From: Bacteroidia bacterium
Lineage (GTDB): Bacteria; Bacteroidota; Bacteroidia; AKYH767-A; 2013-40CM-41-45
DNA: 64,000 nt
Assembly: GCA_038206355.1 (NCBI GenBank)
Contig: JBBRAY010000008.1
Location: 17,975 to 81,974, forward strand
Reading direction: 5' to 3'
Each line of letters begins with the position of its first letter. Positions within the stretch are counted from its first letter, which is position 1. A program made the position numbers and the translations under genes. The notes beneath the pieces were generated by a model. That model was not told the origin of the DNA and searched no databases. It saw only the letters and a list, made by a program, of their open reading frames with translations. Below, in pieces: positions 1-64,000 of the stretch.

Positions 1-1102
1 CAAAATAAGAAACTGTAACACCACCGGCATTGAGGAAAAGATCAGGAATGATCAGTACTTTTTTCTGGTTCAATACGGCTTCTCCGTTTTTTGTAACCGG
101 TCCGTTGGCGCCCTCTGCAATCACCTTTGCTTTGATGCGCGGAGCATTGTCTTTGTTAATCTGATTTTCAAGTGCCGCAGGAATTAAAATATCACATTCC
201 GCTTCGAGTAATTCCAAAGAGTTGGTGTAGTTTTGGGCACCCGGAAAATTCAGGATGGAACCGGTTGACTGCCTGTGTTGATATACCTCTTCAACATCCA
301 GGCCTTTTACATTATAGATACCACCTTCACGTTCTGCAATGCCAACGATCAATCCGCCGGCTTCCATACAAAACTTAGCAGAATAATATCCTACGTTTCC
401 CAGGCCCTGTACAATAATTTTCTTCCCTTCTATCCCGGTGGTAAGTCCGCAGGCTTTCATGTCATCAGCATTGCTCAATGCTTCGCGGATACCAAAGAAA
501 ACACCCTGTCCGGTTGCTTCCGTTCTTCCCTGGATTCCTCCCTGACCAATTGGCTTTCCGGTAACACAACCCAATGCATTCAGGTCATCAAATTTAAACG
601 TTGCATACGTATCTGCAATCCAAGCCATCTCACGCGAACCACTGCCGTAATCCGGCGCCGGAACATCTACGGATGGCCCGATCATATTTTTCTTGATCAG
701 TTCAGTAGTATAACGCCGGGTGATGCGCTCCATCTGACGCGGGGTATAATTCCGCGGGCTGATTTTAATACCACCTTTTGCTCCACCAAACGGAACATCA
801 ACCACTGCACATTTAAATGTCATCAGTGTTGCAAGCGCTTTTACTTCGTCTTCGTTTACAAACTCACTATAACGGATACCACCTTTGGTAGGCGTTTTAT
901 GGTGCGAGTGCTGAACGCGAATTCCTTCTATCACTTCTATCTTTCCTTCAATCTCTATCGGGAAATACATTTTGTAAATGCTGTTGCAGATTTTTATCTG
1001 ATTCAACAGACCGGGTTCGAAGTCGGTGAATGCCGCAGCTTTATCAAAGTAAGAAAGTACATCATTGTAAAACTTACTACCGTTTTCAAGATCGTTTTTC
1101 AT
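1..1102 (-). CDS. gdhA: Glutamate dehydrogenase (Glu/Leu/Phe/Val dehydrogenase family), 5' part only; the gene runs off the window start
   Basis: Minus-strand translation from the ATG at 1102..1100 reads [37 protein letters not shown]...[57 protein letters not shown] and GGAKGG are hallmark GDH motifs. The ORF is open to position 1, which is why it is absent from the track. The listed plus ORF 275..1135 is its low-complexity shadow. Confidence 0.8.
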
Positions 1103-1280
1103 TTATTTCTGATTGGTTTTTTTGTGATGATGTAATGCTTTCCCATGTCGCATTACGTATGTATAGTTTTGGGGGTGGCAAAAGTAAAAGAAGCCTTGAC
1201 ATATGGCAAATATTGAACACACAATTATTGACAAACGTAAAGCAGCTTCATTTTGCCTACTTTTGCGGAACAATTACCTT

Positions 1281-2558
1281 ATGACTTTGCAAACTAACAA
1301 GATAGCTCCGGAATTGCCTGTAACTGAGCGGAGAAACGATTTTCCCATCCTGAACCAAATGGCGTATGGTAAGCCGCTGATCTATTTTGACAATGCTGCC
1401 ACATCTCAAAAACCACAGGTTGTAATTGATTCACTTGTAAAGTATTACGCTGAAAACAATGCCAATATTCACCGTGGTGTGCATTACCTGAGTCAGAAAG
1501 CCTCGCAGGCATTTGATGATGTAAGGGTAAAAGTTCAAAACCTGATCGGTGCGAATTCAGAACGGGAAATAATTTTTACACGCGGGACCACAGAGAGTAT
1601 CAATCTTGTTGCCGCAACGTGGGGCAGAAAAAATATTTCAGCAGGCGATGAAATTATAGTTTCTGCAATGGAACACCATAGCAATATTGTTCCGTGGCAA
1701 ATGCTGTGTGAAGAGAAGGATGCTGTGCTGAAAGTTATACCGATGAATGATGCCGGTGAATTGCTGATAGAGGATTTTAAAAAACTCCTTTCACCCAAAA
1801 CAAAATTTGTTTCTATAGTTCACACTTCCAATTCACTCGGTACGATAAATCCGATTCACGATATTATAAAGATTGTCCGGAATTATTCTTCCTCCACGGG
1901 AGCGGCCTTCCTCCCTGTCCTTATTGATGGCGCACAGGCTATCGCGCACAGTGAAATTAATGTGCAGGAAATGGATTGTGATTTTTTTGCTTTCAGCGGA
2001 CATAAAGTTTTCGGTCCAACAGGTGTAGGATGCTTATATGGTAAACTGAATCTGCTGGAAGAAATGCCGCCATATCAAGGTGGAGGAGAAATGATTCATT
2101 CTGTTTCATTCAAAAAAACAACTTATAATGAAGTCCCGTTTAAGTTCGAAGCAGGAACACCAAACATTGCCGATGTGATTGCTCTTGGCACTGCGATAGA
2201 TTACCTGAATTCATTGGATAGAAATTCAATTTCAGTTTATGAAAATGAACTGTTGGAATATGCAACTGAAAAACTGAAATCAATTCCGGAAATCCGTTTG
2301 ATTGGTACGGCAGAAGAAAAGACGAGCGTTGTATCTTTTATTATCGAAGGCGTGAATGCACTCGATGCAGGAATGTATCTCGATACGCTGGGTGTAGCCG
2401 TTCGTACCGGACATCATTGTACAGAGCCGGTGATGGATTTTTTCAAAATTCCCGGTACAATTCGCGCGTCGTTTCTCTTTTATAATACGAAAGAAGAGAT
2501 TGATGTGATGGTAGAGGGGGTGAAGAAGGCGATAGGGTTGCTAAGGCCTCACCCTTAG
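1281..2558 (+). CDS. sufS: Cysteine desulfurase, SufS/class-V aminotransferase
   Basis: Motifs FDNAATSQKP, NIHRGVHYLS, LIDGAQAIAH and SGHKVFGPTGVGCLYGK (PLP-lysine). The likely start is the internal Met MTLQTNK at 1281, and the gene ends with TAG. Confidence 0.85.
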   Translation: MTLQTNKIAPELPVTERRNDFPILNQMAYGKPLIYFDNAATSQKPQVVIDSLVKYYAENNANIHRGVHYLSQKASQAFDDVRVKVQNLIGANSEREIIFTRGTTESINLVAATWGRKNISAGDEIIVSAMEHHSNIVPWQMLCEEKDAVLKVIPMNDAGELLIEDFKKLLSPKTKFVSIVHTSNSLGTINPIHDIIKIVRNYSSSTGAAFLPVLIDGAQAIAHSEINVQEMDCDFFAFSGHKVFGPTGVGCLYGKLNLLEEMPPYQGGGEMIHSVSFKKTTYNEVPFKFEAGTPNIADVIALGTAIDYLNSLDRNSISVYENELLEYATEKLKSIPEIRLIGTAEEKTSVVSFIIEGVNALDAGMYLDTLGVAVRTGHHCTEPVMDFFKIPGTIRASFLFYNTKEEIDVMVEGVKKAIGLLRPHP

Positions 2559-2559
2559 T

Positions 2560-2590
2560 CCCTCTCCAAAGGAGAGGGAAATTTGTTTCC
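2560..2590 (+). terminator. Rho-independent terminator-like hairpin after sufS
   Basis: Perfect 8-bp stem CCCTCTCC aaa GGAGAGGG followed by aaatttgtttcc. Confidence 0.45.
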
Positions 2591-2874
2591 GTTACCTTTT
2601 GTAACTGTAAAGTATTGTTGAATCAGTCGATAAAAAACATGCTCATTTGTTTCCGTTTCAATTTGTATTGAAGACAAAAATCGCAACAGTTCAATTTCTC
2701 CCGCTCTCCCTTTCTTTATGTCTCCGTTTCTTTTATATGCTTTACGGAATATTTGAACCAATCAATAAAATCAATTTCATTTATTTGAATATCAATTGGT
2801 CCCTTAAACCAGAATACGAACGATCCAATCCCTCCCGCTCACTTCATCCCCCATTCTCCCTTTCTGCTTTACTC

Positions 2875-3444
2875 CTACTGGTATTGAAACCTAAAGTTTA
2901 AACGATTGATTAATCTTCGATAATTCTTCTTCAGATCACGGTCAACAGCACGAACGTCTTTATACTCCTGAAATTTACGAATCAGCAGCATGTCAAATAC
3001 AGAGCTTTCGAGGAAATCAATATCCCCTCTAAATCCGCATACACATAGGGCCCGCGTTTTTTTGAGGAATTTTTTGATGTTACGCTCATTCGTATCGAGT
3101 GTATTGCAGCTACCGAAGTGAATGATTTTATTTTCGCAGGAACCATTTAGTGTCTCTGCGAGCTCCTCCAGATTTAAATAATCATTCCCCACCTTAATTT
3201 GCTCCGGATTACCATGAAATGCCAGATATGCAATGGTATAATTCTGATACCTCTTCTGTTTCCAGAGTGACAGGTAATATTTTAGATTATCTTTTGTACC
3301 ACAATTTTTGTGGATGTACTCAATGCCACAGTTGGCTTGTAAAAAATCCAGGGCAGCGCCAACAGTTGACTTGTCACGCAGGTCTTTATCCCAATCACCT
3401 TCCAGGCAGAATACATTCTTGTTCAGATTTGTTGCAATAGTCAT
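2875..3444 (-). CDS. Hypothetical 189-aa protein with a caspase-like His...Cys arrangement
   Basis: Complete ORF with no recognisable family. Two hydrophobic beta-strand-like segments are each followed by a potential catalytic residue: YTIAYLAFHGNPE and KIIHFGSCNTLD, about 35 aa apart. It is the last gene of the minus-strand run that contains the B12-binding subunit and the crotonase. Confidence 0.5.
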   Translation of the reverse strand: MTIATNLNKNVFCLEGDWDKDLRDKSTVGAALDFLQANCGIEYIHKNCGTKDNLKYYLSLWKQKRYQNYTIAYLAFHGNPEQIKVGNDYLNLEELAETLNGSCENKIIHFGSCNTLDTNERNIKKFLKKTRALCVCGFRGDIDFLESSVFDMLLIRKFQEYKDVRAVDRDLKKNYRRLINRLNFRFQYQ

Positions 3445-3522
3445 AATTCAATTCTTCCTTTCTAATATTTGTACGAATAACCAATCAATGCGAATATTCG
3501 AATAACGAATCCAAAGATTTTT

Positions 3523-4311
3523 TTACCGTTTGAAATTGGGTTTTCGTTTTTCCAGGAATGCAGAGATCCCTTCTTTCACATCGTCTTTACCAAAACATTT
3601 TCCGAATTCTTCTATTTCAAATTTAAATCCGTCAACACCCGGAGTATGATAAACATCAACGCATTTTATTATTGAAGCAACAGCGACCGGACTTACCGCA
3701 TTAATTTTATTTATAATCGTTTTACATTTTTCCATCAGCAATTCACGGGTTGTAACATCATTAACAAGACCCAATTGATGCGCTGTCTGTGAATCAATCA
3801 TATCACCCGTCATCAGCAGTTCCAACGCTTTTCCTTTTCCGATCAGTTGAACCATTCGTTGTGTTCCGCCATAACCCGGAATCAATCCGAGCTTCACTTC
3901 CGGTTGACCGAATTTTGCGTTATCGCTGGCAAAACGCAAATGACAACTCATCGCCAGTTCGCATCCTCCGCCCAGTGCAAATCCATTCACGGCAGCAATA
4001 ACCGGCTTTGGACAAAGTTCAATGCTTCGGAAAATTTTATGTCCGTCGGCGCTGAGTTTTTTTCCTTCTTCAACAGAATATTTTGCGAACTCAGATATAT
4101 CAGCTCCTGCAACAAATGCTTTTTCACCGGCTCCGGTTATAATCATTCCGGCAACTGAAGAATCATTCACGCCTTCTTCCACGGCCATACCGATTTCCTG
4201 AATCGTGAGATGATTCAATGCATTCAGTTTATCAGGGCGGTTAACGGTGATTATTAAAATTCCGTTATCGATTTCTGAGAGGATATTTTTATATAATGTT
4301 GATATAGTCAC
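3523..4311 (-). CDS. Enoyl-CoA hydratase/isomerase (crotonase family)
   Basis: KLNALN, GAGEKAFVAGADISEF and AAVNGFALGGGCELAMSCHLRFAS. Confidence 0.85.
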   Translation of the reverse strand: MTISTLYKNILSEIDNGILIITVNRPDKLNALNHLTIQEIGMAVEEGVNDSSVAGMIITGAGEKAFVAGADISEFAKYSVEEGKKLSADGHKIFRSIELCPKPVIAAVNGFALGGGCELAMSCHLRFASDNAKFGQPEVKLGLIPGYGGTQRMVQLIGKGKALELLMTGDMIDSQTAHQLGLVNDVTTRELLMEKCKTIINKINAVSPVAVASIIKCVDVYHTPGVDGFKFEIEEFGKCFGKDDVKEGISAFLEKRKPNFKR

Positions 4312-4321
4312 TTTTGGTGTT

Positions 4322-4348
4322 TTATCCCCGACTTGATAGTCGGGGTAA
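4322..4348. repeat. REP-like GC-rich palindrome between the crotonase and the B12-subunit gene
   Basis: CCCCGACT tgat AGTCGGGG, a perfect 8-bp stem. It is related to the hairpins flanking the RAYT at 20.7-21.35 kb. Confidence 0.6.
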
Positions 4349-4798
4349 TTAAAAATTTCTTCTTTGTTGAACTTCTTCTTTAATGTATTTTACAATTTCA
4401 TCGGTGTTGGTTCCCGGGTCGAATAATTTTCCGGCGCCGAGTTCATTTAGTTTCTTCATATCATCGGCAGGAATAATTCCTCCGCCGGTTAACAATACGT
4501 CATTCATTCCTTTCTCTTTCATCAGTGCAATAATTTTCGGAAACACAGTATTGTGTGCGCCGGAAAGAATGCTGATGCCGATTACATCAACGTCTTCCTG
4601 CATGGCGGCATTCACAACCATCTCCGGTGTTTGCCGAAGGCCGGTATAAATTACTTCCATGCCGGCATCACGAAGAAATGATGCAATCACTTTTGCGCCA
4701 CGATCATGTCCATCCAATCCAACCTTTGCGATGAGTACACGGATGGGACGTGAGAATTTTTTTTCTGATGAAACAGAAGTGGTTTTTATTTCCTGCAT
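4349..4798 (-). CDS. Methylmalonyl-CoA mutase-type cobalamin(B12)-binding domain protein
   Basis: [32 protein letters not shown]; DxHxxG is the B12-binding motif. Confidence 0.8.
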
Positions 4799-5206
4799 AA
4801 ATGAGCCCTGAAGGTTTGGGAGTGGTTCAAAGTTAATAAAGGGGAATGACCCCCTAAACCATTATATCAGGATTTTTTAGTTAAGAAGTTATTGTGTTAA
4901 TTATCAAATGGAAAGGTTTTAAATTGTCAATTATTAATAACTGACTGATTAAAATATCAATAAATTGATATTGAGTATTAAATAAGGAATTGACTGAAAA
5001 ACAGGCTTTTCAGGAATAACTAAAAGCTAAGGCCGGGAGGGTAAAAACAGGATAATAAAAGGCTGGACGGTTAAAAATAATACAGTCAAATTGTAAGTAA
5101 TCAGGTCAGATATGATGGTACATGGACAGACACTTTTACAAAATGAGTTACAAAGGAATCTACATGAAATTCTATCCTGTCCTTAAGATTTTTGCAAAAA
5201 ATAATG

Positions 5207-5214
5207 TAAATTTG
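5207..5214 (+). promoter_or_regulatory. Candidate Bacteroidota sigma-A -7 element (TAnnTTTG)
   Basis: TAAATTTG lies 26 nt upstream of the ATG at 5240 in a 440-bp AT-rich intergenic region. Confidence 0.3.
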
Positions 5215-5239
5215 AGAAAACTATCTATAGATAGGTGAG

Positions 5240-7162
5240 ATGAATAAAGTTCTACTGCTCTTATGCATTTCCCTTTTATGTTTTGAAACTTCTTTCTCTC
5301 AGAAAAGAAACAACATCTGGTGTTTCGGAGACAGCGCTTTGATTGATTTTAACACTCCAAACAACCCTGTTACCGGAATGAGTTCTGTAAGAAGCCGAGG
5401 CTCATGTGTTTCTATTGCCGATACTTCGGGACAACTTCTTTTCTATGCATATACAAGATATGGTATGTCGGGCAATACAACTTTGGTCATGAATAAAAAT
5501 AACCAGATCATGCAAAATAGAAGCAATATTGTTGGTGAGGGCTGGTACACTGAATTAATAATAATTCCTTATGCAAATCAAAATGATTTGTATTATCTAT
5601 TCTCAATATCTGTGACCGGCAGCAGTCAACTAGGACTTTATTATTCTGTTATTGATATGAGTATGAACGGAGGGCTTGGAATCGTAACTCAAAAAAATAT
5701 GCAGTTATCGAATTTACAATCTGTGGATGGTATTCAGGCGATTAGACATTCTAATGGAAGAGACTGGTGGTTACTGTTTCTTCCATGGCCAGTCAATCCG
5801 TCAAATGAATTCCAAACTTTCTTAATTGATACGAATGGAATATCAGGTCCCATAATTCAAACAGTAGGATCAAACAGGGTTGGTGTTTCAGATGGAATCG
5901 CATTCACTCAAAATGGAACCAGATTTTATTTAAAAACTCATTTTGGATTGGTCGAAAGATACGATTTTGACAGGTGTTCAGGAGTTATTTCAAACCCTCT
6001 TAATATAGAGCCTGAGTCAAATGGTAATTTCTATTTTGGAATTGCTATTTCTAAAAACGATAGCATTTTATACTTATCAAATCAGAATTCTAATTCACAT
6101 GGTTACTTATTTCAATATAATTTAATTGCACCCAATATTGCAACTTCAAGAGATACAATTTTTGATTTTGATTACTCCATATTTCCCAATAATTGCGTTG
6201 GTCAATTACGTTTGGCGCCAGACAATAAAATCTATATGACTAGCACAGATTGGGGAACCAGCAGTCTCTACTATGATAGCATGACCTATACTCCGTATAA
6301 TATGAATCTTGGAGTTATAAATTCCCCGAATTATTTAGGAACTCCATGCAATTTTCAACCATTCAGTTTTTCTCTGGGAGGCAAAAGAACTTATTGGTCT
6401 TTACCCAACAACCCGAATTATGATTTAGGTCCGCTCGTAAACAGCCCTTGTTATTTCTCAGTAAATTTTTCTGCCACAGATTCAATTTGTGCCGGGAACT
6501 GCATTGACTTTACAAACTATACATTAAATGCTAATTCTTATCAATGGAATTTTCCAGGAGCAATACCGAATACCAGCACAGATATAAATCCGCAAAGTAT
6601 CTGTTACCTTAACCCGGGCAACTACGATGTAACACTTATTGCCTCAGATGCAACCGGAAGCGATACACTAACTCTCACAAACTATATTACAGTATTTCCA
6701 AGCCCTCCACAAGCCATCACTCAAATCGGAGATACGCTTTTTGCAATCCCTCAGGCAGGAACTTATCAGTGGTACTTTAACGGTATTGTAATCAACGGAG
6801 CAACAGGTAGTTTTTATGTTGCACAGCAGAGCGGAGATTATAATGTGGTTCATACGGATACAAACGGATGCGAAGTAGAAGCAGCGGTGACCAATGTTGT
6901 AGCGGATGTACAATCGAGAATTGACAATCGCCAATTGACAATTTTTCCAAATCCCGTGACAGACAAATTCACCATTCCTGCCAATCTATTCGAACCAGAA
7001 AAACCTGTCGACATCTCAATTTTCAATGTGCCCGGAGAAAAGCTATATCATACTATTGATTACAGAAGGGAAATGGACTGTGGATTTCTCTCTCCTGGGA
7101 TGTATATTCTGGAACTAATTTCTGATAGTAAAATCTACAGGGCAAAGTTTGTCAAAAATTAA
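5240..7162 (+). CDS. Secreted protein with a T9SS type-A C-terminal sorting domain (paralog of 9965..11413)
   Basis: Signal peptide MNKVLLLLCISLLCFETSFSQ. The C-terminus LTIFPNPVTDKFTIP...GMYILELISDSKIYRAKFVKN is a Por_Secre_tail. The N-terminal QKRNNIWCFGDSALIDFN, LLFYAY and NGRDWWLLF blocks are shared with the gene at 9965..11413. Confidence 0.75.
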   Translation: MNKVLLLLCISLLCFETSFSQKRNNIWCFGDSALIDFNTPNNPVTGMSSVRSRGSCVSIADTSGQLLFYAYTRYGMSGNTTLVMNKNNQIMQNRSNIVGEGWYTELIIIPYANQNDLYYLFSISVTGSSQLGLYYSVIDMSMNGGLGIVTQKNMQLSNLQSVDGIQAIRHSNGRDWWLLFLPWPVNPSNEFQTFLIDTNGISGPIIQTVGSNRVGVSDGIAFTQNGTRFYLKTHFGLVERYDFDRCSGVISNPLNIEPESNGNFYFGIAISKNDSILYLSNQNSNSHGYLFQYNLIAPNIATSRDTIFDFDYSIFPNNCVGQLRLAPDNKIYMTSTDWGTSSLYYDSMTYTPYNMNLGVINSPNYLGTPCNFQPFSFSLGGKRTYWSLPNNPNYDLGPLVNSPCYFSVNFSATDSICAGNCIDFTNYTLNANSYQWNFPGAIPNTSTDINPQSICYLNPGNYDVTLIASDATGSDTLTLTNYITVFPSPPQAITQIGDTLFAIPQAGTYQWYFNGIVINGATGSFYVAQQSGDYNVVHTDTNGCEVEAAVTNVVADVQSRIDNRQLTIFPNPVTDKFTIPANLFEPEKPVDISIFNVPGEKLYHTIDYRREMDCGFLSPGMYILELISDSKIYRAKFVKN

Positions 7163-7248
7163 TTCTACTTTAATATTAATTTTTCGGACTGTTGCATCAT
7201 CAACACCAAAGGTTTATCTTCGTAAAAGGAAAAAAGCAAATAATACTT

Positions 7249-7476
7249 ATGTCTGAAATAGAAAATCGCATTACAGTAAGTCCTGATCAATGTGGAGGCC
7301 GCCCTTGCATAAGAGGAATGAGAATTCGGGTTTCAGATGTATTGGATTTACTGGCAAATGGGCTTAATCAACAACAAGTTCTGGAAGAAATGCCCGATCT
7401 CGAAGCTGATGATATCAAGGCTTGCTTGACCTATGCATCTACAAGGCTTAATCATCCTGTTTTGAAAGCTGCATGA
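7249..7476 (+). CDS. DUF433-family antitoxin-like protein
   Basis: ITVSPDQCGGRPCIRGMRIRVSDVLDLLANG is the DUF433 signature. The stop overlaps the next start in ATGA at 7473-7476. Confidence 0.7.
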   Translation: MSEIENRITVSPDQCGGRPCIRGMRIRVSDVLDLLANGLNQQQVLEEMPDLEADDIKACLTYASTRLNHPVLKAA

Positions 7477-7814
7477 ATGTGATGATTTGGCTTGACGCTC
7501 AGCTTTCTCCACTTCTCGTAAAGTGGATTACTGAAACATTTGGGATGGATTGCAATCATGTTCGCGATTTAGGATTGAGGGATTCAACCGATAAAGAAAT
7601 TTTTTTTTCTGCAAGAAAATCAGAGGCAATAATTATCACTAAAGATTCAGATTTTCAGGAACTCGTTTACAAGCATAAATCGCCACCGAAAATTATCTGG
7701 CTCACATGTGGTAATACCTCCAACGAACATTTAAAAACAATTTTTCAGAAACGACTTCCTGAAGCTGTTGCTATCTTAAATACCGATTGTGATCTGGTAG
7801 AAATTACTGATTAA
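7473..7814 (+). CDS. DUF5615 (Mut7-C/PIN-like) toxin-like partner of DUF433
   Basis: 113 aa (MIWLDAQLSPLLVKWITE...IIITKDSDF) with a 4-bp overlap onto the DUF433 gene. The two form the known DUF433/DUF5615 pair. Confidence 0.65.
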   Translation: MNVMIWLDAQLSPLLVKWITETFGMDCNHVRDLGLRDSTDKEIFFSARKSEAIIITKDSDFQELVYKHKSPPKIIWLTCGNTSNEHLKTIFQKRLPEAVAILNTDCDLVEITD

Positions 7815-7894
7815 GATTCAGCTTGCCGAAGAATACTAATTGAGATCCTCTCTCTATCCATTCATTTCCTACTTTTACCGCAAACCCGATCCCC

Positions 7895-8524
7895 ATGAGT
7901 TCAACACTACTCGCCACCATTCACATCATCACGGTAAATATTTTTTTATTGCTGTACATCATCAAAACGATTCTGCTTTTCAGCAATGAAGCGATGCTTG
8001 ATAAATTTACACGCGTCACCAAGGTCATTGAAATGATCATCAGCACGCTTTTCCTGATAAGCGGCATCTGGTTGCTGTTTATTCTCGGCGCCGTAAAAAT
8101 GCTGCTTATCATTAAGTTCATTCTCGTATTTATTTCAATACCCGTTGCCATGAAGGGCTTTAAGAACAAAAATAAAATACTGGCAGTCCTTTCATTGCTG
8201 ATGATCATCGGTGCTTACGGATTGAGTGAAGCGGCAAAGAATAAACCGTTTATCCCATCCATGGTGGAAGTAAACGGTAATGCTGCCGAAACAGAGAAAA
8301 CCGGCATCAAAACATACATGGCCAATTGTGCGATGTGTCATGGCAAAGACGGAATGAAAATGTACCGTGATGCAAAAGACCTGACTCAGTCTTCTCTTGA
8401 TGAGGCAAGTATTGAACTCATGGTCAGCGAGGGAAGCAAAGGAAAAATGCCGGCGTTCGGCGGGACTTTAAGCAATGAAGAAATCACTGCCGTAAGTGCA
8501 TACATATTAACACTCAGAAAATAA
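7895..8524 (+). CDS. Membrane-anchored c-type cytochrome
   Basis: About four N-terminal TM helices, then CAMCHG (CxxCH haem site) and a downstream MPAFGG Met ligand region. Confidence 0.7.
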   Translation: MSSTLLATIHIITVNIFLLLYIIKTILLFSNEAMLDKFTRVTKVIEMIISTLFLISGIWLLFILGAVKMLLIIKFILVFISIPVAMKGFKNKNKILAVLSLLMIIGAYGLSEAAKNKPFIPSMVEVNGNAAETEKTGIKTYMANCAMCHGKDGMKMYRDAKDLTQSSLDEASIELMVSEGSKGKMPAFGGTLSNEEITAVSAYILTLRK

Positions 8525-8589
8525 GTCCTCACGACTCACTCAAACGGAGGAAAAAGATTCATTTTATTTTTCAAGGAGAAACAATAGCG

Positions 8590-9819
8590 TTGACACAAAA
8601 ATCATTCAGCACCATAAAAGAAAAAGAAACGGCTGTTCTAATCGGCGTTTCATTGCGTAATCAGGAAGCCGACAGGTTAAACGAATACCTCGATGAACTT
8701 GAATTCCTGGCAGAGACCGCAGGAGCTAAGACCCTGAAACGGTTCATACAGAAACTGGATCATCCCGATTCGAAAACATTTATCGGCAGCGGCAAGCTTG
8801 CTGAAATATTTGATTACGTAAGAGAGCACAATGTTGACATCGTCATCTTTGATGATGAACTGAGCGGAACGCAAATCCGAAACATTGAAAAAGCCATCAA
8901 TCCTGATCCGCTGAAGAATGACGGATACAGTTGCCGCGTAGTGGACCGCACCAATCTCATCCTCGACATTTTTGCAAAACGTGCCCGCTCTGCGCAATCC
9001 AAAGCCCAGGTAGAACTTGCGCAGTACCAGTATTTATTGCCGCGCCTTACACGTATGTGGACGCACCTTGAAAAGCAACGTGGTGGTATCGGTATGCGCG
9101 GACCCGGTGAATCGGAAATTGAAACGGATAGACGGATGATCCGTGAAAAGCTGGCTAAACTGAAAGAGCAACTGAAAAAAATTGACAAGCAAAGCATCAC
9201 ACAACGTAAGCAGCGCGCAGAAGTTGTTCGTGTGGCGTTAGTCGGCTATACCAATGTAGGCAAGAGCACCATTATGAACCTCCTCAGCAAGAGCGAAGTG
9301 TTTGCTGAAAATAAATTATTTGCTACGCTCGACACAACAGTGCGCAAAGTAGTTTATGACCAGATTCCTTTTTTGCTTTCTGATACAGTTGGATTTATCC
9401 GCAAGTTACCACATGATCTAGTTGAATCTTTTAAATCAACTTTAGATGAAGTGCGTGAAGCAGACATTCTATTGCATGTCGTTGACATTTCTCATGTTCA
9501 GTTTGAAGAACAGCTTCACGTTGTGAATGAAATGCTGGTTGAATTGAAAGCATCTGAAAAACCAACGCTACTCATCTTCAATAAAATTGACGCCTATTCA
9601 TTTACCGAGAAAGAAGAGGACGACCTCACCCCGGCTACGAGGGAAAATGTCTCATTGGAAGAGTTAAAACGAACGTGGATTAGCAAACTACAGACCGACT
9701 GCGTATTTATTTCTGCCACAGGAAAAATAAATATTTCTGAACTCAGAGAGAAACTTACGGAAATGGTGAAGGAGCAGCACTTTAAACGGTATCCGAATTA
9801 TTTTTTTAAGCCGGAGTAA
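8590..9819 (+). CDS. hflX: GTPase HflX
   Basis: N-domain AVLIGV, G1 GYTNVGKST and DTVGF. It appears to start at TTG. Confidence 0.85.
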   Translation: MTQKSFSTIKEKETAVLIGVSLRNQEADRLNEYLDELEFLAETAGAKTLKRFIQKLDHPDSKTFIGSGKLAEIFDYVREHNVDIVIFDDELSGTQIRNIEKAINPDPLKNDGYSCRVVDRTNLILDIFAKRARSAQSKAQVELAQYQYLLPRLTRMWTHLEKQRGGIGMRGPGESEIETDRRMIREKLAKLKEQLKKIDKQSITQRKQRAEVVRVALVGYTNVGKSTIMNLLSKSEVFAENKLFATLDTTVRKVVYDQIPFLLSDTVGFIRKLPHDLVESFKSTLDEVREADILLHVVDISHVQFEEQLHVVNEMLVELKASEKPTLLIFNKIDAYSFTEKEEDDLTPATRENVSLEELKRTWISKLQTDCVFISATGKINISELREKLTEMVKEQHFKRYPNYFFKPE

Positions 9820-9964
9820 AGGGGAGGTTTATATTTTTTCTGCCAATACATGTTGACACAATGAATACATACAAAAAACGGATTATTTAAACGCACCACT
9901 TTTCTGGTCAGCTAACAGAGAAAAGAGCATCAGCAAAAATGATTTTTGGCTTGCCCCTTCTGTT

Positions 9965-11413
9965 TCACTGCACGATAAGTTTCTCAACGAATTGTTTCGT
10001 ATCGTCAGTTACTTTCACAAAATAAATGCCCGATGGAAATTTTTTGTTGATTGTTTCTGACTTGCTGTTGAGAGTTGATGTATACAGATTCTCGCCAAGC
10101 ACATTGTAGATTTCTACTCGCACATTTCTTACATCCCCATTTATTTTTATTGTGAAATTCGATTGTGTAGGATTTGGATAAATGTAAAAATATTTTTCGT
10201 TCGAAAATTCAAATATTCCCGTTGAGCAATGGAGTGTAGTATTAGAATATGAATAGCTGTCAATTAAATTTGGTAATCCATAGTTGGCATCACCAGTGTT
10301 GAGATAAATAACGCTGTCTTGAAAATTGCAGGCGACACCACTTAGGTTTGGATTATTGATGGAGGCAAGAAAATGTTTACCTGCACGTCCAATATATATT
10401 TTGCCATCAGGTCCAAGTTGTAACCCATCTGAATAATCATTAGTCATACTTGTGAAATTGGTTATTTGAAATTTAGAACTTCGAATTGAATCTTGGTTTC
10501 CGCTGCCTGTGGATAAATCATACTGGAATACATTTTTGAGGTCTGTGAAATATAATTTCGAGTTGTCGGGAGAGAATGAAAGTCCGTATCCGCCAAAAGT
10601 ATCGGGTTGCAAATCAAGGTCAATGTAATTTGATACTACACCTGAACTGTCGCTAAAGTCAAATAATTCCTTTATGTTATCGCAATTATTTAAAGAAACT
10701 ACTGCCAATCTTTTTCCATCTGGGGATGCTTTCATATATCCTATGGCTGAAATGGTGCTGTCTTGTACAACGGGAATACAATTATTACGGTGAACAGAAC
10801 CGATATGTGTGATGACGGTATCAATAACTCCTGTGTTTGATAAGCGATAAGCATAAAATGCATCAGAAAAATATTTATGTATAATTACCCAATAATCACT
10901 TCCGTTTTTATGTCTAACTCCTGTAAGTTTTTCTGCAACGGTATCAAGCAATAAAATATTTTTAGCTTCTGAATTTACTGCACCCAAACTGCTATCCTTG
11001 CACATATCAATAATTGAATATCGGAAGCCATACTGAAGATTATGTTGATAAAAAGCATCCGTTGTAAAAAGGTAAAATAAATTGTCACTCCCGGGTTTGG
11101 GAATAATTAATGAGGATTGTGTGGAAGAGAATGACGAAAGAATGCTATCACCATTTTGCATTACCTGATGATTTCTATTCCAAATCTTATCTCCATTTGT
11201 ATAAAATAAAAGTGAGCCAGAACTGTCACATATACCCGCTGTTCCTTCTGAATGCCCGAACGAAAGGTAAGTTTGTCCATTGCTTAAAGCAACTGGAACT
11301 CCGCTGTTAAAGTCAACGCCTGCGTGGTCTCCGAAATACCAAATGTTCTCTTGCTTTTGTGAAAAACAAAATATGGGTATAGAAATAAGAAGTGCTAAAA
11401 AATTGTTTCTCAT
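9965..11413 (-). CDS. Secreted T9SS type-A cargo protein (paralog of 5240..7162)
   Basis: Signal peptide, QKQENIWYFGDHAGVDFN, NGSDYWVI and a C-terminal IYPNPTQSNFTIKINGD...GIYFVKVTDDTKQFVEKLIVQ. Confidence 0.75.
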   Translation of the reverse strand: MRNNFLALLISIPIFCFSQKQENIWYFGDHAGVDFNSGVPVALSNGQTYLSFGHSEGTAGICDSSGSLLFYTNGDKIWNRNHQVMQNGDSILSSFSSTQSSLIIPKPGSDNLFYLFTTDAFYQHNLQYGFRYSIIDMCKDSSLGAVNSEAKNILLLDTVAEKLTGVRHKNGSDYWVIIHKYFSDAFYAYRLSNTGVIDTVITHIGSVHRNNCIPVVQDSTISAIGYMKASPDGKRLAVVSLNNCDNIKELFDFSDSSGVVSNYIDLDLQPDTFGGYGLSFSPDNSKLYFTDLKNVFQYDLSTGSGNQDSIRSSKFQITNFTSMTNDYSDGLQLGPDGKIYIGRAGKHFLASINNPNLSGVACNFQDSVIYLNTGDANYGLPNLIDSYSYSNTTLHCSTGIFEFSNEKYFYIYPNPTQSNFTIKINGDVRNVRVEIYNVLGENLYTSTLNSKSETINKKFPSGIYFVKVTDDTKQFVEKLIVQ

Positions 11414-11470
11414 TTCGAGCTAAGTTTGTCAATGCTCATTTCTTGGTATGACTTAAAAAATTAATTTGCT

Positions 11471-12133
11471 TCACCGAAGCGCAAACTTTACGTCTTGTCT
11501 TACAATTGAGTCAGTGCAAGCAACTCCATACTCTTTCAATAGTTCACCAAACCTTCTTATTGATTGCACCGCAGTTGTATCACATTCTGCTGTAAGTCCT
11601 TTTTCAATTTGAATATTTGAAACTGAACAATCAGAATTTATTTTATAGGAGAGGTCAACTGTTCCTTCGATTCCTTTTTCTCTGGCGATGGAAGGATATG
11701 AAGTGTAGATGTGAATAACAGGTTGCAGTTTCAAATTCTTGTCGTGGTCAAATCGCTCCTCAACTTGTCCGTGTTCTTTGTAAGTCAACCAAACACCAAT
11801 TTTCTTATCCATTGCGTATTTGCCTTGTGATTTCATTGAAGTAGAAGCGGAATGTTCAAGCCAATCTCCATTCTTCTTTCCGTTCTCATAGTTGCATTTT
11901 ATTTTAATGTATTTGTCTAACTTCAACTGCCCTTTCTTTATTTGCATGAGTTCTTCTTCCGACACCCTTAAATAAGAAATGTATTCTCCGTGCTTTGTCT
12001 TATTGTCCGATTTCAAAACATAGAAACTTTCTGATACTTGTTTGGTGTCAGGAAATTTCGTTTCAACGAATACGGTTTCCTGACTGTAACTCTTAATGCC
12101 TATCAATAAAAGTAAGAAAGTTAAATTTCGCAT
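11471..12133 (-). CDS. TonB C-terminal-domain protein with MORN-like repeats
   Basis: Signal peptide; MORN-like GEYISY and KKNGDWLEH; C-terminal YPSIAREKGIEGTVDLSYKINSDCSVSNIQIEKG is a TonB_C domain. Confidence 0.6.
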   Translation of the reverse strand: MRNLTFLLLLIGIKSYSQETVFVETKFPDTKQVSESFYVLKSDNKTKHGEYISYLRVSEEELMQIKKGQLKLDKYIKIKCNYENGKKNGDWLEHSASTSMKSQGKYAMDKKIGVWLTYKEHGQVEERFDHDKNLKLQPVIHIYTSYPSIAREKGIEGTVDLSYKINSDCSVSNIQIEKGLTAECDTTAVQSIRRFGELLKEYGVACTDSIVRQDVKFALR

Positions 12134-12491
12134 CCTTCGTTTCTACTTAGTTTGTCAAAGTTTATTTCTTGCAATGTCCGTTCAAATTGGTAGGCAGCCC
12201 GCAATTAAATACCAGAAACAAACCTACCTCTTATTTCGAATTATTCCAATATGCATATCAGGTAAACGATGGAATTTAAGACAGGACAAGTCAGAAGTTA
12301 CAAGTAGCAAGAAACAAGTCAGAAGTAGTACTGTATAAGGAGTATTTCCCTCGATTTCATTTCCATATCCAATGTCAGTGGGTTTACGATCCCTGCACTA
12401 CGGTAATTTCACCGTTCATATTTTCCCCGCCCCCAAAATGCTTTCCCACTTATAACGTTTACTTTTACCAACAAACGCCCCGTAAACAGTG

Positions 12492-15400
12492 ATGCGCAGA
12501 TTTTTTCCTGCCTTATTTTTTATTTTAATTCCATTGGTTTCGTTTTCGCAACTGAGTAACCTGCGCGTGAAATTTATTCCCGTAGATCAGGACTCCGTTT
12601 TGCTGGATACATTGAGCATTGTTCCCAATTCCTTTTTCATCATGGGCGACAACGGAGCCCTCGATTCATCAGCATTTACTGTTGATGCCGTTAAATCAAT
12701 TGTGGTCTGGAATAAAAACACTGATGCTTTTAAAAATATCTCCTCTGACAGCATAGAAATCCATTACCGCGTTTTTCCGATTGCATTTGATCAGCAGGTA
12801 AAACACAAAGACGCCACATTTCTTTCACGCACTACCAATATAGGCAACAACGCCTACATTTATAATCCTTCAGAATCTCAGCCGTCATTTTTTAAATATG
12901 AAGGACTGCAAAAAGCAGGAAGCATTTCAAGGGGCGTTACGTTCGGAAATAACCAGGACGTATTTGTCAATTCTAGTCTGAACCTGCAGCTCTCAGGAAA
13001 ATTAAATGACCAGGTGAGTATTCTCGCTGCCATCACCGATGAAAATATTCCTGTGCAGCCGGAAGGAAATACGCAACAACTGCAGGACTTCGACAAGGTT
13101 TTTATTCAGCTTTACAATGACAACAACAAACTCATTGCCGGTGACTTCGAATTAAAACGACCTGACAGCTACTTTATGAATTTTTTTAAGAAAGGACAGG
13201 GAGGAGTCTTTTCAAATATTTCTGCTTTGAGTTCAACTCCGGAAGGAAAACCAAAAATGGTAAACCGGGTAACTGTAAGTGCCGCTGTGTCGAAAGGAAA
13301 ATTTGCACGCAACACCATCACAGCCCGTGAAGGAAACCAGGGCCCATACCGGCTTACAGGCAGCAACAATGAATCGTTCATCATCGTCCTTGCCGGAACT
13401 GAAAAAGTTTACATTGACGGACAACTGATGAAACGAGGATTGCAATACGACTACATCATCGATTATAATATTGCCGAACTCACCTTCACTGCAAAACGAC
13501 TGATCACCAAAGAATCTCGCATTGCTGTGGAGTTTGAGTATTCAGAAAAAAGTTATGCGCGTTCCCTTTTATATTTTAATGATGAAATTGAAAATGACAG
13601 GTTTAAAATAAAATTCAATGCCTATTCAGAACAGGACAGTAAAAATCAACCATTGCTTTTAGACCTCGATAGCGCTAAGAAAGCTGTGATGGCAGGCGTT
13701 GGCGACAGTATTCAGCAGGCTTTTTATCCAACGTATGACAGCGTTGAATACAACAAGGATCAGATTCTCTACCATAAAATTGATACGGTAACGTCCCTTG
13801 GTACCTACCCCGGTGTTTTTGTTTATAGTACCGATAGCGCAAACTGGCGCGTTACATTTTCAAATGTAGGTCAGGGAAACGGTGACTACATTCAGGATAG
13901 CAGCAGTGTAAACGGAAGGGTATTCAAATGGATTGAACCGATGAATGGAGTTCATTTTGGTTTATATGCTCCGGTTGGTTTGCTCATTACACCCAAGAAG
14001 CAACAATTGTTTACCCTTGGCACAGAAGTAAATATTTCAAAAAATAATGTTGCAGGATTTGAAGTGGCATTGAGCAACTACAACGTCAACTTATTTTCTA
14101 AAAGAGACCTGGGAAATGATATTGGATACGCCGGAAAAGCATATTACAGAAATGAAATCCGATTGAGCAACGATTCGGCGAAAGGGTGGAAAATAAACAC
14201 GGGCCTCAACTATGAATTTGTAAACCGCGACTTTAAACAAATCGAGCGCTTCAGAAGCGTAGAGTTTGAACGCGACTGGAACCTTGGCTCCGGTTCGATT
14301 TATAAAGACGAACACATTGCATCAGGACAGGTAGCATTGACAAAAATGAATCTCGGCTCGCTTTCTTATCAACTAAAAACTTTTCAGAAAGGAAGCGACT
14401 ACAACGGACTGTTGCATAATGGCGAATTGCTAACTACACTTTATGGTTTTAATCTTTCCGCAACAGGAAGCATATTGAACACCAAAGGAATTTCTTCCCA
14501 AACACAATATTACAAACACAGCTTTGACCTCAACAAAGGAGTCTGGAAATTAGTATTGGGTGTGAGAGAAAACACAGAGCACAATGCATTCAAAAATATT
14601 GCAGGGGACTCACTTACGTTTTCAAGTTTTGCATTCAGGGAATATTCCGGTTATGTCAACACGAAAGACTCTTTAAAAAATCATTTCGGAGTGAATTATA
14701 AGAAGAGGTATGATGACGGTATTTTACAAAACCACTTTAGTCCGGCCACTGAAGCCGATGAGATCAACGCTTCCGCCGAATTCACCAAAAAACAAAATCA
14801 CCAGTTACGGATATATTCCACCTACAGAATTTTAAAAGTAATTGATTCAACGCTCACACTGCAAGCCCCTGCGAAAACATTACTGAACCGTATTGACCAC
14901 AGCATATCTCTCTGGAAAGGAGTATTGAGTGCTACCACTTTTTATGAGATCGGAACAGGACAGGAGAGAAAACTGGAATACTACTACCTGGAAGTACCCG
15001 CAGGACAAGGAACATATATTTACCGTTCCGATGCAAACAATAACGGTGTAAAAGATCTCGATGAATTTGAAATTGCCGCTTTCGCCAATGAAGCGAATTA
15101 CATTAAAGTATTTACACCAACCAATCAATACATCAGCACACGGTCGAATCAGTTTAATGAAGTGCTGAACATCAACCCCGCTGCGGCTTATAAATCATTC
15201 CAGGGAAAGCAGGCTTTCATCTCACGGTTCTCAAATACACTTACGGTGCGGCTTGACAAAAAAACAAAAGCGGATGATGTATTCAGCGCATTGAATCCCT
15301 TCGATCAGAAAGTAAGCGACAGTTCACTTGTTTCAACCAATTCAAGTTACCGCAATACGCTTTATTTTAACCGCTCTGCAGTTACCTTCGGTTGCGATGC

Positions 15401-15983
15401 ATCGTGGATGCGGAATGAAAGCAAGACCTTACTCATCAATGGCTTTGAAACCCGCACGATCACTTCTTATGAAGGCAATACGCGATGGAATATGTCGCGT
15501 CTGCTTTTGCTCACTGCAAACTACAAGCATGACGACAAAACCAACGGTTCAGAATTTTTTCCTTCGCGTAATTATCATCTCATCACCGATCTTGGCGGTC
15601 CGAGGTTGAGCTTACAGCCGGGAACAGCGTTCCGCACGACTTTATCATATCAGTATTCCATCAGGCAAAATGTGGATGGTGTGTTGGGTGAAAAAGCCGA
15701 AGCCAATAACCTCGGACTGGAAATGAAATATAACAGCACCGGCGCAGGAACGATCTCAGCAAGGGTGAGTTATATTGGAATTATTTTTAATGCTGACGAC
15801 AACTCTTCCCTTGCATATGAAATGCTTGACGGATTACACACCGGAAAAAATTTCACCTGGAATGCTTCCATACAGCGTTCACTGGGGAATTCAATTCAAC
15901 TGAGTCTGAATTACGACGGACGTAAATCAGAAAACAACAAAGCTATCCATACCGGCGGTGTTCAGGTGAGGGCTTATTTTTAA
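12492..15983 (+). CDS. Large (about 1164 aa) predicted outer-membrane beta-barrel protein, function unknown
   Basis: Signal peptide MRRFFPALFFILIPLVSFSQ. The C-terminal GVQVRAYF has alternating hydrophobics and a terminal Phe, the OMP beta-signal. The protein is rich in Y, N, G and S. Confidence 0.55.
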   Translation: MRRFFPALFFILIPLVSFSQLSNLRVKFIPVDQDSVLLDTLSIVPNSFFIMGDNGALDSSAFTVDAVKSIVVWNKNTDAFKNISSDSIEIHYRVFPIAFDQQVKHKDATFLSRTTNIGNNAYIYNPSESQPSFFKYEGLQKAGSISRGVTFGNNQDVFVNSSLNLQLSGKLNDQVSILAAITDENIPVQPEGNTQQLQDFDKVFIQLYNDNNKLIAGDFELKRPDSYFMNFFKKGQGGVFSNISALSSTPEGKPKMVNRVTVSAAVSKGKFARNTITAREGNQGPYRLTGSNNESFIIVLAGTEKVYIDGQLMKRGLQYDYIIDYNIAELTFTAKRLITKESRIAVEFEYSEKSYARSLLYFNDEIENDRFKIKFNAYSEQDSKNQPLLLDLDSAKKAVMAGVGDSIQQAFYPTYDSVEYNKDQILYHKIDTVTSLGTYPGVFVYSTDSANWRVTFSNVGQGNGDYIQDSSSVNGRVFKWIEPMNGVHFGLYAPVGLLITPKKQQLFTLGTEVNISKNNVAGFEVALSNYNVNLFSKRDLGNDIGYAGKAYYRNEIRLSNDSAKGWKINTGLNYEFVNRDFKQIERFRSVEFERDWNLGSGSIYKDEHIASGQVALTKMNLGSLSYQLKTFQKGSDYNGLLHNGELLTTLYGFNLSATGSILNTKGISSQTQYYKHSFDLNKGVWKLVLGVRENTEHNAFKNIAGDSLTFSSFAFREYSGYVNTKDSLKNHFGVNYKKRYDDGILQNHFSPATEADEINASAEFTKKQNHQLRIYSTYRILKVIDSTLTLQAPAKTLLNRIDHSISLWKGVLSATTFYEIGTGQERKLEYYYLEVPAGQGTYIYRSDANNNGVKDLDEFEIAAFANEANYIKVFTPTNQYISTRSNQFNEVLNINPAAAYKSFQGKQAFISRFSNTLTVRLDKKTKADDVFSALNPFDQKVSDSSLVSTNSSYRNTLYFNRSAVTFGCDASWMRNESKTLLINGFETRTITSYEGNTRWNMSRLLLLTANYKHDDKTNGSEFFPSRNYHLITDLGGPRLSLQPGTAFRTTLSYQYSIRQNVDGVLGEKAEANNLGLEMKYNSTGAGTISARVSYIGIIFNADDNSSLAYEMLDGLHTGKNFTWNASIQRSLGNSIQLSLNYDGRKSENNKAIHTGGVQVRAYF

Positions 15984-16005
15984 TATTGTAAGGTCACACA
16001 TTTGA

Positions 16006-17508
16006 ATGAAAGTCAAAGAAAATATTTTCGGAACAGTATTTTACTATTCAGCAATTGTTGCAGTAATCCTGTTATCATTTTTTTCTTTCTCCTATTCACG
16101 CTATCCGTTCTTCAATTCAGATGCGGCACTTTCCGTCTTGATGTCGTATGATTATCACTTTCCCGCAGATCTCTACTGCTGGGGGCAGGATCGCGGGGGC
16201 ACGCCGGAGATGATGCTCGCTCATTTTTTTATTGGTATTTTTCACCTGAGTCCAATTATTACATCTTCGGTGATTCATTTTACTTTAATTACCATCGGAC
16301 TCTTTGCCTGTTTTCATTTTGTACGGCGTCCGGTAAACCGTTTTGCGCTTTCAGTTCTCTGGTTTTTACCGGCTCACTTTTTCATCGAATCAATACTGTA
16401 CCAATTTAGCATACAGTTCGGGATGTTCATGCTCGCACTTTTTCTTTTCAGCAAAGCAATCACTTCTATAAAAAAGAAATCTTTGTTCCTCTCGCTTTCA
16501 CTTTTTTTCATGCTCATCAATATATGGGTACTTGATCTGGGAATTATTCCTGTCTTTTTCCTGTTACTGTCAGTAGTTTCAGCATTTATTTTCGGGAAGA
16601 AAAAACAGGAAGCAATCATTCGGTCATTTTCCGGAAAGCACATTATTATTTCCGTCCTCTGGCTTATAGCAGGATTAACTTTTATCGTTTATGCAAAGAA
16701 TTCTGCTGCACATGAACCTACACACACTGAAACAGGCGTCAATAGCATTCATGGGATTTCCCTCACCATCAAGTCCTTTTCTAATTCCGTCCTCTCTCCT
16801 GTTCTTTTTAAAGGGAGGCTGATTGAATCCATATATTTTTATTCTGTACTGTTTTTTTTATCCGCCCTTATCATCAGTACAAGAAAAAACAAAACAACAT
16901 CTGCTTCCGGCTTTTTCATGTCATTCTTTTTAGGTCAGGCGATTTTTGGAATACTATTATTAACCTGCTCGAAGCAAATCATGTTGTCCGATTTCCCGGT
17001 TCGTTATTTTACAGGGAGCTATTTATCCATAGCGATTTATGTGTTGATGAAACTGGAAACGATGGAAGAAAAATTATTTCTGAAAATTTCACTCTTTGCA
17101 GTAGTTGCAATATCTATAACCAGCGCATTGTATGAAAGCTATTTCCCGAAAAAACTTGCGCCGATGGTTGAAGATTTTCCATTATTGAAGACGATGGGGC
17201 CTGTAGGCATAATTGGCAGCTACTGGAACTCCTACGTTTTCTCTGCTATCGATCCGGAGAAAATTATAGCAACACCACATGACATGGATAACGTACGCAA
17301 CAGGATGATGGCCTATAATTCCTTGTCGCAACCTACGTTACTCCTCATTCAAAATGAATGGCTGGAAAATTTCCCTGATACCATCTCTCAGTTTGGAATT
17401 CCCTTACTAAAAAAAGGGCAACCATTTTTAATTGGCACCTATATTTCATGGAATGAAGTGAATCCGGTGATGGCTTGTGAGTACCTAAAAAATTATCCGG
17501 CACCCTAA
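16006..17508 (+). CDS. Polytopic integral membrane protein, about 10-12 TM helices, possibly GT-C/PMT-like
   Basis: Extremely hydrophobic with many F, L and I. It lies 23 bp downstream of the large OMP gene and is co-oriented with it. Confidence 0.45.
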   Translation: MKVKENIFGTVFYYSAIVAVILLSFFSFSYSRYPFFNSDAALSVLMSYDYHFPADLYCWGQDRGGTPEMMLAHFFIGIFHLSPIITSSVIHFTLITIGLFACFHFVRRPVNRFALSVLWFLPAHFFIESILYQFSIQFGMFMLALFLFSKAITSIKKKSLFLSLSLFFMLINIWVLDLGIIPVFFLLLSVVSAFIFGKKKQEAIIRSFSGKHIIISVLWLIAGLTFIVYAKNSAAHEPTHTETGVNSIHGISLTIKSFSNSVLSPVLFKGRLIESIYFYSVLFFLSALIISTRKNKTTSASGFFMSFFLGQAIFGILLLTCSKQIMLSDFPVRYFTGSYLSIAIYVLMKLETMEEKLFLKISLFAVVAISITSALYESYFPKKLAPMVEDFPLLKTMGPVGIIGSYWNSYVFSAIDPEKIIATPHDMDNVRNRMMAYNSLSQPTLLLIQNEWLENFPDTISQFGIPLLKKGQPFLIGTYISWNEVNPVMACEYLKNYPAP

Positions 17509-17645
17509 TGAATGGAGCCGACACAAACAAGGAAGAATTAAAAAAAAATTACTACTACACCTGTCACTCCTTTTTCATGATTCACTAATAAAAAGAAAGG
17601 GCTGAATTGCTTCAACCCTTCCTTTTTTCCGCAGCGGGATAAATA

Positions 17646-18572
17646 TTATTTCAGATCCATTACCGATTTACCGATCTGATTTCCTACGTGGTAAATTTCA
17701 ATCGTATACTTTCCTTTAACCAATGGAGTACCTGTTGCCCACATCACCTGAACAGGCAAGTCATTATTAATATAATCAATCGTTTGTTTCATGGTATACA
17801 CAAGTGCTTGTCCGTTGCTATCAAATGTAGCCTGGTCACTTGAAATAACGGCACCATCAGGACCAAGTACGCGCAAATACAAGTCTACTTGTCCGGCATC
17901 GATTACTTTATTTTCAGGAAGCGTGAAACTGGTTTGTATCTTCTCCACTTGTTTGGCCCTTGTGGTTACAGAAGACTTCCCTGCCTTGTTAAAACGCAGG
18001 CCTTCAGTCTTAATATTAACCGCACGTAAAACACTTCCTGCAGCAACTTTACCGGCCAGTTTAGAATTCTGGTCATTCAGATTTTGAACCTTTCCTTTTT
18101 CATCATTCAAGGTTGAGCTCAAGTTTTGATTTTCCGCCTGTAAATAGGTATTGACTTTGTTGAGGGAATCAATCTGTGCCATGTACATGCTGTTCATCTC
18201 CCGTAACTGGGCCATCTCAGCTTTTGCTTTTGCAATTTGCGCCGGCCCTCCAATAGCAATGAGTCGCTGTATCTCAGCTACCTTTGCCTTTATCTCCTCA
18301 TCGCGTGAGGAAAGTTCAGTCTGGAGGTTCGTGTTTTCAGATTTTACTTTTTCATATTCTGTTCTGATCTGGTTCAGTTGCGCTTGCACTGCTTCTTTCT
18401 CAGCAGTGGTAGTCACAATTTGCTGCTGGGCATCATCCAGGTTGCTTTTCTTCTCAAAGAACTGCCAAAGCAGGAGTCCGTTCGTACCAAGTAAAATCGC
18501 AATAACAATAATTACGATTCCTTTCCTTGGGCCTTGATCCTGAATATCAGATTTTGTAGAGTCATTATCCAT
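17646..18572 (-). CDS. Membrane-anchored coiled-coil protein (hypothetical)
   Basis: One N-terminal TM helix (IVIIVIAILLGTNGLLLW), then heptad-rich Q/E/K/A/L sequence. Confidence 0.5.
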   Translation of the reverse strand: MDNDSTKSDIQDQGPRKGIVIIVIAILLGTNGLLLWQFFEKKSNLDDAQQQIVTTTAEKEAVQAQLNQIRTEYEKVKSENTNLQTELSSRDEEIKAKVAEIQRLIAIGGPAQIAKAKAEMAQLREMNSMYMAQIDSLNKVNTYLQAENQNLSSTLNDEKGKVQNLNDQNSKLAGKVAAGSVLRAVNIKTEGLRFNKAGKSSVTTRAKQVEKIQTSFTLPENKVIDAGQVDLYLRVLGPDGAVISSDQATFDSNGQALVYTMKQTIDYINNDLPVQVMWATGTPLVKGKYTIEIYHVGNQIGKSVMDLK

Positions 18573-18583
18573 GCGGTGCTATC

Positions 18584-18853
18584 TTAGGTGGTAGTTGTTG
18601 GTTTATTGGATTCGTCAACGTAATTTAACCGGAGTTCGGTAAGGGCATGCTCCAGCGCACGTGTAAGCTCAGGCGATAGATTGTTATGAGTTTTCTCCTT
18701 TATCATTTCAAGCATGTCAATGGATTGCTTTGCCTGGGCGAGGTCCCGTTCCACTTTATCAGTCACCGGATTCTTCAGCTTGCCCATGGCCATCATTGCA
18801 TTTTGATGAAAGATAAGCATCAGTTGAATAAAGAGTTCATCGTTGCTTGTCAT
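18584..18853 (-). CDS. DUF1844 domain protein
   Basis: ELFIQLMLIFHQNAMMAMGK...DLAQAKQSIDMLEMIKEKT; the likely start is the internal Met at 18853. Confidence 0.5.
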   Translation of the reverse strand: MTSNDELFIQLMLIFHQNAMMAMGKLKNPVTDKVERDLAQAKQSIDMLEMIKEKTHNNLSPELTRALEHALTELRLNYVDESNKPTTTT

Positions 18854-19013
18854 GCATAAACTTTTGAGCGGAAACAAACCTACATGATTTTTTTCAATAA
18901 TCAACTAATGAAATAAAAAAATGATTTCGGCTCACAGGCTCCGAAAATTGAATGTTGTTATAAAATTTTGATCGACTTTTGCGGCGGCAATTTCGCCTGA
19001 AGTATTCCCTAAA

Positions 19014-20174
19014 ATGATCATTGAACAAACGCTTTCATCTGAAGAAAAAATAAAACTACTGAGTAGCGGAAACATTTTTTTTTCAGAATTGGAAAGGCTG
19101 ATTGACGAAACAACAAATGAAATTCATTTTCAGGTTTACATCTTTGAAGCCGACGAAACAGGTTCACGGATTGCAAATGCTTTGCTCAGGGCTGCGCTGC
19201 GCGGCGTAAAGATCTTTCTTTTGATAGACGCCTATGGTTCGTCAGATTTTCCCGGTGAGATACAGGATCAATTGCAAAAGGCCGGAGCAGAAATAAAACG
19301 TTACGGTCCCTTTATTAAAGGTGGAAGGTTTCATCTTGGCAGGCGCCTGCACAGGAAGGTCATCGTTTTCGATAAGACAATCGCAATTGTCGCCGGACTG
19401 AACATCAGCAATAATTATAATGACCTGAATAATAAAAAAGCATGGCTTGATTTTGCTGTTTTGGTGAATGGCAGTGTTGTTCAAAAGCTTCATTCTATTT
19501 GTCTTCAGCGATGGATTAAAAAACCACTGCGGAAAATGCCGTTGAAGGCCCCGAAAGAAAAAGGCGTTACTCCTGCTATACTGAAAGTAAGACAGAATGA
19601 CTGGCTTCGCGGACTCAATGAAGCACATGCATCTTATGTGCGGGAGATATCCAATGCTGATCATTCATTATTTATAGTCGGAGGGTATTTTCTTCCCGGT
19701 GGCCGCGTGAGAAGTGTGATGAGACAGGCCGCCGATAGGGGTGTGAAAATAAAAATCATCATTGCCATGGAATCCGATGTTGCCGTTCAGCGCAATGCCA
19801 TTCAATTTTTATACCGATGGATGCTGGACCGTGGATTTGAAATTTACGAATACCTCCCTTCGAATGTACATGGAAAGGTATTGGTGGCAGATAAAAAAAA
19901 CACCATCATTGGATCGTATGACGTAAACAACCTGAGCACTTTTTCCAACATAGAACTCAACCTCGACATATTCCATGAACCCCTGTCGGCTTCATTTCAC
20001 GATGAGCTTGAAAAAATTTCTGTTAGAGATTGCAGGCTTGTTACGTTGGAGGAATTAACCAAAAGGATGAACTTGTGGAGGCGATTCAAATACTGGATAT
20101 CTTACCAGATTGCAAAATCTTTTTTTGCTTTGGCCACGTGGACAGCCAGGGATGATGAGGATGAATACCAATAA
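19014..20174 (+). CDS. Phospholipase D-family protein (two HKD motifs; cardiolipin synthase-like, no TM)
   Basis: HRKVIVFDKTIAIVAGLNISNNY and HGKVLVADKKNTIIGSYDVNNLS, i.e. HxK(x4)D(x6)G(S/T)xN twice. Confidence 0.75.
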   Translation: MIIEQTLSSEEKIKLLSSGNIFFSELERLIDETTNEIHFQVYIFEADETGSRIANALLRAALRGVKIFLLIDAYGSSDFPGEIQDQLQKAGAEIKRYGPFIKGGRFHLGRRLHRKVIVFDKTIAIVAGLNISNNYNDLNNKKAWLDFAVLVNGSVVQKLHSICLQRWIKKPLRKMPLKAPKEKGVTPAILKVRQNDWLRGLNEAHASYVREISNADHSLFIVGGYFLPGGRVRSVMRQAADRGVKIKIIIAMESDVAVQRNAIQFLYRWMLDRGFEIYEYLPSNVHGKVLVADKKNTIIGSYDVNNLSTFSNIELNLDIFHEPLSASFHDELEKISVRDCRLVTLEELTKRMNLWRRFKYWISYQIAKSFFALATWTARDDEDEYQ

Positions 20175-20186
20175 TAATTTGCAGAC

Positions 20187-20630
20187 ATGAATGAAATCGC
20201 AACAGCGACACTTGCCGATATCGGCCCCCTTGCGGAAATGTTTGACAGTTACAGGCAATTTTACAGGCAGCAAACGGACCTTGAAGGCGCCCGCAAATTT
20301 TTATCAGAAAGAATCTCTAAAAATGAATCTGTAATATTTATTGTCAGGGTAAATGATGTTGCTTCGGGCTTTGTTCAATGCTACCCGTTATTTACTTCTG
20401 TAGGTATGAAACGGCTCTGGTTGCTCAATGATTTATTTGTAAGAGAAAATTTCCGTGGGCAGGGCATTTCAAAACTATTGATGAATCGGTGCAAACAACT
20501 TGCAAAAGAAACCGGCGCCAAAGGACTGATGCTGGAAACAGAAAAAACAAATGAAATCGGGAACAGGTTGTATCCACAGGAGGGGTTTGTGCTGAATGAA
20601 ACGGGAAATTTTTATGAGTGGGTGAAATGA
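20187..20630 (+). CDS. GNAT family N-acetyltransferase
   Basis: FVRENFRGQGISKLLMNRCKQLAKETGAKGLMLETEKTNEIGNRLYPQEGF is the acetyl-CoA binding motif region. Confidence 0.7.
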   Translation: MNEIATATLADIGPLAEMFDSYRQFYRQQTDLEGARKFLSERISKNESVIFIVRVNDVASGFVQCYPLFTSVGMKRLWLLNDLFVRENFRGQGISKLLMNRCKQLAKETGAKGLMLETEKTNEIGNRLYPQEGFVLNETGNFYEWVK

Positions 20631-20689
20631 AAAAAAAATACAGTATGATCATCAAAACTATTCCTTGTTCTCACCTAAAATCTATTTCA

Positions 20690-21353
20690 AATCCCGAAGG
20701 GATTAAATATCATTTACCCCTGATGAAGTCGGGGGTAAATGCGTACAAGTGATCTCCTTCAACCACGAAGTGGTTGAATATCAATCGAACAAATATTTCT
20801 CATCAAATTCCACTTCATGCTCAATGAGTAATTCAATATACTCATCTTTAAAGGTTTTCTTCCGGTGATGCTCAACCTGGTTTTGCACGTACCGAATCAG
20901 GTTTTTCTTCGCTTCGATAGCATAAGTGAATCCGCCGTATCCAATCTGCCATGAATCAAAAGCAGGGAAAAGGTTTTTAGACTTTATATATTCATTACTC
21001 GCGATCTTTATATCTTTTACCAGGAATGCCAAAGCCACCGTGGGATGAATGTGTGTAACAATATGAACATGATCTTCAATTCCGCCTATCTGGTACAGGT
21101 GGCATTTTTTCTTGGCGAGTATTCCTGCTATATATTTATACAGTTCAGGTCTGTTATTCGCTTCAAGTGTCTTGCGCCTATGCTTGGTACCGAATACGAT
21201 TTGATAAAGATTTTGATTGTAAGATCCCATGACTTTTTTTTTACAAATTAAATTCATGGTTTTCTATTGCGCATCCGATAAAAGCGAATTTTTTCCTTCA
21301 ATCCCGGAGGGATTGAATATCAGTTACCTCTGACCTAGTCAGAGGACAGTAAC
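20690..21353 (-). mobile_element. REP-associated tyrosine transposase (RAYT, IS200-like Y1 HuH) flanked by two copies of a compound REP hairpin element
   Basis: The CDS 20781..21257 (158 aa, or start at Met10 = 21230) carries HVHIVTHIHP, a HuH motif, and YGGFTY. Directly repeated flanks at 20690-20740 and 21299-21353: aatcccGAAGGGATTaAATATCAtTTACCcCTGA...GTCgGGgGtaaa versus aatcccGGAGGGATTgAATATCAgTTACCtCTGAcctaGTCAGAGGacagtaac. Each flank holds two hairpins with covarying stems. A perfect palindrome TTCAACCACgaaGTGGTTGAA lies at 20758-20778. Confidence 0.7.
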
Positions 21354-21616
21354 CCCTGACGCACTCAGTGCATATAAACCCGGAGAACAATAGTGAAAGA
21401 TAAATAATTCCGCTCGCCATGAAACCGGGTCCTTTATTCAATAGCCCCGGCTGAAGCGAATACCCCGGATGCGTTGGCCGGGGCGATGGCCGGAGTAGCA
21501 GTGGAAGACGGGACGGAGGTTTCTATGAAACAATAAACTTTCGCTCCCAAAAATCAGGATAGAATGTGACTGCTTCAGTCGTTCCTCCCTCGCAATTCCA
21601 TTTCCAATTTAATTCT

Positions 21617-22852
21617 CTAATCCAATTCAACATCCACCTGATTCCTCAACAAATCATCAATCGTTTCACGCTTGCGGATGAGGTGCGCTTTGCCTTTGTA
21701 GATGAACACTTCAGCAGGACGCATGCGTGAGTTGTAATTGTTGCTCATGGAAAAACCGTACGCACCGGCATTGCAGATGGCGAGAATGTCACCTTCGCGG
21801 ACTTCACTGATTTTTCGATCCCAGCCCAGCGTATCCGTTTCACAGATATATCCCACCACAGAATAAATGCGCGGCTTGCCTCCGGGATTGGAAACGTTGG
21901 CGATGTGGTGATGCGAATCATAAAACATCGGACGGATGAGGTGATTTTGTCCGCTGTCAACGCCTGCGAAAACAGTGGAGAGTGTTTGCTTAATGACGTT
22001 TACCTTAACAAGTAAAAAACCACACTCGCTGACGAGAAATTTCCCCGGTTCAAACCACAGCTCAAGCTGGCGACCATAGCTTTTACAGAACTCTGCAAAT
22101 CGTTGTGAGAGTTCTGTGCCAAGTTCTTCGATGTCGGTGACTGCATCATCATCTTTATACGCCACTTTAAATCCGCTTCCGAAATCAATGAACTCCAGGT
22201 CAGGAAAACTTTGTGCCGTTTCAAACATGAGATCTGCCACGCGAAGAAAAACCGATGAATCGAGAATCTCAGAGCCGGTGTGAATGTGCAGGCCGTTTAT
22301 TTTGATGTTATAATTTTTTACGATGCGTTCCACATGCCGCAACTGGTAAATGGAAATGCCGAACTTGGAATCAATATGTCCGGTTTGAATGTGCGTATTA
22401 CCACCAGCCATGATGTGCGGATTGAGCCGTATGCAACATGGAACCTTGCCACCGAAATCGTGGCCGAAATGTTCGAGTACGGAGATATTGTCAATGTTGA
22501 TCTTTACGCCCAGTTCAACTGCTTTCATGATCTCTTCGAATGAAACACCGTTTGGGGTAAATAAAATTTCGTTCGCAGAAAAACCTGCCAGCATTCCCAG
22601 TTGCACTTCTTCAATGGAAACGGCATCCAGTCCCGCTCCGATTTTTTTCATCAGCTTCAATATCGCCTGATTAGAATTTGCCTTGAGCGCATATTTTATT
22701 TTGAGCGAAACACCTTTGAAAGGTGAGGTGAGTTTTTGATATTGCCTTTCGATGATGTCTCCGTCATATACATAAAGCGGTGAACCATATTGGGAGCAAA
22801 GTGCTGTGAGCTGATTTGCATTTTTGGCCAGATAACTATTGAGTTCTTCCAT
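21617..22852 (-). CDS. lysA: Diaminopimelate decarboxylase (PLP-dependent fold-III decarboxylase)
   Basis: GSPLYVYD, KYALKANSNQAILK (PLP Lys), GAGLDAVS and CESGD-like region. The start is the internal Met MEELNSY at 22852; the longer ORF would overlap the divergent VOC gene. Confidence 0.85.
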   Translation of the reverse strand: MEELNSYLAKNANQLTALCSQYGSPLYVYDGDIIERQYQKLTSPFKGVSLKIKYALKANSNQAILKLMKKIGAGLDAVSIEEVQLGMLAGFSANEILFTPNGVSFEEIMKAVELGVKINIDNISVLEHFGHDFGGKVPCCIRLNPHIMAGGNTHIQTGHIDSKFGISIYQLRHVERIVKNYNIKINGLHIHTGSEILDSSVFLRVADLMFETAQSFPDLEFIDFGSGFKVAYKDDDAVTDIEELGTELSQRFAEFCKSYGRQLELWFEPGKFLVSECGFLLVKVNVIKQTLSTVFAGVDSGQNHLIRPMFYDSHHHIANVSNPGGKPRIYSVVGYICETDTLGWDRKISEVREGDILAICNAGAYGFSMSNNYNSRMRPAEVFIYKGKAHLIRKRETIDDLLRNQVDVELD

Positions 22853-22906
22853 TAACTTTCCTGATGCTAAAAAGATTGTATTATTGAAGTTCAAAAGTAT
22901 AACAAT

Positions 22907-23320
22907 ATGAAGCGTGTAACCTCTATTGGCGGAATTTTTTTCAAGTGCGAAAACCCTGAACAGATCAGGGCATGGTACAACAAGCATCTTGGCATCAATA
23001 CGGATGCATACGGTGCTTCTTTCGAGTGGCGCAAGAGCGACAAGCCGGAGGAGAAAGGATTCACAGCCTGGAGTCCGATGAAGGAAGATACCAAATACTT
23101 TGACCCGTCACCAAAACAATTCATGATCAACTTCCGTGTGGAGAATCTTGAAGAGCTGGTGAAAGTTTTGAGAAGCGAAGGCATTGAGGTCGTAGATGAG
23201 ATCGAATCATTTGATTACGGAAAGTTTGTACATATCATGGATCCTGAAGGAAATAAAATAGAATTATGGGAGCCAAAAGATGTGGAGTTTGAAAAAATGC
23301 TGGGCGTTGTAACTAAATAA
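22907..23320 (+). CDS. VOC/glyoxalase-bleomycin resistance family protein
   Basis: 137 aa with IGGIFFKCENPEQIRAWY...KFVHIMDPEGNKIELWEP. Confidence 0.7.
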   Translation: MKRVTSIGGIFFKCENPEQIRAWYNKHLGINTDAYGASFEWRKSDKPEEKGFTAWSPMKEDTKYFDPSPKQFMINFRVENLEELVKVLRSEGIEVVDEIESFDYGKFVHIMDPEGNKIELWEPKDVEFEKMLGVVTK

Positions 23321-23333
23321 ATTTATTTTAATT

Positions 23334-24116
23334 ATGAAACTAAAAATCTATCAGGTCGATGCCTTTACCGATAAACTCTTCGGAGGAAATCCTGCTGCTG
23401 TAGTTCCGCTGAATGAATGGCTGCCTGATGCTTCACTTCAGAATATTGCTGCAGAAAATAATCTCGCAGAGACTGCTTTCTTCGTGAAAACTACAAATGG
23501 TTTTCACTTGCGTTGGTTTACACCGGAGAATGAAATTGATCTCTGTGGACATGCAACGGTTGCGTCTGCATTTGTTTTGCATCACTTAGAAAATTATAAA
23601 GGAGAAGAAATTTCCTTTGAATCCAAAAGCGGAAGACTGACGGTAAGAAAAAACGGCGACCTGTTCACGCTTAATTTTCCCGCTTATGAAATCTCATCTG
23701 CCGAAGCAACCAACGATGTAATTGACGCCATAGGGAAAGTTCCGGCTGAAGTTTTCAAAATGAAAAATGATCTGATGCTTGTATATCATGATCAGGTTAC
23801 ATTACAGATGATAAAACCGGATTTCGGAAAGCTAAAGAAATGTGCAGCACGTGCGGTTTTAATTACTTCACCATCTGACGAAACGGATTTCGTTTATCGT
23901 TTCTTTGCACCTAAAATGGGAATTGATGAAGACCCTGCAACGGGATCGGCCCAATGTTCACTCCTACCTTACTGGAGTGCACGTCTGAATAAAACTTCGC
24001 TCTCCTCCATTCAATTATCCAAAAGAATTGGTCATCTGCATGGTGCTTTGAAAGGTGATCGTGTAGAAATTTCAGGAAAAGCTGTGTTATACCTTAAGGG
24101 CGAGATTGAAATTTAA
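23334..24116 (+). CDS. PhzF-family isomerase
   Basis: IYQVDAFTDKLFGGNPAAVV...LCGHATVASAFVL...DPATGSAQCSL. Confidence 0.8.
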   Translation: MKLKIYQVDAFTDKLFGGNPAAVVPLNEWLPDASLQNIAAENNLAETAFFVKTTNGFHLRWFTPENEIDLCGHATVASAFVLHHLENYKGEEISFESKSGRLTVRKNGDLFTLNFPAYEISSAEATNDVIDAIGKVPAEVFKMKNDLMLVYHDQVTLQMIKPDFGKLKKCAARAVLITSPSDETDFVYRFFAPKMGIDEDPATGSAQCSLLPYWSARLNKTSLSSIQLSKRIGHLHGALKGDRVEISGKAVLYLKGEIEI

Positions 24117-24246
24117 GATCTATTTATCATCCATTAGATTCTTCTTTAATTTCTCAGGCCTCCTATTTTTCGAAATTCGTGATTTTGTATTCGAAATTTC
24201 AGAATTCCCTTACCTTTGGACCTCCTAAATCTAAAACCTAACCGCT

Positions 24247-25314
24247 ATGACCCGCAAACATAATTTCGGTGCCGGACCCGGCATATTACCTGAATCCGCT
24301 TTACAAAAAGCTGCTGCTGATATTCTGAACTTCAATAACTCCGGAATGGGTGTGCTGGAAATCTCTCACCGCAGCAAGGATTTCGAAGCCGTATTGCAAA
24401 AAGCAAAATCACTCGTTAAAGAATTGCTGAAAGTTCCTGATACGCATGAGGTACTTTTCGTTCAGGGCGGCGCGAGTACTCAGTTTGCCATGGTGCCGAT
24501 GAACCTGCTGAAAAAGAAAGCCGCATACATTGACGAAGGTGCCTGGAGTAATAAAGCCATCAAAGAAGCTAAACTTTTTGGTGAGGTAAATGTGCTGGCA
24601 TCCAGTAAAGACAAGAATTATTCATACATGCCCACGGGTTATACAATCCCTGCCGATTGCGATTACCTGCACATCACATCCAATGAAACAATTCACGGCA
24701 CACAGATTAAAAATTTTCCTGAATCACCGATTCCTGTTGTGTGCGACATGTCATCCGATATTTTCTCACGTCCTGTTGACGTTTCGAAATTCGATATCAT
24801 CTATGCGGGCGCACAAAAAAATATGGGACCCTCCGGAGTGACCATGGTCATCATTAAGAAGGACATCGTTGGCAAACATGGAAAAACAATTCCGACCATG
24901 CTTGATTACAAAACACATCTCGACAATGATTCTCTTTACAATACACCTCCTGTATTCGGAATACTGATGATCATGTATACGCTTGAATGGCTGAAGAGCA
25001 TCGGTGGTGTGGAAGGCATGGAAAAAATCAACAAGCAAAAATTTGATTTATTCTATGGTGAAGTGGACGGCAATCCCATGTTTGTCGGTACTGCTGCAAA
25101 GGAGGATCGTTCTCCTATGAACGCCTGTTTTCTTTTGTATGACAACGCGCTTGACGAAGAATTTTTAAACATGACCAAAACCGCAGGCATCATTGGCATC
25201 AAGGGACACCGTTCAGTCGGCGGATTCCGTGCGAGCATGTATAATGCGCTTCCGCTTGAGAGTGTGAAAGTGCTGGTTCAGGTGATGAAAGAATTTGCAA
25301 ATGTAAAGGCATAA
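24247..25314 (+). CDS. serC: Phosphoserine aminotransferase
   Basis: NFGAGPGILPESALQKAA...ISHRSKDF...VQGGASTQFAMVP. Confidence 0.9.
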   Translation: MTRKHNFGAGPGILPESALQKAAADILNFNNSGMGVLEISHRSKDFEAVLQKAKSLVKELLKVPDTHEVLFVQGGASTQFAMVPMNLLKKKAAYIDEGAWSNKAIKEAKLFGEVNVLASSKDKNYSYMPTGYTIPADCDYLHITSNETIHGTQIKNFPESPIPVVCDMSSDIFSRPVDVSKFDIIYAGAQKNMGPSGVTMVIIKKDIVGKHGKTIPTMLDYKTHLDNDSLYNTPPVFGILMIMYTLEWLKSIGGVEGMEKINKQKFDLFYGEVDGNPMFVGTAAKEDRSPMNACFLLYDNALDEEFLNMTKTAGIIGIKGHRSVGGFRASMYNALPLESVKVLVQVMKEFANVKA

Positions 25315-25381
25315 AAGGAGAACGATGACCCCGAAACTTTGGGGTGATAATTATGATACATTGTGATCAAAAAATAAAATC

Positions 25382-26353
25382 ATGGTAAAAATATTAGCCA
25401 ACGACGGAATAGATTCCGCCGGTATGAAAATTTTCGAAGCGGCGGGATTTACAGTCTCAACCGATAAAGTAGCACAGGAAAATTTAAGCGATGCGCTTAA
25501 GAATTTTGATGCTGTTCTGGTTCGTAGCGCCACTCAGGTTCGTCAGATAAATATTGATGCAGTTCCGAATCTTAAACTGATCGGTCGCGCCGGTGTGGGG
25601 ATGGATAATATTGACGTGAAATATGCGCGTGAGAAAGGACTGGCTGTTGTGAACACTCCTGCTGCATCATCTCAATCAGTAGCCGAACTGGTATTTGCAC
25701 ATTTATTCACGGGTGTTCGTTTGCTACATGATGCGAACCGTAACATGCCGGCCAGCGATTCAAAAGAAACCTTTGATAAACTGAAAAAAAAATATTCTGC
25801 AGGCAGTGAATTGCGTGGAAAAACGCTGGGCATCATTGGCGCCGGACAAATCGGTAAATGTGTCGCTGCGATTGCTATTGGTCTTGGCATGAACGTTTTG
25901 TTTCACCGGCTCAATAATGAAGATGTTGTTGTAGACCTTGACTTTCATCCTGCATTGAGTCAGCGAAAAGTTTCCATCGCTTTTAAATGTGTTTCATTCA
26001 CCAAGCTGATTACAGAAAGCGATTTCATTACCATGCATGTTCCTTTCCCGAAAGGAAGCACCGCTGTAATCGGTAAAAAAGAATTTGACCTCATGAAACC
26101 CGGCGTAGGTATCGTAAACACAGCCCGGGGAGGGGTGGTTTCAGAAAATGATTTAATAGAAGCTCTTAACTCCGGTAAAGTTGGTTTCGCAGGAATTGAT
26201 GTTTTCCAAGGGGAGCCACTCATCAAGGAAGCATTGCGCAATAATCCTAAAGTATCACTCAGTCCGCATATCGGCGGTTCCACCAAAGAAGCGCAGGAAA
26301 GGATTGGGATTGAACTGGCGCAAAAAGTAGTCGAGTATTTCAATAGCAAGTAA
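25382..26353 (+). CDS. serA: D-3-phosphoglycerate dehydrogenase (short form)
   Basis: GKTLGIIGAGQIGKCVA is the NAD Rossmann motif, in a 2-hydroxyacid dehydrogenase catalytic region, immediately after serC. Confidence 0.85.
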   Translation: MVKILANDGIDSAGMKIFEAAGFTVSTDKVAQENLSDALKNFDAVLVRSATQVRQINIDAVPNLKLIGRAGVGMDNIDVKYAREKGLAVVNTPAASSQSVAELVFAHLFTGVRLLHDANRNMPASDSKETFDKLKKKYSAGSELRGKTLGIIGAGQIGKCVAAIAIGLGMNVLFHRLNNEDVVVDLDFHPALSQRKVSIAFKCVSFTKLITESDFITMHVPFPKGSTAVIGKKEFDLMKPGVGIVNTARGGVVSENDLIEALNSGKVGFAGIDVFQGEPLIKEALRNNPKVSLSPHIGGSTKEAQERIGIELAQKVVEYFNSK

Positions 26354-26577
26354 CCACTCGTTTTGCCATCACTACTGGTACTGTTCTGCATTAAATAAAT
26401 GGTTCTATACCCCTTAAGAGAACCTGAATAACAAACTTCCATTAGATTATTTTTTTTGTTTGCAGAAGAAATCCCGGCTCCCGGTTTTTCCGTTTCCTGC
26501 ATTTTGCTTTGAAAAAGGAGCAAATAAATCCTTCAAAAAAATCAGGGAAAACCCTCTTTACTGGCATTGGTCCAACT

Positions 26578-26585
26578 CCTACATT
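26578..26585 (+). promoter_or_regulatory. Candidate -7 element TACATTTG upstream of 26630 CDS
   Basis: Matches TAnnTTTG about 45 nt upstream of the ATG. Confidence 0.25.
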
Positions 26586-26629
26586 TGGTAAATAAAACCA
26601 AACAACCAAACCAACTAAAAATAACAATT

Positions 26630-27154
26630 ATGAATTCAACATGGATGAAAATCGGAATTGCTTATGTTGCAGGAATGATCACCTATGGAGTGTATCAGAA
26701 TCACGAACACTCAGAAGAAATGAACAAGCTAATGAGCCTGAGCATGGATTCTGCCGGTGCGGACACTACATCATTTGTTCCTTGTGCATGTGATAATGAA
26801 CCACGATACAATGTTTCACCAAGAGATACATCCGGTAATCATCCTATTGACGGTGATGCAGCATGCAAACTTATGGTCGGAGGTAGAGATGAAATTGCAG
26901 GAACCGGCTCCAAAACACTTGCACCAACTAAAGGTGCCTGGTTCAGTAAGGTTACACTCGATTTGCTATTTTGTCGCATACCTGATGCAAATGGAATATT
27001 TGTTTACAAAGGATCGATGAAAGGAGACGGCAAAGATCCTGTTTATCTCATTGAAGCGGGAAGAACGAATTACATAACTGTGGAGGATGATGGCGTCGCA
27101 ACTATGTATTATTCCCGCGCGATGTGCCCTACCGTTTGCGGCAGTTGTTATTGA
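26630..27154 (+). CDS. Small Cys-containing membrane/secreted hypothetical protein
   Basis: N-terminal hydrophobic helix MKIGIAYVAGMITYGVY and a C-terminal CPTVCGSCY. The start was taken at the internal ATG at 26630. Confidence 0.4.
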   Translation: MNSTWMKIGIAYVAGMITYGVYQNHEHSEEMNKLMSLSMDSAGADTTSFVPCACDNEPRYNVSPRDTSGNHPIDGDAACKLMVGGRDEIAGTGSKTLAPTKGAWFSKVTLDLLFCRIPDANGIFVYKGSMKGDGKDPVYLIEAGRTNYITVEDDGVATMYYSRAMCPTVCGSCY

Positions 27155-27244
27155 CTTTAGCATGAACAATCAGTATGATTTATTGCAAAGTTACATCACT
27201 TGATTCTGACTCATCTCCATTTTGGCCGGTCAAAATAAATTACT

Positions 27245-30200
27245 GTGAAAAATCTTTTTAAGATTTATGTATTGATTGGATGCATATGGATGCACGGGAA
27301 AACGTATGCTTCAAATAATGTATCATTTGAATCCATTACGACTACCGATGGACTCATTCAGAATACGGTCCATAGTATTATTCAGGATCACAATGGATTT
27401 ATCTGGATTGGAACAGAAGACGGCCTCAACCGATATGATGGAAGACGATTTGTGCCCTACATTCATATAAGCAATGACAGCACCTCACTTTCCGATAATT
27501 TTATTGAGGTAATTTATGAAGACCACAATGGAAATATCTGGCTCGGTACACGTAACGGATTAAACATTTATGACGAAGTCAGGAATACCTTTATCCACGT
27601 TCCTCTCGGAAATTTTTCGAAAAATATTTATACCCCAGCCATTACTGAGGACGTCTATGGAAATATGTGGGTGGGGACTGATGGCTCCGGACTCTTAAAA
27701 ATCCGAATCGACTCTTCGGGAAACCGATTGACATTTAATGTGTCTCAGTTTCTGAATGAAACGACAGATAGCACCACAATACCAAGCAACACGGTCTTTT
27801 CCCTTGAAACCGATTTGCTGCACAACTTATGGATTGGGACGGAGTCGGGATTGTGTAAACTTCCGGCAAGCGAACTGAACTCCTCTGTTCCAACCACACA
27901 TTTCGAACACATCCTGATTTACCTCGACAATAAATGTCTCTTGAATAAGGAGCGGGTAAGTGAAATCGTAAACCATGGCAGCTGTATTTGGGTGGGGACC
28001 AAAGGCAAATTAATTTTTTGCCTCAACTATGGTGCTGGAAATAACAATGACTGGAGTTTGATTCGCACGAAAATAAAACCTACAATTCCTGACGCCATAA
28101 CGGTTGTTACCTCAATGGTTTTTGATGGCAGTGACAATCTCTGGGTAACTTATGGTGAAGATGGGTTATCAAAAATATCTTTTGAAAATGGCTATTATGT
28201 TGAAGAGCCTTATCGCCACGAAAAAGCAAAATTAAATTCCCTGCTTTCCGGTCCATGCCTGACAGTAATGAAAGACCGGACCAGTATGCTATGGATAGGT
28301 ACATTAAACGGCATATCTCTGCTTAACCCAACCAAAGAAAGATTTTCTGCTAAATTATTTCCGATTATTGAAAAAGATACTACCGATTTCATAACCCAGG
28401 CATTCTACCTTGAACGTAACCGGTACTATTTCTTTGGCACAAGCATAACAGGGCTTTTCATTTTCGACAACCAGTCAAAACATACGTACAGAATACATTC
28501 CATGTCCAAGCTGGATATTTTCAGCATCAAAAAAGATGACAAGGGAAATTTCTGGATTGGCACCAATGCCGGACTGGCATTCATTAAATACAGTTCTCTG
28601 TTTATTGATGACGGAAGAACGCAGACTATTAACAGCAATTGTGAAGTCCGGTTCTATAAAAAAAACGAGGCAGATCCTGACAACTCCATTCAAAGTAATC
28701 TCGTTTTTACACTGGCGCAGGATCACAATGGAAGGATATGGATTGGCACCGGTCAGGGGTTGTCCGGCATGGACATATCAACAGGAAAAATAAAACGCGT
28801 CAATCTCAACCCAAATAATTTAAGTCTTTTTGATGAGCGCATCATCCGTCATTTATTGGTTGACGCAGAAAATCATTTGTGGATTGCTACCGATGGCGGA
28901 TTATTCCAATATAATTTATCTACCAACATTTTTAAAAGGATATACGGTGGAAATTCAGATACAACAGGTCTTCCAAGTCAGCGTATTATTTGTCTGCATT
29001 CCGATTTCCGAAATCGTCTTTGGGTAGGAACAAACGGGGGCGGAATCTGCTATTACAATGCAGAAAAAAACACATTTCATTCCTATTCACAAAATGATGG
29101 CCTTGCAAGCAGTGTTGTGCACAGCATTCAGAGTGATCCATCCGGAAATTTATGGATCGGAACCAATAAGGGTATATCACGATTCAATCCCGAAAAAAAA
29201 ACAGCGACCAATTATGATTCAAGGGATGGACTTGCCGCTGACCATTTCAATGAAACTGCTTCAATGATTACGGCTGATGGGTTTTTATTTTTTGGCGGAA
29301 TAAAAGGATTCAATTGCTTTCACCCCGACAGCATACACATGAACAGTTTAATTCCGCCGGTAGTACTTACTGATTTCAAACTCATCGACAAATCTATTTT
29401 AATCGGGAACCCTCAAATGCGCGAGCTGATTCTGTCAGGGCAACCGTTGACTTTTAATCACGAAGAAAATAATTTCTCCTTTGAATTTGCTGCATTGAAC
29501 TTTATCAACACACAAAAAAATCAATATGCTGTAATGCTTGAGGGGTTTGACAAGAACTGGGTAAATCTGGGATCCCGGAATTATGTTTCCTATACTAACA
29601 TGAACCCCGGAAATTATACCCTCAGAGTGAAGGCATCAAATAATGATAACGTATGGAATGAAACGGGGATATCTCTTCCCATTCTAATCAAGGCCCCATT
29701 TTACCGTTACTGGTGGTTCAAAATATTACTTGCATTGGCCGTTGCCCTATTAATTTATATTTATTACCGGGAGCACATTAAGAATATTGAGAACAGGAAA
29801 GAAAAAGAAATTGCATTACATCAGACGCAGCTCAAAGAGCAGTTTCTTGCCAACATGAGCCATGAAATACGCACGCCGTTGAATGCAATCATGGGGATGA
29901 CGCGACTGCTCAAGGAAAAAAATCCGAAACCGGATCAGTTGAAATACCTGAATGCTATTACTCAGTCGTCAGATCATTTACTGGTGCTGATCAATGACAT
30001 TCTTGATTTCTCAAAAATCGAAGCCGGAAAAATTGAGCTTGAAAATATTCCATTCAATGTTTATGATGCCATACATAATGTGCATACAACATTGCGTTTC
30101 AAAGCAGAAGAAAAAGGATTGACATTTTCTGTTCGCATTTCACCGGAGGTTCCCAAAACGGTACTTGGCGATCCTGTTCGTCTGGCTCAGGTGTTGATCA

Positions 30201-30973
30201 ACCTCGCGGGTAATGCCATTAAATTTACGTCGAAGGGAAGCGTGATGATTACGTGCAGTGCTGTTGAAATAAACAAGAAACAGTCTAAGTTAAGCTTCAA
30301 TGTAATTGATACAGGTGTAGGAATTGCGGAAGAGAGCATCGGGAAAATATTTGAAAGTTTCACACAGGAAAACAGTAGCGTGAACCGTGAATTTGGTGGC
30401 ACCGGGCTCGGACTCGCGATTTCAAAACGCCTGATTGAAATGCAGGGCGGCTCTCTTGACGTAAGCAGCGTAAAGGGAGAAGGAAGTACATTCAATGTTT
30501 CAGTCCCTTTTACCATAGCACAACAGGAAGTTGAAGTAGCTATTGTTGAAACTGTGGATCCGGATATCCGCAGGAAAATGGTTGACCTGAAAATTTTGCT
30601 TGTAGATGATAATCATTTCAACCAGCTTGTTGCCATTGATACGCTTGAACTGGAACTCACACGTGCAAATATTGATGTTGCAGAAAATGGGGAGGAAGCC
30701 ATCAGACTGGTGAATGAAAATAATTACGACATCGTATTGATGGATGTACAAATGCCTGTGATGAACGGGCTCGAAGCCACACGTGCGATCAGGAAATTAT
30801 CTGCACCCAAAAACCAGACACGCATCATTGCCATGACTGCCAGCGCCATGAAAACGGAGGTGGAGCGCTGCTTTGCCGCAGGCATGGACGACTTTGTTGC
30901 CAAACCTTTTAATACTGTTGAGCTGCTGAAAAAGATGTCGCGGCTTGTAGTACGCTTGAAAGTAGTCGCATAA
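27245..30973 (+). CDS. Hybrid sensor histidine kinase/response regulator with periplasmic two-component-regulator propeller repeats and a Y_Y_Y domain
   Basis: Repeated WIGT/LWIGT propeller blades, one TM (WWFKILLALAVALLIYIYY), HisKA (MSHEIRTPLNAI), HATPase (GTGLGLAISKRLIEMQGG) and REC (LLVDDN...MDVQMP). It ends in REC with no output domain, and GTG is the apparent start. Confidence 0.85.
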   Translation: MKNLFKIYVLIGCIWMHGKTYASNNVSFESITTTDGLIQNTVHSIIQDHNGFIWIGTEDGLNRYDGRRFVPYIHISNDSTSLSDNFIEVIYEDHNGNIWLGTRNGLNIYDEVRNTFIHVPLGNFSKNIYTPAITEDVYGNMWVGTDGSGLLKIRIDSSGNRLTFNVSQFLNETTDSTTIPSNTVFSLETDLLHNLWIGTESGLCKLPASELNSSVPTTHFEHILIYLDNKCLLNKERVSEIVNHGSCIWVGTKGKLIFCLNYGAGNNNDWSLIRTKIKPTIPDAITVVTSMVFDGSDNLWVTYGEDGLSKISFENGYYVEEPYRHEKAKLNSLLSGPCLTVMKDRTSMLWIGTLNGISLLNPTKERFSAKLFPIIEKDTTDFITQAFYLERNRYYFFGTSITGLFIFDNQSKHTYRIHSMSKLDIFSIKKDDKGNFWIGTNAGLAFIKYSSLFIDDGRTQTINSNCEVRFYKKNEADPDNSIQSNLVFTLAQDHNGRIWIGTGQGLSGMDISTGKIKRVNLNPNNLSLFDERIIRHLLVDAENHLWIATDGGLFQYNLSTNIFKRIYGGNSDTTGLPSQRIICLHSDFRNRLWVGTNGGGICYYNAEKNTFHSYSQNDGLASSVVHSIQSDPSGNLWIGTNKGISRFNPEKKTATNYDSRDGLAADHFNETASMITADGFLFFGGIKGFNCFHPDSIHMNSLIPPVVLTDFKLIDKSILIGNPQMRELILSGQPLTFNHEENNFSFEFAALNFINTQKNQYAVMLEGFDKNWVNLGSRNYVSYTNMNPGNYTLRVKASNNDNVWNETGISLPILIKAPFYRYWWFKILLALAVALLIYIYYREHIKNIENRKEKEIALHQTQLKEQFLANMSHEIRTPLNAIMGMTRLLKEKNPKPDQLKYLNAITQSSDHLLVLINDILDFSKIEAGKIELENIPFNVYDAIHNVHTTLRFKAEEKGLTFSVRISPEVPKTVLGDPVRLAQVLINLAGNAIKFTSKGSVMITCSAVEINKKQSKLSFNVIDTGVGIAEESIGKIFESFTQENSSVNREFGGTGLGLAISKRLIEMQGGSLDVSSVKGEGSTFNVSVPFTIAQQEVEVAIVETVDPDIRRKMVDLKILLVDDNHFNQLVAIDTLELELTRANIDVAENGEEAIRLVNENNYDIVLMDVQMPVMNGLEATRAIRKLSAPKNQTRIIAMTASAMKTEVERCFAAGMDDFVAKPFNTVELLKKMSRLVVRLKVVA

Positions 30974-30983
30974 TTTTTTTGCG

Positions 30984-31127
30984 AGCTCCATAGGAGCGCC
31001 CTGTTTGTTAGCTCCATCGGAGCTTCCTGTTTGTAGCTCCATCGTTGCGTCCTGTTTGTAGCTCCATAGGAGCGCCCTGTTTGTTAGCTCCATAGGAGCG
31101 CCCTGTTTGTAGCACCGTAGGTGCGGC
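30984..31127. repeat. Tandem array of about 5.5 copies of a 25-26 bp palindrome-containing repeat AGCTCCATAGGAGCGCCCTGTTTGT(T)
   Basis: Units start at 30984, 31010, 31035, 31060 and 31086, with a degenerate sixth at 31111. Each carries GCTCC-N3-GGAGC. The last degenerate copy reads GCACCgtaGGTGC, a compensatory T>A/A>T pair. The array sits 10 bp after the kinase stop. Track ORFs 30724..31017 and 30797..31129 (minus) are repeat artefacts (iterated MELTNRALLWS). Confidence 0.8.
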
Positions 31128-31230
31128 ATGATAATTTTTGCCGTTCGTCAAAATCCCTTCTCAGCAAAGATTTGTTTTATATAGTTTTAGCGGAATATAT
31201 TCAAGCTCATGAGAATTTTAAAATTGATGA

Positions 31231-31983
31231 GAGCGGAACTTACAATGGTCCGGATTGGTTGGCGATGGATCTCTGTTTCATGGCGGAGAACAGATCCAAC
31301 AAACAAATGACAATGGTTATATCTTTTTCTGTGGTGGAGTCAATAACAACGGCATATGCAAAATTGACTCCGGCGGAAATTTTCTTTGGGCGAAATCCTT
31401 CAACGCAAATTATAATCTACATATGTATTCTCTTGTTCAAACAAGTGAAGGAGGAATCGCCTTTAGTGGAAATTTAACTGACACCATTGCCGGCAGTCAT
31501 GCTTTCATTGCAAAATTGGATTCAATGGGCGATGTGGAGTGGACTAAATATTACAATGATTCACTTTCCTGTTCAACAGGAGTATATACTTTAGTACAAA
31601 CATTCGATGGGGGATTTGCATTTTCCGGGTGGCATGACACACCATCCTACCAATCTTTAGCTTTGGTAAAAACAGATTCATTGGGGAACCCCACCTGCCC
31701 GGGCTCGGATATCCCGGGATTTCAATTTAATTTTATTGTCAGTGCCGACAGCCTGATTACCCTGAATTCTCAATTACTCTGGCTTCCGGATTCCACAGTA
31801 ATTTCTAATTTCAACAATCTTTCTTATTCCCAGGAGTCTTATTGTTTTGCGCCGATAAATACTACTATCGTTGAAACTAATTATGTACCACTTGTAATCT
31901 CCCCCAACCCTTTCCACTACTCCGCCACTATTTCTTCAAATGGTCAATTAGTTATTGGCAATGCACAAATAAATTGGTATTAA
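31231..31983 (+). pseudogene. Fragment or pseudogene of a T9SS-secreted beta-propeller-like protein (family of 49142..50674)
   Basis: Open frame from the stop at 31228 with no ATG or signal peptide. An overlapping second-frame ORF 31121..31477 is present. The KIDSGGNFLWAKSF, GGIAFSG and GGFAFSGW blocks parallel KMDEDGNFYWSKTY and FGFFLTGCY in the 49142 gene. Only the first 13 residues of a CTD (ISPNPFHYSATIS) remain before the stop. Confidence 0.5.
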
Positions 31984-32448
31984 CCTCAGGGCAATCCCGA
32001 TAACTATCGGGACTGAACCCAAATTTCCGGGGCAAGCCCCGGGCAATTAACCAAGCCTTCTCGTCCGCCGAAGCGGACGCGAAGGCGGATTAAAAATCTA
32101 CAACGCAATGGGCTCACTTGTCCGCGATGAACCCATATTAAATATTACCTCTTACACATTACATCGCGAAGGATTGAGCGATGGCTTGTATTTTTACGAG
32201 CTACGAACCAACGACTCCGGGTTGATCGGTAAGGGAAAATTTGTAATTGAATAATATAACCGTTGAATGAAAATGTGATTTATCTTTTCAAATTCCTTAT
32301 GGTTTTTATGAGCGATAATCATAATCATCATACAAAATTCGCGTCCCAATGGATCGGGACGGCAATTTCTGCTTTAAACCACCATACTCTCCCCCAGTTC
32401 CCAACTCAGCAACGGCATATTGCATACCTGACATAATTCGCACTTGGT

Positions 32449-33900
32449 TTAGGTGATCCAATGATCCCTTTCATTGTATGGAAATTTATTCACCTGACTT
32501 TTCAGTTTGAATTTTTGTTTCAATGCCAGCGTTCCCAATATCGGATTCGTGAAATAATATTTCAATGCCCGCAGCGGGCGCTTCATCAACTGCGTGCTCG
32601 CCCGGGGATAACGGGTAAGTAACCGGACGCAAACAATATCAAGATTTTTTTCCAGCGCATCTTCATGCAATACGTCAACATCAATACCGTAGCCAATCGT
32701 AAGCGCATCGCCACCCCATTCATTGTCGAGTGAATAATGTAACAGCACGCTTGACGTACGCACCAACAAAATAGCGTGTTCAGCAATTGCATCAGCGCGA
32801 TCCACAATAAATTCATTACCATCAAACTTTACATTGATAAAACTATTCTTCTTCGCATCGCGCAGCCGGATAGAAAAATTCACTTCCTCCAGTACACGGC
32901 GATGATACAATGTCCGGTTCTTGCCGAGGAAATATTTTATTTTTCCGACGAGAACATTTATCAAATCATCATCTGCATAAGCGATTTTATTCGCCTCGAT
33001 AATTTCTGAAGCATATACCTTATCAATGGTATGATGCAATGATCCGTCTTTCAACTGCGCATAATAAGGAGAAGCCGCATGGAAATTCAATTCTTCAAAA
33101 TAATCTCCCGGATACAACAAATGAAATCGGATGGTAGTTTCTTTTTCGTAATAGTTGTGATAATATTCTTCGAGCATTCCTCTCGGGAATTTCACATCAT
33201 TGATCCACCGTTTGTCGTCATTCAGAAGCACGAAGCCCGGTGCAAACGGAGCAACTGCTTTTGGCTGGAGGTATTGAATAAATTTACACAACTGGTTCCC
33301 GAAATATTGTTCCCGCATTTTTCCAATCTCAAAATCATCCTTGGAAGCGAAGTGAACCGTGTTCGGAAAATATCCGGCACCACTCCAACCACTCAGCAGC
33401 AAATCGATTTTAGGAAAATTTTTTCAGATCTCCTTTAAAAACATTTCTACCACCATGGCATGATGTGAGTTGAGCGCATCATTGATATTGACAACCACAA
33501 ATCCATTGCACTCAATCACGATCACACTTTCCAGTGCAAAACCTACATAAGTTATGGTTGTCGTAGCAGAGAGTCTGTATTTGTGAAAACTTATTGCCTC
33601 CGTAAGATTCCGGAATCCATGGTTGTCAAAAAAATCCTTCACGCCTGTTCTCCATTGATAGGGATAAAAAACCTGCGCATCTTTAGGAAGCTCCCCCAAA
33701 GATTCTTCATGCAGATGATCCTCATGCCCATGCGAGTACAAAATATTTTTGACTCCTTTAAGCATGGAATAATTCACAGGCTTTGGAAAAAGAAACCACT
33801 GATTCTGATAAGCCGAACCTTTTAGCCACGGGTCAATTACAATGGAAGTGTCGCCCGTGTCAATGTAAATGCAGGAATGACAGATGTATTCTATTTTCAT
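32449..33900 (-). pseudogene. MBL-fold metallo-hydrolase-like gene interrupted by an in-frame TGA at 33426..33424
   Basis: The upstream ORF 33424..33900 has HGHEDH (HxHxDH). The downstream ORF 32449..33402 is in the same frame. Read-through gives ...FLKEI*KNFPKIDLLLSGWSGAGYFPNTVHF..., placing the late His motif of the fold after the stop. No SECIS-like hairpin follows the UGA. Confidence 0.55.
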
Positions 33901-34208
33901 GGCAGTTGGTTTTGGTCCGCTGTTTCACTGATAATAGAGAACCTTCCACGCCTTGAATGGTCTGATCCACTCTTCCGTACAATTCCGGGTCAAAAAATCA
34001 TTTCGTAAAGGTTCATTGCCGTAATCCCAAACGTCGATACTCCATATTTATTTTATAAGAAGCTGAAGTTAAATCTGATACAATGCCCGTTTTTCAGTTT
34101 TCGCTTCAATTAATACATTTTCAAGCCATTAGACCTTTCATTTTCTTTTGCCCATTCACCTGATTTTCTTTTCTTTGCAACCCCAAAAATTTGAAAGGAG
34201 AAGACGGG

Positions 34209-34739
34209 ATGAATTATACAGACAAGTACAGGATTTCGTTCGGAAGTCTTGCAAAAGGCGAACACGAATTTGAGTTCGAAATTGACGATAAGTTCTTTGA
34301 GCACTTCGGAAATGTGCCCGTACAGCACGGCTTTCTTGATGTTCTGGTAACTCTTAGTAAACAGGAAACAATGCTCCTCCTCGATTTCACGATGGAGGGT
34401 ACTATAGAAACACTTTGCGACCGTTGTGGCGACCCGATGGAACTGGAATTGACGGGATTCAATGAATTAACCGTTAAATTCGGCCCTGAACCCAAAGAAG
34501 AAGCTGAAGACGTAATCGTGATTTCTCCAAAAGAACATGAACTGAATGTCGCACAGTTTATTTATGAATACCTCACTTTGCTGATTCCAATGAGAAACAT
34601 TCATGAAGAAGATGAAAACGGCGAGAGTATCTGCAACCTCGAAACGTTGAAAAAACTTGACGAGTTGCGGCATCATGAGGAGGAAGAAAAAGAAGTTGAT
34701 CCGAGATGGGATGTGTTGAAGAAGATAAATCTGAATTGA
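34209..34739 (+). CDS. yceD: YceD/DUF177 family protein
   Basis: KYRISFGSLAKGEHEFEFEIDDKFFEHF...CDRCGDPMELEL... and an acidic tail; it lies upstream of rpmF-plsX-fabH as expected. Confidence 0.75.
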   Translation: MNYTDKYRISFGSLAKGEHEFEFEIDDKFFEHFGNVPVQHGFLDVLVTLSKQETMLLLDFTMEGTIETLCDRCGDPMELELTGFNELTVKFGPEPKEEAEDVIVISPKEHELNVAQFIYEYLTLLIPMRNIHEEDENGESICNLETLKKLDELRHHEEEEKEVDPRWDVLKKINLN

Positions 34740-34908
34740 TTAACCTATAGACAAGAAACAATAGACAGTAGACTATAAGTAAATAACTTCATTCAAACCA
34801 CTTGCCTGGTGTGATGGCGCCCTTTAGGGTTAGGAGTGCACGTGGCAATGGGAAGTAGACAATAGACATTAGACAAAATTTAAACGTTCATAATAATAAT
34901 AATAGACA

Positions 34909-35097
34909 ATGCCAAATCCAAAACATAAACACTCGAAAGCGAGAACAGGCAGCCGCAGGTCAACGTACAAAGCGACAGTACCTACAGTAGCTACTGACAC
35001 CACGACAGGTCAACCACACCTTTATCATCGCGCACATTGGTTCGAAGGAAAACTTTACTACAAGGGAAAAGTAGTAATGGAAAAAGAAGCAAGCTGA
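34909..35097 (+). CDS. rpmF: 50S ribosomal protein L32
   Basis: [22 protein letters not shown], 62 aa. Confidence 0.8.
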
Positions 35098-35103
35098 TTT
35101 TAA

Positions 35104-35130
35104 AATCGTTTTTGTAACGATTCTTTTTTC
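35104..35130 (+). terminator. Hairpin plus T-tract between rpmF and plsX (terminator or attenuator)
   Basis: AATCGTT tttgt AACGATT followed by CTTTTTTC. Confidence 0.45.
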
Positions 35131-35158
35131 AATTAACGGATAACTTTGATAATCAAAA

Positions 35159-36115
35159 ATGCTGCGACTCGGAATTGACATCATGGGAGGCGACTATGCA
35201 CCACGCGAAACAACGCTGGGTGCTGTACTTGCATACCATGAGCTTCCAAAAGATGTTAAGCTTTTTCTTATCGGCAACAAAGTGCAGATACTTCCCATCC
35301 TGAAAGAGCAGAATATTTCAGAAAGTGTTTTTGAATTCGTTGAAACCACTGACGTGATTGAGATGAGCGAACATCCGACCAAATCATTTCAGCAAAAACC
35401 GAAATCAAGTCTTGCATTGGGCTTTCACCTTTTGAAAGAAGGAAAGATTGATGCTTTCTCCTCAGCAGGTAATACAGGTGCTATGCTTGTCGGTTCCATG
35501 TTTACCGTTAAACCGATTCCGGGAATTTTACGCCCTGCCATTGCAACCCTCCTCCCCAAAGTATCCGGCGGTTGGGGCTTACTGCTCGATGTAGGCGTGA
35601 ATGCAGATTGCAAACCGGAAACATTACAGCAGTTTGCTTTACTCGGAACGATTTACGCCAAACACATTCTTCACATCGCCAATCCAAAAGTTGCATTGAT
35701 GAGCATTGGTGAAGAAGAAGAAAAAGGAAACCTGCTCACCAAAGAAACTCACCAGCTTCTAAAGGATACACGCGACATTAATTTCCTCGGAAACGTAGAG
35801 GGCCGCGACCTGTTCAATGACAAAGCCGATGTAATTGTATGCGATGGATTCACCGGAAATGTTATGCTAAAAGAAGCTGAATCTTTTTACGGCATCATCA
35901 AAAAACAAAAAATTCAAAACGAGTATTTCGACCGGTTTAATTACGAAGACTATGGCGGCACGCCGATCCTGGGAATCAATGGAACAGTCATCATTGCCCA
36001 TGGCATCAGCAAAGCAAAAGCCATTAAGAATATGATTCTGAATTCGCACGAATGTGCTCAGGTAAAACTGTCAGAAAAAATTGCTGTTGCATTCAGTAAA
36101 GAAGCCGTTTCCTGA
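35159..36115 (+). CDS. plsX: Phosphate acyltransferase PlsX
   Basis: LGIDIMGGDYAP...CDGFTGNVMLK. Confidence 0.9.
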   Translation: MLRLGIDIMGGDYAPRETTLGAVLAYHELPKDVKLFLIGNKVQILPILKEQNISESVFEFVETTDVIEMSEHPTKSFQQKPKSSLALGFHLLKEGKIDAFSSAGNTGAMLVGSMFTVKPIPGILRPAIATLLPKVSGGWGLLLDVGVNADCKPETLQQFALLGTIYAKHILHIANPKVALMSIGEEEEKGNLLTKETHQLLKDTRDINFLGNVEGRDLFNDKADVIVCDGFTGNVMLKEAESFYGIIKKQKIQNEYFDRFNYEDYGGTPILGINGTVIIAHGISKAKAIKNMILNSHECAQVKLSEKIAVAFSKEAVS

Positions 36116-36411
36116 CCTCTTTTTTTCCGGATTATTTATAGATTCATTACTCCCTTAAATAATCCAAATCCCGCATTTTTCCTCCTGAATCACTTATCCT
36201 TGAATTTATTGCAGTTATACCACTCACACAGGGATTTCCGAAACATGTCGAAAATCTTCTGAGTGGTGTATCCCGATAGCATTCGAAAAATGATTTGTAA
36301 TCGGGATAATCATGATTTGCAATCCGGCGAACTGTGCGCATTGATTGAATTTTTTCATCCTTTAGCATGCTTTTAAAAAAATCATGTAGGTTTGTCGTTC
36401 AACATTTATAG

Positions 36412-37404
36412 ATGAGCCAAAAAATAACCGCTGCCATTACCGCTATCGGAGGATTTGTTCCTGAGTTCCGTTTAACAAACCAGATCCTTGAAACAATGGT
36501 GGATACAAAAGATGAATGGATCGTTTCGCGCACCGGAATTAAGGAGCGGCGAATCCTGAAAGGCGAAGGATTAGGCACCAGCGATATGGCTGCGCCTGCT
36601 GTGTTGGAACTTTGTAAAAAACGCGGTATAGATCCGTCTGAAATTGACATGTTGCTTTGTGCGACTACCACACCTGACTTTGTTTTTCCCGCTACGGCAA
36701 ATATTATCACTGATAAAATCGGTGCGAAGAATGCTTTTGGATACGACATCCAGGCTGCCTGCTCAGGCTTCATTTATGCATTGGTTACAGGATCAAAATT
36801 TATTGAAAGCGGACAGTACAAAAAAGTCGTAATCGTAGGCGCTGATAAAATGAGCAGCATCATTGATTACACCGACCGCGCTACTTGTATTATTTTTGGT
36901 GACGGAGCGGGCGCCGTATTACTGGAACCCAACACAGATGGACTGGGAATTCTTGATTCTATACTAAGAAGCGACGGCAGCGGAAGGGTTTATCTTCATC
37001 AGAAAGCAGGAGGTTCCGTAAAGCCGGCTTCACACAAAACAGTTGACGAGAAAGAACATTTTGTTTTCCAGGACGGTCAGCCTGTTTTCAAATTTGCTGT
37101 GAAAGGAATGGCTGATGTAAGTGCAGAAATTATGGAACGCAATAACCTGAAAGCCGAAGATGTTTCCTGGCTCGTACCTCATCAGGCTAACAAGCGGATC
37201 ATTGATGCAACAGCAAGACGAATGGGTGTTGGTGAAGAAAAAATAATGATGACCATTCAGAAATTCGGGAATACCACTAGTGGCACCATTCCACTTTGTC
37301 TTTGGGATTATGAGAAGCAACTAAATAAAGGAGACAACCTTGTGCTCGCTGCTTTTGGCGGCGGATTCACCTGGGGAAGTATCTGGTTGAAATGGGCGTA
37401 TTGA
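36412..37404 (+). CDS. fabH: 3-oxoacyl-ACP synthase III
   Basis: [10 protein letters not shown] (active Cys), HQANKRI and GNTTSGTIP. Confidence 0.9.
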
Positions 37405-37451
37405 GAAACGGGAGGCAAGAACCAAAACATTAGACGCAAGAAAATAAAGCA

Positions 37452-39392
37452 CTACTTCATTTTTCGTTGTTCGATCATACGTTGAGTAGTTTGAATTGAC
37501 GCTTGTAGAAATATTTTCATCGAATCAGCCAACCCGGTTTTTTCAATAACAGCAAGCCCTTTTTTATCAGCAGAGATTTTATAATACAATTCCCTGTCAT
37601 GGCCCATCACGAAAATATATTCAGGGCTTACACAAAGTAATTCTTCATCATAATTAAACGGAAAATAATTCCTGTTAGAATTCATCAGATCTACTCCCAT
37701 TGAATTATTGGTGTAAGAGATATTCAGCAGTCCGCATACCGTTGCATAAATATCGGCCTGACCTCCTACTGAATTTATTATCTCAGGTGCATTAAAAATT
37801 TTCGGTGCATATATGATCAGCGGCAAATGATGAAAGGCAAGGTAATGGTCAAATCCCTCCGTAAGCCCTCCGTGGTCACCGGTAAAAACAAAAATAGTTG
37901 AATCGAACCAGGGACGAGATGATGCTTCCTTCAAAAACTCTCCAATAGACCAGTCAGCATACTCCACCATTTGATCTTCCAGGCTATTTGAATGTGTATT
38001 CAGCGTAATATTTTCAGGAAGAACAAAGGGCTCATGGTTACTGCCGGTAATCATCGCCGCAAAAAAAGGTTGAGCTGCTTGCTCATCCAACTCTGATATC
38101 ACACGTTCAAACATGATATGGTCAGGAACTCCCAATGTACTGAGCACATACTCCCTGGGATAATCTTTTTCGGAGATTATTTTTTCAAATCCATTGGGTA
38201 GAAGAAACCCGGCCATGTTATCAAACTGGTCATCATGCGTTGTAAAAAATGTAGTGCTGTAACCCAGTGAATGCAACGTACCGGGAAGTCCGGTATACGG
38301 TTGCTGATGCGCAAGGTCCTTCATCTGATGAACCATTGGCAAAGAATGAAATCCATAAAGTGAAGAATAGATACCATTGAATGTATGATTGCCATCAGAA
38401 TAAAAATTGTTGAATGAAACTGAATTATCAAACAGGCTATCAAGCACAGGAGTCAGGTTACCGGCGTTTCCGAAGTGAGACATATTTTTCGCACTCATGC
38501 TTTCCATCAGCACAACGACCACATTGTAATGATTTGGATTTCCTGAAGCAACAATCTTTCTTGCAATAGGTGAAACCGTTTCGTCATGGCTCACTATTCC
38601 AAGATTCTGCCTGACTATTTTTTCTGCTTCACCATCTTCCATAAAGTTGTAACGCACATCCTTGTTAGCTTTCTTATCAAGCCAGCTTCGAATCAAGGTA
38701 TAAACAGGATTCAATCCCAGTTGATTTGTAAAATTGTATGGGCTGAAAAATGCCGTTCCCCACCTGATGGGTGATTTAACAGCAATACGGCCACGGATTC
38801 CTGCAAACATCAGTAAAAGCAAAATCATATAAACGGCAACACTTTGATGGGTGCCTATTACATCTGCTCTACCCGAAAATGAAATTGCTTGAAACTTCTT
38901 AATCAGTTTATAGAAAAGAAAAATTAAGAGAAAAAACATAATCAGGAAAGGGTAATTTGAAATGTCCTGAAAAATAAATTTCAGCATCCACCCCGGCGTA
39001 TCTGTCCACTGAAGAATTGAAATGGTTAACCGCGAAGCACCATGACCAAACCAACGAATGTCGGCAATGTGTGCAAAAAAAGAAATGGTATAAACGATTA
39101 CGATAAATGCAGAAATAACCCCTGAAACTTTTGCAGTTCTAACCCTAAACAATGACAATAAAAAAAATATTACTGCAGGAAGAATAAGCAGATAGCCGTT
39201 GATAACTGCATCAAACCGCAAACCCATCAGCAGCGATTGAAAAATAACAGATAACGGAATATCCTTTAGCTCATTCGTATGAAGAAATAAAAGCAGTATC
39301 CGGAAGCTGAAAAATACGAGCATGCCGGTAGCATAAACAAGAATGATAAACTGAATGGGAGCAGGAAGTTTTTTCAGCAGCTTATTCATCAA
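37452..39392 (-). CDS. LTA-synthase/sulfatase-family membrane protein (alkaline phosphatase superfamily)
   Basis: Five N-terminal TM helices, then VVVVLMESMSAKNMSHFGN and TGDHGG sulfatase-type motifs. Its start overlaps the ridA stop in ATGA. Confidence 0.7.
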   Translation of the reverse strand: MMNKLLKKLPAPIQFIILVYATGMLVFFSFRILLLFLHTNELKDIPLSVIFQSLLMGLRFDAVINGYLLILPAVIFFLLSLFRVRTAKVSGVISAFIVIVYTISFFAHIADIRWFGHGASRLTISILQWTDTPGWMLKFIFQDISNYPFLIMFFLLIFLFYKLIKKFQAISFSGRADVIGTHQSVAVYMILLLLMFAGIRGRIAVKSPIRWGTAFFSPYNFTNQLGLNPVYTLIRSWLDKKANKDVRYNFMEDGEAEKIVRQNLGIVSHDETVSPIARKIVASGNPNHYNVVVVLMESMSAKNMSHFGNAGNLTPVLDSLFDNSVSFNNFYSDGNHTFNGIYSSLYGFHSLPMVHQMKDLAHQQPYTGLPGTLHSLGYSTTFFTTHDDQFDNMAGFLLPNGFEKIISEKDYPREYVLSTLGVPDHIMFERVISELDEQAAQPFFAAMITGSNHEPFVLPENITLNTHSNSLEDQMVEYADWSIGEFLKEASSRPWFDSTIFVFTGDHGGLTEGFDHYLAFHHLPLIIYAPKIFNAPEIINSVGGQADIYATVCGLLNISYTNNSMGVDLMNSNRNYFPFNYDEELLCVSPEYIFVMGHDRELYYKISADKKGLAVIEKTGLADSMKIFLQASIQTTQRMIEQRKMK

Positions 39393-39820
39393 ACAGTGGC
39401 GATAACTTTCAACTCAATTGCAATTGGCGTTGGAAGGCAATTGATTTCAACAGTAGTGCGGCAGGGAGGATTATTTTTGAAATATTCAGCCCATAGCTTA
39501 TTGTACTTCGGAAAATCGTCTTTCATGTTAGTGAGAAAAACAGTAACATCAACGATCTTATCCCACGATGATCCGGCATCTTCTAAAATAAGCCTTACAT
39601 TTTTGAAAACAGAATGACATTGCGCTTCAATATCGTAAGAAGAAATTTTTCCGTCGCCATCCAGTTCAACTCCGGGAATTTTTTTTGTACCTCTCTCCCT
39701 TGGCCCCACTCCTGAAAGAAACAACATATTGCCAACCCGCCTTGCATGTGGATATAAACCAACGGGCTCGGGTGCTTTTTCTGAATGAATTCCTTTGGAT
39801 GGATTGCTTGCGTCTGACAT
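39389..39820 (-). CDS. ridA: RidA/YjgF family reactive-intermediate deaminase
   Basis: LFLSGVGP...VFLTNMKDDFPKYNKLWAEYF...PCRTTVEINCLP. Confidence 0.8.
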   Translation of the reverse strand: MSDASNPSKGIHSEKAPEPVGLYPHARRVGNMLFLSGVGPRERGTKKIPGVELDGDGKISSYDIEAQCHSVFKNVRLILEDAGSSWDKIVDVTVFLTNMKDDFPKYNKLWAEYFKNNPPCRTTVEINCLPTPIAIELKVIATV

Positions 39821-39879
39821 GATCTGAAATTGGTTTACGAATATCGAAATAAAAAATTATCCCATCAGCATAACTGTAT

Positions 39880-40761
39880 TCAGTTAAATTTATTGAGTAT
39901 TGAAACAACCTGCTCCATATACCCTCCACCAAATAAATTCACATGAACCATCAATGGATATAGGTTGTGGATATCAATCCGCGTTTCAAACCCCTCCTTA
40001 ATCGGGAAGTGTTCCTCGTAAGCTTTATAAAATTCAGCATCAAATCCACCAAATAATTTAGTCATGGCAAGATCCATTTCCCGATGACCATAGTAAACTG
40101 CAGGATCAATAAGCATAGCGCCGCCCGTTTTATTTACGAGAAAATTACCATTCCATAAATCACCATGCAACAAGGCAGGTTTTTCCTCAGGAATAATTTC
40201 TCCCAGTTTTAAATATAGATTTTGAAATTGATTCATTATAGCGTTGCTGATTAATCCATTATCCCTTGCAACTCGGATCTGTGGCTCCAGGCGTTCCTGA
40301 ATGAAAAAATCAACCCATCTTTCATAATTTAAATTAGATTGCGCAAGCGAACCGATGTAATTATTTCGCTTCAGTCCGAATTTAACATTGCTGCATTTAT
40401 GCATCTCAGCTACCAACTTTCCGAAATCCGGCCAGAAATTAATTCCACGCGTTCCAGGCTCAATCCATTCCAGCAAAAGAAATGAAATCTCGTTTGCCTC
40501 GCCGACTGCAATAACGAGTGGAACAGATCCGTCAACTGCCTTCTCCATCAGATGCAATCCCTCCGCTTCAACAATAAACATTTCCGGATAACGGCTTGCG
40601 TTATTGAATTTCAAAAAATATTTTCCTGAATCTGTATTTAAACAATAACAATCATTAATACAACCTCCTGAAACATTGCCCGCTGAAATAACCGAACAAT
40701 TTTTACCTAAATACCCCCCCAGTATGAGTTCAACTTCTGCCTTTACAAAGCCGGGTATCAT
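39880..40761 (-). CDS. Fructosamine/ketosamine-3-kinase family protein
   Basis: ALLHGDLWNGNF, the FN3K/APH catalytic-loop region. It overlaps the upstream methyltransferase in ATGA. Confidence 0.7.
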   Translation of the reverse strand: MIPGFVKAEVELILGGYLGKNCSVISAGNVSGGCINDCYCLNTDSGKYFLKFNNASRYPEMFIVEAEGLHLMEKAVDGSVPLVIAVGEANEISFLLLEWIEPGTRGINFWPDFGKLVAEMHKCSNVKFGLKRNNYIGSLAQSNLNYERWVDFFIQERLEPQIRVARDNGLISNAIMNQFQNLYLKLGEIIPEEKPALLHGDLWNGNFLVNKTGGAMLIDPAVYYGHREMDLAMTKLFGGFDAEFYKAYEEHFPIKEGFETRIDIHNLYPLMVHVNLFGGGYMEQVVSILNKFN

Positions 40762-41723
40762 CTCTCAAAAATCAAAAACATATCTGTTCCGTTTTTTTGT
40801 TCTTTCTCCTCGTCCCACTCTTTCTTTGCCTTCCCTGAAATGTACCTGCTCAACGGAATCGCTATCCAGAAAAAAAGCACCAATGACAAGGCCTGAAATA
40901 ACTTCTTAAGGATATAAAATCTGCCTCTGTCTGCCGGCGTGAATGCTGATGCAGCAAAAAAACAAAACCAAGAAAATGTAAGCCGCTTCCTCCAGTACGT
41001 CAGTTTAAAAAATGCCCTGAATGAATTGGCATGAAAAGGATCTGTAATATTCCATACCAAACCAAAATTACTTTCTGCAATCCACTTGATGGCGCCCCAG
41101 TACTGATTGGAGTAATAATCTTTTAAAAGTCTGAATCCTGATTTTGCAAACAACGCGTCTGCCTGTTGAACATTCAGCCTCCGCATATGTGCTGTATCCT
41201 CATAAAAAAATTTACCTGTTACAGGATCAAAACCATTTTTCGTCCACTGCGCAAGGCGGTGCTCAAGGCTCCCTTCATGGTTACAAGGTAAGCTATGCAA
41301 CATTGTACATTTTGAAGCAGCAAAAGAGGACATTTCTTCTGAAGTAATTCTTTCATCAAAAGTATGCTCGAGTACATGATGTGAATGAATAAAATCAAAC
41401 CGCTTTACAGAAAAATTTTTATCCCCGATTACAAAAAAAGTAATTCCCGGACTGTTCTTCTTCGCACTTTCAATTGCCTCAGCACTGATGTCGCAACCCG
41501 AAATTGTCCAGCCGGGCAATGCCGCACGGATCACCTGCGTAAATATTCCCCTGCCACAGCCAAAGTCAAGTGCGTTTCCGACTGCAGGAAGGTTCAGTCC
41601 TTTAATCAATTCATACAACCTGTCTTTGTCGAAATTACTCCAGTGACCCATGTAGCCATGCGAGTAGCGGCTTTCATAAAAATCAACAGATGCTTTCCTG
41701 TCAGAAAATTGAATGGTCTCCAT
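40758..41723 (-). CDS. Class I SAM-dependent methyltransferase with a C-terminal hydrophobic segment
   Basis: ALDFGCGRGIFTQVI motif I, plus a C-terminal FSWFCFFAASAFT...LSLVLFFWIAIPL. Confidence 0.7.
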   Translation of the reverse strand: METIQFSDRKASVDFYESRYSHGYMGHWSNFDKDRLYELIKGLNLPAVGNALDFGCGRGIFTQVIRAALPGWTISGCDISAEAIESAKKNSPGITFFVIGDKNFSVKRFDFIHSHHVLEHTFDERITSEEMSSFAASKCTMLHSLPCNHEGSLEHRLAQWTKNGFDPVTGKFFYEDTAHMRRLNVQQADALFAKSGFRLLKDYYSNQYWGAIKWIAESNFGLVWNITDPFHANSFRAFFKLTYWRKRLTFSWFCFFAASAFTPADRGRFYILKKLFQALSLVLFFWIAIPLSRYISGKAKKEWDEEKEQKNGTDMFLIFER

Positions 41724-41738
41724 ACAGCTCAGAAAAAT

Positions 41739-44660
41739 TTACAGCTTTGTTGCCAGTACACAGGTCTTTTTGTATTCCTTCACTTCACCATCCAGATTGA
41801 ATACTTCTATAAAAAATATATAAATTCCTGTGCGTGCCTTTTCCTTATCGTCATTCACTCCATCCCAACTGAAAGCACCATCATTGCCGAGGTATTGATT
41901 TTCAATTAATGTCCTTACCGGTCGGCCTTTGGAGTCAAATACTTTTACATTGGCGAGGTATCCCGGCGTGCTGAAATGAAATAAAATATTCACAACGTCA
42001 TTAAACCCGTCATTGTCGGGAGAAAAAACTTCGGGCTCAATGGTAATGTCATTATTGCCCGTACCCGCTTCACTCTGCTGGGAGTTTTTATATCCCGGCG
42101 TAGCAAATCCTGAACCTTCTGATGCACTATGCCAGTTTTGCGGATCATTGGTAGGCCGTGCTGCACTCAATCGCTCCAGAGAAATATTGTGAACGTCATT
42201 GTACAATGGAAAATGCCAGGAAGAATAATAATGCAAAGAATCAATTATTACTGCAGCATCATTCTTTAAAACAAGCATGTCTTCTTCGGTAAGTAAATCA
42301 GGAAAAGCCATGTTCAGAAAAGCGTATGGATTTTCAGTTCGATAATGGGCCTTGATTTTATCCCCGTCATCACTAAGTACAAGATAAGTGGAAGGAAACA
42401 TCAGGTAACAACCGGTAGTTAATACCTGAGGTGTATTCGCATTACCCGAAGAAATGCTGTAATTATTAATCACAAGTTTACTCAAATCAATTATTTTATC
42501 AGAAGCATTATAAAGTTCAGCAAACTCTACTGCGCCATTGTTCGTGCTGAATAAAATTTCATTGATAAGAATATCTCCTGCGGAGCTGGCAACAGGTGTT
42601 GCGAAATTCACAGATGAATTGGATAACGGGTTTCCGGCACAATCGGCCAGCGTAGGGATTGTAACAGTCCAGATGTTATTTGCTGCTGATGAGGTTAGCG
42701 TCAATGTTACACTCATACCATCAGCTGATGAAACTGCAGCAGAGGGGTTTCCAATCAAAACATCTGTTTCAGAAATTAAATAGTTTGCTGTATTTATTAA
42801 TGCTGTATCGGGAATGACCTCTGAAAAATACACCGTAACATGCAATGAATCTATCAAACATGCACGCAAAAGCCGCGGAGCAACGACGTCATTAAAAATT
42901 CCATTCACACTATTGGTACGTCCCGGTGTTCCACCAGAAGGATCAACAGACGCATTCCAGTTTTCTTTACTGATGCATGTATAATCCGGATCAATACGCT
43001 CAATGCTCCAGCCGCCGTTTACTTTAATTGAATTGTGATGCCATGTTTCATCATAATGAATTTTATCGAGTACGACCAATCCGGGATCGTATATAACAAC
43101 ATCGTCTGATCCTCCTGCAGACGGATTATTGAATGCCGGAAAAGAAGTCACACCAATGGTACTTCCGAAAACTGAAAATGCTGCAACATTTGCAGTAGCA
43201 CATAAAATCAAAAATGAATCCGGTTTAAGAATAAAAGGAGGCAGATCATGCGGACTCCCGGAGTCAGAAAGTTTCCATCCTGCAAGGTCAAAGGTTTTAT
43301 TACTGCGGTTGAATATCTCAATGTATTCGGCATTCGGCAAACCCACAACAGGATCAGGATCTGCCATGACTTCTGTTATGATTACGTCATATGGAAGCGG
43401 AGTCGTAACTGACGAAAATAAAAATGTCGTCGTCGAATTTGCAACAATGGAATTCAATGCAAGATCCTGAACATTGTTCACGGTCAGCGTGTAAGTTGTT
43501 CCTCCTGCAAAATTGCCTGTATAAGTAAGGTGAACAAGGGAAAAATTTGAACCATCACGGGTGGCAGAAGAAGGAATTCCTGCTCCATTATTCACTGAGT
43601 AATTTGAAGCCGTTTGAGATGTTGCGGGATTGACTGCTTCTGAAAATAAAACATCAAGCTGCATTGACGAAGTCGCTGTCGCAGAAACGAGAAGCGGAGC
43701 CGTAACATCAGGCGCATAAATAAATGAAGCCGTTGAATTGGCAATGATTGTATTTCCTGAAAGGTCATTTACAAAGTTAATGGTAACCGTGTACGTTGTC
43801 GCTGCGGTAAATGAATTTGCAAACGTAAGATGAACCAATGACTGGTTGCTTACATCGCGCACTGCTGACGATGGAAATCCGATTCCATTATTCACTGAAT
43901 AATTTGCTGCCGTCTGCGAAGTTGCAACCTCAACAGCTTCTGAAAACAAAACATCCAGTTGTGTGGAAGAAATCGCAGTTGCTGATGTGATTGTCGGTGG
44001 GATTACATCAACTGTTCCTCCACCGGCATAAATGTCATCAAAATAAAATTTCGTTGCATTACTGGAGGTATATACACATTCAATTCCGAAAAAGGAAGAA
44101 GTATTATATGTGGCATCAGTTCCTGTAGCTTCGAGAACATAACTGGTTCCGCCAGCTGGATCCACACTCAGCGACCAGAGTCCTGTAGCGTCCCGCGTAA
44201 CTTTTACACCAACAGTAAATGAGCTTGCTATTTCGGCCTCTGTTCCACGACATACAGAAGTTGAAGTACTACCATCCTGACGAAACAACTGTATTGCATC
44301 GAGTGATAATGCCTCCCCGAATTGAAGGTAGTAACCATTCAGTGGACCGGTAACAAGACTTTGATCAGAGACAAGATAAACCCTGCCGTAATTTGCACCG
44401 GAAGGAGCGAAACTTTGCTTTATCCAGAAATGCCATTCCGCATTGTCTAACGATGCCATCGGATTGGCAACAGATAAATAAGATGTAGCTGAAGCCGCAC
44501 TGTTGAGTTGCAACTGCTGAGATGCATTCACAATAAATTGTCCTGCGTCACCTGTCCATGTCGGGTTTGCAGTAAAGTCCCCGTCAGTAAAATCGTCCTG
44601 CAATTGCGCAAATGCAATAACAGGAAAAAAAGATAAAATGAATAATAAAGTCCGTTTCAT
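41739..44660 (-). CDS. Large secreted protein with tandem Ig-like repeats, two lamin-tail domains and a T9SS type-B (CHU_C) C-terminal domain
   Basis: Signal peptide; three LDVLFSEAV...TSQTA(A/S)NYSVNNG Ig-like repeats; LTD motifs ITEVMADPDP...AEYIEIFNRSNKTFDLAGWKLSD and INEILFSTNNGAVEFAELYNASDKIIDLS; a C-terminal FSWDGVNDDKEKARTGIYIFFIEV. Confidence 0.7.
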   Translation of the reverse strand: MKRTLLFILSFFPVIAFAQLQDDFTDGDFTANPTWTGDAGQFIVNASQQLQLNSAASATSYLSVANPMASLDNAEWHFWIKQSFAPSGANYGRVYLVSDQSLVTGPLNGYYLQFGEALSLDAIQLFRQDGSTSTSVCRGTEAEIASSFTVGVKVTRDATGLWSLSVDPAGGTSYVLEATGTDATYNTSSFFGIECVYTSSNATKFYFDDIYAGGGTVDVIPPTITSATAISSTQLDVLFSEAVEVATSQTAANYSVNNGIGFPSSAVRDVSNQSLVHLTFANSFTAATTYTVTINFVNDLSGNTIIANSTASFIYAPDVTAPLLVSATATSSMQLDVLFSEAVNPATSQTASNYSVNNGAGIPSSATRDGSNFSLVHLTYTGNFAGGTTYTLTVNNVQDLALNSIVANSTTTFLFSSVTTPLPYDVIITEVMADPDPVVGLPNAEYIEIFNRSNKTFDLAGWKLSDSGSPHDLPPFILKPDSFLILCATANVAAFSVFGSTIGVTSFPAFNNPSAGGSDDVVIYDPGLVVLDKIHYDETWHHNSIKVNGGWSIERIDPDYTCISKENWNASVDPSGGTPGRTNSVNGIFNDVVAPRLLRACLIDSLHVTVYFSEVIPDTALINTANYLISETDVLIGNPSAAVSSADGMSVTLTLTSSAANNIWTVTIPTLADCAGNPLSNSSVNFATPVASSAGDILINEILFSTNNGAVEFAELYNASDKIIDLSKLVINNYSISSGNANTPQVLTTGCYLMFPSTYLVLSDDGDKIKAHYRTENPYAFLNMAFPDLLTEEDMLVLKNDAAVIIDSLHYYSSWHFPLYNDVHNISLERLSAARPTNDPQNWHSASEGSGFATPGYKNSQQSEAGTGNNDITIEPEVFSPDNDGFNDVVNILFHFSTPGYLANVKVFDSKGRPVRTLIENQYLGNDGAFSWDGVNDDKEKARTGIYIFFIEVFNLDGEVKEYKKTCVLATKL

Positions 44661-44773
44661 GGGTGGCTGGATTTTTAGAGAAAAGTAAAAGTACCAATTC
44701 TATGTCCTCCGCAAAAAAAGAAAATCTACCCCCGTGATGAAGGCAGATTCTATGATACCGGAGTCTGTATTAT

Positions 44774-45193
44774 TCAGGATGCAGTTTTTTCTTTCAGCTC
44801 GGTTTTTTTGTCGGTGTTGTGCATGTCTTTAATCATAGGGCCCATATTGCAGGTACCTGTAAATGTAGCGCCTACTTCTACAACGAGTTTTCCCGTTACA
44901 ATATCGCCCTGGATATTGGCAGAAGATTTTAGAAAAAGTAATTCATTTACGGTTACTTTTCCGCGGATACTTCCGCTCACGTCGGCATTCTGGCTGGTTA
45001 CGTTTCCATCAATAGAGCCGGTTCCGCCCACAACAACTTTCGATTTTGAAATCACATTTCCAAGTACACTGCCATCAATGCGAATGTCGCCATTCGATTT
45101 GATATCGCCTTCCACTACAGTGCCTGCACCGATAAGGTTAATGGATGAAGTTCCTCCTTCTGTTTTTCCTGCCACTGAATTTTTATTGAACAT
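44774..45193 (-). CDS. Bactofilin family cytoskeletal protein
   Basis: VEGDIKSNGDIRIDGSVLGNVISKSKVVVGGTGSIDGNVTSQNADVSGSIRGKVTVNELLFLKSSANIQGDIVTGKLVV is a beta-helical bactofilin repeat. The start is the internal Met MFNKNS. Confidence 0.75.
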   Translation of the reverse strand: MFNKNSVAGKTEGGTSSINLIGAGTVVEGDIKSNGDIRIDGSVLGNVISKSKVVVGGTGSIDGNVTSQNADVSGSIRGKVTVNELLFLKSSANIQGDIVTGKLVVEVGATFTGTCNMGPMIKDMHNTDKKTELKEKTAS

Positions 45194-45335
45194 ATCAAAA
45201 ATAATTAAGGTGAATATTCCTTTGATGTGCAAATGTAAAACTATTATGCTCCGAAGCAAGAGGAAAATGACCCCGGAAATTACATTCAGAAAAATGAAGG
45301 TTCTTCAGGAAAAATACAAATTTCTAACCCGGGAA

Positions 45336-47948
45336 CTATTGATAGAATTTTCTGAAAAAATCCCTGTATGTTTCAATATTCTTGTCCATAACAAAGGATG
45401 GAAAATTGTTTTCAGAAATTACAAACATGTTATAAAGATCAGGATTTGTATTTCCGAAAATCTCATCGTTGTCATTTGCGCCATTGAAATAAAGCATGGC
45501 GTCGTTTTTATCCTTAAATTCTCTGATGAGGATAATCTGAGTAACATGATCGAGCAACTGGCTTGTGATTGAATATCCTTTTGTACTGTAATACTTTGTA
45601 TTGTAATTGCTCAGTTTAATTTTTAACTGATCAGAATTTAAAGGTCCAACATTTCTGAATCCAAGCACCAAAACATGGGTCGTGTCTTCAACGTAATTGT
45701 ACATCCGGGCAATGGTGTCCTTTTCCGGCACTTTGTTTTCATTGATGGATCCCATGCCGTTGATATAATCCAGTATGTCCTGTGCCTGGTCCTTTACCGG
45801 ATCATCTGAATAATTTCTGACAATATCCTGAAGAGAAACTGTGAAAACACCAATGGGCTGTGTACGACCGATGGCAAGTGTTTTCAGCATATCGAATTTA
45901 GGCCCGTAAATATTTCCCGGGGACATCTGCTCTGCCTGTGCCTTGCCCGTGATCACTGATGCATACTCTCCATTCAGATATTTGCGGTAGGTGTCTTCAT
46001 AAAAAAGTTCAAGATCCGATTTCCGCGCAAGCTTTTCAGCCATGAAATTCGGATTCTTAATGATCATCGCATAGTCGCTGTCAGGATACTTGTCGAGTAA
46101 AATATTTTTGTAATAATCGCTCTTTACAGGATTATTCATGGCCAGGTAAAGCCGGTACAACTGATAATATGCCGGAAGTTTATATTTATTGTCAGGGTAT
46201 TTACTAAGCAAATCTTCAAACATTTTTGTTGACGCAGGCTTATCAGCCAATTGCTCATTGTAAATCATCGCAGCATTGTAATACGCGTCAATCACCTTTC
46301 CCATTGACTTATCTATTGACTCCTGATCGGACGGAATTTTATCAAGCAATTCCTTTTTATGCGCCTCTCTTGCTTCTACCGGATCTTTAATTTCTTCCTT
46401 CACCGTGGATTCTTCAACCACGGCTTCTTCATCCTGGATGTTCATCTGCTTGTTGCTTCGCCTCCAGTTGTCTTCCAGTTTTCTGTTACCCCATTTGCGC
46501 TGAAAATCATTGGTTCCAAAGCTAACCGCCGACTCATTATAAAAATACCAGGACGAAACGTTGCCACGATTGGTTTGCTGCGGCTTTTTCGTATCCGTAT
46601 TAAATAACTGATTTACCTGCTGCTCTTTTTCTTCTTCCATTTTTCGCTGGCGTTCTAGATCTTCCTCCCTCATCATATCCTCCACAGCTTTCTCTCTTTC
46701 AGCCGGAGTCATCTTTGCAAGCACCATCAGACTGTCCTGATCACGAATTGTGTTCAGCGCTTTCATCAGTTTGGTGAGGGAATTTCTTTTTGTAAGGATA
46801 TCGGTATAGTCAGGATGGTCATTGCCAAGACTGGTAATACAACTGTCATAATACAACTGTGCCGTGCGGTAGTCAGGTCTCAACAAATAAATTTTTCCAA
46901 GCTCGAGGTAACTGATGGCCTTCTGATTCTGATTGGTGGTACTTGCCGCTATTGACCGCTGTAGGTAACTGATTTCCTCCGGTTCCTTATTTTCCTTTTG
47001 TGAAATTCCGGCAAGGGCATAATATACCTGGTCGAGGTATTCTTTATTCTTCGGATCCTTTGCCATTTTCTGCAACTCCTTCTTCACACTGTTGCTGTTC
47101 TGACTTTGTGCATCAAAGCAACGCGCCCTGTTGATACGCGCATTAAATGCCATCTCATACACAGGATTTTTTTTGATCACTTTTGTGTACAGATCATATG
47201 CCGCTTTAAAATCTCCTTTCTGCTGGTATAGCTGGGCAAGGATAAACATATAACGGATGCTGTTGTTCCGGTCCTTGGTGAGCGGTATTGCGCGTTTCAG
47301 GTGACTGATGGCTCGGTCCGTATTTCTGGTCTGCAAATAAAAATCCGCAGACACTGCTTCGTAATCAGCGCGCACTTTTTTACTCAAGTCCTTCTGATTG
47401 CGGAGGTAGTCAAGCCTGTCTTCTGTTTCCTTCAGCTGAGTAAGTTGCAAATAAGTTTTTGCCAGCCATAACGAAGCAACGTGTCTGCCCTGTTCTTTTT
47501 TATAGGTTGTCTCAACGTACTTAAACGTTTCAATGGCTTCAAAATATTCATGCTTGTAAAAAAGTGCTTTGCCATATGCAATCCAGTTGTCGTCTATCCA
47601 GTGTTCTTTGTCGGGCTTTTCATTGCCGTTCTTGTCAACCAGCGTATGCCGCTGAATAACAGTGCTTGTTTTCTTCAGCGCTTCATCCATCTGCGGATAA
47701 ATACTTTTGGCCTTCTGCGCATCAGAATATTTAAACATCGGAAGCGTACGGTCATAAATATCAGCCTGCGCATCAGATAATTTTTGTGCACCGTCATCAA
47801 TCTTCAGGTTGGCATTGTACAATCCATTATAACGGGCTGTGAGATCATGGTAATTCCTGCTCACAAATCCGCTCTTGGTATTTTTGCAGGCATTCAAAAA
47901 AATGACAATTGCAAAAACTATAAATATTTTTAATCCTGATGAATGCAT
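45336..47948 (-). CDS. TPR-repeat lipoprotein, likely the SprE/PorW-type T9SS component
   Basis: Lipoprotein box FLNAC; FVSRNYHDLTARYNGLYNA resembles the N-terminus remembered for SprE/PorW; 870 aa with many TPR-like helices. Confidence 0.5.
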   Translation of the reverse strand: MHSSGLKIFIVFAIVIFLNACKNTKSGFVSRNYHDLTARYNGLYNANLKIDDGAQKLSDAQADIYDRTLPMFKYSDAQKAKSIYPQMDEALKKTSTVIQRHTLVDKNGNEKPDKEHWIDDNWIAYGKALFYKHEYFEAIETFKYVETTYKKEQGRHVASLWLAKTYLQLTQLKETEDRLDYLRNQKDLSKKVRADYEAVSADFYLQTRNTDRAISHLKRAIPLTKDRNNSIRYMFILAQLYQQKGDFKAAYDLYTKVIKKNPVYEMAFNARINRARCFDAQSQNSNSVKKELQKMAKDPKNKEYLDQVYYALAGISQKENKEPEEISYLQRSIAASTTNQNQKAISYLELGKIYLLRPDYRTAQLYYDSCITSLGNDHPDYTDILTKRNSLTKLMKALNTIRDQDSLMVLAKMTPAEREKAVEDMMREEDLERQRKMEEEKEQQVNQLFNTDTKKPQQTNRGNVSSWYFYNESAVSFGTNDFQRKWGNRKLEDNWRRSNKQMNIQDEEAVVEESTVKEEIKDPVEAREAHKKELLDKIPSDQESIDKSMGKVIDAYYNAAMIYNEQLADKPASTKMFEDLLSKYPDNKYKLPAYYQLYRLYLAMNNPVKSDYYKNILLDKYPDSDYAMIIKNPNFMAEKLARKSDLELFYEDTYRKYLNGEYASVITGKAQAEQMSPGNIYGPKFDMLKTLAIGRTQPIGVFTVSLQDIVRNYSDDPVKDQAQDILDYINGMGSINENKVPEKDTIARMYNYVEDTTHVLVLGFRNVGPLNSDQLKIKLSNYNTKYYSTKGYSITSQLLDHVTQIILIREFKDKNDAMLYFNGANDNDEIFGNTNPDLYNMFVISENNFPSFVMDKNIETYRDFFRKFYQ

Positions 47949-48179
47949 TTTAAAATATCCTCTTCCTGTTTATGTGTTTTGGCTGAATCAAATACCCTGG
48001 AATGCGCTCCTGACTTCCCGGGATTTTGTGGCAACCTGTTAACGACAAAGTTGCAAAAATATTTTAATAATGACCGCCCTAATCGTATCCTGAAAAAAGT
48101 TATCCTGAAAGGTTCTGTTGTATTCACAATGTATCCGTTACATTTGGTGCGCCTTAACTGAATTATTTCCTGTTTATTC

Positions 48180-49043
48180 ATGGCAGAAGAAAAAAAGAAA
48201 AAAAAACTCAGCGGACTGAAAAGCCGCTACAAGCTCGTTTTTCTGAACGAAGATACTTTTGAAGAGCGCGCCTCATTCACCCTCCGTCCGTTAACCATTT
48301 TCGTCAGCGTGGGCATTACCATCATTCTTCTGATTGTCCTTACTACCCTGCTCATTGCATTTACCGGCCTGAGGGAATATATTCCCGGATACAGCGATGT
48401 AAAGATGAAACGACAACTATTCACATTGATGCAAAGAAGCGACAGCATGCAGGTGGCTTTGAATGCGCGCGACTTGTACATCGACAACATCCGGAACATT
48501 GTAAACGGCACGCTGAAGAATGACTCCACAGATAAAAAACCACCGGCAAGTGCAAAAGTTGAAAATGTGAATTCCCTGAAAAAATCCAGAGAAGATTCCC
48601 TCCTCCGCAATGAAATTGAAGGCCGCGATAAATTTACACTGAGTGCTATCACTTCAGAGTCGTCAGGGATCAGCAGTTTTCTTTTTTTTCCACCTGTCAA
48701 GGGAATGATCACAAATCGTTTCAATGCCATTGGAAAACATTACGGTATCGATATCGCCGGCAATCCGAATGAAGCCGTAAAAGCAACGCTGGACGGAACG
48801 GTCATCCTCGCCAATTTCACCAGTGAAACAGGATGGGTAATTGCGATACAACACAGCAATAATTTTATTTCCTTTTACAAACACAATTCCTCCCTGCTGA
48901 AAAAAGCAGGAGACTATGTAAAAGCAGGCGATGTAATAGCTATCATAGGTAACAGTGGAGAACAATCAACCGGACCGCATCTGCATTTTGAACTGTGGTC
49001 AAACGGCAGTCCGCTCGATCCGCAGAAGTATGTGGCGTTTTGA
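48180..49043 (+). CDS. M23-family peptidase (LytM domain)
   Basis: GIDIAG...GNSGEQSTGPHLHFELW with an N-terminal TM anchor. Confidence 0.85.
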   Translation: MAEEKKKKKLSGLKSRYKLVFLNEDTFEERASFTLRPLTIFVSVGITIILLIVLTTLLIAFTGLREYIPGYSDVKMKRQLFTLMQRSDSMQVALNARDLYIDNIRNIVNGTLKNDSTDKKPPASAKVENVNSLKKSREDSLLRNEIEGRDKFTLSAITSESSGISSFLFFPPVKGMITNRFNAIGKHYGIDIAGNPNEAVKATLDGTVILANFTSETGWVIAIQHSNNFISFYKHNSSLLKKAGDYVKAGDVIAIIGNSGEQSTGPHLHFELWSNGSPLDPQKYVAF

Positions 49044-49141
49044 AGAAAATTCACGATGCATGATTGACGATGCACGAATGAAATCCGCCAAATGAAAAGT
49101 GGAATATGTTTGGTATCTTTAGGGAATATATTTTTCTATCG

Positions 49142-50674
49142 ATGAGAAAAAATTTGTGCTCATTAATATTCTTATTTGTTGTCAATTATGCCGAAGCACA
49201 AAGCACATTTGAAAAAGTGAGTCCTGAAGTCACTCCCCATATCGGAATGGCTATGGGAAAAAGCGGTAGTTTATTTTTACTGAGTGCTGTTGGAAGTCCG
49301 GATTCTGTTAAGACATGCATTTCGAAGATGGACGAAGACGGAAATTTTTATTGGAGCAAAACTTACTATCCCACTTCAGGAATTCTTGAGGCATGGAAAA
49401 TTTTACCTGCGTCCGATTTTGGATTTTTCTTAACCGGATGTTACCAAAAGTCCGGAAACTCAGATTACTTTATATTGAAGGCTGATAGTAACGGTTCTGT
49501 GATATGGTCGTGGTCTTACGATCATTCACAAACCGAAAACAGTTTGTCGGCTACTCTATTACCAGGTGGAGGAATAATGTTAGCAGGTGCAAGTATGGAT
49601 TCCGTATCCCATTTAGGTGATTATAATTCTCTTTTAAAAACAGACAGCTTAGGCAATGTTTTATTTTTTAAAAAGTATTATACCTCCGGCTATCAATATA
49701 GTGGCGGAAATGTCTTTTTGTTAGATGACAGTACATGCCTGATGCTATGCAGCTACCAGCAAAATTTTTCTGGAGTTTGGAAAACTCATCTATTGAAGAT
49801 CGATTTAAGTGGCTCAATACTACTTACCAGTTCATTGGAAAATTCAACTCAAAATGTAGATATAGGGAAAGCTCTTGCATTGCCTAATGGAGAGCTCTGT
49901 CTTATTGGCCAAATAGAAAATTTACCGCTGTTTGCACGTTTGAATTCTTCAGGAATAATTCAATGGTCAAAAGTTTTAACAAATTTTGATAATACAACTA
50001 TTTATGACATAGTAAATACTCATAATAATCAATACATAGCTATCGGTATTTGTCCCGATACTGCCAATGCACATTCAATCAGATTTCTACTGCAACTGGA
50101 TTCGGCAGGTAACAATATCCGGATGCATTCCTTTCCCCGGGATACCTATGCAACCATTGCAGGAATTGCTGCTGAGGGTGAGGATAATGGCCTCTATATG
50201 GGCGGTTTATTAATCCCTTTTTCCAATTTTATTCTCCAAAAAACGGATTCCATCGGAATGGCATCATGCGGAACCACACCACTAAGTTATTATGATAGTT
50301 CAATCAGTCTCGTGCAAAATTCTCCTGTTTATTTTGATTCAACATTCACTGTTGCACAAAATAATTTATTCGTTCTTGATTCGGCCGGAATATCATTTAC
50401 AGATTTTTGTCAAACTCTAAATATTACTAAATACTCTTCAATTGATGAAGCTTTAATTCTATCCCCAAATCCTGTGTCAGGAAAACTAACCATAACTAAT
50501 ATACAATCACCTGTTCAAGAAATATATCTCTACAACCTCCTTGGTGAAAAAATGCCTGTGAATATTGACTATCGATTGCTGACTGTAGACTGTTCTCTCC
50601 TCCTTCCCGGCATCTACATTTTACAGGCTATCGGAGACGGGAAAGTATTGTGTGGAAAAGTAATCATGGAATAA
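49142..50674 (+). CDS. T9SS type-A cargo protein (beta-propeller-like repeats)
   Basis: Signal peptide MRKNLCSLIFLFVVNYAEAQ and a C-terminal LSPNPVSGKLTIT...GIYILQAIGDGKVLCGKVIME. Confidence 0.7.
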   Translation: MRKNLCSLIFLFVVNYAEAQSTFEKVSPEVTPHIGMAMGKSGSLFLLSAVGSPDSVKTCISKMDEDGNFYWSKTYYPTSGILEAWKILPASDFGFFLTGCYQKSGNSDYFILKADSNGSVIWSWSYDHSQTENSLSATLLPGGGIMLAGASMDSVSHLGDYNSLLKTDSLGNVLFFKKYYTSGYQYSGGNVFLLDDSTCLMLCSYQQNFSGVWKTHLLKIDLSGSILLTSSLENSTQNVDIGKALALPNGELCLIGQIENLPLFARLNSSGIIQWSKVLTNFDNTTIYDIVNTHNNQYIAIGICPDTANAHSIRFLLQLDSAGNNIRMHSFPRDTYATIAGIAAEGEDNGLYMGGLLIPFSNFILQKTDSIGMASCGTTPLSYYDSSISLVQNSPVYFDSTFTVAQNNLFVLDSAGISFTDFCQTLNITKYSSIDEALILSPNPVSGKLTITNIQSPVQEIYLYNLLGEKMPVNIDYRLLTVDCSLLLPGIYILQAIGDGKVLCGKVIME

Positions 50675-50704
50675 AATTCATATTTTTTTCAAAAATATGT
50701 CAGT

Positions 50705-50902
50705 ATGAATTCATTCGTGATCACACCGCGCAACAAAAAAGAATATAAATTTCTTTTTGATCTAATGAACAAACTCAACCTAAAGTCTTCCGAACTCTCC
50801 AAAGAAACTGTTGAAAATGCCGGGCTTTTACTTTTAATGAATCAAGCCGACCGTAACAAGACAGTGAGACGCGAAACCATAATGAAAAAATTAAATTCCT
50901 GA
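50705..50902 (+). CDS. Putative antitoxin of a RelE/ParE-type module
   Basis: 65-aa ORF whose stop overlaps the toxin start (cTGATGg). Confidence 0.4.
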   Translation: MNSFVITPRNKKEYKFLFDLMNKLNLKSSELSKETVENAGLLLLMNQADRNKTVRRETIMKKLNS

Positions 50903-51147
50903 TGGAGGTTGAATTTCTTCGGCGTTTTTCAAAAGATATTGATGATTTGCGTTCTACTGATCTGAAAAAGAAAATTGCAAAAATTATTGTTCCGGTTGAA
51001 GGGGCTGAACGCATTTCGGCGATTCACAATATTAAGAAGCTGAGAGGTCATTCTTATACCTACCGCATCGGGTTATTCATTGAAGGTGATATAGTGAAAT
51101 TTGCACGTGTTGTCCATCGTAAGGAAATTTACCGGGTATTTCCTTGA
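50902..51147 (+). CDS. RelE/ParE-family toxin-like protein
   Basis: LRGHSYTYRIGLFIEGDIVKFARVVHRKEIY fits the RelE/ParE C-terminal pattern. Confidence 0.55.
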   Translation: MEVEFLRRFSKDIDDLRSTDLKKKIAKIIVPVEGAERISAIHNIKKLRGHSYTYRIGLFIEGDIVKFARVVHRKEIYRVFP

Positions 51148-51244
51148 TGCAGAAAAATGGCACATGAAAAAAATTTTCAATATAAATTTCATCTGAATTT
51201 ATTTAGCGCGTCGAATAAGTTTTTTCCGCACTTTTAGTCCCTCA

Positions 51245-52741
51245 ATGAATTTCCTTTCAACACTCAGCAAACCCATAGCATCGTTCGCCGCCGGCGCCTT
51301 AAAACACCAGGCCAGGAACGCTGTTGCAATGCAGGAAAAAATATTCAGGACACTCATCAGGAAAGCGCGCAATACCGCTTTTGGAAAAGACCACTGGTTT
51401 AAAGAAATAAAAACATACAATGATTTCACAAGCCGTGTGCCCGTGCGCGACTACGAAGCGCTGAAACCTTATATTGATCGAATGCTCAATGGCGAAGAAA
51501 GTATTTTATGGCCCGGCAAACCGTTGTACGTTTCAAAAACATCAGGTACCACTTCCGGTATCAAATACATACCCATCACGAAAGACAGCATCAGCAACCA
51601 CATCAACAGCACACGAAATGCCATGCTGGCCTACATTGCAGAAACAGGTAAGGCGGATTTTCTGAAAGGCAAATTGATTTTTATCAGCGGAAGTCCTGCC
51701 CTCGAAAATAAAAACGGACTGAAGGTGGGGCGACTCAGCGGCATTGTAAATCACCACGTACCGCAATACCTGAGAAGAAATCAACTGCCCGGCTGGGAAA
51801 CCAACTGTATTGACGACTTTGAAAAAAAAATCGATCACATTGTGAATGAAACCCTTTCACAAAACATGACCATGATCAGCGGAATCCCCCCCTGGGTGCA
51901 GATGTATTTTGATAAATTAGTGGAAGCATCAGGAAAAAATATCATGGACATTTTTCCAAATTTCTCTCTGTTCATTTATGGTGGCGTAAATTATGAACCC
52001 TACCGGAAAAAGTTTGAGCAGACCATCGGAAAAAAAATTGACTCCATTGAATTGTATCCCGCTTCAGAAGGTTTCATTGCATTTCAGGACAATCAGAAAA
52101 AAAATGATTTATACCTGAATATCAACTCCGGAATATTTTTTGAATTTATTCAGGCCTCAGATTTTTTTAAGGATAATCCAAAACGCATTTCCCTTAAAGA
52201 CGTGAACCCCGGCGTGAACTACGCCATCATCCTCAGTAATAACGCAGGACTCTGGGGTTATTCACTCGGCGACACGATAAAATTTACTTCAGTAAATCCC
52301 TTTCGAATCGTTGTTACAGGAAGATTAAAACACCAGATCACGGCGTTCGGTGAACACGTTATTGCCGAAGAAGTTGAAAATGCACTTCTCGAAGCTTGTG
52401 CTGCACATCATGCACATGTGGCTGAATTTACACTTGCGCCTCAGGTGAATCCTGATGCCGGCGAAAAGCCGTACCATGAATGGTTTATTGAATTTGACCG
52501 GGAGCCCGATAACATCAACCGTTTTTCTAAATCACTTGATGAATCAATTGCCAGACAAAATATTTATTACAAGGATTTAATCTCAGGGCATATATTGCAA
52601 CCTTTGAAAGTGCGCGTGATGAAAAAAGATTCTTTCATTGATTACATGCGCTCACAGGGAAAACTCGGCGGACAAAATAAAATGCCACGGCTCAGCAACG
52701 ACAGAATAATAGCTGATGAATTGAAAAAGTATATTCAGTAA
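51245..52741 (+). CDS. GH3 auxin-responsive-promoter family protein (acyl-adenylate-forming fold)
   Basis: SKTSGTTSGIKYIPITKDS, an ANL-type AMP-binding motif in GH3 context, 498 aa. Confidence 0.6.
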   Translation: MNFLSTLSKPIASFAAGALKHQARNAVAMQEKIFRTLIRKARNTAFGKDHWFKEIKTYNDFTSRVPVRDYEALKPYIDRMLNGEESILWPGKPLYVSKTSGTTSGIKYIPITKDSISNHINSTRNAMLAYIAETGKADFLKGKLIFISGSPALENKNGLKVGRLSGIVNHHVPQYLRRNQLPGWETNCIDDFEKKIDHIVNETLSQNMTMISGIPPWVQMYFDKLVEASGKNIMDIFPNFSLFIYGGVNYEPYRKKFEQTIGKKIDSIELYPASEGFIAFQDNQKKNDLYLNINSGIFFEFIQASDFFKDNPKRISLKDVNPGVNYAIILSNNAGLWGYSLGDTIKFTSVNPFRIVVTGRLKHQITAFGEHVIAEEVENALLEACAAHHAHVAEFTLAPQVNPDAGEKPYHEWFIEFDREPDNINRFSKSLDESIARQNIYYKDLISGHILQPLKVRVMKKDSFIDYMRSQGKLGGQNKMPRLSNDRIIADELKKYIQ

Positions 52742-52769
52742 TGATTAACTTTACCAAAAATATTTTTCC

Positions 52770-52952
52770 ATGCGTAAAGAAATGGTAATTGAAACTCTGA
52801 AGCAGTTTCCCGAAGAATTTTCTCTGGAAGATTTAATCGAACGGATTATTGTTATCGACAAAGTTGAGCGTGCTCGTGAATCAGTACTTAATGGAAACAC
52901 AACGTCCATTGCAGAAGCAGAAAAGCAATTGAAGCAAAAATGGTCGAAATAA
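52770..52952 (+). CDS. Putative addiction-module antitoxin
   Basis: 60 aa, MVIETLKQFPEEFSLEDLIERIIVIDKVERARESV, with a 13-bp overlap onto the toxin frame. Confidence 0.45.
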   Translation: MRKEMVIETLKQFPEEFSLEDLIERIIVIDKVERARESVLNGNTTSIAEAEKQLKQKWSK

Positions 52953-53236
52953 TATTTTCAGATTTTGCGATTGAAGATATAAATAGTGTCGCAGAATATA
53001 TTGCATTAGATTCACCTTTGTATGCCTCCAATTTTGTTGATGGAGTTTTCGAACGTATATATCAATTGGAAGAATTTCCTGATTCCGGAAAAACAACTCC
53101 TGAAAGTGAGAATGATAACATTAGAGAACTCAATTACGGAAATTATCGGATAATATATGAACTTATTAGTTAGACCCAAATCGTCGTTTTAAGGGTTCTT
53201 CACGGAGCAAGAAATATTTCGAATCAAGATTTTTAA
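52940..53236 (+). pseudogene. RelE/ParE-family toxin gene with an in-frame TAG at 53171-53173
   Basis: ...NYGNYRIIYELIS then TAG, and the same frame continues TQIVVLRVLHGARNISNQDF (canonical ParE C-terminus) to the TAA at 53234-53236. Confidence 0.55.
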
Positions 53237-53242
53237 AATTAA

Positions 53243-54421
53243 TTGAGATTGAAAAAGTCCATCGCAATACTCGGATCTACAGGCAGCATCGGCACGCAGG
53301 CCCTTGATGTAATTACCACTCATCCGGACAATTTTTCTGTAGAAGTACTAACTTCCAATAGCAATGCTGACTTGCTGATTGAACAATCCATAAAATTTCA
53401 ACCCAATGCAGTCGTTATTGCCGATAAAAATAAATACAGCTACGTAAAATCAACACTGGAAAAATATCCCATCAAAGTTTTTGCAGGTGAAGAATCGCTT
53501 TCGCAGGTGATGGAGATGGAAAGCATTGATATGGTACTCACTGCCGTAGTCGGATTTGCAGGACTGAGGCCCACACTTGCCGCCATTAAAGCAGGAAAAC
53601 AAATCGCGCTTGCAAATAAAGAAACACTGGTTGTTGCCGGTGAACTTGTTACCGCTTTAGCAAAGGAAAAAGCGGTAAACATTTACCCTGTTGACTCCGA
53701 ACATTCAGCCATTTTTCAATGTCTTGCCGGAGAGTGGAACAACCAGATTGAAAAAATTTACCTCACTGCATCCGGCGGACCATTCAGGGGTAAAGACAAA
53801 AATTTTCTCAGCACAGTAAAAAAAGAGCAGGCCCTTAAACATCCCAACTGGGACATGGGAGCGAAAATCACCATCGACTCTGCATCAATGATGAATAAAG
53901 GGCTTGAGATGATTGAAGCAAAATGGCTTTTCCATCTTACCCCGGATAAGATTGACGTCATCATCCATCCGCAAAGCATCATTCATTCTATCGTTCAGTT
54001 CAAAGACGGAAGTATGAAAGCGCAAATGGGACTGCCCGATATGAAGCTTCCAATTCAATATGCACTGGGATACCCTGAACGTTTAAAATCTGATTTCCCG
54101 CGATTTGATTTCACAAAATATCCTTCCCTCACATTTGAAAAACCCGATGCAACAACATTCCGAAATCTTGCATTGGCAACGGAAGCATTGGAAAAAGGCG
54201 GGAATCTCCCATGCATATTAAATGCTGCAAATGAAATTGCAGTAGCTGCATTTCTAAAAGACAGGATTGGTTTTCTTGAAATGAGCGACATGATTGAAAG
54301 TTGCATGTCAGAGGTGAAATTTATAACGCATCCGTCTCTGGAAGATTATCTGCTCACCGACAAGGAAACCCGGATAATTGCAAGTGAGTGGATTGAAAAA
54401 AATTTAATTACCTCCCGTTAA
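53243..54421 (+). CDS. dxr: 1-deoxy-D-xylulose-5-phosphate reductoisomerase
   Basis: ILGSTGSIGTQALDVI, ANKETLV and DSEHSAIFQCL; TTG start. Confidence 0.9.
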   Translation: MRLKKSIAILGSTGSIGTQALDVITTHPDNFSVEVLTSNSNADLLIEQSIKFQPNAVVIADKNKYSYVKSTLEKYPIKVFAGEESLSQVMEMESIDMVLTAVVGFAGLRPTLAAIKAGKQIALANKETLVVAGELVTALAKEKAVNIYPVDSEHSAIFQCLAGEWNNQIEKIYLTASGGPFRGKDKNFLSTVKKEQALKHPNWDMGAKITIDSASMMNKGLEMIEAKWLFHLTPDKIDVIIHPQSIIHSIVQFKDGSMKAQMGLPDMKLPIQYALGYPERLKSDFPRFDFTKYPSLTFEKPDATTFRNLALATEALEKGGNLPCILNAANEIAVAAFLKDRIGFLEMSDMIESCMSEVKFITHPSLEDYLLTDKETRIIASEWIEKNLITSR

Positions 54422-54458
54422 TTTGCTGGATGAAAGTCATTAACCTGCAGTTGTCACA

Positions 54459-55193
54459 ATGAAAGAACTGATCAAAGATACCATACGTAAAAGCCTGAAT
54501 GCACTTCACCTGGATCTTACAAAGAATTTAAAGTATGACAGACTTACTAAAGAAGTCATAGCCAGGTCGCTGAAAAAAAACTCCAATGCTATTGACGTGG
54601 GCTGCCATAAAGGTGAAATTCTTGACCTCATTTTAAAGCATGCCCCTGAAGGAAACCATTTTGCCTTTGAGCCGATTCCTGATTTTTACAATGCACTCAA
54701 AATAAAATATGCTTCCCGCTGTGAAATTTTTCCTTTTGCCCTCAGTGATCAGCCCGGAGAAACAACATTCAACTACGTTAAAAATGCACCTGCCTTCAGC
54801 GGAATCAAAAAAAGAAAATATGAGGTACAGAATCCTGATGTAGAGGAGTTGCATGTAAAAGTAGAATCGCTAGACCATTTGATTCCTGCTACAACACAAA
54901 TTGATTTTATAAAAATTGACGTGGAAGGCGGTGAATTCGGAGTCCTCAAAGGAGCAAAGCAACTTTTACAAAGGTCTAAACCAATAGTCGTTTTTGAATG
55001 TGGCCTGGGCGCCAGCGATTTTTACGGAACAAAACCCGGAGAGCTTTTTGATTTTTTATTGCAATGCGGATACGGAATATATTCACTGCAAAACTGGCTC
55101 GAAAAAGGGGCATCATACAAGTCGAATGAATTCACCGATTGCTTTAATAAGAATACAGAATATTATTTCGTCGCCCGTCCGGATAACGGGTAA
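54459..55193 (+). CDS. FkbM-family methyltransferase
   Basis: IDFIKIDVEGGEFGVLKGAKQLLQRSKPIVVFE. Confidence 0.7.
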   Translation: MKELIKDTIRKSLNALHLDLTKNLKYDRLTKEVIARSLKKNSNAIDVGCHKGEILDLILKHAPEGNHFAFEPIPDFYNALKIKYASRCEIFPFALSDQPGETTFNYVKNAPAFSGIKKRKYEVQNPDVEELHVKVESLDHLIPATTQIDFIKIDVEGGEFGVLKGAKQLLQRSKPIVVFECGLGASDFYGTKPGELFDFLLQCGYGIYSLQNWLEKGASYKSNEFTDCFNKNTEYYFVARPDNG

Positions 55194-55242
55194 CCGATAA
55201 CGGATAACTTCTTCTATCTTTGCGCCTCAAAAAAAATTAAGA

Positions 55243-56565
55243 ATGAACGGATTAGTTATGGCCGCCCAGTTAATCCTGGGGCTTGCGATTTTAGTAACCC
55301 TACATGAGCTGGGACATTTTCTTGCTGCGAGGGCTTTCGGTATCCGCGTGGAAAAATTTTATTTGTTTTTTGATGCATGGGGATTTAAATTTTTCTCTTT
55401 TAAAAAAGGAGATACAGAATACGGAATAGGCTGGCTTCCACTCGGAGGATATGTAAAAATATCCGGAATGATCGACGAAAGCATGGACAAAGATGCCATG
55501 AAACTGCCACCTGAACCATGGGAATTCCGCAGTAAACCGGCCTGGCAGCGGCTCATCGTAATGATTGGTGGCGTGACGATGAATGTATTGCTCGGTATAT
55601 TTATTTACACTGCCAGTCTCCTCCACTACGATAAAGAATATCTGGCAAACAAAGACGTGAACGATGGTATTTATGCTTTTGACCTGGCTGAAAAACTCGG
55701 CTTACAAACAGGAGATAAGATCACTGCCATCAATGGAAAACCTTTCGAAAGATTTGAAGAGCTCCTCTCTTCCAAAGTAATTTTTGGATGTGACCTGACT
55801 GTTGATCGCAATGGTCAAACCATACATGTGATTGTTCCCGACGATTTTTATTTTGACGTTACTAAAACCGGCAAGGGCTTTTTTATCAGTACAAACCAGA
55901 CCAGCCTCATCATCGACAGTGCAGTAAAAGGTAAACCCGGTGAGGCAGCAGGCCTGCAAAAGAATGATAAAGTAATTACCGTAAACGGAAAGCGAACTGC
56001 TTCACCCGACGGAGCAAGGAAAATCATCAGGGAAAATACAGGCAAGATTGTTTCGCTTGTCGTACTTCGAAATGCTGACACATTACAGTTTCAACCACTG
56101 GTAAGCGATTCAGGAATTATCGGGGTTTATTTCAGAATGGATCTCGGAAACTATCCGATGACACCTTATACTTTCGGATCAGCACTTACCATTGGAACCG
56201 CCGATGCTGTCGAAGCCATTGTTGGAAATATCAAAGGGCTGAAACAGATTTTTGTCGGAAAAGCGAAAGCATCAGAATCTTTGCAAGGACCTATCGGTAT
56301 TGCCACTATTTATGGCAGCACATGGGACTGGCGCTGGTTCTGGAAAATAACCGGCTTGTTAAGTATGATTCTGGCATTCATGAACATCCTTCCCATTCCG
56401 GCACTTGATGGCGGTCATGTTGTATTCCTTGTAATTGAAGCCGTGACGAAAAGGAAGTTCTCCGATAAATTTATGGAGCGCGCACAGGTTACAGGTATGG
56501 TCATTCTTTTAGCACTGATGGCTTTTACCATCGGCAATGACATCTGGAAACATGTGATTAATTGA
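55243..56565 (+). CDS. rseP: RIP metalloprotease RseP (M50 site-2 protease with PDZ)
   Basis: HELGHF (HExxH) in the first TM helix, a PDZ-like middle and a C-terminal LDGGH. Confidence 0.85.
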   Translation: MNGLVMAAQLILGLAILVTLHELGHFLAARAFGIRVEKFYLFFDAWGFKFFSFKKGDTEYGIGWLPLGGYVKISGMIDESMDKDAMKLPPEPWEFRSKPAWQRLIVMIGGVTMNVLLGIFIYTASLLHYDKEYLANKDVNDGIYAFDLAEKLGLQTGDKITAINGKPFERFEELLSSKVIFGCDLTVDRNGQTIHVIVPDDFYFDVTKTGKGFFISTNQTSLIIDSAVKGKPGEAAGLQKNDKVITVNGKRTASPDGARKIIRENTGKIVSLVVLRNADTLQFQPLVSDSGIIGVYFRMDLGNYPMTPYTFGSALTIGTADAVEAIVGNIKGLKQIFVGKAKASESLQGPIGIATIYGSTWDWRWFWKITGLLSMILAFMNILPIPALDGGHVVFLVIEAVTKRKFSDKFMERAQVTGMVILLALMAFTIGNDIWKHVIN

Positions 56566-56573
56566 TCAGGCGA

Positions 56574-56990
56574 TCAGCAAAACTCTTCGTAAGTTGCCTT
56601 CAAATGATCAGCAATCATTTGTGCTGAACGGCCTTCAATATGATGGCGCTCAATGAAATGAACAAGTTTCCCGTCTTTAAACAAGGCTATTGAAGGAGAA
56701 GATGGCGGATAAGGAAGTGTATATTTCCTTGCCTGCGCAGTAGCTTCCATATCCTGTCCTGCGAAAACGGTAACGAGCTTTCCCGGTTTTTTACCTTCTT
56801 GCAATGACATGCGAACGCCCGGTCTTGCCGTTCCCGCCGCACAACCGCAAACAGAATTCATAACGAGCAACATGGTACCCTTGCTGTTGGGGATGACCTG
56901 GTCAACCTGGTCAGGGCTTTTTAACTCTTCAAATCCCGATGCGACTAATTCTTCGCGCATTGGGGTGCAGATATATTCCGGATAAGGCAT
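56574..56990 (-). CDS. Bacilliredoxin BrxA/BrxB (YphP/YqiW, DUF1094) family thiol-disulfide protein
   Basis: LLVMNSVCGCAAGTARPGV has the CGC motif; the overall order tracks B. subtilis YphP as remembered. Confidence 0.7.
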   Translation of the reverse strand: MPYPEYICTPMREELVASGFEELKSPDQVDQVIPNSKGTMLLVMNSVCGCAAGTARPGVRMSLQEGKKPGKLVTVFAGQDMEATAQARKYTLPYPPSSPSIALFKDGKLVHFIERHHIEGRSAQMIADHLKATYEEFC

Positions 56991-57207
56991 TTTTATTGGA
57001 TTTTTAAGGACGTAAAAGTAAGCATCCTTTTTTTCTTACGCTACCCTCAACACCCCGGGACACGGAAATGTTTTCAATCTGATAATTTTTCCAACCCATT
57101 TGGAAGATGTGAGACCCGGTGTCTCAAAACCTTACAGTTGTAATGTTCCTGCCCTCTTCCCGCCACTGCAGCTTTTCCATACCCCTATTTTGCAGACACA
57201 CACAATA

Positions 57208-57633
57208 ATGAATATGAGAACAATTACAATCGCACTTCTGCTTGTCCTTTCCTATGCTGCAAAAGCACAGGATATCCTTCCAAACAAGGTTTACCGCATC
57301 ACCGCTTATCAGAACGGGAATAATAATATTGTAAGCACCTCCAATTATGCTGAGGTGGTACCACCTACCAGTATTTTTATCCCAAGCGCATTTACGCCCA
57401 ATGACGATGGAATAAATGATTCTTTCGGAGTAAAAGGAGAAGGAATACAAAATTATAAAATGCTCATTTATAACCGTTGGGGAGAGGTGATCTTTTCATC
57501 TACCAATCCCGCAGAACACTGGAACGGAAAATATAAAAACGAACCGGTTGAAAACGGCGTGTATGTGTATGAGGTTTTTGCCAAGGGTTTTGGGAAACAT
57601 CCAAAAGCCGGTGCAGTTACATTGCTGAGATAA
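57208..57633 (+). CDS. Mini-protein: signal peptide plus T9SS type-B (CHU_C) C-terminal domain, almost no passenger
   Basis: MNMRTITIALLLVLSYAAKAQ, then about 35 aa, then FTPNDDGINDSF...LIYNRWGEVIF...HWNGKY...NGVYVYEVF...GAVTLLR. Confidence 0.65.
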   Translation: MNMRTITIALLLVLSYAAKAQDILPNKVYRITAYQNGNNNIVSTSNYAEVVPPTSIFIPSAFTPNDDGINDSFGVKGEGIQNYKMLIYNRWGEVIFSSTNPAEHWNGKYKNEPVENGVYVYEVFAKGFGKHPKAGAVTLLR

Positions 57634-57656
57634 AAAACGATAATTAAAATATCAAT

Positions 57657-57684
57657 AAAACTGCACCTAAAAATGCAGTTTTAT
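57657..57684. terminator. Bidirectional terminator hairpin between convergent genes
   Basis: AACTGCA cctaaaaa TGCAGTT flanked by A-run and T-run. Confidence 0.5.
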
Positions 57685-57696
57685 TATGCTTTTAAT

Positions 57697-59142
57697 TTAG
57701 AGTTTGATGCAAACATTTTTTTCTTCAGTAAAAAATTTCAGTGCTTCAAAACCGCCTTCTCTTCCCACTCCTGAATTTTTCATTCCGCCAAAAGGAGTTC
57801 TGAGGTCTCTCAACAACCAGCAGTTAACCCAGATAATTCCGCTGTGAAGTCGTGCCGCAATACGATGTGCGCGTTTTAAATTTTCAGTCCATATTGTTCC
57901 GGCTAAACCATATTGAGTAGAGTTCGCCATCATCAATGCTTCCTCTTCTGTTTCAAACGGAGTGAGTGTTACTACAGGACCGAAAATTTCTTCCTGGTTG
58001 GTGCGGCAATCATGCGGCAGGTTTTCAAAAACAGTCGGCTCTATAAAATATCCCTTTGAATTTTTCCCCGGGAGTTGTAATTGCTTTCCGCCGCATAAAA
58101 GTTTTCCGCCTTCCTGTTTGGCCAATTCGATGTAAGAAAGTATTTTTTCGAGATGAGGTTTACTTACAATTGCGCCCATCCTGCTTTCAGCGTTTAAAGG
58201 ATCGCCCACTATTAACGTTGAAACCCTTTTCAAAAATGCATCTTTATACTTCTCATAAATACTTTTCTCGATGAAGATGCGTGAGCCGCACAAACATATT
58301 TCACCCTGATTGCTGAAAGCTGCATTCACAGAAGTTTTCACGGCATCGTCAAAATTGCAGTCTGCAAAAACAAGGTTAGGATTTTTTCCGCCAAGTTCCA
58401 GCGACAATTTCTTAAACATAGGTGCTGCTGTTTTTGCAATCCACTCACCTGTTTTTGTTCCTCCTGTAAAACTGATGGCCGGAATTCCGGGATGAGAAAC
58501 AATTGCAGCTCCCACTTTTGGTCCGAGGCCATGAATAATATTCAAAACTCCTTTTGGAAGACCCGCTTCATTGCAAAGTTCAGCGAGTAGAAATGCAGTC
58601 ATGGGAGTGATTTCACTTGGTTTGGCAATCACACAATTTCCTGATGCAAGTGCCGGAACAATTTTCCAGGTAAATAAATATAACGGCAGGTTCCAGGGTG
58701 ATATGCATCCTGCAATTCCGATGGGTTGACGTAGCGTATAATTGATCGCCGCATTTTCCATCGCATGTGCTTCTGTTGCAAGATGAATGGCGCCCGTTGC
58801 ATAAAAATGAAAATTGTCACGCGCTCTGGGAATATCAACACTCTTTGCAAGCCACAACGGTTTACCCTGATCAATGCTTTCAGCCATTGCCAATCGGTCA
58901 AGGTTCTTATCAATGAGTGCAGAAATTTTCAGAAGAATATCTGATCGTTGCGCCACGGGCATATTGCTCCACGCCTGGAATGCAGCCTTCGCGGCGGCAA
59001 CAGCAAGCTCAACATCCCTTTCATCAGAATCAGGTATCAGCGAATAAACTTCACCTGTTGCAGGATTGATATTATCTATGTACGTTTTTCCAACGGGCTC
59101 AACGAGTTCACCGTTAATATAATTCAGAATTTTTTGGGTCAT
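57697..59142 (-). CDS. NAD(P)-dependent aldehyde dehydrogenase
   Basis: FTGGTKTG, LELGGKNP and EICLCGSR (catalytic Cys). The start is the internal Met MTQKIL. Confidence 0.85.
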   Translation of the reverse strand: MTQKILNYINGELVEPVGKTYIDNINPATGEVYSLIPDSDERDVELAVAAAKAAFQAWSNMPVAQRSDILLKISALIDKNLDRLAMAESIDQGKPLWLAKSVDIPRARDNFHFYATGAIHLATEAHAMENAAINYTLRQPIGIAGCISPWNLPLYLFTWKIVPALASGNCVIAKPSEITPMTAFLLAELCNEAGLPKGVLNIIHGLGPKVGAAIVSHPGIPAISFTGGTKTGEWIAKTAAPMFKKLSLELGGKNPNLVFADCNFDDAVKTSVNAAFSNQGEICLCGSRIFIEKSIYEKYKDAFLKRVSTLIVGDPLNAESRMGAIVSKPHLEKILSYIELAKQEGGKLLCGGKQLQLPGKNSKGYFIEPTVFENLPHDCRTNQEEIFGPVVTLTPFETEEEALMMANSTQYGLAGTIWTENLKRAHRIAARLHSGIIWVNCWLLRDLRTPFGGMKNSGVGREGGFEALKFFTEEKNVCIKL

Positions 59143-59398
59143 GATGCAAAAGTACAATGTTGGGGTGAATGAGAGCTGTCCAATTTGATTATTGAATTAC
59201 CCATTATGATTTTTGCGGTAAACCCGATGCAATTTAGATCATATAAATGCGAAAGAGGAGAAGGTGCTTTAAAATGATATTTGAAGACCTCCGATTAGTG
59301 ACTTTGGTTTTTGAAACACCTGAAGTTTTACTTAGTTTTAGCTTATGAACTTACAAGTTGACTTTCTTCCGTAATTCTCTGTTTTGTATATTTGTACC

Positions 59399-59707
59399 AT
59401 GCACATTCCGGAAGAAAGAATTGAAATTGCCGAAGAGAAACTTACCGATTACTTGCTGGTTCAGAAAGAGAAAAATGACAAATCAGGTTTCTTACTAAAA
59501 CTTGGGTATACGAAGGAAAACTGGAGTGATTTACAAAACGATATAAAATATATTGCAACACATAACGAAGCCGTATTGCAACAACAAACTCCGTTTGGTG
59601 ATATATATGAAGTGAAAGGCAGTTTGAAAAATTTCGGCATTGTTACCATTTGGCTTCTAGCCGTTGATGCTCAAAAATTTAAATTCATCACATTATTTCC
59701 TGCATAA
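59399..59707 (+). CDS. DUF6883-like small protein (partner of DUF4926)
   Basis: IEIAEEKLTDYLLVQKEKNDKSGFLLKLGYTKENWSDLQNDI; the family assignment is from memory. Confidence 0.4.
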   Translation: MHIPEERIEIAEEKLTDYLLVQKEKNDKSGFLLKLGYTKENWSDLQNDIKYIATHNEAVLQQQTPFGDIYEVKGSLKNFGIVTIWLLAVDAQKFKFITLFPA

Positions 59708-59717
59708 ATTCTTAACA

Positions 59718-59966
59718 ATGGAAAATAAATTTCAACTTTATCAGCAAGTGCAATTAACTCAGGCGCTTCCCGAACATCATTTTGAAAAAGGAGATGTTGC
59801 CACCATTGTAGAGGTTGTAACCAGTAAGCAGAATAACGTTGGTTATCTGCTTGAATTTTTTGACAACAATGGGCAAACCCTGAAAGTAATAGCTGTGGCT
59901 GAGGATGCAGTTGCGATTCCACCCGAGCATTCGGTGGTTAATTACAGGCCGTATCAGGCTGCGTAA
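59718..59966 (+). CDS. DUF4926 domain protein
   Basis: FQLYQQVQLTQALPEHHFEKGDVATIVEVVTSKQNNVGYLLEFFDNNGQTLKVIAV matches the DUF4926 pattern; it lies 11 bp after the preceding ORF. Confidence 0.5.
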   Translation: MENKFQLYQQVQLTQALPEHHFEKGDVATIVEVVTSKQNNVGYLLEFFDNNGQTLKVIAVAEDAVAIPPEHSVVNYRPYQAA

Positions 59967-60641
59967 TCCTTAAATCAAAACAACTTCGCGATAAAAGGAA
60001 TTTAATTTACTGTTGCTGCAAAAGAAATTATCTCAAAGAAAAAAATGAACCGGTGGTTTTTTGATTGTGATTTAATTTTCTGGTTTGATTTGAAAGCTGG
60101 GCAGAGTGTGACAGTTGCTTTTTCGGGGTGATGGTATGTATGAAAAAAATTACTTTTACGGTCCCAGGGTAGCTTGCACACGGACAACGCGAACAACCAG
60201 CACAAATAAAAGAAGGGCGATGTTTGAAAACCATCTTATTATTGAAGAGCTCAATTTGTCGATGAATAAAATTTTTGCTGACGAAAAACTCTTTTCGTTA
60301 ACGTGAGAAGATAGTGATTATCTGTTAAGAGGTGCTGATGGAAAAATCAAGAGTGAAAAAAACATTCTTATGTGGTTTAACGAAGTAACACAATCTTGTG
60401 TTGAAGTAAGGCAAAATAGAAAAGAGTTTCAAATTGTATGTGATGAGTTAATTCTAATTTCTGATGAGTTAATTTATTTTACTGCGTATTTATTTTTGCT
60501 TAAGCCATATTTGACCAATCCTCTTCTGTATGAACAATCATCGCCCAATGCCGGAACTTTAATCGCATACAAGGACTCATTTAAAAAAAATAACTGCTCC
60601 CCTTTAAAAGCTACAGCGATTTAAATTATATTTGAAAACCC

Positions 60642-60980
60642 ATGATCATTGGCGTTGCCGGACCTTATTCTGCGGAAACAGAAGCTCAACGAAAATTAAA
60701 TTTAGATGCAATGAATATCGCAGCCGCAAAGTTGCTGGAGCGCGGGCATATTCCCATCATCGGTATGAATGCTGCTTTGCCTGTTCTTGAAAAGGCAAAG
60801 ATCAAAGATCGCTATAAAGCCACCATGGATATTTCACTTGCCGTGATTAATGCATGCGATGCAATCCTGATCCTTGGTGAAAGCCCGGGCGTGCTAAAAG
60901 AGAAGGAATTGGTTTTGTCAAAAAGCTTACCTGTCTATTATAACCTCAATGAAATTCCAATGTCTGAAAGTACTTACTGA
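60642..60980 (+). CDS. Small hypothetical protein, possibly nucleoside 2-deoxyribosyltransferase-like (DUF4406-type) fold
   Basis: MIIGVAGPYSAETEAQRKLNLDAMNIAAAKLLERGHIPIIGMNAA; weak recognition only. Confidence 0.3.
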   Translation: MIIGVAGPYSAETEAQRKLNLDAMNIAAAKLLERGHIPIIGMNAALPVLEKAKIKDRYKATMDISLAVINACDAILILGESPGVLKEKELVLSKSLPVYYNLNEIPMSESTY

Positions 60981-60985
60981 GGACA

Positions 60986-63784
60986 TCAATGCTGCACCAC
61001 TAGTCTATTCACCATAGTTTTTTCCTGCGATTCTATTTTGATGAAGTAAATGCCGGAAGGCCAATTTGAAGTGGGCAATGTACAATGTGCAATTAAATCC
61101 TTCTTCAAAATCAGTTCTCCGAACGAATTAAAAACTTTGAGTACCGTTTTTGTATTCGTTGCCAATCCGCCAAAGGACGGATTCGACTGGGCGAACTGCC
61201 CATTGCAAATTGCCCACTGATCCGCCGGATTCGGATAAACGCTGATTCCATCTGATACAATATCAACCACTGGCATCCCGGTAAACAATGTATCCGTAAT
61301 GTTCGTGCTGAAAACTCCAGCACCATGCGTTCCTGCTACTACATATCCATCGCTTGCACGCGCATCAATCATATCCACAACCATATAACCGATTTCATTC
61401 GGAGAGAGATTTGTCCAGATGGTATTTAACCCGTTCAGCAAATTGGTTCCGTAAATTCCGATACTGGTTCCGGCCACATAAACATTTCCATTTGCTGTCG
61501 GAACAATGCTTACCCACCTGATGCTCGGTGCATTTCCACTGCCGGCCTGGTTGGCTTCAAGGTTGCCGGCACTTTTCACAAACGTAACACCTCCGTCATC
61601 TGAATAAAAAATACTGTAAACACTGTAATTCGAAAACACAACGATCACTTTGTTGTCGTCATTCGGATCAACAGCAATGCAGGATACATACCCATTTGCA
61701 TTAAAGAGGTTTGAGGTAATATCTGTCATGGTCGGGAATGCGCTATTCGCATTGTCCACCTTATATACTTTTCTTTTACTCGTTCCAACATACAATCGCG
61801 AAGAATTGGATGGAGCTATAGCAAGAGCCGTTACTGAGGTTGCAGTTTGCGGAATGGTATCAGGCAGTTGAAACCATCCCGTAGAAATCGTATCCCATGC
61901 TCCGGTTAGCGCAATTTGTGAAAGCGAGTCATTTCGGAAAATCCTTGTTCCGGCTGCCATGTACATCACTTCATTGTTGTTCGGATCAAGGATAAATGGA
62001 TTAATAAAAAGATATCCGGAACCTCCGATAGGATCCATTCTACGGAAATTTATAACGTTGCCGTTACCGTCCAACTGAACTTTAGCAGTCTTTCCTTCCT
62101 GCCGGCTCATATAATAATAGTTGTGGCCATTGTCAATCGCACAAAATGATCCATCACCAAAACCCGGCTGCGTCCATGGAGTAGTAACCGATAAATTATT
62201 TGTAAACCAGGTACCGTTGTCCTGCACGCCGCCAATCACAATGTTATCATTTGTAGTTCCATGATCTATTGCAATGGCATAAAACTGACCGGTGAGATAT
62301 CCGTTATTCAGCGACTGCCACACCACCACAGAATCGCGGTCATTAAGTGTTTTGTAAACTCCACCATCATTCGACTGGTACATCACATCTGGATCTGACG
62401 GAAGAAAACAAATGTTGTGCTGATCAGGGTGATGATTAAGATACGTTTCATAAAAAGGAATAGTGGATGCGGGATCATAACCACCCATCTCAGTAGTATG
62501 CAGTGAATCCGTAAATCCTGTCGTTGACCTGAATAAATTTGTCCCGCCGATATAGACGATGTTCGGGTCATTCGGATGAACGCGAACCACTAAATCATAT
62601 CCTCCTTGTGAATTGAAGTTCCCCAGCTCCAGACCGGGATAAGGAATGTTAACTGATAAGTCCTGCCATTGACCGCCTGCACCGGTACCATTCCCGGAGA
62701 TATAAGTGTATTTCCAAAGGCTATTCCATTCTTCATCACCCCTGAAGTTGGTTGTGCGTTTTCCATAGCCCGGTGTTTCGGCAAGAAAGTAAACTTCGTT
62801 TTCATCGGAAGGATTGATGCCGATCACGACACGGTTGAATGTTGCAGTATCCCATCCCGGTGGAGAAATATTGGCCCATATATTCGATGTATCCTTTCTC
62901 CATATTCCCTTTTCACCACCATCACTGCTTTCGGTCACATATACCACGCCTGTACTTGTAAGATCCACATCCATGAAATAGGAATAGCTCGCCGTATTCC
63001 CTCTTTGCGCAGTCCAGTTTGTTCCGCCATTGACACTCTTGTAAACGATACCATAGCATGCAGCCCACACCGTATTACTGGCCGTATCAGAAACATCGCA
63101 CTTAAGCTTCCAGATCACATCCCAAACAAGGTCAAATGTTTGCGGTGTACCTGAACTTGTGGAAGTAAGTAAGTTCCATGTTAAACCTCCGTCAATTGAT
63201 TTATATACTCCGTTGCCGAGGTAAAAAGCGCCTGCAGCACTGGCCGAAGTTCCATATCCTTCTCCTGTTGAATAATACCACGTATCTGTATGCCCCGGTC
63301 TTTTATCCTGTTCAATCCATGTGATGGCCGGGTTCTGATTCAGGGGTGATACCCTTGTCCATGAAGAGCCACCATCTGCAGAACGATACAAACCGCCATT
63401 AACGCTTCCTGCAAACACAATATTCTCATTCGAAATGTCAATTGCAATTGCGCGTGTGCGTCCACCCAGGTTCCAGGGTCCGCGCGGAATAAAATTTCCC
63501 GTCAGCCGGGCACCGGAAGGAGCAAATGTTGAAAGTACAGGAAGATTTTTTGCAAAAGCCAACTCTCCTGCGCGGATGTGCGGAGGAATTTTTCCTGTTG
63601 AGGGATCTGCAAGCCGCATCAATTCCCATTCGTAGCGCGACGCCGCATCGTCTCCTCCATCAGACAACAATGCATCGGCAAAAACTTTTTTAGGTTTAAA
63701 TTTGTGGTTCTCCTTTTTGTCAAAAAGAAAACCAAGGCAGATAAAAGAAATAAAAAATGCAGCAGTGAGTAATTTTGATTTCAT
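60986..63784 (-). CDS. BNR/sortilin-type beta-propeller protein (GH74-like) with a T9SS type-A CTD
   Basis: Signal peptide; BNR S-x-D-x-G-x-T-W repeats (SADGGSSWTRV, SIDGGLTWNLL, SVNGGTNWTAQ, SDDGGVTFVKS); C-terminal VYPNPADQWAI...GIYFIKIESQEKTMVNRLVVQH. Confidence 0.7.
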   Translation of the reverse strand: MKSKLLTAAFFISFICLGFLFDKKENHKFKPKKVFADALLSDGGDDAASRYEWELMRLADPSTGKIPPHIRAGELAFAKNLPVLSTFAPSGARLTGNFIPRGPWNLGGRTRAIAIDISNENIVFAGSVNGGLYRSADGGSSWTRVSPLNQNPAITWIEQDKRPGHTDTWYYSTGEGYGTSASAAGAFYLGNGVYKSIDGGLTWNLLTSTSSGTPQTFDLVWDVIWKLKCDVSDTASNTVWAACYGIVYKSVNGGTNWTAQRGNTASYSYFMDVDLTSTGVVYVTESSDGGEKGIWRKDTSNIWANISPPGWDTATFNRVVIGINPSDENEVYFLAETPGYGKRTTNFRGDEEWNSLWKYTYISGNGTGAGGQWQDLSVNIPYPGLELGNFNSQGGYDLVVRVHPNDPNIVYIGGTNLFRSTTGFTDSLHTTEMGGYDPASTIPFYETYLNHHPDQHNICFLPSDPDVMYQSNDGGVYKTLNDRDSVVVWQSLNNGYLTGQFYAIAIDHGTTNDNIVIGGVQDNGTWFTNNLSVTTPWTQPGFGDGSFCAIDNGHNYYYMSRQEGKTAKVQLDGNGNVINFRRMDPIGGSGYLFINPFILDPNNNEVMYMAAGTRIFRNDSLSQIALTGAWDTISTGWFQLPDTIPQTATSVTALAIAPSNSSRLYVGTSKRKVYKVDNANSAFPTMTDITSNLFNANGYVSCIAVDPNDDNKVIVVFSNYSVYSIFYSDDGGVTFVKSAGNLEANQAGSGNAPSIRWVSIVPTANGNVYVAGTSIGIYGTNLLNGLNTIWTNLSPNEIGYMVVDMIDARASDGYVVAGTHGAGVFSTNITDTLFTGMPVVDIVSDGISVYPNPADQWAICNGQFAQSNPSFGGLATNTKTVLKVFNSFGELILKKDLIAHCTLPTSNWPSGIYFIKIESQEKTMVNRLVVQH

Positions 63785-63861
63785 GGTTTGAGGTTAATGG
63801 GAACGAAAGATATATAAAATGACGTAATGGAAAAATCAGGAAGCCGGGCACACGATTAATT

Positions 63862-64000
63862 TTAATCGGAAATGATCTGCTTCACAATGAATTCGGGAAT
63901 TTCAGAATTCAATTTCAATCTCTCTTCTATGATCATTTCCAAAATTGAATCTCCCGGAGTGATTATAATCCTATTGCCGGTCATTCTTGTCCGGATTGTG
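63862..64000 (-). CDS. 3' end of an unidentified minus-strand gene running off the window
   Basis: An open frame reads ...MTGNRIIITPGDSILEMIIEERLKLNSEIPEFIVKQIISD* with its stop at 63864..63862. Confidence 0.25.
   Translation of the reverse strand, partial: TIRTRMTGNRIIITPGDSILEMIIEERLKLNSEIPEFIVKQIISD

Follow-up and report, generated by a model that had tools for sequence, protein, structure and literature searches.

The window considered here, the whole 64-kb stretch of DNA, carries on its + strand a gene for a hybrid sensor kinase (27245..30973) with Reg_prop, Y_Y_Y, HisKA, HATPase_c, and REC domains. As an earlier note on this DNA had stated, the kinase ends in its REC domain and has no DNA-binding output domain. 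Ten nucleotides past its stop codon, in the 3′ flank and on the sense strand, begins a head-to-tail array of hairpins (30984-31130), in which five full units, each 25-26 nt long, precede a sixth copy that is divergent. Direct reading and Tandem Repeats Finder both agree with the original description of a tandem 25-26-bp array without spacers just past the kinase stop; the program reports positions 30984-31125, with a period of 25, 5.6 copies, 86% matches, and a score of 196, by far the strongest tandem repeat of the window. A period of 51 nt also fits the array.

The six copies, all on the + strand and with no inverted partner within the window, differ in their state of preservation. Unit 1 (30984..31009, 26 nt) is of the type that we call R1 below and reads AGCTCCATAGGAGCGCCCTGTTTGTT, with the hairpin GCTCC-ATA-GGAGC; its folding energy is −4.2 kcal/mol as DNA and −7.2 kcal/mol as RNA. 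Unit 4 (31060..31085, 26 nt) has, as had been noticed, the same sequence, and unit 5 (31086..31110, 25 nt) equals both minus an extra T, with a TTTGT/AG junction at its end. Units 2 and 3 do differ from the rest. Unit 2 (31010..31034, 25 nt), also of the R1 type, shows three differences; its stem, AGCTCC/GGAGCT, is 6 bp long, and it alone passes a simple terminator-like scan. Unit 3 (31035..31059, 25 nt) is a decayed copy whose 3′ arm has become GTTGC; the resulting GCTCC-ATC-GTTGC no longer folds (ΔG 0 as DNA and −0.5 kcal/mol as RNA). Thus, the element GCTCC-N3-GGAGC, which had been ascribed to every unit, is present in four of the five full units and missing from unit 3. The terminal copy (31111..31130) is of a second type, R2; it reads AGCACCGTAGGTGCGGCATG, forms the stem GCACC/GGTGC, and is without the TTTGTAG tail. 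The array region folds better than shuffled sequences on both strands (z of −2.85 and −3.44), as is expected from repeated hairpins. A U-tract does not directly follow the stems; in all units other than unit 2, CGCCC lies between the stem and UGUUUGU.

Downstream, the array is followed by the promoter-like region of a decaying gene for a T9SS-tail protein (31209..31983, + strand). The promoter-like TATAGTTTTAGCGG and the start ATG at 31209 are conserved, but the body of the gene is frameshifted and shortened, leaving an out-of-frame ORF of 242 aa, versus 507-528 aa in orthologous loci. The earlier note was therefore right to call it a fragment.

Five syntenic orthologous kinases from related species are 66-74% identical to that of the window, have the same length of 1242 aa, and share its C terminus, so the array has not truncated the kinase. 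On the same grounds we rejected the idea that an AraC-type output domain was cut off by the array. The array is absent after the kinase stop in all five orthologous loci. The spacers there are variable and carry other, unrelated small repeats, and homology to the window restarts at ~31131 and extends over the promoter-like TATAGTTTTAGCGG and the next gene's start codon. A candidate direct repeat, ATAATTTTT, brackets the array on the + strand: its left copy (30970..30978) overlaps the kinase stop TAA, and its right copy (31131..31139) lies where the native intergenic sequence shared with the orthologues restarts. Within the window, the array 25-mer with up to three mismatches has four occurrences, all in the array and none elsewhere (0 expected from shuffles), and a structure-aware search that allowed any 5-bp stem found no second copy of the repeat in the 64 kb. 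Because five orthologous loci are without it and the window has no second copy, the array is a lineage-specific insertion in a variable spacer. An ORF that starts at an ATG within the last unit (MIIFAVRQN..) was considered as the remnant of a transposase N terminus (..QIVFAVKGRQN..). This candidate was rejected because the stretch is homologous to native intergenic DNA of the orthologues, which holds neither repeat nor transposase; tblastn matches of the stretch to the Y1 transposase were found only at E > 0.4.

To place the repeat itself, we scanned one genome per prokaryotic species, 596 Gb in all, with the pattern AGCTCCATNGNNGCNNCCTGTTTGT, whose 20 fixed bases should produce ~1 chance match in that amount of sequence. 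The scan returned 96 loci. Their hosts are Bacteroidota of many orders, Ignavibacteria, Brocadia-type Planctomycetota, and two Desulfobacterota MAGs, with single contigs labeled Acidobacteriota and Hyphomicrobiales. As the loci come mostly from MAGs, phylum labels may be incorrect in some cases, and copy numbers could be misjudged in short-read assemblies. The planctomycete matches include 1.6-Mb contigs. Several assemblies give 3-5 separate loci under the strict pattern, and as many as 13 copies are found in a single 8-kb locus. Several matches of the family lie at contig ends. Scans of viral contigs (0 matches) and plasmids (no match) did not reveal a phage or plasmid vehicle. A text search of a literature library found the 13-nt hairpin string in 0 papers, and 11-mers from it matched unrelated primers only. 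Rfam gave no match overlapping the repeats in 8 other loci of the family at E ≤ 0.1, and Rfam 15 gave none in the window between 29000 and 33000 at E ≤ 1. The unit belongs to a widespread family of repetitive extragenic palindromes (REPs), and this family seems to be undescribed.

Across these genomes, the family unit can be written as AG-CTCC-RTM-GGAG-CGNC-CT-GTTT-GTAG; it is 25-27 nt long and has a GC-rich stem of 5 bp and a loop of 3 nt. The usual layout is a doublet in which R1, ending in CCTGTTTGTAG, is followed by a spacer of ~25 nt and then by R2, which stops at CCTGT, often with the inverted complement next. With loose matching there are 339 copies, and 78 loci have at least two. Of 160 distances between neighboring copies on the same strand, 137 fall within 45-54 nt and only three equal 25 nt. 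The GTAG is conserved 9 nt 3′ of the hairpin, and directly 5′ of the stem only AG is conserved; GTAG abuts a stem only in arrays without spacers, such as that of the window. The copies are almost exclusively intergenic, with only one of ~126 clusters inside an ORF of at least 150 aa. In Brocadia-type and Desulfobacterota MAGs, the repeats also build gene-less palindromic elements of 180-255 bp that are present in multiple copies and resemble REPINs or BIMEs.

The hairpin is what these copies preserve. The anchor 10-mer CTGTTTGTAG occurs 192 times in 683 kb of family loci, against an expectation of 1.3, and a hairpin nearly always precedes it. Among the 112 non-seed copies, which were found through this 3′ anchor only, the five stem pairs are all intact in 80. 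Compensated stems are frequent, for example GCCCC/GGGGC, GCATC/GATGC, and GCCTC/GAGGC, and the stem pair 4/12 is TA in 142 copies, CG in 31, AT in 4, and GC in 1. The stem of the terminal copy in the window had been read as a local compensatory change, but GCACC-GTA-GGTGC recurs as the R2 of doublets in other genomes (loci L005, L020, L063, L055, L062, and L087), and the terminal copy matches this second repeat. The selection on pairing that had been proposed on that basis is borne out by the stem covariation, but it acts on the family. At the kinase locus, the lost hairpin of unit 3 and the five orthologous loci without the array argue against local selection. Thus, as judged from covariation in sequence, the hairpin is under selection family-wide and not at the kinase locus.

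Short hairpin repeats, with a repeat-spacer-repeat periodicity of ~50 nt elsewhere in the family, bring to mind a degenerate CRISPR array or another structured RNA gene. The array of the window has no spacers at all, however, and elsewhere the apparent spacers are themselves repeated (L066, L029, and L080). No cas-like gene recurs near the repeats, and Rfam has no match at the window or at the 8 other loci. We regard the chance that this explanation is correct as negligible.

A second possibility is that the array, whatever its origin, has been exapted as a 3′-UTR element of the kinase gene, where it would terminate or attenuate transcription, block 3′-5′ exonucleases, or dampen termination-proximal translation. 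Such a role would be compatible with a REP origin. REPs of E. coli can stabilize upstream mRNA. The array lies on the sense strand 10 nt past the stop, its intact units fold with about −7 kcal/mol as RNA, the region scores z −2.85 against shuffles, unit 2 passes the simple terminator scan, and no other terminator-like site precedes the promoter-like region of the neighboring gene. There is also a precedent in E. coli, where REPs no more than 15 nt from a stop codon can reduce how much the upstream gene is translated (Liang et al. 2015, as summarized in PMC12306157). In GC-rich hairpins just past a stop codon on the sense strand, the array does resemble intrinsic terminators and REP-type mRNA stabilizers. 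Unlike intrinsic terminators, however, its stems have no direct U-tract, and unrelated loci contain its sequence in either orientation. Orientation relative to the upstream gene, tested as a hint of terminator function, is sense in 18 cases and antisense in 11 across the family, a bias that is not significant. This lack of bias, together with the five orthologous loci that do without the array and the decay of unit 3, argues against selection for an effect on the host. We therefore consider an exapted 3′-UTR element unlikely; a putative role of the array as terminator or insulator, the first of the roles proposed for it, can only be secondary.

When all ORFs up to 2.5 kb from the repeats were clustered, the only recurrent neighbor with a plausible link was a protein of ~150 aa with the Pfam Y1_Tnp domain, found at 16 loci by ORF clustering and at 19 by tblastn. 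Its gene is set in the layout of a REPtron, R1-spacer-R2, gene, R2-spacer-R1, with the upstream copies on the strand of the gene and the downstream copies on the opposite strand. The repeats converge on the gene in nine of the ten loci where copies on both sides are visible (L007, L020, L040, L052, L056, L063, L065, L072, and L080; L002 is atypical). Upstream copies, where present, are sense-oriented in 17 of 17 loci, and in several (L007, L065, and L085) they abut the start codon. Reg_prop kinases were also seen near the motif in 5 other loci; we judged this to be chance, as such genes are numerous in Bacteroidota.

These Y1 proteins are distinct from the class-2 REP-associated transposases (RAYTs). 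Against the RAYT model NF047646, linked proteins score 34.6 and 36.5 bits, below the cut-off of 80, whereas they pass the IS200/IS605 model NF033573 with 63.9 and 64.5 against a cut-off of 55. An alignment of 16 linked proteins and the Y1 protein of the window shows the motifs DH[TIV]H, WQ, and Y(I/V)xNQxxHH and the tail FKEEY..F(D/N)EKYLF. The signature of TnpA-Y1 subclass 1.2 is a DH[IV]H HuH motif, WQ, Y---Q--HH, a length of ~148 aa, and a specific C-terminal domain (Quentin et al. 2018, PMC6006769). The linked proteins match this signature and would thus be of subclass 1.2, in a comparison by motif only; they resemble the subclass also in their length of ~150 aa, their conserved C-terminal tail, and their Bacteroidota hosts. 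Subclass 1.2 occurs in Bacteroidetes and is listed as lacking REPs (Quentin et al. 2018, PMC6006769). Here, in contrast, three clades of Y1 genes each have their own family of flanking hairpins. The link of the repeat family to subclass 1.2 enzymes appears to be undescribed.

The clade of the enzyme seems to track the type of the repeat. Most linked Y1 proteins share 65-82% identity among themselves, with L002 and L074 as outliers at 52-59%, but Y1 proteins flanked by other hairpin families (that of the window and that of the Brocadia-type locus L083) are only 30-45% identical to them. This gap in identity suggests that enzyme clade and repeat type co-vary, and the sequences thus indicate the kind of co-variation found in RAYT-REP pairs. 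By this analogy, the linked Y1 enzymes are putative equivalents of RAYTs, working like them although they are not filed as members of that family. The Y1/HUH gene of the window itself (20781..21257, − strand) has the subclass 1.2 signature, but its flanking hairpin module is different and its product is 32-42% identical to the Y1 proteins linked to the motif. We rejected it as the enzyme that mobilized the array, a role that is unsupported given its different clade and different flanking hairpins. The 64-kb window contains no cognate Y1 gene for the repeat of the array.

The transposase also bears on the proposal that the array is a set of operators or iterons for a dimeric DNA-binding protein, whether a target of the kinase pathway or part of something like a replication origin. 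This idea can draw on the dyad GCTCC-N3-GGAGC in each intact unit, albeit at a 25-26-bp spacing that is incompatible with the helical repeat, and on an AT-rich stretch after the array. But the same repeat is found at ~100 unrelated intergenic sites in several phyla, where it flanks a transposase gene. Moreover, the stem covariation preserves pairing and not a fixed sequence for protein recognition, there is no adjacent regulator or rep gene, and the orthologous kinase loci are without the array. The operator array, another of the roles first suggested, is thus unsupported; already largely refuted, it is highly improbable. The earlier note had also said what would refute its reading, a generic REP or minisatellite present with random copy number at numerous unrelated intergenic sites, and this is what the other genomes contain.

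The spacerless period of 25 nt is a minority form in the family, yet it is not unique to the window. Locus L052 has spacerless runs of three and five units, the latter directly upstream of its Y1 gene, and L026 has a degenerate run. In metagenomes, a strict pattern of two hairpins without a spacer found nothing, whereas a looser junction pattern found 4 loci; the contigs L102/L103 contain seven spacerless units. The arrays of L052, L026, L102/L103, and the window all use the junction TTTGT/AG/CTCC. R1 starts and ends in AG, and adjacent units of the spacerless arrays overlap by this AG.

One account of the array needs no transposase for its growth. A single R1+R2 module would have landed after the kinase gene, the five R1 units would have arisen by slippage or unequal exchange alone, and no cognate Y1 would be left in the genome, so that the array would now be an orphan minisatellite. 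In keeping with this account, the window has neither another copy of the repeat nor a cognate Y1 gene; units 1, 4, and 5 are identical apart from the extra T and units 2 and 3 have diverged, a pattern that recent slippage or conversion would produce; and the 51-nt period also fits. Tandem reiteration is, moreover, common in classical GTAG REP families (PMC3733652). Yet independent spacerless arrays in unrelated genomes have the same TTTGT/AG/CTCC junction and the same 25-nt period, which a site-specific step would explain at least as well as slippage would. The array of L052 stands directly beside an intact Y1 gene, and for the genome at hand the inspection covers 64 kb. We therefore take amplification by slippage alone as a serious possibility, though one with a little less than an even chance of being right. 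Of the three roles put forward at the outset, the minisatellite scar comes closest, but it misses the mobile-element nature of the unit.

Considering this evidence together, we conclude, with a probability of roughly 0.8, that the array is a head-to-tail REP cluster of a family mobilized by a small IS200-like Y1 (HUH) tyrosine transposase. The 96 loci, the enrichment of CTGTTTGTAG, the stem covariation, the intergenic placement, and the flanking of Y1 genes all favor this reading, as do the gene-less elements, the pairing of enzyme and repeat, the spacerless arrays elsewhere, and the absence of the array from five orthologous loci. Several observations fit it less well. The array is the only copy of the family within the 64-kb window, the sole Y1 gene there is non-cognate, which could make the array an orphan, the RAYT cut-off is missed by the linked enzymes, which score as IS200-like, and the GTAG lies 9 nt 3′ of the hairpin and not directly 5′ of it as in classical REPs. 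The array is not an operator specific to the kinase and probably not a bespoke terminator; in itself it is an ordinary kind of element.

The closest known counterparts are the REP/BIME sequences and their RAYTs (TnpA-REP) in E. coli, Pseudomonas, Stenotrophomonas, and Marinomonas. As in these systems, the unit is a short extragenic hairpin with a conserved GTAG and a nearby CT, the copies occur singly, in pairs, and in clusters, including head-to-tail ones, a small Y1/HUH gene is bracketed by inverted copies as in REPtrons, and the enzyme clade co-varies with the type of repeat. The window unit itself is short, forms a hairpin, and lies outside genes; compensatory stem changes are seen in the family, and REPtrons are seen in other genomes; the window has none, and its Y1 gene is flanked by other sequences. 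There are also clear differences. The enzymes are not of class 2, fall under the NCBIfam cut-off for RAYTs, and have the Y---Q--HH of subclass 1.2. The GTAG follows the hairpin 9 nt further 3′, the stem spans just 5 bp, and the module is a doublet of R1 and R2 separated by ~25 nt. Finally, the core of the repeat is near-invariant across phyla, unlike the lineage-specific classical REPs.

The analogy extends, with limits, to two related groups of elements. REPINs are reportedly inverted doublets of REPs that together make a single long hairpin, as described by Bertels and Rainey in 2011. The palindromic elements without a gene (180-255 bp) seen in Brocadia-type and Desulfobacterota MAGs are similar in kind, except that each of their arms holds two hairpins and not one. 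The array of the window, in contrast, has one orientation only and no inverted partner, and is thus not a REPIN. The ends of IS200/IS605 elements such as IS608 and ISDra2 are also comparable, as a related Y1/HUH enzyme recognizes subterminal hairpins there in single-stranded DNA. Moreover, the spacing in our family (hairpin, 9-10 nt, the tetranucleotide GTAG, ~23 nt, next hairpin) presumably resembles that of the RE-LE junction of IS608. Unlike IS200/IS605, however, the flanking hairpins are inverted and not direct, there is no tnpB gene, the repeats far outnumber the transposase gene, and no identical multi-copy IS was seen.

These parallels suggest how the repeats could move. In IS608 and in the TnpA(REP) systems of E. 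coli, Stenotrophomonas, and Marinomonas, what Y1 binds is a folded hairpin of single-stranded DNA, and it cleaves at CT or CA, the site being set by the tetranucleotide 5′ of the stem; in the TnpA(REP) systems, A3G4 of GTAG pairs with CT (PMC8266576). By analogy, the cognate Y1 of our family would bind the hairpin once this has folded in single-stranded DNA, such as that of a replication fork, and would cleave and rejoin at a short conserved site beside it. Two sites are candidates for cleavage, the CT of CCTGT, which is invariant, and the boundary between TTTGT and AG. The guide role of A3G4 in the GTAG of known REPs could then fall to the AG that is conserved 5′ of the stem; together with the CT of CCTGT on the 3′ side, this AG would fit the known AG/CT guide rule. 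In this way, Y1 would mobilize modules of R1 and R2. Copies of 25 nt could be added beside an existing copy by cleavage and ligation at the AG/CT sites, or else by replication slippage on the repeat; because units start and end in AG and share the junction TTTGT/AG/CTCC, additions of unit length could occur. For the host, the effect is probably neutral, and any influence of the 3′ hairpins on the kinase mRNA would be a by-product.

A broader reading, which we offer tentatively and hold to be somewhat less probable than its negation, is that the family is an undescribed REP system in which a near-invariant R1-spacer-R2 repeat of 25-27 nt is coupled to subclass 1.2 Y1 enzymes, is spread across at least four named phyla, and moves horizontally. 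The phyla concerned would include Bacteroidota, Ignavibacteria, Brocadia-type Planctomycetota, and Desulfobacterota. Under this reading, partnerships between REPs and transposases would have originated on more than one occasion, in both class 1 and class 2 of the Y1 enzymes. The system would move horizontally and would not be a vertically inherited, lineage-specific domesticate, and the TTTGT/AG/CTCC junction would be the footprint of a cleavage-ligation site.

The array carries nothing specific about the signaling output of the kinase, and a false lead is thereby removed. Annotation pipelines should mask it as a REP cluster. The repeat is also a practical marker; it is liable to disrupt short-read assemblies, and in Bacteroidota MAGs it might be taken for a CRISPR-like or regulatory array. 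To our knowledge, the biology of REPs and RAYTs rests almost entirely on Proteobacteria, where REPs are lineage-specific. One repeat core that occurs in several phyla and brackets a Y1 clade thought to be without REPs is a tractable test case for how Y1 enzymes choose hairpins and cleavage sites, for whether REP systems spread horizontally, and for how head-to-tail clusters form.

The array (30984-31130) is bracketed by a 9-nt direct repeat, ATAATTTTT, whose copies lie at 30970-30978 and 31131-31139 and run on differently (..TTGCG on the left, ..GCCG on the right). Orthologous loci have a single stretch resembling ATAATTTTT. The pair could represent a target duplication, a microhomology at the insertion or a chance occurrence in AT-rich DNA. 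The region 3' of the array (31209-33900) is rearranged relative to orthologous loci. There, the gene for a T9SS-tail protein is cut down to its conserved start and an out-of-frame 242-aa ORF, and two minus-strand ORFs are present that the orthologous loci lack, one without a Pfam match (32449-33402) and one that covers no more than the N-terminal portion of a metallo-beta-lactamase fold (33424-33900). These two ORFs may be a single gene that has been split.

The spacers 3' of orthologous kinase genes also carry small repeats, all unrelated to those of the array. In one array-free ortholog, L098, these are TCACTTAGTC-like repeats (9860-9925), and in another, L106, three to four copies of ACCTGTCAGGTC and a duplicated block of ~35 nt (6806-6990 and 7040-7095). 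The intergenic position after the kinase looks like a repeat hot spot across the whole group. Elsewhere in the window, intergenic heptamer micro-repeats (ATAGACA, ACAAGTC and ACAATTG) are found at 34747-34904, 12286-12327 and 6910-6943, the first of these lying between yceD and rpmF/plsX.

In five other loci (L042, L058, L089, L090 and L094), genes for Reg_prop-type hybrid kinases lie 0.1-1.6 kb from an array-type repeat. We judge this proximity to be coincidence because Bacteroidota carry very many such genes, which are also long. Many matches to the repeat fall at the extreme ends of short contigs, within ~100 nt of the locus or contig end (in L001, L002, L019, L025, L029, L055, L080 and others), which suggests that the family disrupts short-read assemblies. 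Repeat copy numbers in MAGs are therefore likely underestimates, and perhaps that in the window is as well.

The window contains a second Y1/HUH transposase system (20684-21370), whose minus-strand gene (20781-21257) encodes a 158-aa protein with the subclass 1.2 signature (DHVH, WQ and YVQNQVEHH). Its flanks carry a hairpin module other than that of the array, with the bipartite form [TTCAATCCC-GRA-GGGATTGAA] + ATATCA + [TTACCYCTGA..TCRGRGG]. Copies occur at 20684-20741, 20755-20783 (with a compensated stem, TTCAACCAC/GTGGTTGAA) and 21294-21370, and nowhere else in the window. All copies share one orientation, as in IS200 elements, in contrast to the inverted copies of a REPtron. A similar architecture surrounds the Y1 gene of the Brocadia-type contig L083 (gene 5746-6207, region 5480-6500), whose product is 40-45% identical to the Y1 proteins linked to the array-type repeat in other genomes. 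There, inverted multi-hairpin modules, GCCCGAAGGGC followed by an AT-rich linker and CAGGGGGYGAAGCCCCCTG, lie on both sides of the gene. Taken together, these two sets of flanking sequences suggest that, contrary to the published summary, in which subclass 1.2 lacks REPs (Quentin et al. 2018, PMC6006769), structured flanks are a general trait of subclass 1.2 genes.

Follow-up and report, generated by a model that had tools for sequence, protein, structure and literature searches.

Type II toxin-antitoxin (TA) modules are laid out as compact two-gene operons, in which a small antitoxin gene directly precedes the toxin gene, of some 90 aa, or overlaps it. Degraded TA loci are common, and so are orphan antitoxins (PMC7192599). 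Among the ParE toxins, truncation of the C-terminus was reported to abolish the toxicity of C. crescentus ParE and MtParE2, and some natural members of the family are non-toxic yet retained (PMC11925232). The characterized systems closest to those described here are RelB3-RelE3 of Methanocaldococcus jannaschii and the ParD-ParE systems of Mesorhizobium opportunistum (ParDE3), E. coli O157 (PaaA2-ParE2), and V. cholerae (ParDE2). For the GH3-family gene found between the two modules, the closest described enzyme is the lyso-ornithine lipid synthetase OlsH of Singulisphaera acidiphila. Approximately 90% of the bacterial OlsH homologues are found in Bacteroidota, where, in the authors' view, they are unlikely to make N-acyl ornithine, with N-acyl amino acids of other kinds proposed instead (PMC12493201).

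In the window, by which the whole 64-kb stretch of analyzed DNA is meant, two pairs of small overlapping genes flank a GH3-like gene upstream of dxr. These pairs very probably represent two unrelated type II TA cassettes that lie beside a resident GH3 gene, with both toxins lesioned and both antitoxins orphaned.

Gene content and layout of the locus

The features of the locus, with positions counted along the window, were as follows.

50705..50902 (+), AT1 ORF: 65 aa, intact putative antitoxin of the first module (TA1)
50902..51147 (+), T1 ORF: 81 aa, RelE3-like toxin gene with an in-frame 21-nt (7-codon) deletion
51064..51069 (+), T1 deletion junction: a single CGCATC, placed by DNA alignment against the sister MAG L002
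51245..52741 (+), GH3-like adenylating acyl-amido synthetase: 498 aa, with Pfam GH3 N, M, and C domains
52770..52952 (+), AT2 ORF: 60 aa, intact putative ParE-cognate antitoxin of the second module (TA2)
52940..53173 (+), T2 ORF: 77 aa, ParE-family toxin gene ended by TAG at 53171-53173
53174..53236 (+), 3' part of T2 left beyond the stop: 20 codons (TQIVVLRVLHGARNISNQDF) plus TAA at 53234-53236
53243..54421 (+), dxr: Pfam DXP_reductoisom domains, the ancestral immediate downstream neighbor of GH3

An earlier reading of this DNA, made from its letters and hereafter called the sequence-only reading, had placed two overlapping small-gene pairs around a GH3-family acyl-amido-synthetase-like gene. 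The ORF list agreed with its positions, and the matches to all three Pfam GH3 domains upheld the family assignment. The overlap is 1 nt (TGATG) for AT1 and T1 and 13 nt for AT2 and T2, and both pairs fit the type II layout. A full-length toxin ORF was present in neither pair, as T1 is missing seven conserved residues and T2 meets a stop at codon 78 out of 98. None of the four TA genes was found a second time within the 64-kb window.

The interval 50600-53300 was unmatched in a blastn 'distant' search of PLSDB, and a plasmid origin for this interval was rejected on that ground. A scan for sigma-70 promoters and terminators, which is ill-suited to Bacteroidota, returned counts no higher than the shuffled expectation. 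The Bacteroidota-type -7 motif TAnnTTTG was observed 11-24 nt upstream of the AT1 homologues in three other genomes (L002, L084, and L087); upstream of AT1 in the window it occurred only with one mismatch, which is a weak hint.

A RelE3-like toxin with an in-frame deletion

Both toxins had been called RelE/ParE-like in the sequence-only reading. This held at the superfamily level, but the window copy of T1 itself scored only 12.5 bits against the Pfam ParE_toxin model (PF05016), under the cut-off of 23. The RelE/ParE identity of T1 rests instead on the intact 88-aa orthologue in the sister MAG, which scored 26.7 bits against the same model, and on the family profile, which matched RelE3 (3BPQ) in the PDB over positions 1-88 of 88 with an E-value of 1.7e-26. 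In a Foldseek search with a structural model of the intact orthologue, RelE3 was again the first match (3BPQ; TM 0.81, 38% identity), followed by T. thermophilus RelE, E. coli RelE, and YafQ. Members of the T1 family are presumably ribosome-dependent mRNA interferases, judging from family and fold.

Nearly all of the 104 T1 homologues were 88-90 aa in length, and residues R57, R62, R80, and Y84 were invariant in the family. In the window T1 the HRKEIYR segment is kept, and the YRIRVGDYRI segment is partly gone. The loss amounts to 21 nt between two CGCATC repeats, where the orthologue in the sister MAG reads CGCATC-15 nt-CGCATC, and the junction that remains is of the kind left by slipped-strand or microhomology deletions. 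In the modelled intact orthologue, strand 53-58 and the turn after it are formed by the missing residues, YRIRVGD, which belong to the most conserved motif of the family. The YRIRVGDYRIG segment was kept in 26 of the 26 other aligned homologues, and the seven-residue loss was seen in the window copy only. The deletion also lowered the family-HMM score by 34 bits, from 120.7 bits when repaired to 86.7 bits as found. By these alignments, the superficially intact 81-aa T1 is a deletion variant.

Searches of Pfam, NCBIfam, and PDB profiles with AT1 were all empty. A conserved 65-aa partner was found directly upstream of the T1 homologues in four loci (the window, L002, L084, and L087), and AT1 is regarded as a putative antitoxin from its position, size, overlap, and conserved pairing.

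A ParE-family toxin ended by a nonsense codon

In the frame of T2, the sequence-only reading had noted an in-frame TAG at 53171 with the canonical VVLRVLHGARN ending beyond it, and it had proposed aligning the read-through translation of 52940-53236 to toxin profiles. This translation proved to be a full-length ParE that covered the whole Pfam ParE_toxin profile (1-88 of 89, 64.6 bits, E=1.2e-17). A profile search of the PDB with T2 retrieved 6X0A (8e-15), 7ETR, 5CW7, and 7R5A, and a Foldseek search with a model of the intact sister allele gave 6X0A, 5CW7, and 7R5A as the top matches, with TM values of 0.8-0.85 to ParE structures. The top 21 matches in the latter search were all ParE or ParE-like chains (ParE3, PfiT, ParE2, PrpT), and the first RelE-type chain appeared at rank 22. 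By both profile and predicted fold, T2 is closer to the characterized ParE toxins than to the RelE RNases. It is presumably a gyrase poison, as its family and fold suggest.

An intact 98-aa T2 allele (P0006, MEO8086056.1) was found in the same 90% cluster as the window T2, and the sister MAG has AAA (Lys) where the window has TAG. As modelled for the intact allele, the part after codon 78 consists of strand 80-88 and tail 89-98. The TAG at codon 78 cuts off the last core beta-strand (QIVVLRVLH) together with the C-terminal tail, and the accompanying loss in family-HMM score was 22 bits.

AT2 had no match in Pfam, NCBIfam, or PDB profile searches, and a word-index homologue search returned its orthologue only. 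The AT2 family included 188 representatives of 50%-identity clusters at E<=1e-3, mostly 59-60 aa in length. A Pfam scan of 50 members gave isolated chance matches and no plausible family. At every locus examined, an overlapping ParE_toxin gene was located downstream of the AT2-family gene; such pairs were seen in the window, L002, L088, L090/L091, L095, and L096. The position, size, overlap, and conserved pairing of AT2 make it a putative antitoxin. PaaA2, the antitoxin of ParE2, has 63 aa and is without a DNA-binding domain. The small size of AT2 recalls PaaA2, which is offered as a lead only.

Probable decay of the toxins before the antitoxins

Where the sequence-only reading had recognized one nonsense-inactivated toxin, the nonsense codon in T2 was found to be genuine, with Lys in the sister allele, but T1 was damaged as well. 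Under the favored reading of two separate cassettes, TA1 and TA2 would have been inserted separately into the two intergenic gaps beside GH3, and they would either have been present in the common ancestor with the sister MAG or have been exchanged with it later. T1 would have lost 21 nt by slippage between the CGCATC repeats, and with them a core strand and a turn with conserved Arg residues, and T2 would have gained the nonsense TAG at codon 78, each of these lesions probably having arisen separately in the window genome. The most likely state of the window is that of two toxin-dead modules with antitoxins persisting as orphans, where the loss of toxicity is what we infer from the lesions. 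As orphans, AT1 and AT2 could persist as neutral remnants or could neutralize incoming copies of their own toxins (anti-addiction). A third, independent toxin lesion was found in the genome L084, where T1 carries a 1-nt frameshift beside an intact antitoxin gene, and it shows the same pattern of toxin-first decay.

It is improbable that the lesions merely attenuate modules that still function as milder TA systems, with the short T1 cleaving mRNA and T2 acting through read-through of the TAG or in its truncated form. A T1 with an in-frame loss of seven residues could stay partly active, and read-through of the TAG at a low level could still yield some full-length ParE. The downstream frame is kept in both genes, the 3' remainder of T2 is still well conserved (2 of 20 residues changed relative to the sister MAG), and the non-toxic but retained natural ParE toxins exist as a precedent (PMC11925232). 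However, each lesion is predicted from the models to delete a whole strand of the central sheet, the T1 deletion was shared by no other member of its family, and conserved 3' codons are equally expected after a recent mutation. Recoding or suppression of the TAG was also rejected, as no tRNA was found in the 64-kb window, no Rfam element was found in 48000-56000, and TAG is an ordinary stop here. The last point had been made in the sequence-only reading and was borne out, with TAG ending 5 of the 38 long ORFs, including that of the SufS-like class-V aminotransferase at 1203-2558.

A sequencing or assembly error behind the TAG, the 21-nt gap, or both, with toxins that are intact in the organism, is very improbable. 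The source is a MAG, and both lesion-bearing assemblies appear to come from the single run SRR19962010, so the evidence for both lesions consists of one sequencing run and two assemblies. Independent Logan assemblies of this run reproduced both lesions with 100% identity, which argues against an assembler artefact: two different assemblers agreed at 100% across a 6.6-kb stretch that takes in the TAG, and the 81-aa T1 was also recovered by both. Furthermore, an in-frame loss of 21 nt bounded by repeats is typical of biological slippage and not of Illumina consensus errors, and the frameshifted T1 of L084 recurred in three assemblies, pointing to real decay in the T1 family. Two exact-pattern scans of JGI metagenome contigs returned no further T2 alleles.

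Mobility of the cassettes and the gaps beside GH3

The sister MAG, with a nucleotide identity of ~78%, had the same gene order as the window, with an intact 98-aa ParE and an 88-aa T1. Both cassettes were also found in other contexts. For example, TA1 was located beside an ABC transporter in L084 and beside an integrase and a HepT/MNT pair in L087. Relatives of TA2 were located between tkt and glpX in L090 and L091 and beside pyrG in L095, and others were found elsewhere. From these varied gene neighborhoods, both cassettes are judged to be mobile.

The TA genes had a GC content of 0.33-0.37, compared to 0.42-0.46 for GH3 and dxr. At conserved residues, the codons differed synonymously in 27% of cases for the TA genes and in 47% for the core genes that flank them (Fisher p=4e-9). 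This deficit in synonymous divergence (pS) persisted after normalizing for saturation by codon usage (0.50 vs 0.77 of saturation), which speaks against an AT-rich codon bias as its cause. The cassettes may have moved between lineages after speciation.

Across other genomes, the gap between GH3 and dxr contained at least four different TA types in ~60 species, and it also held genes of the 23S_rRNA_IVP, ORF6N, and ECF sigma factor families. The presence of such unrelated small genes fits a permissive insertion site and not a functional link. A tie of the TA pairs to GH3 or dxr, through which they would regulate or stabilize the locus and their bracketing would be no coincidence, deserves very little credence. 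Co-transcription is plausible given the 28 nt between the end of GH3 and the start of AT2 and the 6 nt between the end of the T2 read-through and the dxr ORF, the arrangement is kept in the sister MAG, and other TA types occupy the same gap in other genomes. In contrast, other genomes carry these cassettes at sites remote from GH3 and dxr, most species carry no TA module at the GH3-dxr locus, and unrelated small genes collect in the gap as well.

A broader proposal, tentative and on balance doubtful, is that small selfish cassettes, promoter-light TA modules among them, may land repeatedly in the gaps beside GH3 across Bacteroidota, and that they would move after speciation and undergo a cycle of decay. 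If true, a cassette would sweep in, its toxin would decay first, and its antitoxin would be kept as immunity against re-invasion, as the three independent lesions of toxins next to intact antitoxins would illustrate.

The GH3 gene and the ancestral gene order

Relatives of the window GH3 were encoded in more than 575 species. Among 80 Bacteroidota species, dxr was located directly after GH3 in 59, with a gap of <=150 bp in 37 of those 59. The nearest relatives (L004, L006, L007, and L010) had the order M23-GH3-dxr-rseP with no TA genes and with gaps below ~190 bp. M23-GH3-dxr-rseP is the ancestral order in Bacteroidota, with the upstream M23 gene seen in the nearest relatives. The adjacency of GH3 and dxr in 59 of 80 species indicates that GH3 is native and that only the TA pairs were inserted, separately from each other. 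On this comparison of gene order, GH3 is a resident core gene of Bacteroidota and not cargo. Besides the TA genes, a T9SS-tail gene and an FkbM methyltransferase gene were lineage-specific at the locus.

The sequence-only reading had described the GH3/TA block as an insertion island upstream of dxr, to be checked by synteny in relatives. The conserved GH3-dxr-rseP order contradicts this description, and within the block the TA genes alone were lineage-specific. That GH3 and both modules were acquired horizontally as one island is scarcely credible: the TA pairs do bracket GH3 with a GC content below that of the surroundings, and the TA1-GH3-TA2 block is also present in the sister MAG, but the breadth of the GH3 relatives, their adjacency to dxr, and the TA-free order in the nearest relatives oppose it, GH3 matches the core genes in GC (0.42-0.45) and synonymous divergence whereas the TA genes do not, each cassette occurs alone in other contexts, and the marks of an island are absent, with only short AT-rich chance matches in a search for target-site duplications or repeats at the flanks, no tRNA in the window, and no integrase encoded by the ORFs neighboring the block.

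The analysis matters mainly for annotation, as the 'island' reading is corrected and GH3 is placed as a core Bacteroidota gene beside dxr. Additionally, two antitoxin families for which neither Pfam nor NCBIfam offers a model are flagged. The AT2 family comprises 188 or more 50%-identity clusters and had a ParE partner at every locus examined, and the AT1 family had a RelE3-like toxin partner in 4 of the 4 loci examined. Both modules are ordinary type II TA modules, toxin decay is a common fate of such modules, and no long-standing question is opened by either of them. The locus is a tidy and unsurprising case of toxin-first decay in chromosomal TA modules, with intergenic gaps as apparent landing sites for cassettes.

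Comparison with known systems

The T1 family shares with RelE3 of the M. jannaschii RelB3-RelE3 system (3BPQ) a length of 88 aa and two motifs, YRIRVG-Y-IG and HRK-IY. In contrast to RelE3, the window T1 misses seven residues of the YRIRVG-Y-IG motif, and no sequence similarity of AT1 was detectable, either with RelB3 or with any antitoxin of solved structure. The hosts also differ, being bacterial (Bacteroidota) for the window and archaeal for RelE3, and the activity of T1 is a predicted one.

Similarly, the T2 read-through corresponds to a full-length ParE_toxin, as in ParDE3 of M. opportunistum (5CEG, 6X0A), PaaA2-ParE2 of E. coli O157 (5CW7), and ParDE2 of V. cholerae (7R5A), and the antitoxin gene of TA2 likewise lies upstream of the toxin gene and overlaps it. 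Unlike in these systems, the window T2 is stopped at codon 78, and AT2 matches neither ParD nor PaaA2, nor any further family in Pfam, NCBIfam, or PDB.

The window GH3 resembles OlsH of S. acidiphila (PMC12493201) in its GH3 N, M, and C domains and in a near full-length alignment to the model. However, its score against the NCBIfam OlsH model (NF052613) was 393.6 bits, well under the equivalog cut-off of 620, and the window locus contains no olsI or olsG neighbors.

The decay of the two modules is comparable to that of the degraded TA loci surveyed in Klebsiella pneumoniae (PMC7192599), where an intact antitoxin gene adjoins a disrupted toxin gene and where the same fates, neutral remnant or anti-addiction, were proposed. 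In contrast to that survey, the window belongs to an uncultured Bacteroidota lineage and involves unmodelled antitoxin families, and it holds two different modules ~2 kb apart in one genome, both of which are damaged in the toxin.

Gene content and ancestral gene order

The ORF map placed two small-gene pairs around a central GH3-like gene, and the Pfam GH3 N, M, and C domains were all matched by the latter, in agreement with the sequence-only reading on both the coordinates of the pairs and the GH3 family assignment.

Features of the toxin-antitoxin (TA) locus, in window coordinates
50705-50902: AT1, putative antitoxin of pair TA1, 65 aa
50902-51147: T1, RelE3-like toxin of TA1, 81 aa
51245-52741: GH3-like gene, 498 aa
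52770-52952: AT2, putative antitoxin of pair TA2, 60 aa
52940-53173: T2, ParE-like toxin of TA2, 77 aa

On the NCBIfam OlsH model, the GH3 protein scored 393.6 bits, below the cut-off of 620. The OlsH paper (PMC12493201) places the majority of bacterial GH3 homologues in Bacteroidota, with other N-acyl amino acids as their probable products. A GH3 relative was encoded in more than 575 Bacteroidota species. Among the best 80 loci, dxr was located directly 3' of GH3 on the same strand in 59, usually with rseP next, and the GH3-dxr gap was at most 150 bp in 37 of these 59. The nearest relatives (L004, L006, L007, and L010, with 67-69% identity) had the order M23 peptidase, GH3, dxr, and rseP, separated by short gaps and free of TA genes; the resident backbone is therefore M23-GH3-dxr-rseP. 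The GH3/TA block had been read as an insertion island upstream of dxr; the synteny in relatives did not bear this out and ruled out GH3 as island cargo.

The sister MAG contig L002 (~78% nucleotide identity) shared the gene order of the window: M23 peptidase, T9SS-tail protein, 65-aa gene, 88-aa toxin, GH3, 60-aa gene, 98-aa ParE, dxr, FkbM methyltransferase, and rseP. Compared with the backbone, the window/L002 lineage has acquired separate inserts.

Inserts in the backbone
Between M23 and GH3: T9SS-tail gene and TA1
Between GH3 and dxr: TA2
Between dxr and rseP: FkbM methyltransferase gene

The GC content of the TA segments (0.33-0.37) was lower than that of GH3 and dxr (0.42-0.46). The locus showed neither flanking repeats nor an integrase or tRNA, with tRNAs searched over the whole window and integrases among neighboring ORFs. 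Only the window/L002 lineage had the FkbM-type Methyltransf_21 gene (54459-55193) separating dxr from rseP, which were adjacent in other Bacteroidota; a Methyltransf_21 gene was also 3' of a TA2-like cassette in L088.

Distribution and divergence of the TA cassettes

Homologous cassettes were found at other genomic positions. A TA1 homologue was directly before an ABC-transporter ATPase gene in L084 and adjoined an integrase and a HepT/MNT pair in L087, while TA2 relatives occupied the tkt-glpX interval and further junctions of housekeeping genes. Additionally, the 13 GH3-dxr gaps longer than 450 bp held other small genes. The TA cassettes are thus mobile and the GH3-dxr gap is permissive.

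Contents of GH3-dxr gaps in other genomes
L012, 6624-7127: YefM-YoeB
L046, 6558-7243: UPF0175-DUF3368
L083, 6623-7241: HigB-HigA
L011, 4578-5082: ORF6N protein
L017, L024, L026, L030, and L055, ~6500-7080: 23S_rRNA_IVP four-helix-bundle genes, several Pedobacter species
L078: ECF sigma/anti-sigma set

Between the window and L002, synonymous divergence (pS) was saturated in the flanking core genes (0.67-0.73) and significantly lower in the four TA genes (0.29-0.60). Codons differed at 27% of the conserved amino-acid positions in TA genes versus 47% in core genes (Fisher p=4e-9), and the deficit persisted with codon bias allowed for (0.50 versus 0.77 of the saturation level). One explanation is that the lineages exchanged cassette alleles later on; another is a constraint on synonymous sites. 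The T9SS C-terminal-sorting-domain protein (window 49106-50674, L002 4101-5711) shared only 28-32% identity, compared with 81-89% for all its neighbors. Nucleotide homology returned only in the last ~145 nt, which encode the Por_Secre_tail, and the gene is either hypervariable or a replacement.

Antitoxin families

AT1 and AT2 had no sequence match in Pfam, NCBIfam, or PDB. A 65-aa AT1 homologue was upstream of T1 homologues in L002, L084, and L087, and a 58-60-aa AT2 homologue overlapped a ParE_toxin gene in L002, L088, L090/L091, L095, and L096. Because this pairing is conserved, a role of AT1 and AT2 as putative antitoxin partners of T1 and T2 is supported. A full phmmer scan identified at least 188 cluster representatives (50% identity) of the AT2 family, mostly of 59-60 aa; Pro14 and Trp58 were nearly invariant (homologues P0114-P0263), and none of the 50 members scanned matched a meaningful Pfam family. 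The AT2 family may merit an antitoxin family entry of its own, and two antitoxin families that neither Pfam nor NCBIfam models represent a minor annotation gain.

AT-rich palindromes were read by eye just 5' of both antitoxin start codons (50677-50704 and 52757-52768), with CATATTTTT-TTC-AAAAATATG before AT1 and AAAAATATTTTT before AT2. A Bacteroidota-type -7 motif (TAnnTTTG) was 5' of the AT1 homologues in L002, L084, and L087, and the window version has one mismatch. These elements could be operators or promoters, or chance occurrences in AT-rich DNA.

Lesions and decay of the toxin genes

The T2 frame ends at a TAG (53171-53173), after which it runs on as TQIVVLRVLHGARNISNQDF up to a TAA (53234-53236). 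With the TAG as X, the 98-aa product covered the whole Pfam ParE_toxin model (64.6 bits, E=1.2e-17). As an ordinary stop codon in this genome, TAG terminates five of the 38 long ORFs, including a SufS-like aminotransferase (1203-2558), and no tRNA or Rfam element was found nearby by a tRNA scan of the window and an Rfam search of 48000-56000. A Logan assembly of run SRR19962010 was 100% identical over 52570-59173, T2 TAG included. The truncated T2 clustered at ≥90% identity with the 98-aa MEO8086056.1 of the sister Bacteroidota MAG (GCA_039930605.1), which is encoded on L002; this L002 allele is intact, with AAA (Lys) at the TAG position. Only two residues were changed relative to L002 in the 20 codons 3' of the TAG, which makes the nonsense change look recent. 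The T2 family profile matched ParE structures 6X0A (8e-15), 5CW7, and 7R5A, and the family-HMM score was 99.3 bits truncated versus 121.2 read through. The intact allele was modeled (pLDDT 87.8) with strands at 61-66, 69-77, and 80-88, and its top structural matches were ParE toxins; the TAG at codon 78 cuts off the final strand together with the C-terminal tail.

The sequence-only reading of two TA modules, one with a nonsense-inactivated toxin, was thus correct but incomplete, as T1 is also damaged, by a 21-nt deletion. T1 has 81 aa versus 88 aa in L002, and nearly all of the 104 T1 homologues have 88-90 aa. The DNA alignment revealed a clean gap between two CGCATC repeats (L002: ...TAC CGCATC CGTGTGGGCGATTAT CGCATC GG...), a hallmark of deletion by slippage or microhomology. 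The motif YRIRVGDYRIG was present in all 26 other sequences of a 27-sequence alignment, and seven residues were missing from the window T1 only; the 81-aa form was also found in the SRR19962010 assembly. Putting these residues back raised the family-HMM score from 86.7 to 120.7 bits, and Pfam ParE_toxin scored 26.7 bits (above threshold) for the intact orthologue versus 12.5 bits (below) for the window T1. The family profile aligned with M. jannaschii RelE3 (3BPQ_B) over the full length (E=1.7e-26), and the best Foldseek matches of the intact orthologue were RelE3, T. thermophilus RelE, E. coli RelE, and YafQ. In its AlphaFold model (pLDDT 93.7; strands 53-58, 61-68, and 71-79), the deletion takes out strand 53-58 and the turn.

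C-terminal truncations are reported to abolish ParE toxicity, possibly through protein destabilization (PMC11925232), which gives good grounds to infer that both window toxins are inactive. The T1 homologue of L084 carries a 1-nt deletion frameshift beside an intact antitoxin, with the same allele in three assemblies (SRR19962015 among them); the original frame of the split toxin is still readable as ...LVQYARFAHRKEIYRQFP* (8001-8315; GCA_038230515.1, JBBRND010000021.1). Hence, the T1 and T2 families include three independent toxin lesions next to intact antitoxins (T1, T2, and L084). The locus is a routine example of toxin-first decay in chromosomal type II TA modules adjoining a core gene.
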